A stretch of 24,000 nucleotides of DNA from Parolsenella massiliensis. Its GTDB lineage: Bacteria; Actinomycetota; Coriobacteriia; Coriobacteriales; Atopobiaceae. The stretch spans positions 75,111 to 99,110 of the forward strand of contig NZ_LT671675.1 in the NCBI RefSeq assembly GCF_900143685.1, read 5' to 3'. A program made the position numbers and the translations under genes. Of the stretch, positions 1 to 24,000 are shown in pieces. The notes beneath the pieces are model-generated. The model made no database searches, had not been told where the DNA came from, and saw nothing but the letters and a program-made list of their open reading frames with translations. The stretch's first letter is position 1; every line of letters begins with the position of its first letter.

Positions 1-553
1 CGCAGAATGCCTCGAACCCGGCGGATACCTTGCCGGCGCCCGCCTTCATCTTGGCGAAGGTCCCGCCGATCAGCTCGGATTTCGCCCAGGAGGCGAACTC
101 GGCGCTCGTGCCGTGCGTGGCAGCCGACTCGGACCCAGAGTAGGCGTAGGCGATGAGCACGTGGCTCGCCGCGGCGTACTTCGCGTCGTCCCAGCCGCCG
201 CCGTCGTACCAGCTGCCCGGGAACATCGACGCGTCGAAGCCGGGAGAGCCGAACGAGTACCAGATCGCCGCTGTCACGTCGCCGCTCGGCACGGGGCTCG
301 TCGAGTAGGAGCCCGGCGCGGGCGTCGGGGACGAGGGCTCGGCGCAGTAGGCGATGTTCCCGTCGGCGCTCATCCACGTGGTGGCGAAGCCGCCGTAGGG
401 GATCTTGCCGCCGATGGACACGTCTACCGTGCTCGGCGCGGCGTAGGCGGGCGAGGCCGCCACGGAGGCGAGCAGCGCCCCCGCCGCCAGGATGAGCGCC
501 ATGGCGCATCGGAGGAGCTTTTCCTGCAGGGTGCAGTCTTTCGCTGCGTTCAT
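1..553 (-). CDS. Secreted/cell-surface protein, 3' end outside window (possibly thioester-domain-like adhesin)
   Basis: Minus-strand ORF absent from the supplied track because it runs off the edge. ATG at 553 is preceded by GGGAGGCGGAAAG. The translation starts MNAAKDCTLQEKLLRCAMALILAAGALLASVAASPAYA/AP, a signal peptide. The mature part has AYCAEPSSPTPAPGSY and YAAASHVLIAYAY, which resemble the Cys and TQxA(I/V)W regions of Gram-positive thioester adhesins. That resemblance is from memory and unverified, and the Gln position would be His here. Confidence 0.6.
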   Translation of the reverse strand, partial: MNAAKDCTLQEKLLRCAMALILAAGALLASVAASPAYAAPSTVDVSIGGKIPYGGFATTWMSADGNIAYCAEPSSPTPAPGSYSTSPVPSGDVTAAIWYSFGSPGFDASMFPGSWYDGGGWDDAKYAAASHVLIAYAYSGSESAATHGTSAEFASWAKSELIGGTFAKMKAGAGKVSAGFEAFC

Positions 554-565
554 CTTTCCGCCTCC

Positions 566-1024
566 CTATCTCTCGACGCTTCGCTGTGCGCGGGGCGCCT
601 CGTGCTCGGCGGCGCGGCTCGCCTGGCGGGCGTGCTCGGCGCGCTCCGCGAGGTAGCGCGAGCGCCCTGCGTCAACGGCCTCCTTGAGCTGCGCGGGCAT
701 GACCTTCACGGTGTCCTTGACCGCGCGGCCGTCCTCGTCGAGCTCGGGCTGGCCGTCCGGGCCCATCACCGTCTTCCTCAGCCACACCTCGCGGTTCGCG
801 AGCAGCGGTATGTCCCGGAAGTCGGCCCCCTTGAAGCGGCTCTCGTTCACGAACATGGGGCTGAACTCGTAGCCTCCCACGTCCACGCCGTCGACGACGG
901 TGCCCTTGGGAAGGGTCGCCGAGTTGAAGGTCCTGGTCTCGCCGGTCGCGCGGTCGGTGTACTCGATGCCCTCGCGCACGAAGCTCTTGTGCAGCGAGAG
1001 GTACACGTTCTTCCTCTCTTCCAT
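566..1024 (-). CDS. Conjugative-element protein of unknown function
   Basis: ORF 566..1048 trimmed to ATG 1024, which has GAAAAGGAGGAAAGAC immediately upstream. Composition is normal: MEERKNVYLSLHKSFVREGIEYTDRATGE.... No family recognised. The C-terminal LAERAEHARQASRA tail is shared with the products of 9468..10019 and 10076..10609. Confidence 0.65.
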   Translation of the reverse strand: MEERKNVYLSLHKSFVREGIEYTDRATGETRTFNSATLPKGTVVDGVDVGGYEFSPMFVNESRFKGADFRDIPLLANREVWLRKTVMGPDGQPELDEDGRAVKDTVKVMPAQLKEAVDAGRSRYLAERAEHARQASRAAEHEAPRAQRSVER

Positions 1025-1133
1025 GTCTTTCCTCCTTTTCGTTTTCAATCGGTCCTTGTCTTCATCCGCCGGGACGCGTGCCCCGGCGCGGTGCCCCTAT
1101 CTCATGGCGACCGCCCCCTTCCTCGCTTTTCCG

Positions 1134-2135
1134 CTAGAAGCCGCTCACGATGTCGCGCGCCCAGGAGCCGCTCTTCACGAGGGCCAGGATGAGCAGCACG
1201 CACATGGCCAGGTACTGCAGCGCGTAGGTGAGCCCGTTTGCGACCGCGTCGGCCGGGGTGCCCGTCCCGGGGTTCGCCCCGGTGAGCCCGCCGAGCACGA
1301 GCGGGAACGATATGAGCAGCACGAGGATGATGACGCCGGCGATGCAGACCGCCCCGAAGCTCTTCAGGTAGCCAAGGCCTATCTGGCGCGTGGCGTCCAT
1401 GCCGAGGAACGCCAGCGGGATCGGGGCGAACGCGGCCATGATGTAGAGCTGGAGCGCGCGGGCCCAGCAGACCACGAGGGCGACGACGTAGGCCGCCAGC
1501 ACCACGACCCAGCTGATGAGGCTCACGACGAGCATGGCGATGAGCGACGGGATGTCGTCGTCGGTGGTGACGACGGACGCCTCGGGCAGGTCGAGCGCGC
1601 CTCCGGCGCCGAAGAGCGCCTCGACTCGGTCGATGGCGAGCCCGCAGACCTCGTAGATCGACGCCATCAGGTCGAAGCTGTTCTGTATGAGGAACAGGAA
1701 CACGGCGAAGAACACGAGGAGGAAAACGACCTCCTTGACGCCGGGAAGGCTCTGGCTGCCGTCCATGCGCTGGGAGATCTCGATGAGCTTCAGGGTGAAG
1801 ACCAGGCCGAGCACCCCGCACCCGATCGGCAGGATGGCAACCTGCCATACGCCCCGGGCGACGTCGTGCATGGTCAGGTCGCTCGAGCTCGTGAGCATGT
1901 GCGCGAAGTCGGCCGAGAGGATCCCGTTCGCGCCGATCGACCCGAGCACGCCCGTCTGAGCCTTGAACATCCAGTTGCAGCAGTCTCGCAGGAGGCCGCA
2001 CAGCCAATCGTTGACGTCCCCGGCTATGTCGGCGTATGCCGGCTGCGCGGGGACGAGCAGGAGCGCGCAGAGGGCGAACGCCGCCGCGGCGGAGATGGCG
2101 AACGCCCTGCGGCGCTGCGCCTTGAGCGCCCGCAC
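1134..2135 (-). CDS. VirB6/TrbL-like polytopic membrane protein (CD1112-type T4SS channel component)
   Basis: ORF 1134..2654 trimmed to in-frame GTG 2135, with GGAGG about 10 nt upstream and 2 nt after the stop of the previous gene. N-terminal signal VRALKAQRRRAFAISAAAAFALCALLLVPAQPAYA is followed by several long hydrophobic helices. Its position after VirB4 and the hydrolase is typical of this ICE family. Confidence 0.8.
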   Translation of the reverse strand: MRALKAQRRRAFAISAAAAFALCALLLVPAQPAYADIAGDVNDWLCGLLRDCCNWMFKAQTGVLGSIGANGILSADFAHMLTSSSDLTMHDVARGVWQVAILPIGCGVLGLVFTLKLIEISQRMDGSQSLPGVKEVVFLLVFFAVFLFLIQNSFDLMASIYEVCGLAIDRVEALFGAGGALDLPEASVVTTDDDIPSLIAMLVVSLISWVVVLAAYVVALVVCWARALQLYIMAAFAPIPLAFLGMDATRQIGLGYLKSFGAVCIAGVIILVLLISFPLVLGGLTGANPGTGTPADAVANGLTYALQYLAMCVLLILALVKSGSWARDIVSGF

Positions 2136-2137
2136 GG

Positions 2138-2857
2138 CTACATCGCCTCCAGCGAGCCGCCGCGCGAGACCACGGTGACCACCGTCGAGGCGGGGTCGTC
2201 GAGCGTGAAGGTCGTCGACGCGACGTTCCCGGCGTAGTCGAGCCACACCTCCTTGTCCCAGGTGGCTCCCGCCGCCTGCGGGGACACCTCCGCCGCCTTC
2301 CCGGCGACGGCCTCCTCGATGGCGGCGGCATCCGCGCCCAGCGCCTCGGAGAGGCGGTCGTCGGTGCCGGTCACGGAGAACGCTCCGTCTTGCGCCTTCT
2401 GGAGCGCGTAGGCCTGCGTCAGGAGGTCGCATGCCAGGGTGCGGGCGTCCCCGTCGCCCGAGACCTGGATGAGCGAGAGCCCTCCCGCCTTGTCGCCGGT
2501 TCCCTTGACCTCGATGGGCACGCTGAGCACGCCGCCGGCCTCGGAGGGCTCCTCGGCCGAGAAGAACCAGGCGCGCTCGGTGCCGCCCGCGCTCTCCACC
2601 ATGGCGCCCTCGACGATCCGCAGCGTGGCTGTCGGGTCGTCGGCGCCCGTCCATGCGGTGTTCCAGAGCGCCTCGGCGCCCGAGGCGGCCTTCCCGGTTG
2701 CCGCGTCGGCGCCTGCAGCCGCGGGCTGCTCTTGCTCCTGGGGACTATCCTGCGCGCCTTCCTGCGGGGCGATGGCGCAGCGCGCCGCGCCCGCGCCGAG
2801 CGCCACGGTGAGCGCGCCTGCCGCGACGGCGGCCATGACCCTTGACTTTCCCTGCAT
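2138..2857 (-). CDS. Secreted protein of unknown function (ICE-encoded)
   Basis: ATG 2857 is preceded by AGGAGAAACC. N-terminal signal MQGKSRVMAAVAAGALTVALGAGAARCA. The stop abuts the next gene start. No family recognised. Confidence 0.7.
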   Translation of the reverse strand: MQGKSRVMAAVAAGALTVALGAGAARCAIAPQEGAQDSPQEQEQPAAAGADAATGKAASGAEALWNTAWTGADDPTATLRIVEGAMVESAGGTERAWFFSAEEPSEAGGVLSVPIEVKGTGDKAGGLSLIQVSGDGDARTLACDLLTQAYALQKAQDGAFSVTGTDDRLSEALGADAAAIEEAVAGKAAEVSPQAAGATWDKEVWLDYAGNVASTTFTLDDPASTVVTVVSRGGSLEAM

Positions 2858-2866
2858 TGGTTTCTC

Positions 2867-4468
2867 CTATCTCGCGGTGAGCGCGCAGCTGAAGCTGCCG
2901 ATGCCGCTCGCTATGCGGCACACGTCGCCCGTTCGCGGCTCGTGTATGTACCTGTCGTCGCCGATGTAGATGGCCACGTGGCCCGAGCGGTAGAGGATGT
3001 CGCCGGGCTTCGCCTCCGAGAGCGGTATGCGCCTGAGCTCCTCGTACTGGGAACCCGTGTAGTGGCTTATGCGGATGCCCGCCTGCGCGTAGCAGTACTG
3101 CGTGAGCCCGCTGCAGTCGAGCGCCTTGCCGGGGGTCGAGCCTCCCCACACGTAGGGCACGCCGAGCTGGCTGTACGCCGCCTCGACGATCGCGTTCCCG
3201 TTCGCGGCCGGGTACTTCAGGTCCTCGACCGTCATGGAGTCGAGCCGGTAGAGGCCCCATTGCGCCATGATCGACTTCAGGGACTCGACGTAGGACGAGT
3301 CGGTCGCCCAGCCGGCGTCCTTGAGCCCCTCGGCCATCCTGTCCGAGTCGTGCCTCTCGATCGCCTCCCGGATGAGGGCGTTGCCCGAGTAGCGCTCCGC
3401 CTGCAGGAAGACCCTGCTGCGGAAGCGGATGCACTCGGCGTCGCCGGTGAAGCGGATGAAGCTCGCCGTGATCTGGGTGTGCTCGCCGGGCACGTACTCC
3501 TCGCTGGTGGCCCAGTTCGCCTTGCCGGCCACCTCGGGGCAGCCCGCGTAGCCCGACCACCACTTCATGCCGAAGAGGTTGTGGTCGCGCTCTGCGAGCT
3601 GGCTCATGCGGTCGCCCTGGCCGGACTCCTGGATGATCTGCGCGATGGTGCAGCCCGCCGGGTGCCCGTACTCCTCCTGGCACTCGAGCGCCGCCTCGAC
3701 CATCTCGTAGGTGATGTAGGGCGGCAGCCCCTCGAGGCCCTGCTTGGAGGCCGCGTCGTCCCAGAAGCCGAACAGCGCGCTCAGCAGCTGCGCGACGGCG
3801 AGCGCGCAGGCGACGAAGGCCACGATGCCGGCCACCGCCCCGAGCAGGGCGGGCGCTGCGCCCGAGACCGCGCCCGCGATCGCGGAGGCGGCGCCCTTCG
3901 ACCCCGCGGCTCGGGCCGCCTCGCCCGACGCCTGCGCGGCCGCCTGGGCCGCCTGGTGCTTGGCCGGGGCGGTCGCGCCGGCTGCCTCGGGGCCGCGCGC
4001 GCCTCCCTTTGGGGCGCCGAGCGCGGTTGCCGCCTTGCGGCTGCCTTGGGCTGCTTTCTTCGCCTTCCTCTGCCGCAGCCTTCCCGCGGCCTTCTTGGCC
4101 GCATGCCCCGCGTCGTACATGCCCGAGGCGCCCTCGAGCTCCTCCGAGTCGTCGAGCTGGGAGACGGCCTCCCGGGCGATCGCCAGCTTCGCCGCATCGA
4201 CGCGCGAGCGCATCGCGGCCGCCGCGCGCCGGTCGCCGGCTGGTTGGGACAATTTGTCCCCGAGCCCGCCTTCCGGCGCGTCGGGCCTGGAAGGGCGCCC
4301 CTTCGCCGTTGCGGCGGGGCCTCCCGCCTCGTCGAGCGGGCCGGCGCCCTCCGAGACGTTTCCCAGGGCGTCGCGCTCGGTCTCCGCGACGTCGCCCGCG
4401 GTGAGCACGTCGCGGCGCTGCGCCCCGACCACCTCGAGCATCCCGCCGCCCTCGCTCGGGCCGGCCAT
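2867..4468 (-). CDS. Bifunctional peptidoglycan hydrolase (glucosaminidase/lysozyme-like domain + C-terminal NlpC/P60) of the T4SS
   Basis: ORF 2867..5563 trimmed to ATG 4468, with GGAGG 7 nt upstream and 2 nt after the VirB4 stop. The product has an Ala/Lys/Gly-rich N-terminal region and one TM helix (AGIVAFVACALAVAQLLSALFGF). A middle domain carries NLFGMKWW. The C-terminus reads GVPYVWGGSTPGKALDCSGLTQYCY...GHVAIYIGDDRYIHEP, a C40/NlpC-P60 Cys-His signature. Confidence 0.9.
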   Translation of the reverse strand: MAGPSEGGGMLEVVGAQRRDVLTAGDVAETERDALGNVSEGAGPLDEAGGPAATAKGRPSRPDAPEGGLGDKLSQPAGDRRAAAAMRSRVDAAKLAIAREAVSQLDDSEELEGASGMYDAGHAAKKAAGRLRQRKAKKAAQGSRKAATALGAPKGGARGPEAAGATAPAKHQAAQAAAQASGEAARAAGSKGAASAIAGAVSGAAPALLGAVAGIVAFVACALAVAQLLSALFGFWDDAASKQGLEGLPPYITYEMVEAALECQEEYGHPAGCTIAQIIQESGQGDRMSQLAERDHNLFGMKWWSGYAGCPEVAGKANWATSEEYVPGEHTQITASFIRFTGDAECIRFRSRVFLQAERYSGNALIREAIERHDSDRMAEGLKDAGWATDSSYVESLKSIMAQWGLYRLDSMTVEDLKYPAANGNAIVEAAYSQLGVPYVWGGSTPGKALDCSGLTQYCYAQAGIRISHYTGSQYEELRRIPLSEAKPGDILYRSGHVAIYIGDDRYIHEPRTGDVCRIASGIGSFSCALTAR

Positions 4469-4470
4469 TC

Positions 4471-6948
4471 CTATTCCTCCGCCTCTCGCGCCGCCCGGCG
4501 CATCTCGCGCTCGGCGACCTCTGCGGGCTTGGTGTTCCACAGGTCGTAGAGCGGGCCTTTCGGGAAGTCGTCGGTGATGGGCACGCGGATCCCGGCGCTG
4601 ATGAGCAGGCCCTCGCCGGGCTTGACGGCGTCGCCGATGTAGCCGCGCTCCGTGGCGGAGAGCTGGAGCATCTCCGCCCATGCGTCGAGGTCGGCGGTGG
4701 ACTGCTTGTGCAGCAGGAAGAACTCGGAGTTGAGCACCATGTCGCGGGCCTCGGCGTTGGCCAGCATGTGGCTCGTGTTCTGGCTGATGCCGGTGCAGAT
4801 GAGGCCGAACTTGCGCCCCTCGCGCCACAGGCGGGCGAAGTACTCGACCACCGTCGGGTGCGCGAAGAGGCTCTGCACCTCGTCGATGTAGAGCCAGGTG
4901 TAGTTGGGGCGCGGCGGCGTTACCATCACGCGGTTGCGCACCATCTCGAGCGCCGTGATCATGCCGAACACGCGCATGTTCTGGCCGAGGCCGTGCATGT
5001 CGATGTTGGTGATGCGGTTGTCGAGCGCCACGTTGCTCTGGCCGTTGAAGAAGGAGAACGCGCCCTTCACGTAGCGCTCGTAGCGCAGCGCGATGTCGGC
5101 GGCCTCGGGCTCGGGCTGAGCGAGCAGCGCCGCGTGGAAGTCGCCGAGCGTGGGCAGGCGGCCGTCCCTCGCGCACTCCCGGTACGCCTCGCCGACGCAG
5201 CGGGCGATGATCGAGCGGTCGCGCTCCGGCAGGCCCTCGCGGCCCTCGGCCATGAGCGCGCTCGAGAGCGCGAGCACCGCGTCGGTCTTGTACGCGAGCT
5301 TGGCGGCGTCGGCGCGGTCCGCGACGTCGGCGGTGTCGAGGGGGTTGAGCACCGCCGAGCATCCCGGGGCGAGCTCGACGTTCGCGCCGCCGAGCGCGCC
5401 GACGAGGTTGCCGTACTCGCCGGCCGGGTCGAAGATCACGACCTCGTCCTCGGGGTGCGCGAGCACGGTGTTGGTTATCTCGCGCTTCACCGAGAAGCTC
5501 TTGCCCGATCCGGGCTTGCCGCACACGAAGCCCATGGGGCTCGCCAGGCGCTTGCGGTCGCACAGCACCAGGTTCCCGCTCTCCCTGGACTGCCCGTAGT
5601 AGCCTCCGCCCGCCTCGTCGAGGCTCTGGCTGGCGAAGGGCATCTGCATGGCCACCTGCCCCGTGGTGAGGTAGCGGCTCACGGTGACGTGGTTGTCCCC
5701 GAGCGGGAGCACCGAGTTGAGAGCCTGGCGCTGCCGGAAGTGGAGCGGCTCGAGGCCGATCGTGCAGCCCTGCGCGACGCTCGTCACCTGCTGGACGCGG
5801 CGGTCGAGCTCCTCGAGGCTGTCGGCCCAGGTGTAGACGAGGCCCGTGTAGACGAACAGGCGCTCGGACTTGTTGCGCAGGAAGTCGAGCAGCTCCTCGG
5901 CCTCCTCCTTCGAGAAGCGCAGCTCGGGCGGCAGGATCTGGTAGTCGTAGCCCTTCTTCACGGCGCTCATCTGCTCGTCGATGATCTCCTTGTCCATCCA
6001 GTCGATCTGGCGCTTCACGAGCGCGAGCGCCTCGCTCTGCGCGATGGGCTGCACGTGCAGCGTCACGTTGAGCGGCAGCGGCAGGTCGATGATGGAGGCG
6101 AGGTAGGTCTCCTCGATGACCGACCCGAAGCTGCGCACCGCGAGCACCGCGCCGTAGCGCCCGTCGCTGCGGAAGCAGTCGGACCTGCCCTCGGGCTTGA
6201 AGTCGAGCGTGGAGGGCATGACGAAGTCCTTCGTGCGCGCTCCCGACGTCGGGGACAATTTGTCCCAGGAGAACTCGAAGCGCGACCCCGGGCGCAGCTG
6301 CCCCTGCAAAAGCTCGAGCCTCTCGACGCCGTCGAGGGCGCGCGACGAGCAGCGTATGCGCGCGAGCGTCTGCTCCACGTCGCCCCGGATGCGCGCGAGC
6401 TTGGGCACCGCGGCGTCGACGTCGTCGGCGCCCACGGCGTAGGTCAGGTAGCGGTGGCGCACGAGGTTCGAGACGCCCTCGCGCATCTTGTCGTTGAGGA
6501 TCCGGTTGTACTCTTCGGCGAGCCCGGCGGTGGCGCGCTCCCCGGGCTCGAAGAAGACCTTGCGGCCGACCTCGTCGGCGGGGATGGGCGCGTTCACTAC
6601 CTGGAGCTGCACGTGGGAGTCCGCCGGGAAGTAGTTGAACAGCGAGCTCATCACGGTGAAGGCCGTCTCGCGCGCCTCCTTGCGCGCGGACTGGTAGCTG
6701 ATGTCGGAGAACTCGACCGTCTGGCTGAACACCCCGGGCATCACCTGGGCGATGCCGTCCCTGTACATGGCGTCGTAGCCGACGTAGGCGGCCATCTCGC
6801 GCGAGCGGTCGCGCTCCCGGCGGCGCCTCTGCCGCTCGGCCTCCGCGCCCTTCGAGGCGTCCTTGCGCCCGCCCGTGCCGCCGAGGAGCAGCCCGAGGGT
6901 GCTCGGGCGCTTCGGCCTATTCTCCTTGTTGCTTCTTGCTCGGCTCAT
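4471..6948 (-). CDS. virB4: VirB4-like conjugal transfer ATPase (CD1110-type)
   Basis: 825-aa ORF with AAGGAG 9 nt upstream of ATG 6948. Walker A is FVCGKPGSGKS. The basic N-terminus followed by YRDGIAQV...VEFSDISYQ is typical of Gram-positive VirB4/TcpF-like ATPases. It overlaps the preceding PrgI gene by 32 nt. Confidence 0.92.
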   Translation of the reverse strand: MSRARSNKENRPKRPSTLGLLLGGTGGRKDASKGAEAERQRRRRERDRSREMAAYVGYDAMYRDGIAQVMPGVFSQTVEFSDISYQSARKEARETAFTVMSSLFNYFPADSHVQLQVVNAPIPADEVGRKVFFEPGERATAGLAEEYNRILNDKMREGVSNLVRHRYLTYAVGADDVDAAVPKLARIRGDVEQTLARIRCSSRALDGVERLELLQGQLRPGSRFEFSWDKLSPTSGARTKDFVMPSTLDFKPEGRSDCFRSDGRYGAVLAVRSFGSVIEETYLASIIDLPLPLNVTLHVQPIAQSEALALVKRQIDWMDKEIIDEQMSAVKKGYDYQILPPELRFSKEEAEELLDFLRNKSERLFVYTGLVYTWADSLEELDRRVQQVTSVAQGCTIGLEPLHFRQRQALNSVLPLGDNHVTVSRYLTTGQVAMQMPFASQSLDEAGGGYYGQSRESGNLVLCDRKRLASPMGFVCGKPGSGKSFSVKREITNTVLAHPEDEVVIFDPAGEYGNLVGALGGANVELAPGCSAVLNPLDTADVADRADAAKLAYKTDAVLALSSALMAEGREGLPERDRSIIARCVGEAYRECARDGRLPTLGDFHAALLAQPEPEAADIALRYERYVKGAFSFFNGQSNVALDNRITNIDMHGLGQNMRVFGMITALEMVRNRVMVTPPRPNYTWLYIDEVQSLFAHPTVVEYFARLWREGRKFGLICTGISQNTSHMLANAEARDMVLNSEFFLLHKQSTADLDAWAEMLQLSATERGYIGDAVKPGEGLLISAGIRVPITDDFPKGPLYDLWNTKPAEVAEREMRRAAREAEE

Positions 6949-7342
6949 AGAGCTCGGCTCCTTTCTTCCTTGCCCTGCGCCTCGCGCGACGTCCCGGGCG
7001 GCCCGGGCGCGGCGAGCCCTCGGGGAGGCTCCCGGCGAGGCAGGGCTCGTACGCGAGCAGCTGCGGGGAGAGCTCGTGTGCCGCCAAAAGCGGCAGCAGC
7101 TCCTCGGCGCGCATGCCGAAGGGCCGCCAGAACCCGGCGAGCCAGAACGGCATGCTGCAGAGCATGATCGGGAAGGCCGCGTCCGCGACGTCGGCGTGCA
7201 GGCCCAGGTGGACGAAGGCCGCCGCCCCGACCGCGCTGCCGAAGCCGAGCGACACGCATGCGAGCGTGCGCAGGCTCATCTTCCCGACGATCTTCTCCTC
7301 GTACTCGCCGATGTCCTTCTGCACCGGTATCCGGAGCGCCAT
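6917..7342 (-). CDS. prgI: PrgI family membrane protein
   Basis: MALRIPVQKDIGEYEEKIVGKMSLRTLACVSLGFGSAVGAAAF... matches the N-terminal pattern and two-TM layout of PrgI-family proteins. These proteins are found immediately upstream of VirB4 in this ICE class. Confidence 0.8.
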   Translation of the reverse strand: MALRIPVQKDIGEYEEKIVGKMSLRTLACVSLGFGSAVGAAAFVHLGLHADVADAAFPIMLCSMPFWLAGFWRPFGMRAEELLPLLAAHELSPQLLAYEPCLAGSLPEGSPRPGRPGRRARRRARKKGAELYEPSKKQQGE

Positions 7343-7354
7343 CCGCGACGCCCC

Positions 7355-7570
7355 CTATGCCGGCAGCCAGGACGTGTCCAGCTGCCCGAAGTAGACCGAC
7401 GCGGCGATGATGATCGCGCCGCCGGCGATGGTGGAAATGGCGGTCGCGATCTGCGGGCCGCCCTGCTGCTCCCTGATGGCCAGGCCGAGCGAGACCGCTC
7501 CCCACACGACCAGGAAGCCGCCGAGGAAGGTCACGCAGCCCGACACGAGCTTGATGACGTTTGCGAGCAT
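7355..7570 (-). CDS. Maff2 family small membrane protein
   Basis: ORF 7355..7657 trimmed to ATG 7570, with AAAGGAGAACAG upstream. The 71-aa product has two TM helices: MLANVIKLVSGCVTFLGGFLVVWGAVSLGLAIRE...IAGGAIIIAASVYF. Its position between VirD4 and PrgI is typical. Confidence 0.8.
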   Translation of the reverse strand: MLANVIKLVSGCVTFLGGFLVVWGAVSLGLAIREQQGGPQIATAISTIAGGAIIIAASVYFGQLDTSWLPA

Positions 7571-7653
7571 GCTGTTCTCCTTTGCTTTCGGTTGACGATG
7601 TTCCTTGCTGTTCCTCCCCCGCGGCGGGGGAGGCCCGCGCCGTCGCGGCCCCG

Positions 7654-9471
7654 TCACGAGGCGCCGTCCTTCCGCCTGCGGTACTCCGCGAAGTCAAACG
7701 GGCCGCGGCGCGCGGCCTCCTCGAGCAGGCTCGAGCGCGGGTGGCGCTCGAGCCGGTACTTCCGGTCCATGAGCGGCATGCACCCGTTCACGAGCACGAG
7801 CGCGTCCTCGCGCGGCATGCGCGCCACCTCGGCGGGCTGTATGAGGTCGCGCTCGGAGATGCCGCGGTTCACGGTCCGGGTCCAGCCGGCGCCCCGCGAG
7901 TCGCTCTGCGTCTCGCTCGCCACCGTCTGCTTGCCGGCCATCTTGCTGATCTCCTCGTTGGTCTCGTTCGCCTTGCCGCCCAGGTAGAGCAGCGTGTCGC
8001 AGGCGTTCACGATGGTCTCGGCGTTGTTGTCGCCGTAGGTCTCCTTCAGCTGCGAGAGCGACTGGACGATCATCGAGACGGCGATGTTCCTGCTGCGGGT
8101 GACGGCGATGGTCCGCTCGAAGTCTGGTATGCGCCCGATGTTGGCGAACTCGTCGAAGACGAAGTGCACCGTCGTGGGCAGCGAGCCGCCGTGCGCCTCG
8201 AGCGCCTCGGCGCAAAGCGCGCTCACGGCTGTGTCCATGAGCAGGGCGAACAGGAAGTCGAAGGTCGAGTCGGTGTCGCTCATAGACGCGAAGAGCGCGA
8301 CCTTCGCGCCCTCGTCGCCCATGTGGGCGAGGTCGAGCTCGTCTTTGGAGGTGAGGTCGCGCACGGCGCGGATGGAAAGCGGCTTCAGGCGGACGTTGCA
8401 GCTCGAGAGCATCGACTTCATGGTGTCGCCGGCGGCCACGCGGAACTCGCGGTAGCTCGCGAGCGCGAAGTCGTCGGGGGGCGCGGGCTCGCGGACCTTG
8501 ACCCACTCCCACGCGCCGTCCTCCTCGGCGAAGCCGCGCAGCGAACCGCCCTCCGCCGAGGCGCCGCCGCGCCTGACGTAGCGCTCGCCGGTCTCCAGCT
8601 CGCGGAACACCATGTCGAGCGGGCTCATGTAGCCCGGGTCGTCGCGGGCGTCGGCGAGCGAGAGCAGCGTGAGCAGCCCGTCGAGGTTCCGGTCGGCGGG
8701 CTCGCAGTGCATGACGAGGTAGGCCGTGAGCGCGGTGTAGACCAGGCGCTCGGCCTTCTCCCAGTAGGGGTCGCCCTTGTGGTCGGCCTCGCCCTCGGTG
8801 TTGGCGACGATGCCACGGGCGAAGCGGATGACTCCCGCCTCGTCGCGTATGTAGGCTATGGGGTTGAAGCGCATGGAGCGCGTGAAGTCGATGGTGTCGA
8901 ACGCGCGGATCTCGTAGCCGAGCTCCGCCAGCGCGCCGCCCATCTCGCGGATGAGCGTGCCCTTCGGGTCGGTCACGAAGAAGCTGGCGTTGGCCTGCAG
9001 GAGGTTCGGCTTGACGTAGTAGCGCGTCTTGCCGGTGCCGGGTCCTCCCACCACGAGCACGTTGTCGTTGGTGTCGGTGGAGAGGTCGAACCTGCGGCTC
9101 ACGAGGCGGATGCGTGCGTTGTCGGTGAGGATGATGTTGTTGTCGGGGTCCTTGGGGTCGCCGAAGGGCGCGATGTCCTTGCGCGTGGCCCACCTGGAGC
9201 TACCGTGCTCCTCGCCGTCGCGCCGGGCCCCCTTGGTCCCCAGTGAGCGGGCCCAGGCGAGGAGCGCGCCGCACGCGCAGGCGGTCCCGGCGCACAGGGG
9301 AACCGCCTCCGCGGAGAAGACGCGCCCCGCGCGGAGCGCCGCGGGGATCGCCGCCATGGCGGCCTCCGGGTCGAGGATCGGGTTCGCGCCCGACGCCGCG
9401 ATTGCCGCGGCCGCGAAGTCTCCCGCGGCGAACGCCGCCGCGGCCAGCGCGGCCGCCGCCTGCCACCTCAT
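7654..9471 (-). CDS. virD4: VirD4/TraG-type type IV coupling protein (CD1115-type)
   Basis: 605 aa with N-terminal TM segments and Walker A VVGGPGTGKT. Downstream motifs FVFDEFANIG and LLYLGG are typical of TraG/VirD4. The start overlaps the previous stop in ATGA, suggesting translational coupling. Confidence 0.92.
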   Translation of the reverse strand: MRWQAAAALAAAAFAAGDFAAAAIAASGANPILDPEAAMAAIPAALRAGRVFSAEAVPLCAGTACACGALLAWARSLGTKGARRDGEEHGSSRWATRKDIAPFGDPKDPDNNIILTDNARIRLVSRRFDLSTDTNDNVLVVGGPGTGKTRYYVKPNLLQANASFFVTDPKGTLIREMGGALAELGYEIRAFDTIDFTRSMRFNPIAYIRDEAGVIRFARGIVANTEGEADHKGDPYWEKAERLVYTALTAYLVMHCEPADRNLDGLLTLLSLADARDDPGYMSPLDMVFRELETGERYVRRGGASAEGGSLRGFAEEDGAWEWVKVREPAPPDDFALASYREFRVAAGDTMKSMLSSCNVRLKPLSIRAVRDLTSKDELDLAHMGDEGAKVALFASMSDTDSTFDFLFALLMDTAVSALCAEALEAHGGSLPTTVHFVFDEFANIGRIPDFERTIAVTRSRNIAVSMIVQSLSQLKETYGDNNAETIVNACDTLLYLGGKANETNEEISKMAGKQTVASETQSDSRGAGWTRTVNRGISERDLIQPAEVARMPREDALVLVNGCMPLMDRKYRLERHPRSSLLEEAARRGPFDFAEYRRRKDGAS

Positions 9472-10019
9472 CTCTCGGGCCCCTCGATCTGGCGCGGGCC
9501 GCGGTCCCGGCCGATGCCCTGGCTGTGGGCCCTCGACGCCTCGCGCGCCCGCTCGGCGCGCTCCGCCAGCCGCTCGGGCGCCTGGCGCCTTTCGGCTATC
9601 TCGGAGAGCCGCTCCCTTGCGCGATCGGCGGCCTTGCCCGTCTCTTGCTCCAGCTGGCGGAAGACCTCGTCGACCTCGGGGGCGTCCTCCACCTTGAAGA
9701 GCAGCCAGTCGCGGCCCTCGCCGGGGATGATGTGGTGCTCGACCGACGCGGCGCGCAGCTTGTCGGAGACGACCTCCTTGATCGTCGCGTACTCGGGAAG
9801 CCCAGAGAGCTCCTCGAGGCTGAGCTTCGCGTAGGTCGGCGCGCCGTCGGCCGCGATGGCCTCGGCGCGCCCGCCGGCGATGGTCCCGCGGATTCCCGCG
9901 AGGCGCTCGGAGAGCTCCCTCGCGCTGCGCGCCATTGCCTCGGCGCCGGCCTCCTGGCCGATTCTCAGCATCCAGTCGAGCAGCTTGCCGCCCGCCTCGT
10001 CCCCGTAGTCGCTCGCCAT
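9468..10019 (-). CDS. PcfB/DUF3801-like T4CP accessory protein (family assignment tentative)
   Basis: ORF 9468..11522 trimmed to ATG 10019, with GGGAGG 6 nt upstream; the long 5' extension is Arg/Gly-rich junk. Its placement directly upstream of VirD4, coupled to it, matches the pcfB-pcfC arrangement. Loose similarity to the DUF3801 core (...EYATIKEVVSDKLRAASVEHHIIPGEGRDWLLFKVEDA...). Confidence 0.65.
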   Translation of the reverse strand: MASDYGDEAGGKLLDWMLRIGQEAGAEAMARSARELSERLAGIRGTIAGGRAEAIAADGAPTYAKLSLEELSGLPEYATIKEVVSDKLRAASVEHHIIPGEGRDWLLFKVEDAPEVDEVFRQLEQETGKAADRARERLSEIAERRQAPERLAERAERAREASRAHSQGIGRDRGPRQIEGPER

Positions 10020-10045
10020 CCCGCGCCTCCCTTCCAGTCGAGATG

Positions 10046-10067
10046 AAAAAGGGCGCCTTCGCGCCCC
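10046..10067 (-). terminator. Intrinsic terminator-like hairpin between 10076..10609 and the T4SS operon
   Basis: Minus-sense GGGCGC-GAAG-GCGCCC, a 6 bp all-GC stem, followed by TTTTT. It lies 9 nt after the upstream stop. Confidence 0.5.
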
Positions 10068-10075
10068 GGTCGTCC

Positions 10076-10609
10076 CTATTCGGCCCCGACGGCCCTCTCG
10101 CGCGCCATTGGGGCGCGGGCTTCCTGCCCGGCGTGCGCGCGGCTCGCCTCGCGGGCGGACGCGGCGCGCTGCGCCAGCGGCTCGGGAGCCTTCTCGTGCA
10201 GATGGGCCCACTCGCCGCTGCGGCACTGCTCCGGCGTCGCCTCGCACATGTCGCGCATGGCGCGCTCGAACCGCTCGGGCTCCTGGGCGATGGCGCCGAA
10301 GCTCCAGCTCTCGAAGCCGGTCCACGCGTCGCCGTCGCGCTTGAGCGTCCACCACTCGTCGCCGCCGTTCACCTGCTGGATGAACGCGAGGTCGCGGTAG
10401 CAGAACCCCTGGCGTATGGCCCAGTTGCCCGAGCCGAGCGCCTCGCGGAGCCTGTCGACGCTGTCCGTGCGGGAGAACTCGTAGGGGTACTCCTCGAGGA
10501 ACGGGTCGTCCTGCCAGTCGAAGCCGCCGACCTTGAGCCAGCCGTTCTCCTGGCACTTCTCCACGAGCCCGTCGTGCTCGCGGCCGGTTATCCTCTCGAA
10601 GCCGTCCAT
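10076..10609 (-). CDS. Hypothetical acidic ICE protein
   Basis: ORF 10076..10807 trimmed to ATG 10609, with GGCGGAGG upstream. Protein-like sequence MDGFERITGREHDGLVEKCQENGWLKVGGFDWQDDPFLEEYPYEF.... No family recognised. It has the shared C-terminal AREASRAH tail. Confidence 0.65.
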   Translation of the reverse strand: MDGFERITGREHDGLVEKCQENGWLKVGGFDWQDDPFLEEYPYEFSRTDSVDRLREALGSGNWAIRQGFCYRDLAFIQQVNGGDEWWTLKRDGDAWTGFESWSFGAIAQEPERFERAMRDMCEATPEQCRSGEWAHLHEKAPEPLAQRAASAREASRAHAGQEARAPMARERAVGAE

Positions 10610-10762
10610 GGGCCCTCCGCCTTTCGTTTGTTGTTTGGCGGGCGGCGTCCTCGCGATGGGGGCACGGTGCGAGTCGGAGCAGGCGTGCGTGCCGGCGCGT
10701 CGGCGCCGCCCAAGACGTGTATAGCGATTTCGATTGCGGCGGCGACCGGGGCCGCCCGCGAT

Positions 10763-10797
10763 GGGTCGAGCTGGGTCGAGCCGTCCGCGCCTCCACG
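10763..10797 (-). promoter_or_regulatory. Conserved regulatory module copy 1 (tandem GGGTCGAG decamers + CCTCCACG)
   Basis: Plus strand reads GGGTCGAGCTGGGTCGAGCCGTCCGCGCCTCCACG. It is a paralogue of 12801..12835 and lies in the 200-bp intergenic region upstream of 10076..10609. Confidence 0.4.
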
Positions 10798-10810
10798 GGA
10801 AGCGCACAAG

Positions 10811-11599
10811 CTAGCCGAGCCGGCGCCTGTCCCTTCCGCCCAGGTAGACGGGCCTGCAGGTCTGGGAGATCCTGCTCGCGATCGCCTCTGCCGTTACGCG
10901 CTCGCCGCGCCTCGCGAGCCTGTCCGCCAGCGCGCCCGGCGCGTAGTTCGACGTGACGATGGTCGGGCGCATGTCCTCGTAGCGCGCGTCGAGCACGCTG
11001 AACACGGTGCCGACGGACCATTCCGTCGCGTCCTCCTTGCCGAGGTCGTCGAGCACGAGGACGTCGCACTTGGCGTACCGCGCGACGGCCGCCTCGGTGC
11101 CGCCCTCGTCGAACGTGGCCTTCACGCGCTCGAGCATGCCCTTGGCCGTCGTGAAGGCGACGTCGTAGCCGGCCTCGGCGAACAGCCTGGCCATGGCGGA
11201 GGCGGCGTGCGTCTTTCCGGCGCCGACGCCCCCGTGTATGTAGAGCCCGGCGCCTCCGTTGCCGGCGAACGAGGCGATGTACTCGGCGAACTCGGGGCGG
11301 TCGGCCTCGGCGGCCCAGTAGCGCCTGGGGATGCCCGCGCGCGCGAGCGCCTTCTCCCGGCGGGCGGCCTCCTCCTTGGCGGCGAGGGCCGCGCGCCTTC
11401 GCGCCTCGGCCTCCCGCTCGCTGGTTGCGCCCTCGCACGGGCAGGGGGCGCTGGAGACCCAGGCGACCCTGCCCGCCAGCGCTGCGCCGAGCGGTTCGAG
11501 GGCGGCGCCGCAGTGCGGGCACGCCCTCGGCTCCGGCTCGTCGAAGGAGAGCCCGGCGGCCCGGGCCTGCTCCAGGGTGATGAGTCCCGCTCGGTCCAT
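10811..11599 (-). CDS. DnaC/IstB-like AAA+ ATPase (putative helicase loader) with N-terminal zinc ribbon
   Basis: ORF trimmed to ATG 11599 (GGAAGGGG upstream). CPHCG...CPCEG Cys pairs, Walker A GGVGAGKTH and Walker B VLVLDDLG. The tail SNYAP...ISRI is typical of IstB/DnaC-like proteins. Confidence 0.85.
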   Translation of the reverse strand: MDRAGLITLEQARAAGLSFDEPEPRACPHCGAALEPLGAALAGRVAWVSSAPCPCEGATSEREAEARRRAALAAKEEAARREKALARAGIPRRYWAAEADRPEFAEYIASFAGNGGAGLYIHGGVGAGKTHAASAMARLFAEAGYDVAFTTAKGMLERVKATFDEGGTEAAVARYAKCDVLVLDDLGKEDATEWSVGTVFSVLDARYEDMRPTIVTSNYAPGALADRLARRGERVTAEAIASRISQTCRPVYLGGRDRRRLG

Positions 11600-11613
11600 C
11601 GGGCGCCCCTTCC

Positions 11614-12129
11614 TTATCTTCTGAAGTCCTTGTTGTCCCTTTTGCTTATTGGGTGGCATATCGTCAGGGGTTTCCCTGTCATTTCGTCAGGGGTTCGGGC
11701 TGCGAGCCCTGACGGTTCGTCATCCTTGTTCGCGGCGAACCCTGTCATTTCGTCACCCTTTCGCGCCGGGAACCCTGACGAATCGTCAGGGGTTGCCAAC
11801 GCTCCGGGCGGCAGCCTCTCGCGCACGATGCGGTATCGCTTGGTGGCATGCCCGCGCGCCGGGGCGTGCACGCCGCACTCCTCGATGAGGCCCTGGTCGA
11901 GCAGGTTGCGGATGGCGCGGTGGACGCTGCGCTCCTGCACGTTGAGGAATCGGGCCAGGCCGCCCTTGCTCTCGAAGTAGCCGCACCCGGCGTCGCAGAA
12001 GCCGAAGATGCGCGCGTAGACGAGCAGGGGAAGGCCTGAGAGGCCGAGGTCCGCCATCATGAAGTGCCGTACCGTCGCGAACTCGCGCGGGGAGGGGCCG
12101 TCGCGCCCCCTCGGGCCTGCGGCCGCCAT
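11614..12129 (-). CDS. Winged-helix DNA-binding protein, putative ICE replication initiator
   Basis: The segment LSGLPLLVYARIFGF...GGLARFLNVQERSVHRAIRNLLDQGLIEE reads as wHTH. The C-terminus consists of 11-aa repeats encoded by the 33-bp iterons. The gene lies directly upstream of the DnaC-like gene, an O/P-like arrangement. The start is uncertain: 12129, or the internal Met pair at 12060. Confidence 0.7.
   Translation of the reverse strand: MAAAGPRGRDGPSPREFATVRHFMMADLGLSGLPLLVYARIFGFCDAGCGYFESKGGLARFLNVQERSVHRAIRNLLDQGLIEECGVHAPARGHATKRYRIVRERLPPGALATPDDSSGFPARKGDEMTGFAANKDDEPSGLAARTPDEMTGKPLTICHPISKRDNKDFRR
11655..11792. repeat. Iteron array (4 copies at exact 33-bp spacing plus one half-site)
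   Basis: Repeats of CCCTG(T/A)C(A/G)N(T/A)TCGTCA(GGG) start at 11674, 11707, 11740 and 11773. The last copy, CCCTGACGA-A-TCGTCAGGG, is a perfect 9-bp palindrome. An extra TCGTCAGGGG half-site lies at 11661..11670. Confidence 0.75.
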
Positions 12130-12133
12130 GGCG

Positions 12134-12382
12134 CTAGCCCCTTCTTGGCGAGCCGACGACGCTGTTGCGCTCGACCCATGCGACGAGCTCGTCGTGCAGC
12201 ACGATGCCGTCGCGCGTCTTGCCGCCGATGTAGCGGATCGGGAACGGGTCGTCGCGGTCCTTGGCGAGCCGGTACATGGCGTCGCGGCTGATGCGCAGCA
12301 TCGCGCACGCCTCGTCGGCGCCGAATATCGCGTTTGTCGATGCGATGAGCCTCACCTGGCTCCTGCTAGTGCTCTTGGTCAT
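12134..12382 (-). CDS. Excisionase-family/MerR-like HTH DNA-binding protein
   Basis: 82 aa. ...DEACAMLRISRDAMYRLAKDRDDPFPIRYIGGK...ELVAWVE fits the HTH_17/Xis-like pattern. Confidence 0.7.
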   Translation of the reverse strand: MTKSTSRSQVRLIASTNAIFGADEACAMLRISRDAMYRLAKDRDDPFPIRYIGGKTRDGIVLHDELVAWVERNSVVGSPRRG

Positions 12383-12460
12383 GGTCGTCCTCGAGCTCCT
12401 TTCGTCTCGAGGCTCCCTCGCGTGCCCGGCCGCGGGCGGCTCCCGGGGCGGTCGCCGCCG

Positions 12461-12679
12461 TCATTTCCTGCCGCTCCTTGACTCGATGTAGGCGTCCACT
12501 GACGCCCTCGAAACCAGGAGCTTCCTGCCGAGCCTGTACGAGTCGATCTCTCCCGACCAGATGAGGTCGTACGCCTTGTTTCGGCTCGCCCTCATGTACT
12601 GCTGCATCTCGATCACCGTCATCCATTCGTCGCGGCCCTGGTTGTTCTCGGGCGCGGCGCATTCGGCTGTGCGTGCCAT
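12461..12679 (-). CDS. Excisionase-family HTH DNA-binding protein
   Basis: ORF 12461..12706 trimmed to ATG 12679, with GGAGG 5 nt upstream. WMTVIEMQQYMRASRNKAYDLIWSGEIDSYRLGRKLLVSRASVDAYI fits the HTH_17 pattern. It is the first gene of the ICE gene train. Confidence 0.7.
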   Translation of the reverse strand: MARTAECAAPENNQGRDEWMTVIEMQQYMRASRNKAYDLIWSGEIDSYRLGRKLLVSRASVDAYIESRSGRK

Positions 12680-12800
12680 GGTTCCTCCAATCTTCCCGTG
12701 CGGCACCGTGCGGGCACACCGCGCGGCACAGTGTCCCTTTTCGTCTGCGCGACGATTGAACCGCCTGCTGGCGCATCGCGCGCATGACGGGAACGGAGAC

Positions 12801-12835
12801 GGGTCGAGGTGGGTCGAGCTGGTCGGGCCTCCACG
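12801..12835 (-). promoter_or_regulatory. Conserved regulatory module copy 2 (tandem GGGTCGAG decamers + CCTCCACG)
   Basis: Plus strand reads GGGTCGAGGTGGGTCGAGCTGGTCGGGCCTCCACG, a paralogue of 10763..10797. It lies about 120-155 nt upstream of the first ICE gene. Confidence 0.4.
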
Positions 12836-12878
12836 AAACGGCCATGAGCCGCGTGGCTTAGCTCTCAGCTAAGTCCCT

Positions 12879-12907
12879 GAAAAGTAAAAGGCGCCCATGC
12901 GGGCGCC
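12879..12907 (-). terminator. Rho-independent terminator
   Basis: Minus-sense GGCGCCC-GCAT-GGGCGCC followed by TTTTACTTTTC. Confidence 0.7.
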
Positions 12908-13360
12908 TGCCTAGGAGCGATGTTCGTTCGGTTGTGGTTGGAATGCTTCTCTTCCGCGGTGCTGTCGTCCGGGGTCCGGCATCTGTCGTTCGCCTCTTCT
13001 GTCGTGTTTGATGTTGTGTGTTATGCGAGCGACCTTGCGCGGGCCTGCCGGCCCGTTGCCCCAGGTGCACCCGGGTAAATGGTACCCATCCGTTGGAACA
13101 TGGACATCGCGGGAGGGCTGTTTGGGCAAGCTAGGATGGATGAGCGGCGGGGTTCTAAATGCAATAATTCGAGCTAAAGGGCCTTGTACTCTCTTTTGTA
13201 AAACGCGAGGGTGCAATAAACTCGACGATCCCCCTGAACCTTTTCTGAACGAATCAGCTCTTAGGCGGTATGACGCGACACGCATCGGTAGTGCTCGGAC
13301 TGGGTTAGTCATCGAGTGGGTATAGAACATACGTTCTGTATAACGTTATAGCACCAGGTG

Positions 13361-13392
13361 GCAGGCGTAGTTTCAATCGAAGCTACGCCTGC
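13361..13392 (-). terminator. Stem-loop after the yjdF stop (terminator without U-tract)
   Basis: GCAGGCGTAG-12 nt-CTACGCCTGC, a 10-bp perfect stem, 26 nt downstream of the stop at 13418. Confidence 0.45.
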
Positions 13393-13417
13393 TGCTATAT
13401 ATGGGTTGATGGTGGTA

Positions 13418-13837
13418 TCAATGACCGCGATGCTTCTGTTTGCGCTTCAGTTTTCGCTGCTCGAAGCGCGCCTCCGCCTCATCCGCTCGACGCTGGCTTC
13501 TTGCTTGAGCCGATTCCCGCTTCATCGCTTCTCTCTGTGCCACGAGCGCCTGCTGCGCCTTTGTGCTCATCGCGGGCCGCTTGAGGGCTTTCGCCGCCTC
13601 GCGGGCGCGTCTCTTGGGGTTCTTCGCGGGCTCGCTCGCCTCGGACGGATCGTCACCGAAGAACGCGAGCTTCGCCCATTTGCTTGTAACGAATCGCAGG
13701 ATCTCCTCATCGGACGGTTCTGCGCCGAAGACGATGCGGGCGACGCCGTACCTGCCGTCCTCGACATGCTCCGCCAGCCCGACCCAGAATTGGCCGTCGT
13801 GATATACGGTCAGGGTGGACGACACGCTGATCTGCAT
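13418..13837 (-). CDS. yjdF: YjdF family protein (DUF2992)
   Basis: ORF 13418..13966 trimmed to ATG 13837, with AAAGGAGGAACCAGCC upstream. MQISVSSTLTVYHDGQFWVGLAEHVEDGRYGVARIVFGAEPSDEEILRFV...NPKRRAREAAK...STKAQQAL...KRKQKHRGH matches my recollection of the YjdF/DUF2992 pattern. That pattern is an N-terminal beta-rich core followed by a basic helical tail ending KHRG(R/H). Confidence 0.8.
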   Translation of the reverse strand: MQISVSSTLTVYHDGQFWVGLAEHVEDGRYGVARIVFGAEPSDEEILRFVTSKWAKLAFFGDDPSEASEPAKNPKRRAREAAKALKRPAMSTKAQQALVAQREAMKRESAQARSQRRADEAEARFEQRKLKRKQKHRGH

Positions 13838-13958
13838 GGCTGGTTCCTCCTTTATGTGGATGACCATGCAGAGAAGGGACAACCAAGGAGGCAGGTTACT
13901 GATGCGGACTCCCGCACGCCCACGACTACCCGACGGGGACTGTGTTTTCATCTCTGGT
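13838..13958 (-). promoter_or_regulatory. yjdF 5' leader with SD-sequestering helix (candidate riboswitch/attenuator)
   Basis: A -10-like TACAAT (minus strand, 13965..13970) implies a leader of about 120 nt. CCUCCUU (13885..13891) is perfectly complementary to the SD AAGGAGG (13846..13852). The proximal 76 nt (13838..13913) are conserved in the decayed second copy at 21471..21546, while sequence further upstream is not. Confidence 0.4.
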
Positions 13959-14071
13959 GCCCGCATTGTAGCACGCGCGGATTCACGATGTTGATTGCCG
14001 GCGCCTAGACGGAGATGAAGGCGGTTCGTCTAGGTCAAGCCGGTCGCTCGTTCATGAAGCGGCCGATTCCC

Positions 14072-14100
14072 TGAAAATAAAAGGCGCCCACGAGGACACC
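14072..14100 (-). terminator. Diverged copy of the 12879..12907 terminator
   Basis: Minus-sense GGUGUCC-UCGU-GGGCGCC, which pairs with two G-U pairs, followed by TTTTATTTTC. It lies within a direct repeat of about 55 bp. Confidence 0.5.
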
Positions 14101-14141
14101 TACAGGCTATCTTCGAACTACTTGGTTGGGGCAGACGGAGG

Positions 14142-14196
14142 AAAAAAATAGGGCAGAATCGCTCTCACGATCCCGCCCCGCAAACCCGAGGGTTTC
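14142..14196 (-). terminator. Hairpin+terminator module, copy 1
   Basis: Minus-sense AAACCC-UC-GGGUUU is followed by a 30-nt GC hairpin (GGGGCGGGAUCG-UGAGAG-CGAUUCUGCCCU) and then AUUUUUUU. It is a paralogue of 14274..14329. Confidence 0.55.
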
Positions 14197-14273
14197 TAAC
14201 TGGCTCCATTATTCCGGGCTTCTCAGTTCTGTCATTGACCCAGGTATCATCCGTCTCCTATAGCGAGTGAATA

Positions 14274-14329
14274 TAAAAATAGGGCAGAGTCGCTTGCGCA
14301 AGTCCGCCCCTAAAACCGTGAAGGTTTTG
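14274..14329 (-). terminator. Hairpin+terminator module, copy 2 (immediately after the abi stop)
   Basis: Minus-sense AAAACC-UUCAC-GGUUUU is followed by a 30-nt GC-rich segment of identical length to copy 1 and then AUUUUUAU. It begins 12 nt after the stop at 14341. Confidence 0.6.
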
Positions 14330-14340
14330 CTATCTGCAGG

Positions 14341-15303
14341 CTATTCTACCAACCCGAGCGATTCTGTCAACCTGCGAAGGAACTCGAGCGCGGAGCGAGC
14401 TGCGGCGTCGGGCCCCTTGTCGGGCAGCGCCTCGGTTTCGCCGTCGGCCCTGGCGAACATCTCGGCGAGCTCGGATGCGGCGCGCGAGCGCGAGGAGCCC
14501 TCGGGTACCAAGCCGGAGTGCGCCACGAGCACGGTCGCGACCTCCTGCATGGCCGTATTCCCCATCCACTTCCTCCTGGTCGCCTTGGGAATCCCCACGG
14601 CGGCGACCCTTCGGGAGACGCCGCTGGACGCCGAGCCCCGGGCGGCGCCCCTCTCGGCGAAGCAGTTGATCAGGCACGAGCCGTGCGCGGCGCAGTTGCG
14701 GACGGACTTCACGCGCTTGAGGTCGTAGTGGGAGGCCTCGAGGCGCCTGTCGCCCCATCGCCTGGCGCAGAAGCGCACGAAGTCGATGAGGGTGCCGAAC
14801 GAGGTGAGCTCAAGGAAGGCCCAGGCAGGCATGTCGCCGGAGTACTTCGCGTAGAGGCTCGAGCTGTAGGGGCTGCGGCCGCTCATCTTGAGCTCGCGCA
14901 GGCGGTACTCCCTGTTTGCAGTGGTAAGCGATGCCATGTAGTCGGCCACGATGGCGTAGCCGTCCTCTCCACGGTCCTCCATCTCGCGAAGCAGTGTCAC
15001 CTTCTGGAAGTGCTCGATGTCGAGCGTCATGCCGAGCAGGGCGTGGCGCAGCTCCTGGTCGAGCGCCGCGAGCAGGCGCAGCTGGCCGAAGTCGAGGTCT
15101 ACGTAGCGGCCGTCGCGCGGGCCTCCCTCGTATTTCGAGAAGAGTTTGCGGTAGGATGCGAGCTTGAAGAAGTTGCACTTGTCGCGCAGGTAGTCCGCGG
15201 CCTCTTCCTCGGAACACAGTTCGAAGGCTACGCCCTTCTGCTTGAGGTGCTCTATCTGCTGCTCGATCGTGAGGATCGGCTTCCTATCGTTGGGTTCGGC
15301 CAT
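14341..15303 (-). CDS. Abi_2 family (AbiD/AbiF-like) abortive infection protein, HEPN-type
   Basis: 320 aa with GACAGGAGACCGAGC upstream of the ATG. The N-terminus KPILTIEQQIEHLKQKGV and the overall layout are typical of Abi_2. RNCAAH (in LKRVKSVRNCAAHGSCLIN) is an R-x4-H HEPN motif. Confidence 0.88.
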   Translation of the reverse strand: MAEPNDRKPILTIEQQIEHLKQKGVAFELCSEEEAADYLRDKCNFFKLASYRKLFSKYEGGPRDGRYVDLDFGQLRLLAALDQELRHALLGMTLDIEHFQKVTLLREMEDRGEDGYAIVADYMASLTTANREYRLRELKMSGRSPYSSSLYAKYSGDMPAWAFLELTSFGTLIDFVRFCARRWGDRRLEASHYDLKRVKSVRNCAAHGSCLINCFAERGAARGSASSGVSRRVAAVGIPKATRRKWMGNTAMQEVATVLVAHSGLVPEGSSRSRAASELAEMFARADGETEALPDKGPDAAARSALEFLRRLTESLGLVE

Positions 15304-15335
15304 GCTCGGTCTCCTGTCATTGATTTGAGAATCCT

Positions 15336-15344
15336 ATTCTACCA
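15336..15344 (-). promoter_or_regulatory. Extended -10 promoter element for abi (TGGTAGAAT)
   Basis: Minus-sense TGGTAGAAT lies 32 nt upstream of the abi ATG. There is no good -35, which is consistent with an extended -10 type promoter. Confidence 0.4.
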
Positions 15345-15460
15345 GCATGTTTGCCCTGAATCCTGAAGGCCCGTTCGCCAACTCATAAGCAAGCCACCTG
15401 AGACTACTCACTTTGTTCACGAATGGCGAAGACCTGCGACCTGGGGTTTTGCAAATGGCG

Positions 15461-15509
15461 CGCAAGCCACCCGCGTTAATTCACTTGCGATTGCAGCTGG
15501 CGGCTTGCG
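15461..15509 (-). other. Long stem-loop built on the GCAAGCCACC repeat family
   Basis: (C)GCAAGCCACC at 15461..15471 pairs with GGCGGCTTGC(G) at 15499..15509. The single irregular position is A-C in plus-sense RNA but G-U in minus-sense RNA. Related copies lie at 15389..15425 and 16142..16165. Confidence 0.5.
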
Positions 15510-15878
15510 GGCAAAAGGGCGGTTGAGTTTCAAAACGGGCGTTTTCGGCGCCATCGAGCATCCAAAGGCGACCCGCCGCGCACTTTGGGACAAAAACAAA
15601 AACTCAAAGCCCTGAGTTTGAAAAAAGTTTTTGAGGTTGTCCCAGCTTTTGTCCCCGAAGCCGACGAAACGCGACATCGCGTCATTCGGCGGCACGCGTT
15701 CCGTGTCGATGCCGAAAACTGGGTGTAACTGGAGTGACGGGACGGAAGAACCGACGCCATCGAGTGGGAGTAGCGGGAACTGGCTTCTGAACTCGCGTTT
15801 TGGTGCTGCCGAGTACCGCCTGATACCGTTTCGGCATCGCCGCAGGACAAAGCCACCAGCGAAATAGTGGGAATAACG

Positions 15879-15913
15879 GCCTCCGAACCATCTGGTTCGG
15901 AGGCTTTCTTTTT
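15879..15913 (+). terminator. Strong rho-independent terminator
   Basis: GCCTCCGAACC-ATCT-GGTTCGGAGGC, an 11-bp perfect stem, followed by TTTCTTTTT. Confidence 0.8.
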
Positions 15914-15938
15914 GCATTCCTACCTGAGAAAACGGCTC

Positions 15939-16019
15939 AATTATTCCCGCATGCCCCTACTGGGCGGCACGGCGGAGTACTCGGCGGTACGGGAATAATG
16001 GGGCCCTGCGGGAATAATT
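15939..16019. repeat. 19-20 bp inverted repeat (AATTATTCCCGCATGCCCC / GGGGCCCTGCGGGAATAATT)
   Basis: The arms are at 15939..15957 and 16000..16019, with about 42 nt between them. They belong to a GGGAATAA(T) motif family that is also present at 15870..15877 and 15991..15999. Confidence 0.6.
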
Positions 16020-16222
16020 CACAATTCGGGTCCCCCCGAGGGCCGATTTAGAAAAGTCGGGATGCCGGCGGGGGGGCAGCCTGTACGATTCGTTAGCTAG
16101 GAGGCGGGAAAAGTGATTCCATTAGCTCTTGGATGTGAGCCCGCAAGCCACTTGCGACAAAGGCAGTTTTTGAAAATTACCAAAATCGTGAGCACAAATA
16201 GAAAGACCCTTTTTCTTGAACT

Positions 16223-16266
16223 GAACGGCCTCCCATTTCTTGGACATGAGAAATGGGAGGCCGTTC
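16223..16266 (-). terminator. 18-bp perfect hairpin downstream of the histidine kinase gene
   Basis: GAACGGCCTCCCATTTCT-8 nt-AGAAATGGGAGGCCGTTC, 38 nt after the stop at 16304. There is no U-tract. Confidence 0.5.
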
Positions 16267-16303
16267 AAACGCGCACGGGGTCCCTTTCCTTTTAATGGTT
16301 GGT

Positions 16304-17443
16304 TTACGCTGCGGTCTGTTTTGGAAGGGTCGCGAGCATGGTGGTCCCGTTTTCGGAACTCGTTTCGACCTCTACCGTGCCACCGTGAAGCGCTGCGATT
16401 TCCCAAACAAGCGCCAGCCCGAGTCCTGCGCCGCCGTATGCCCTGCTGCGGGATTTATCCAGGCGAAAGAACGGCTGGAAGATGCTCTCACGGTACTGCT
16501 TGGGTATTCCCGGTCCCTGATCCTCGACTCGCAGGAACACGTGGCTGTCGTTGTCGCAGATGGAGATGTTGACAGTCGAGCCGGGGCGGCTGTAACGGAT
16601 GGCATTTTCGACCAGGTTAGACACCAGCCGATAGAGGAGCATGTCGCTTCCGATTATCCGAGCGCCTCCACTGCAATTGAGGACAATGTCTTTATGCTCA
16701 GCAAGCGGAGCGAGGTCGGTGAGGACTTCTTCGGACAAGGGGCCAAGCTCGATATCGTCCTTGCAGGGAACGCTGCGGAGCTCACTCATCTCAAGCAGCA
16801 CCTTGGTCATTCGCGACATCCGCTCGGTTTGTTCTTGTAGCAGGCCTAGCAACTCGGCTGTTTCGGGTTGCAAATTGGGGTGCTCGGAGATGAATAGTTC
16901 AATCTGCGCCTGCATAAGGGCGAGCGGGGTGCGCAGCTCGTGTGCGGCGTTGCCGGTAAACTGTTGTTGCGAAGAGAACCCTTCGCCAAGGCGGGCGATC
17001 ATATCGTTGAAAGAGGCGCTGCATCGTTGCAGTTCGGTGGGAACATCTTCGCTGAGTTTGATTTCGCTTAGGTTGTCAGGCTGCACGCGCTCTACTTGAG
17101 CGGCAAAAGCCCGTAGCGGCTTGAGCGCGCGACCGCTCACAAAATATGTCAGCACGCCACCAAGTAGCGTGACTCCAGCCGTGATACACCAGGCTGTCGC
17201 GCCAAAAGACTCCTGTGCGTCGTTTACGACGACCGTGACCTCGTCATTGAGGGCCACGTTCGTTGGGTCAAACGCCTGGGGCGAATCCACGCCGGCAGCG
17301 TTAAGGGCCGAGATGTCGCTGCCGATGGCATCCATGTAGTGCATGCCCGTATAGCCGACCAGGCAGTTCGTCAGCACGCACACCGCACACGTCAGCAGTG
17401 CCGTCATGATCGTTATGCGCCATTGCAGCGAAAGCCCTTTCAT
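16304..17443 (-). CDS. Sensor histidine kinase (two TM, HAMP, HisKA, HATPase_c)
   Basis: H-box NAAHELRTPL and G-boxes GGAGLGLALV. The two N-terminal TM helices flank a loop of about 55 aa. The start overlaps the response-regulator stop in ATGA. Confidence 0.9.
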   Translation of the reverse strand: MKGLSLQWRITIMTALLTCAVCVLTNCLVGYTGMHYMDAIGSDISALNAAGVDSPQAFDPTNVALNDEVTVVVNDAQESFGATAWCITAGVTLLGGVLTYFVSGRALKPLRAFAAQVERVQPDNLSEIKLSEDVPTELQRCSASFNDMIARLGEGFSSQQQFTGNAAHELRTPLALMQAQIELFISEHPNLQPETAELLGLLQEQTERMSRMTKVLLEMSELRSVPCKDDIELGPLSEEVLTDLAPLAEHKDIVLNCSGGARIIGSDMLLYRLVSNLVENAIRYSRPGSTVNISICDNDSHVFLRVEDQGPGIPKQYRESIFQPFFRLDKSRSRAYGGAGLGLALVWEIAALHGGTVEVETSSENGTTMLATLPKQTAA

Positions 17444-18114
17444 TCTCCATCCTCCATAACGTAGCCCTCTCCAATCCGATTGCGAATCGGGTCGTATCCC
17501 AAAGCGGTGCGTAGCTTTTTTCGGAGTGACGAGATATGAACGCGGGCTGCGTTGCTAAAGCTGTTCACGCTGCTATCCCAAACGTGCTCGATAAGCTCCT
17601 CTTGACTTACCGGACGCCCCTGATTAAACATCAGGTATTCTAAGATTCCCGTTTCCTTGCGCGTGAAAGACAGCGCTTCGCCGCCTACGGAAGCGATGCG
17701 CGCCTTGGTGTCAAAGCTGAGCTTTCCGCAGGTTAAAACTATGTCGTCTTGTGCGAAGCGCCTGAGTGTGAGGCTGCGAATTCTTGCCGCAAGCTCGTCC
17801 AGATGAAACGGCTTGGTGAGGTAATCGTTGGCGCCGGCATCGAGTCCGGCAACTTTATCGGATACTTCGCCGCGCGCGGACAGAATCAGCACCTTGGTCT
17901 CGCGGTCTGTCCTCCTGAGCTCCCTGAGCACGGTCATGCCATCAATGTGGGGAAGGTTGAGGTCGAGTATCACGAGGTCAAAGGCTTCAACGTTCAGTAG
18001 ATCGAGCGCCTCCTGTCCATCGTGACAGCAGTCGACGCTGTATGCCAGGTTTCGCAAGCTGCGCGCGATTGCATCGCACAGTGCTCGCTCGTCTTCGACG
18101 ATCAAAATACGCAT
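17440..18114 (-). CDS. OmpR/PhoB-family response regulator
   Basis: ORF trimmed to ATG 18114, with AAGGAG 7 nt upstream. MRILIVEDERAL...DLVILDLNLP...KPF forms the receiver domain. The C-terminus is a winged-helix (...RVHISSLRKKL...IRNRIGEGY). Confidence 0.92.
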   Translation of the reverse strand: MRILIVEDERALCDAIARSLRNLAYSVDCCHDGQEALDLLNVEAFDLVILDLNLPHIDGMTVLRELRRTDRETKVLILSARGEVSDKVAGLDAGANDYLTKPFHLDELAARIRSLTLRRFAQDDIVLTCGKLSFDTKARIASVGGEALSFTRKETGILEYLMFNQGRPVSQEELIEHVWDSSVNSFSNAARVHISSLRKKLRTALGYDPIRNRIGEGYVMEDGE

Positions 18115-18158
18115 AACAGTCTCCTTGCACATTCCAAATCGCGCTTAACACGGTTTTT

Positions 18159-18181
18159 ATGGTCGATATGGTCCAATGGTC
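18159..18181. promoter_or_regulatory. Three direct ATGGTC repeats in the divergent intergenic region
   Basis: ATGGTCGAT-ATGGTCCA-ATGGTC at 18159, 18168 and 18176. They sit between the RR start (18114, minus) and the CXXC peptide gene start (18205, plus). Confidence 0.35.
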
Positions 18182-18204
18182 GCGTAGCGAAAGGAGTGGT
18201 CGGG

Positions 18205-18351
18205 TTGTTCAAAGCGGTAAAGCCCGTGGTACAGGTCGCTTTGTTGATCGTCGGAATCGCCATGGTGTGCTTTGGCGTTATGCGTGGCGAGGCGGATGCC
18301 GTGCTGGCCAAAGCGATTAGGCTGTGCTTGGAGTGTATCGGAATTGGATAA
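18205..18351 (+). CDS. CD1871A-like small CXXC membrane protein
   Basis: TTG start with AAGGAG 8 nt upstream. The 48-aa product has one TM helix and the C-terminal motif AIRLCLECIGIG, the pattern I recall for the CD1871A family. That family is found next to NapH-like 4Fe-4S proteins. Confidence 0.65.
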   Translation: MFKAVKPVVQVALLIVGIAMVCFGVMRGEADAVLAKAIRLCLECIGIG

Positions 18352-19243
18352 AAGAGAAAACGCCGCGTCGCATGTTTTGGCCCGATTTCGCGGATTCATT
18401 CAAGCGGCGGCGACGCTTATCACCAACATTCACCTGCCAAACTTTGCCAAAGGCAGCATCTATCAGGGTGCCGGGAAAACAGTCTGCGTACCTGGGCTTA
18501 ACTGCTATTCGTGCCCCGCGGCATCGGGTGCGTGCCCCATTGGGTCGTTCCAGGCGGTGGTGGGTTCATCCAAGTTCAACTTTTCTTACTACGTCACCGG
18601 TACGCTCATTTTGCTCGGCGTGCTGTTGGGACGATTTGTATGCGGCTTTCTGTGCCCGTTTGGCTGGCTACAGGAGCTGCTTCACAAGATTCCCGGAAAA
18701 AAGCTTTCGACAAAAAAGCTCAAGGCGCTTACGTATAGCAAATACGTTGTGCTGCTGTTTGCTGTGGTATTGCTGCCTGCGCTGGTGGTCAACGATCTGG
18801 GGATGGGAGATCCGTTCTTTTGCAAGTACATCTGTCCACAGGGTGTGCTCGAGGGCGCCATTCCGCTGGCCATTGCCAACGTCGGCATTCGATCTGCGCT
18901 GGGGAGCCTCTTTTCCTGGAAACTTGTCGTTCTCATTGCCGTGGTAGTGCTGAGCGTTTTGTTCTATCGCCCCTTCTGCAAATGGATTTGTCCGCTCGGC
19001 GCATTCTATGCGCTCATGAATAAGGTGTCCTTACTGGGGATTCGGGTTGATGCCTGCAAATGCGTCTCGTGCGGCAAGTGTTCAAAGGTTTGTCAGATGG
19101 ACGTCGATGTGACCAGTGCGCCCAATCATGCTGAATGCATCCGGTGCGGAAAGTGCATCGGGGCCTGTCCCGTCGATGCCATCAGCTATCGCTATGGCCT
19201 GGATGTGTCGGCAGAAAAGCTCCCTCAGACCGCCGACAATTAG
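18344..19243 (+). CDS. NapH/MauN-like membrane 4Fe-4S (polyferredoxin) protein
   Basis: Motifs CYSCPAASGACP, CPFGWLQE, CPQG, CPLGAFY, and two ferredoxin motifs CVSCGKCSKVCQ and CIRCGKCIGACP. The start is uncertain: TTG 18344 overlaps the previous gene's stop, with alternatives about 40 nt downstream. Confidence 0.85.
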   Translation: MDKRENAASHVLARFRGFIQAAATLITNIHLPNFAKGSIYQGAGKTVCVPGLNCYSCPAASGACPIGSFQAVVGSSKFNFSYYVTGTLILLGVLLGRFVCGFLCPFGWLQELLHKIPGKKLSTKKLKALTYSKYVVLLFAVVLLPALVVNDLGMGDPFFCKYICPQGVLEGAIPLAIANVGIRSALGSLFSWKLVVLIAVVVLSVLFYRPFCKWICPLGAFYALMNKVSLLGIRVDACKCVSCGKCSKVCQMDVDVTSAPNHAECIRCGKCIGACPVDAISYRYGLDVSAEKLPQTADN

Positions 19244-19275
19244 TAAACAAGCTTCGACAAAACGGAGGAATGACA

Positions 19276-20247
19276 ATGAAGCTTTCTAAGATTGCGGCCC
19301 TGTTTATGGTGCCGGTGCTGGCCTTGTGCCTTGTGGCGTGTTCGGCGCCCAGTGGCAACGCGAGCGAATCTACGGGCTCCGACCCTAAGATCGCAGAACT
19401 CATTGCGCAGGAGCCGACCAATGCCGACGAGGCCGCCGAGCTGTATGCGAAGCTCATGCAAAAGGAGAACGATATCCTTTCGAGTGACAACGCACTATGG
19501 GAAAAGGTATTCAGTGCAGCAAATAAAGACTCGGCAATGATTGAGGACGGTAGCAATTACGGCGATTTCCTGCTCAAGACCATCGATGGCGCCAAGGATG
19601 AGTTTACGGCGGATGAGCTTAAGACGCTCAAGGCGGGCGCGCAGCAGATCAAGGAGATCGAGGACAAGCTCGCGAGCTTGGAGAAGGAGTTCCCCGGCTG
19701 TGGAAGCACGCCGAGCGCAGGCGAGAGCGTCGACGCTTCGGCCGCGGGCATGACGGCTGGCGCCAACGCTTCGAGCGAGGCGACGAAGTTTCCCAGCTTT
19801 ACGGGCAAGGACCTGGACGGCAACGACGTGAGCAGCGACGAGCTGTTCTCCAAGAACAAGGTCACCGTCATGAACTTCTGGTTCACCACTTGCAAGCCGT
19901 GCGTGGGCGAGCTGGGCGATCTTGAGAACCTGAATCAGGAGCTTGCCGAGAAGGGCGGTCAGGTCGTGGGCGTCAATTCCTTTACGCTCGATGGCAACGA
20001 GGACGCGATTGCGGATGCCAAGGACGTTCTGGGCAAGAGGGGTGTGACGTATAAGAACATCTGGTTCGAGTCGGATAGCGAGGCCGGTAAGTTTACGTCA
20101 AATCTGTTCTCGTTTCCGACAACGTATGTCATCGATCAGAATGGCAACATCGTAGGGGATCCAATCGTGGGAGCCATCAGTTCCGCCGAGCAGCGCGCAG
20201 CACTCGACAAGCTTATCGACCAGGCGATTGCGAATAGCGAGCAGTAA
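19276..20247 (+). CDS. TlpA/redoxin-family thiol:disulfide oxidoreductase lipoprotein with long N-terminal helical extension
   Basis: ORF trimmed to ATG 19276 (GGAGGAATGACA upstream). Lipobox LVAC in MKLSKIAALFMVPVLALCLVAC. Thioredoxin-fold motif FWFTTCKPCVGE. Confidence 0.88.
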   Translation: MKLSKIAALFMVPVLALCLVACSAPSGNASESTGSDPKIAELIAQEPTNADEAAELYAKLMQKENDILSSDNALWEKVFSAANKDSAMIEDGSNYGDFLLKTIDGAKDEFTADELKTLKAGAQQIKEIEDKLASLEKEFPGCGSTPSAGESVDASAAGMTAGANASSEATKFPSFTGKDLDGNDVSSDELFSKNKVTVMNFWFTTCKPCVGELGDLENLNQELAEKGGQVVGVNSFTLDGNEDAIADAKDVLGKRGVTYKNIWFESDSEAGKFTSNLFSFPTTYVIDQNGNIVGDPIVGAISSAEQRAALDKLIDQAIANSEQ

Positions 20248-20326
20248 ACACGCGTAAAGCTTATCAAGGATCCAATGCCTCCCGTGATAGTATCCGACCC
20301 AGAAAGCGCGATCAGGGAGGTCGTCT

Positions 20327-20542
20327 ATGAAGGGCAAAGGCTGGAGGACTTTTCAAATCATTCAACTGGTGCTGTTCCTCTGCTTTAGCGGTTTTTTATT
20401 TTTGAGAACAGTAGATGGCCATGGTGCGGTGCAGACAGTGGAAGTGCGTCTGATCAGTTTTGCCATATGGGCAATTTTCTACATTGGCCTCATGGCTGTT
20501 GAGTGGCTCGCTTACTTTATCGTACGTCGCTATACAAAGTAG
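20327..20542 (+). CDS. Small two-TM membrane protein, unknown function
   Basis: GGGAGG 7 nt upstream of the ATG. Two clear hydrophobic helices. Followed by a strong terminator. Confidence 0.55.
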   Translation: MKGKGWRTFQIIQLVLFLCFSGFLFLRTVDGHGAVQTVEVRLISFAIWAIFYIGLMAVEWLAYFIVRRYTK

Positions 20543-20573
20543 CCCGTTGTCCTTCAAGGTAAGCTCTGCCGTA

Positions 20574-20601
20574 AAGAGGTTCCGTTCGGGACCTCTTTTT
20601 T
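20574..20601 (+). terminator. Rho-independent terminator
   Basis: AAGAGGTTCC-GTTC-GGGACCTCTT followed by TTTT. Confidence 0.8.
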
Positions 20602-20790
20602 GGTGCCATTCTGGACGATTTTGACCGGTTCGTTACATTCCTCACTGGTAGCGGCAAAACATGGGAAAATGCGTAAAGTGCGAGCTCTTTGGCTGGTATC
20701 ACGGCTGCTCCGCGGTGACCTATGGCTACACGGGCGACATGCACGAGGCGGATCCCCAGTGCTGGAAAGAGATCAAGGAATAGGATTGCC

Positions 20791-21222
20791 ATGCGCAACG
20801 CCGAGCTGGCCGCGCGCATCGGCCGCATGAATATGGCGGGCTTTAGCCGCACCGGCCTGGTGGGCAACTACGTGAGCCGTGCTCAGCCGAGCGTCATCGA
20901 CAACCCGTCGATTAAAAACGGCTTTTGCGATGCGCCGACGGTGCTTTGCACCTTCTGCCAGGAGTGCTTTTTGTTTAGCGTCGCCGATGCCTTCGCCGTC
21001 GCGCAGAATATGACGCTCGAGGCGCATGCCCTGGGGCTTGGAAGCTGCGTCGTCAGCCGCACCGAGAGAACATTCGTCTCGGAAGACGGCCAGGAGCTGC
21101 TCAAGTCCTGGGGTGTGTCGGAGGGATATATCTGCCGAGCATTCGTGACGCTCGGTTACTGCGACGGTCCCCATCCCGCCGCCAAGCCGCGCCGCGAGGG
21201 TCGCTCGCTTATCGTCGAGTAA
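20791..21222 (+). pseudogene. Nitroreductase-family gene lacking its N-terminal FMN-binding segment
   Basis: The translation ...ELAARIGRMNMAGF...DAPTVLCTFC...VADAFAVAQNMTLEAHALGLGSCVVS...AFVTLGYCDGPHPAAKPRR matches the central and C-terminal parts of nitroreductases. The usual N-terminal RRSxRxF...QPW segment is absent from this frame. Confidence 0.6.
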
Positions 21223-21253
21223 GTGACTTATCGGGGATGGGGGAATGCAAGCT

Positions 21254-21280
21254 GTGAACAGGGAGCGCGGCCCTGTTCAC
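21254..21280. terminator. Hairpin between convergent nitroreductase and yjdF remnants
   Basis: GTGAACAGGG-AGCGCGG-CCCTGTTCAC, a 10-bp stem. Confidence 0.45.
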
Positions 21281-21303
21281 GCCAGGACCCATGTTGACGC
21301 CGA

Positions 21304-21470
21304 TCAATGCCCGCGATGCTTCCGCTTGTGTTCCAGCTTCCGCTGCTCGAAGTGCGCTTCCGTCTCGTCCGTGCGACGCCGTACCTTCCGTCCTCGACGT
21401 GCTCCGCCAGCCCGACCCAGAATTGGCCGTCGTGACATGCGGCCAGGGTGGACGACGCGGCGACCTGCAT
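21304..21470 (-). pseudogene. yjdF: yjdF-family pseudogene (internal deletion + frameshift)
   Basis: The N-terminal part MQVAASSTLAACHDGQFWVGLAEHVEDGRYGVAR and the C-terminal part FEQRKLEHKRKHRGH lie in different frames. DNA alignment to 13418..13837 shows that about 250 bp (equivalent to roughly 13490..13740) is missing. Confidence 0.75.
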
Positions 21471-22106
21471 GGCCAGCTCCTCCTTCATGTGGACGACCAT
21501 GCAGAGAGGGGACGACCAAGGAGGCAGGTTGCCGATGCGGTCTCCCTCGTTTTCCTCGTACCTTTATATGTACGCCGTGATGTTTGAGCATATTAGATAC
21601 ACGCAAGCCAACGGCACTGTCTACCTGCATGAACGAAAAGAATGTGCCGTCCTGCTCCATTGGGAGAACAACGGCATCGTACTGATGGGGGTCGTGCGTC
21701 GGGCTGACGGGGGTCTTTTGCTTCGGGAGCAGAACGCCAAAAGAATGCGCTCATAGTGGAGTCATGCGGTCTCGGGCGCGCTCACGAGCGCTTCACGAGG
21801 ACGTTTTATGAGCTAGAGCACCTGGCGATGATTGCTATCGGTTGGAGCTTTTCCCACGGCCTGCGGGCAATATTCCTGAGCTCGCGGACCGTGGGCAGGG
21901 TTGAAAACCACCCGGTATCTTCCTGGCTGGATCTCTCTTGGCGTCTTCGGTCTTTCGAATCCTTTGGTTGGGTCGAAAAGGGCGCCGTACCCCGGATCTC
22001 GAAGTACGGCGCCGCGTTCAGATCGCGTTGCCGCCTATGGCTCCCGCTCGGGGCGAGTGGTCATCTACGCCTGCCCGCAGGGACCGGAGAATCTTCACGA
22101 TGATAG

Positions 22107-22135
22107 TTGACGCCTTATACCTTGTGTCGTATAGT
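22107..22135 (+). promoter_or_regulatory. Sigma70-type promoter of the padR operon with overlapping imperfect palindrome
   Basis: TTGACG, a 17-nt spacer, then TATAGT. GTCGTATA...TATATGAC inverted repeats flank and overlap the -10, a plausible PadR operator. Confidence 0.6.
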
Positions 22136-22172
22136 GTGCGTAGCATAGTATATGACGAGGGGAGGTGTGCGG

Positions 22173-22493
22173 ATGGAGGCTCAGTTGAAGCGCGGCTTCC
22201 TGGAGGCCTGCGTGCTCGCGGCCGTCTCCGGCGAGGAGTCCTACGGCTACAAGATCGTGAAGGACGTGCCGGCGAGCATGGGGCTCACGGAGTCGACGCT
22301 CTACCCGCTGCTCAAGCGCCTGGAGAAGGCCGGATGCATCACGGCGCGCTCCGCCGAGCACAACGGGCGGCTGCGCCGGTACTACCTCATCACGGACGCC
22401 GGGCGTGCGCGCATCGAGGAGTTCCTGGCCGAGTGGCCGTCCGTACGGGAGATCTACACATACGTTGAGGGGGCGCACCATGACGCGCGATGA
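22173..22493 (+). CDS. padR: PadR family transcriptional regulator
   Basis: ORF trimmed to ATG 22173 (GGGGAGG upstream). MEAQLKRGFLEACVLAAVSGEESYGYKIVKDV...STLYPLLKRLEKAG...RRYYLIT. Confidence 0.9.
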   Translation: MEAQLKRGFLEACVLAAVSGEESYGYKIVKDVPASMGLTESTLYPLLKRLEKAGCITARSAEHNGRLRRYYLITDAGRARIEEFLAEWPSVREIYTYVEGAHHDAR

Positions 22494-23103
22494 GTTCCTG
22501 GGCCGACTGGGTGAGCTGCTCGCCTACCTGCCGGCCGAGCAGGTGGAGGAGACCAAGGCTTTCTATGCGGAGGCCATCGCCGACCGCATGGAGGACGGTA
22601 TGAGCGAGGAGGAGGCCGTGGCCGCCATGGGCACGCCCGGCGAGGTGGCGGAGGCCACGCTCGACGACCTGCCCGCCGTGCCGCGCGCGATCGCGAGGAC
22701 GCGCCGGCGCAGCACCACGCTACTGTGGGTGCTGACCATCGTGGGCTCCCCGGTGTGGGTGCCGCTGCTCGTTGCCTTCGCCGCCGTGGCCGTCACGGTC
22801 TACGTCTGTATCTGGGTGCTGGCGCTTTGCGTGTGGGTCATCGCCGCGGCCTTCGGCGCCATGGGCGCGGCGTCGCTCGCGCTTGCGGCGGCGGGCGTGG
22901 CCGTCGGCCACGCGCCCTACGCGATCGCGATGCTGGGTTGCGGGCTCGTCTTCGTCGGCGCGGCTCTCCTCGTGGGCGCGGGCGCCTGGGAGGCATCCAA
23001 GCAGATCGCGCGCCTCTCGGCGCTTTGGGCGAGGAAGGCCGCCTCGCCCTTCTGGAAGGGCAAGGGCGAGAAGGGCGACACTGCCGCGCACCTCGCGGCG
23101 TAG
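22480..23103 (+). CDS. DUF1700 (HAAS) domain membrane protein
   Basis: ORF trimmed to ATG 22480. MTRDEFLGRLGELLAYLPAEQVEETKAFYAEAIADRMEDGMSEEEAVAAMGTPGEVA is followed by several TM helices. It overlaps the padR end by 14 nt. Confidence 0.85.
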   Translation: MTRDEFLGRLGELLAYLPAEQVEETKAFYAEAIADRMEDGMSEEEAVAAMGTPGEVAEATLDDLPAVPRAIARTRRRSTTLLWVLTIVGSPVWVPLLVAFAAVAVTVYVCIWVLALCVWVIAAAFGAMGAASLALAAAGVAVGHAPYAIAMLGCGLVFVGAALLVGAGAWEASKQIARLSALWARKAASPFWKGKGEKGDTAAHLAA

Positions 23104-23118
23104 AAAGGAGCGAGTACC

Positions 23119-23373
23119 ATGACTAGCGCGAAGAAGATCTACCTCGCCGTGGCGGGCGGGCTCGTCGCCGCGGGCATCGTCCTCGCGGGCATTGGCTTTA
23201 TCGCTTCGGGCTTCGACCCGGCCGTGTTTACGACCCGAATCGACATGCGCGACAACACCATCGTGCTCGGCGGCGTTGAGGTGGACGACCCCGAGAGCAT
23301 CCCGTTCATCAGCCAGCTCGCCAATCTGGGCGAGATCGACACCTCCGACGTCGCGGACCCCGCCGCGCCCTAG
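23119..23373 (+). CDS. N-terminal fragment of a DUF4097-like protein (apparently truncated)
   Basis: GGAG upstream. MTSAKKIYLAVAGGLVAAGIVLAGIGFIASGFDPAVF is the usual TM anchor start of the third gene of PadR-DUF1700-DUF4097 operons. The ORF stops after 84 aa, where GC content drops. Confidence 0.55.
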   Translation: MTSAKKIYLAVAGGLVAAGIVLAGIGFIASGFDPAVFTTRIDMRDNTIVLGGVEVDDPESIPFISQLANLGEIDTSDVADPAAP

Positions 23374-23916
23374 GAGCAGCGAGCCCGGGCGCTCCGTCCG
23401 CCAAGCTGAGTAAGCCGGCGAAGCCCGAACCTGGACTGGCTGCACTGATATGGACAGTTCCGTGAGGGGCGCGACGGGACTCCGGGGAGATCTCCGAGGA
23501 GGAGTACCTCGACTGGAAGCGCGGGTTCAGTGGAGCATGAACCCAATCCCTGCCTCTCTTGCTTTTTTGATTTGTTGAGAAGGCGGCATTTGAGGGCATT
23601 TTGGATAGCGAACAGTTCAAACAAGAAACTGAGAAAAAAGAACAAAGCCTGAGCGCCTTGGGAGTCGCCGAGCGCAATGCAGTGATTCCCTTCATGAACG
23701 GCGACTTTAGCCAATGGAATCTAAATCTGGCATCCTCCTCTGAGTGAAATAATGTTAAGTAAAGCGTGGCGCGGCGTCGCCACCCGTCTACGCGCCCGCT
23801 CGCGCGTTCCTGTAAGCGTGCCGTAAACGCTTCCCAGCGCTCGTTTCGCTCGTGGTTCACGTCCCCTATGATCATTTGGAAGCGATTGCGTCCGAGAGGT
23901 TGGGACTGCCGTGGAC

Positions 23917-24000
23917 ATGCTGATGGGACTCGTCACAAGCGTCTTACTCACAGCTATCTGTCTGGCCGTGCTGGGCGACCTTCTGGGGATGACACTGCCA
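23917..24000 (+). CDS. Possible start of a membrane protein (runs off window)
   Basis: ATG 23917 opens a frame that stays open to the window edge (MLMGLVTSVLLTAICLAVLGDLLGMTLP). The product is hydrophobic. There is no good SD. Confidence 0.25.
   Translation, partial: MLMGLVTSVLLTAICLAVLGDLLGMTLP

Follow-up and report, generated by a model that had tools for sequence, protein, structure and literature searches.

Systems made of an AbiF protein and a non-coding RNA (ncRNA) were reportedly recognised only in 2025 and are likely ancestors of Cas13. The AbiF proteins were described in 2025 as type III toxins that are neutralised by direct binding of the ncRNA (PMC12373285, PMC12737573, PMC13064643). 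PbAbiF/AbiFr is a type III toxin–antitoxin (TA) system (Zilberzwige-Tal et al. 2025, PDB 8VZ6, as cited in PMC12737573 and PMC12373285), and AbiFCd/RCd22 is carried by the C. difficile prophage phi027 and phage phiC2 (PMC12373285). In the AbiF literature searched, the partner RNA was always an upstream abiF-motif element. ToxIN, AbiQ/antiQ, CptIN and TenpIN likewise join an endoRNase toxin to an adjoining ncRNA on mobile elements and are linked to abortive infection, but their toxins are of a different fold (ToxN/AbiQ) and their RNA is an upstream array of 35–45-nt tandem repeats, processed by the toxin, with a terminator between RNA and toxin gene. In S. aureus, Sau-5971/RsaL (RF02397) is a bona fide sRNA of unassigned function, Northern-validated as an abundant short RNA (PMC5826253, PMC3386247) and by one paper's account processed from a 3′ UTR; no connection to Abi was found in the literature searched.

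Here, an abi gene and its surroundings were analysed in a window (the whole stretch of DNA studied, 24,000 nt) of Parolsenella massiliensis (GCF_900143685.1, NZ_LT671675.1, positions 75,111–99,110, forward strand; Table 1). The gene and the RNA downstream of it look like a new layout of AbiF protein–RNA TA systems: abi probably encodes an AbiF-like toxin that is silenced by a 3′-encoded RNA of ~60 nt made from an embedded promoter, toxin and RNA together forming a two-gene module that a conjugative element integrated at guaA carries as cargo at its far end.

Table 1. Features of the abi locus, with positions counted from the first nucleotide of the window.
Feature	Position	Strand	Description
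att core, second copy	13310-13325		pairs with 15758..15773 as direct repeat D13
Third intrinsic-terminator-like hairpin	14082..14101	-	no covariance-model match; outside the RNA family
Module 1	14142..14202	-	second, orphan-type RNA copy
Module 1 hairpin 2	14150-14179	-	followed by U-tail
Module 1 hairpin 1	14182-14195	-	AAACC/GGUUU, CUCG loop; outer pair lost
abi 3′-end relic	14208..14235	-	before module 1; promoter-like ATGACA-16-AATAAT (scan 10/12)
TTGACC-18-TATAGC	14235..14264	+	judged not functional
Module 2	14270..14336	-	predicted ~60-nt sRNA and 3′ UTR of abi mRNA
Module 2 U-tail	14270-14280	-	
Module 2 hairpin 2	14281-14310	-	13-nt arms, GCAA (GNRA-type) tetraloop
Module 2 linker	between hairpins	-	single A
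Module 2 hairpin 1	14312-14328	-	AAAACC-UUCAC-GGUUUU
Module 2 leader	5′ of hairpin 1	-	CAGAUAGC
P2	14343..14370	-	TTGACA-16-TGgTAGAAT; in last 10 abi codons, overlaps stop codon
abi	14341..15303	-	320 aa; Abi_2/AbiD-F family HEPN protein
P1	15337..15345	-	extended -10 TGGTAGAAT, ~34 nt before abi ATG; without good -35
Element end arm	15376..15757		~400 nt; GCAAGCCACC/GGTGGCTTGC repeats and long inverted repeat
GCAAGCCACC/GGTGGCTTGC repeats	15389-98, 15462-71, inverted 15499-508		within end arm
Long inverted repeat	15586-15644		within end arm
att core	15758..15773	+	copy of last guaA codons (..IEWE*); element boundary

The abi gene and its product

The abi protein was matched by the Pfam family Abi_2 (PF07751; 68.1 bits against a gathering cut-off of 25.6, E 1.6e-18) and by the PADLOC model AbiD (E 9.9e-23). 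Its RNCAAH stretch occupies residues 202–207 and corresponds to the conserved R-phi-x3-H catalytic motif of the Abi_2/AbiD-F HEPN family; four of these residues (R202, N203, A206, H207) do not vary among 17 homologues of 46–87% identity, and the reading of the gene as an Abi_2 HEPN gene in the first-pass annotation is borne out. A C-terminal peptide, LTxSLGLL, is also conserved among the Abi homologues. An AF2 model of the protein (pLDDT 90.2) was compared with the PDB by Foldseek and matched 8vz6_A, PbAbiF with its ncRNA, with a probability of 1.00, TM-scores of 0.58/0.62 and 315 aligned columns; the next-best PDB match had a probability of 0.08, so that 8vz6_A is the sole meaningful fold match. 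A sequence-profile search of the PDB with the abi protein returned nothing, the link to PbAbiF (14% identity) coming from the fold search, and identity to AbiFCd is 23%. The product of abi is predicted from these comparisons to be an AbiF-like HEPN protein and an RNase.

The extended -10 that had been assigned to abi as its own promoter (P1) is present, and its position is conserved among homologues: TGGTAnAAT is kept ~35 nt upstream of the ATG in L091–L097 (homologues of 65–87% identity), and in more distant homologues a TATAAT- or TACAAT-like hexamer stands at this position, with none evident in L103. Among copies of the element, the P1 region is highly variable (pi ~0.06).

A conserved structured RNA downstream of abi

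Module 2 folds with a z-score of −4.0 and was scored at 63.9 bits by the covariance model, for which modules 1 and 2 are the sole copies in the 24 kb; the 19-mer core common to both occurs nowhere else in the window (0.01 expected). Conserved structure was looked for in the flanks of homologous abi loci, and module 2 was found there, conserved and covarying. In a structural alignment that was built by hand with the structure in mind, although hairpin 2 is itself constant in length, 97.4% of cells pair, as against 43–59% in slid controls, and six pairs are changed on both sides, a result equalled by none of 500 shuffles. Conserved G·U wobbles (G38·U57, 13/14; U43·G52, 11/14) pair in the abi sense only and would become A·C mismatches on the opposite strand, so that the structure is strand-specific. 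Divergent homologues share a near-invariant hairpin 1, linker and hairpin 2 base, and the RNA is conserved better than the abi protein; among copies of the element, its core is identical in 91 loci and pi is 0.0013. As far as the sequence tells, module 2 has its own promoter and its own terminator (hairpin and U-run).

Every Abi homologue checked (87, 73, 67, 65, 59, 54, 51, 48, 47, 46 and 43% identity) is followed by the module at 4–13 nt from its stop codon, in differing neighbourhoods. When 2.9 million viral contigs were scanned with a sequence pattern, four matches came up, all four directly after an Abi_2 homologue; a pattern fitted to the A-linker class, that of the window itself, gave no copy among viruses. 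In metagenomes, scanned with a pattern that fits the AC/UAC-linker class only, a complete second hairpin with U-tail was present in 27 of 79 matches. A tblastn-detectable Abi homologue stood just upstream of 24 of these 27 complete modules and two more were at contig ends; the best tblastn segment ended 14–18 nt before the module in 23 cases and 352 nt before it in L180. Weaker versions were found with the covariance model after phage Abi_2 genes of 30–36% identity. Within the population of element copies (90 copies), a block of low diversity (pi ~0.002) extends from the abi ATG through the end of module 2, with pi of 0.01–0.06 in its flanks. A conserved structured ncRNA adjoining the toxin gene and inherited together with it, as in type III TA systems generally, is what these surveys found. 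Comparative genomics thus strongly supports module 2 as a real partner of this Abi_2 HEPN gene, structured and encoded in cis; a partner of this kind had been proposed in the first-pass annotation, and the proposal stands for the abi-proximal module and falls for module 1 and the upstream repeats.

A promoter within the last codons of abi

P2 reached 11/12 plus TG in a consensus scan, and transcription from it is predicted to start near 14336. Homologues down to 43% identity retain the pattern TTGAC(A/G)-16/17-TAnAnT with TGn, and phage homologues at 30–33% identity have the counterparts TTGACT/TTGACA. The 'TA' of the -10 comes from a rare NTA codon (1–3% of codons) in 13/13 homologues, although the encoded amino acid varies (V/L/I), and the -10 stays equally far from the RNA even where the stop codon shifts (L094, L099). 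Selection on P2 at the DNA level is supported by this preservation of -35, spacing and TGn, by the rare codon and by a spacing that is tied to the RNA and not to the stop codon; part of the conservation could reflect the conserved C-terminal peptide. P2 (14370→14343) and the third terminator (14101→14082), both on the minus strand, had been missed in the first-pass annotation.

That module 2 is no more than the terminator or 3′ UTR of abi, perhaps stabilising the mRNA and conserved through horizontal spread, with P2 a by-product of the peptide, is unlikely. Hairpin 2 with its U-run is a textbook terminator, required whether or not there is an sRNA; the cassette is near-identical in ~100 genomes of several genera, and LTxSLGLL is conserved in the protein. 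Terminators, however, do not normally keep their sequence, in the way seen here, when the proteins before them are only 43–87% identical, hairpin 1 is unnecessary for termination, and a by-product of the peptide would account neither for an NTA codon kept under varying amino acids nor for a spacing that follows the RNA when the stop shifts. Orphan copies with a promoter-like part exist without an abi gene, and the counterpart in S. aureus builds up as an sRNA (PMC5826253). An sRNA gene with its own promoter remains the preferred reading of module 2.

Module 1 and the region between the modules

That two paralogous modules lie downstream of abi was confirmed: they share a 43-nt ungapped direct repeat (D1) of 79% identity and are 77% identical over 114 aligned columns, the likeness extending upstream into the promoter region. 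Each has a small hairpin and, as had also been noted, a GC hairpin of equal length (30 nt, 13+4+13) followed by a U-run; module 1 folds with a z-score of −3.4 and, although outside the training set, scored 52.4 bits with the covariance model. The compensatory change that had been read into the small hairpin did not hold up, as module 1 has the same stem with its outer pair lost. Among element copies, 20/55 sites of module 1 are polymorphic (pi 0.018, nine sequence variants), and many copies are without it (L012, L054, L089, L090). It is best seen as an orphan or relic second copy from another abi cassette and not as a constant part of the system, since many copies of the same element do without it.

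The stretch before module 1 aligns with the real abi 3′ end and starts at a recombination junction (14234/14235) that is visible in L019/L074/L080, where a TfoX_N gene comes next instead; orphan units with a stretch like the abi 3′ end also occur in L012 and L103. The window has two RNA copies 131 nt apart, L103 has a second copy and L105 a direct tandem; most abi loci have a single one. The plus-strand TTGACC-18-TATAGC, proposed in the first-pass annotation as a promoter firing antisense into abi, exists as a sequence and was rejected as a promoter: it is weak, its -10 is without the conserved final T, the consensus scan did not report it, and all divergent loci as well as many copies of the element lack this region. 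A small ORF between the modules (AGGAGacggATG, MIPGSMTELRSPE) was considered as a type I toxin and rejected, being short and hydrophilic; it opens with the leader of the TfoX_N gene present in other element copies. An integron attC-like site was also rejected, the core-site consensus not fitting when the sequence was read by eye.

Recombination breakpoints cluster at 14271–14276, exactly at the end of module 2, and also at 14077 after the third terminator; in L070 module 1 is fused with module 2, and several copies have IS110-type elements immediately behind the U-tracts, others directly behind the third terminator. Such features would suit modules that are sites at the DNA level (cassette junctions or targets of recombination or insertion) and not RNAs. 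We hold this very improbable: the structure is specific to one strand, the module always has the orientation of abi, a constant spacing to a promoter and a U-run after it, and homologous recombination between the conserved RNA genes, together with IS elements that seek out terminators, accounts for the breakpoints.

The integrative element

Similarity to ~100 other copies ends at 15772–15775 in most loci, and further in some, at the att core. The genuine 3′ end of guaA in L080 is the same sequence as the att core, and in L091 a GMP synthase gene adjoins the abi homologue. The abi cassette is near-identical in ~100 genomes of several genera; the genome contig scan recovered near-identical copies only and is informative for population analysis, not for divergence. 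A search of a plasmid collection gave no match. Carrier genera of this gut conjugative element include Collinsella, Slackia, Olsenella and Senegalimassilia; one strain with the cassette is Collinsella aerofaciens ATCC 25986 (locus L022).

The first-pass annotation had also drawn in the repeats upstream of abi and a stem formed by one of them (15461–71/15499–509), whose one irregular pair is G·U when read on the minus strand, as the source of an RNA. Repeats, stem and pair all exist (GCAAGCCACC with at most one mismatch is found seven times against 2.4 expected, 2/100 shuffles reaching seven), and only the role as partner of abi had to be given up. Paralogous arms 82–87% identical to this one are found in L007, L020, L074 and L088 with the repeats kept and other DNA instead of abi next to them, the arm is missing upstream of the abi homologues in L094, L096 and L098–L103, and mismatches in the stem among paralogous arms are uncompensated. 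The end arm with its GCAAGCCACC repeats is best taken as the att-proximal part of a guaA-targeting integrative element and not as abi-specific, because it persists beside the att core where there is no abi, and abi loci elsewhere do without it. The picture of abi bracketed by RNA modules dissolves accordingly: the upstream repeats are element arm, module 1 is an orphan copy, and the proposed antisense promoter, weak in sequence, is not conserved.

Comparison with known systems and proposed mechanism

With AbiF/AbiFr the locus shares an Abi_2-family protein with an R-x4-H HEPN motif and a full-length fold match, and a single toxin gene adjoining a small structured RNA on mobile DNA. The AbiFr RNA lies upstream, whereas here it lies downstream with its promoter inside the coding sequence, consists of two hairpins of which the second doubles as terminator, and does not match RF03085 (consensus CCCGCC-A-AGC...GCU-CAAAUC-GGCGGG). 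No match to RF03085 was found at E<=10 in 14000–15900 or 14130–14345, nor any at the gathering score in 13 divergent abi loci, while the positive control, phiC2, gave 37.6 bits upstream of abiF; on the far side of P1 from abi, the sequence is that of the element arm in place of an AbiF-type leader ncRNA. As RF03085 is absent, the analogy with AbiF draws on protein fold and locus logic and not on RNA homology. AbiFCd/RCd22 resembles the locus in protein family and HEPN residues (R202/H207 in both), in an sRNA with its own sigma-A-type promoter and terminator that adjoins the toxin gene and is also co-transcribed with it (here by prediction), and in that two RNA units per locus are possible. RCd22, however, sits in the 5′ leader and acts partly through premature termination, a mode that is impossible here because the RNA is 3′ of the gene. 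Against the upstream arrays of the ToxIN type there is here one RNA unit of ~60 nt (sometimes two), downstream.

The placement of Sau-5971/RsaL is close to that of module 2: it begins 11 nt beyond the stop codon of a gene for an Abi_2 homologue (31% identity to the abi protein), on the same strand, with a -35/-10 pair overlapping the end of the Abi_2 gene. Unlike the module, it is 96 nt long, AT-rich and composed of three hairpins; the two have no detectable sequence similarity, and the covariance model gave no match.

We propose that an sRNA gene immediately 3′ of abi, on the same strand, is driven by the strong P2 and that hairpin 2 would end both the sRNA and the abi mRNA. P2 would then yield this RNA by itself, presumably in excess, and the weaker abi transcript from P1 would carry the same RNA at its 3′ end. 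Judging by analogy from AbiF/AbiFr and AbiFCd/RCd22, binding of the RNA to the Abi dimer most likely keeps the nuclease silent. Loss of the RNA supply, possibly through transcription shut-off induced by phage, RNA decay or loss of the element, would free the nuclease and lead to abortive infection, to a more stably maintained element, or to both. Binding of RNA to protein, antitoxin role, toxicity and defence are all inferred from the described systems.

The RNA could also be real and yet not an antitoxin, acting instead as a cis 3′ element by which Abi or another factor would control the abi mRNA, or as an sRNA that base-pairs in trans with host, element or phage transcripts; we consider this rather unlikely. 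The abi mRNA includes the RNA, which may also exist as a transcript of its own, regulatory sRNAs derived from 3′ UTRs are common, and binding to Abi is inferred. Antisense pairing with the abi 5′ UTR or start was nevertheless rejected, as complementarity gave no consistent signal at nine loci (z −2.2 to +1.1); the conserved bases are mostly in stems and not in an exposed seed, and a strict one-to-one linkage with a relative of an RNA-bound toxin fits a protein-binding RNA better.

Implications for the Abi_2/AbiF family

The wider reading is offered tentatively, its parts taken together falling somewhat short of an even chance: that a large branch of the Abi_2/AbiF family has a second, undescribed class of partner RNA, 3′ of the toxin and with its promoter in the last toxin codons; that this branch spans Coriobacteriia elements, human-gut phages and possibly staphylococci, with Sau-5971/RsaL an Abi antitoxin; and that HEPN–RNA partnerships, of the kind that probably gave rise to Cas13, arose or were rearranged more than once. 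If so, surveys restricted to upstream regions or to RF03085 would miss the RNA partner of many Abi_2 genes, and a new RNA family would need a model. The antitoxin promoter would constrain the C-terminal codons of the toxin, and toxin and RNA genes would be hard to separate because a promoter inside the toxin codons couples the two. A common gut conjugative element would gain a defined defence or addiction module, and a long-known staphylococcal sRNA a testable function.

Abi gene and downstream modules

The abi product matched Pfam Abi_2 (E 1.6e-18) and the PADLOC AbiD model, and the HEPN motif RNCAAH named in the first-pass annotation was found at residues 202-207, its R, N, A and H being invariant in 17 homologues (46-87% identity). 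Downstream of the gene lies a direct repeat (14144-14186 and 14275-14317, 79% identity), and likeness between the modules reached upstream of both hairpins (77% over 114 aligned columns). In abi sense each module folded into a 5-6-bp hairpin, a 30-nt GC hairpin (13+4+13) and a U-run (folding z of -4.0 and -3.4); the direct repeat and the folds bore out the module coordinates proposed earlier. A compensatory change between the small hairpins had also been proposed and was not seen, the module 1 stem (AAACC-CUCG-GGUUU) being the same stem with its outer pair missing, and a plus-strand promoter placed between the modules (TTGACC-18-TATAGC) was absent from the consensus scan output. P2 is located inside the last ten abi codons, overlaps the stop codon and lies 13 nt upstream of the conserved CAAAACC that opens hairpin 1 of module 2.

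Features of the abi region and of compared loci (window positions unless a locus is named)
Feature	Position	Strand	Remarks
abi ORF	14341..15303	minus	320-aa product
P1, abi extended -10 TGGTAGAAT	15345->15337	minus	without good -35
P2, TTGACA-16-TAGAAT with TG extension	14370->14343	minus	consensus scan, 11/12
ATGACA-16-AATAAT	before module 1	minus	consensus scan; weaker than P2
Third terminator	14101->14082	minus	consensus scan
TraG/VirD4 coupling protein	left 13 kb		
VirB4-like ATPase	left 13 kb		
PrgI	left 13 kb		
DnaA/IstB-like ATPase	left 13 kb		
HTH_17 excisionase-like protein	left 13 kb		
Azaaromatic (yjdF) riboswitch	13859-13961	minus	RF01764, 59.9 bits
DUF2992 gene	13418-13837	minus	preceded by the riboswitch
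Promoter-like TCAACA-18-TACAAT	13994->13965		riboswitch/DUF2992 unit
Degraded second riboswitch/DUF2992 unit	21228-21546	minus	82-88% identical to first over ~250 nt
Extra RNA copy	L103 3204-3268		no intact abi in front
Extra RNA copy	L105 8558-8616		no intact abi in front; directly in tandem with the first
Extra RNA copy	L012 5340-5400		no intact abi in front; ~95 nt after DUF3800 gene
sau-5971/RsaL	L190 1856-1951		S. aureus phage-labelled contig OR844992

Conservation of module 2 behind abi homologues

Loci were fetched for Abi homologues of falling protein identity. In every one of them the same RNA element followed the stop codon by 4-13 nt. The element consists of CAAAACC-loop-GGUUUU, a 1-3-nt linker and a second hairpin of two 13-nt arms around a GNRA loop (GCAA, GAAA or GAGA), followed by a U-run; neighbouring genes varied among the loci (guaA, a relaxase/ArdC pair, a type I restriction enzyme, AbiEii, RelB, an integrase). 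The pattern CAAAACC..GGTTTT..GGGGCGG had four matches in 2.9 million viral contigs, all directly after an Abi_2 gene. A looser pattern gave 79 matches in metagenomes, 27 of them with complete second hairpin and tail; the remaining 52, which lack the 3' arm, are chance matches. An Abi homologue was detectable just upstream of 24 of the 27, the gap from the end of its best segment to the module being 14-18 nt in 23 cases and 352 nt in the other (L180); two further complete matches lay at contig ends and one (L145) showed just a degraded abi end. On this comparative evidence module 2 is the predicted partner of abi.

For structural analysis 14 RNA sequences were aligned, with padding to bring hairpin 2 into register. 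Pairing cells amounted to 97.4%, compared with 43-59% with slid partners; both sides changed in six pairs, and none of 500 shuffles attained the observed values, showing covariation in module 2. The stem of hairpin 1 and the base of hairpin 2 were almost invariant in sequence. Module 2 may be read as a terminator only, to which its GC hairpin and U-run would correspond; given the near-invariant hairpin 1 and the promoter in front of it, we consider this improbable. Conserved wobbles (G38·U57 in 13/14, U43·G52 in 11/14) pair in the abi-sense strand only, and the reading of the modules as a DNA recombination site, for which the clustered breakpoints described below might speak, is very improbable. 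A covariance model was made from the alignment, with module 1 outside training; it scored module 1 at 52.4 bits and found no RNA copies beyond modules 1 and 2 in the whole window. The Evtepia/NatCom phage, whose Abi is 33% identical, gave 22.9 bits, and phage Abi_2 genes of 30-36% identity gave 23-27 bits; read directly, the phage versions comprise AAAACC..GGUUUU or the flipped AAAAGC..GCUUUU, then a GC hairpin and U-run, and the gene ends carry a TTGACA/TTGACT promoter.

Among 13 divergent homologues the -35 of the embedded promoter matched TTG-AC(A/G) with at most one base changed in every case, and the first two -10 bases were supplied by an NTA codon (GTA, CTA, TTA, ATA) in all 13, such codons making up 1-3% of codons in abi homologue genes. 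The residue encoded there varied (V, L or I), and where the protein gains two residues (L099) or loses one (L094) promoter distance was held to the RNA and not to the stop codon. These observations point to selection of P2 as DNA.

Population variation and module 1

Nucleotide diversity (pi) was calculated from 90 element copies. It was ~0.002 from the abi ATG (~15300) to the end of module 2 (~14265), ~0.06 in the P1 region and the arm (some 400 nt separating abi from the att core), and 0.01-0.03 downstream of module 2. Module 2 was identical in 91 loci; module 1 occurred in nine variants, some within stems; similarity breakpoints concentrated at 14271-14276, 14234/5 and 14077. The diversity pattern, the invariant module 2 and the breakpoint clusters argue that abi and module 2 travel as one unit. 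The stretch before module 1 aligned with the true abi 3' end (TGACAGAA...GGAATAATGGAGCC), starting exactly at the 14234/5 junction. Some element copies (L074 4088-4396, L080, L019) have a TfoX_N-domain gene after module 2 instead, whose leader is still present between the modules of the window (14236-14273), and one (L070) has a single fused module. Second RNA copies resembling module 1 occur in L103, L105 and L012; the one in L012 retains a promoter stretch like the abi 3' end. Our reading is that module 1 may be an orphan RNA gene remaining after a second abi was lost. IS110-family insertions (end sequence AATATGAG..CATTGTCAATAGGCA) were seen directly after terminator U-tracts (L005 7541-8653; L013, L015, L044 and L059 after window-equivalent 14077; L025 after 14271) and appear to target terminator ends.

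Element boundary and upstream arm

Conjugation genes occupy the leftmost 13 kb. Similarity between copies ended at 15772-15775 in most loci and reached further in some; at this boundary CATCGAGTGGGAGTAG reads ..IEWE*, the last guaA codons. A genuine guaA end with CATCGAGTGGGAGTAG was present in L080, and in L091 a GMP synthase gene adjoins an 87% abi homologue. abi is therefore cargo, located distally in an element or element pile integrated at the guaA 3' end. A 16-nt direct repeat of the last guaA codons (IEWE*/IEWV*) at 13310-13325 and 15758-15773 flanks the segment with DUF2992 and abi, as if elements had accumulated in tandem at this site. The abi coding sequence (67% G+C, GC3 0.89) differs from its immediate flanks; an identical protein is encoded in at least 80 genomes (Collinsella, Slackia, Olsenella, Senegalimassilia) and in hundreds of human-associated metagenome contigs.

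The riboswitch/DUF2992 unit lies just downstream of the abi cassette, the DUF2992 3' end abuts the element boundary in loci L005, L004 and L010, and viral contig L105 likewise has RF01764 near an abi homologue. The second unit gave a weak DUF2992 match and no Rfam riboswitch call at gathering score. G+C falls near ~13000, from ~70% in the conjugation genes to ~55% beyond them. Behind a histidine kinase gene (16304-17443, minus), 16222-16267 forms a perfect 19-bp inverted repeat around an 8-nt loop, probably a terminator acting in both directions.

The arm holds every GCAAGCCACC/GGTGGCTTGC copy and the 11-bp stem, which had been proposed as RNA of abi. It recurs (82-87% identity) in L007, L020, L074 and L088 with different DNA behind it, mismatches in the stem building up uncompensated, and is missing from abi homologue loci in other contexts (L094, L096, L098-L103). 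The upstream repeats were therefore rejected as abi RNA: they belong to the integrative element, whose arm is kept without abi and missing at other abi loci. The arm may hold sites bound by a recombinase or excisionase. Its least variable part (pi 0.013-0.029) includes a long, imperfect inverted repeat (TGGGACAAAAACAAAAACT / AGTTTTTGAGGTTGTCCCA, 15586-15644).

Relation to known systems

Papers of 2025-26 identify AbiF proteins as type III toxins that an ncRNA neutralises by direct binding, and describe this RNA as lying upstream and carrying the abiF motif RF03085 (PMC12373285, PMC12737573, PMC13064643). An AF2 model of the Abi protein (pLDDT 90) had one real PDB match, PbAbiF with its ncRNA (prob 1.00, TM 0.58/0.62, 14% identity), whereas a sequence-profile search of the PDB found nothing. 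RF03085 was not found by Rfam model search in the window or 13 related loci, the positive control being detected upstream of abiF in phage phiC2, and the abi 5' leader is too short for an RNA of that type. The protein is thus, by fold, a distant relative of AbiF, with an RNA of a different family located downstream of the toxin gene.

A staphylococcal Abi_2 homologue (31% identity; Pfam Abi_2) carries TTGACT-17-TAAACT at the gene end, overlapping the stop codon, and the Rfam sRNA sau-5971 (117 bits) lies 11 nt past it. Sau-5971/RsaL is a bona fide, Northern-validated sRNA (PMC5826253), highly expressed from the SA0355 3' UTR (PMC3386247); a link to Abi was not found in the searchable literature. 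It has no sequence likeness to the module, and the parallel is limited to architecture. In Streptococcus phage Javan427 (L188) the Abi_2 gene end likewise carries TTGACA-17-TACTAT, and a weak Spy779816-like match lies ~150 nt after the gene.

Proposed mechanism

P2 would supply the short RNA in excess and P1 an abi mRNA whose 3' end is the same RNA; the RNA would bind the HEPN dimer and hold it inactive, and the nuclease would act when RNA supply fails. What is shown of this lies at the level of sequence; binding, toxicity and defence are inferred for this locus. A real RNA with a different regulatory role is a less likely alternative, though the least unlikely of those considered; a search for pairing between the sRNA and the abi 5' region showed no consistent signal. 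The earlier observation was largely right, and of its three RNA candidates the interpretation is right in spirit for one, module 2. From its sequence the locus is predicted to combine an AbiF-like toxin with a partner RNA encoded 3' of it and transcribed from an embedded promoter of its own. The pairing of AbiF toxin and RNA was already known; what differs here is the 3' position of the RNA and the promoter embedded in the toxin gene.
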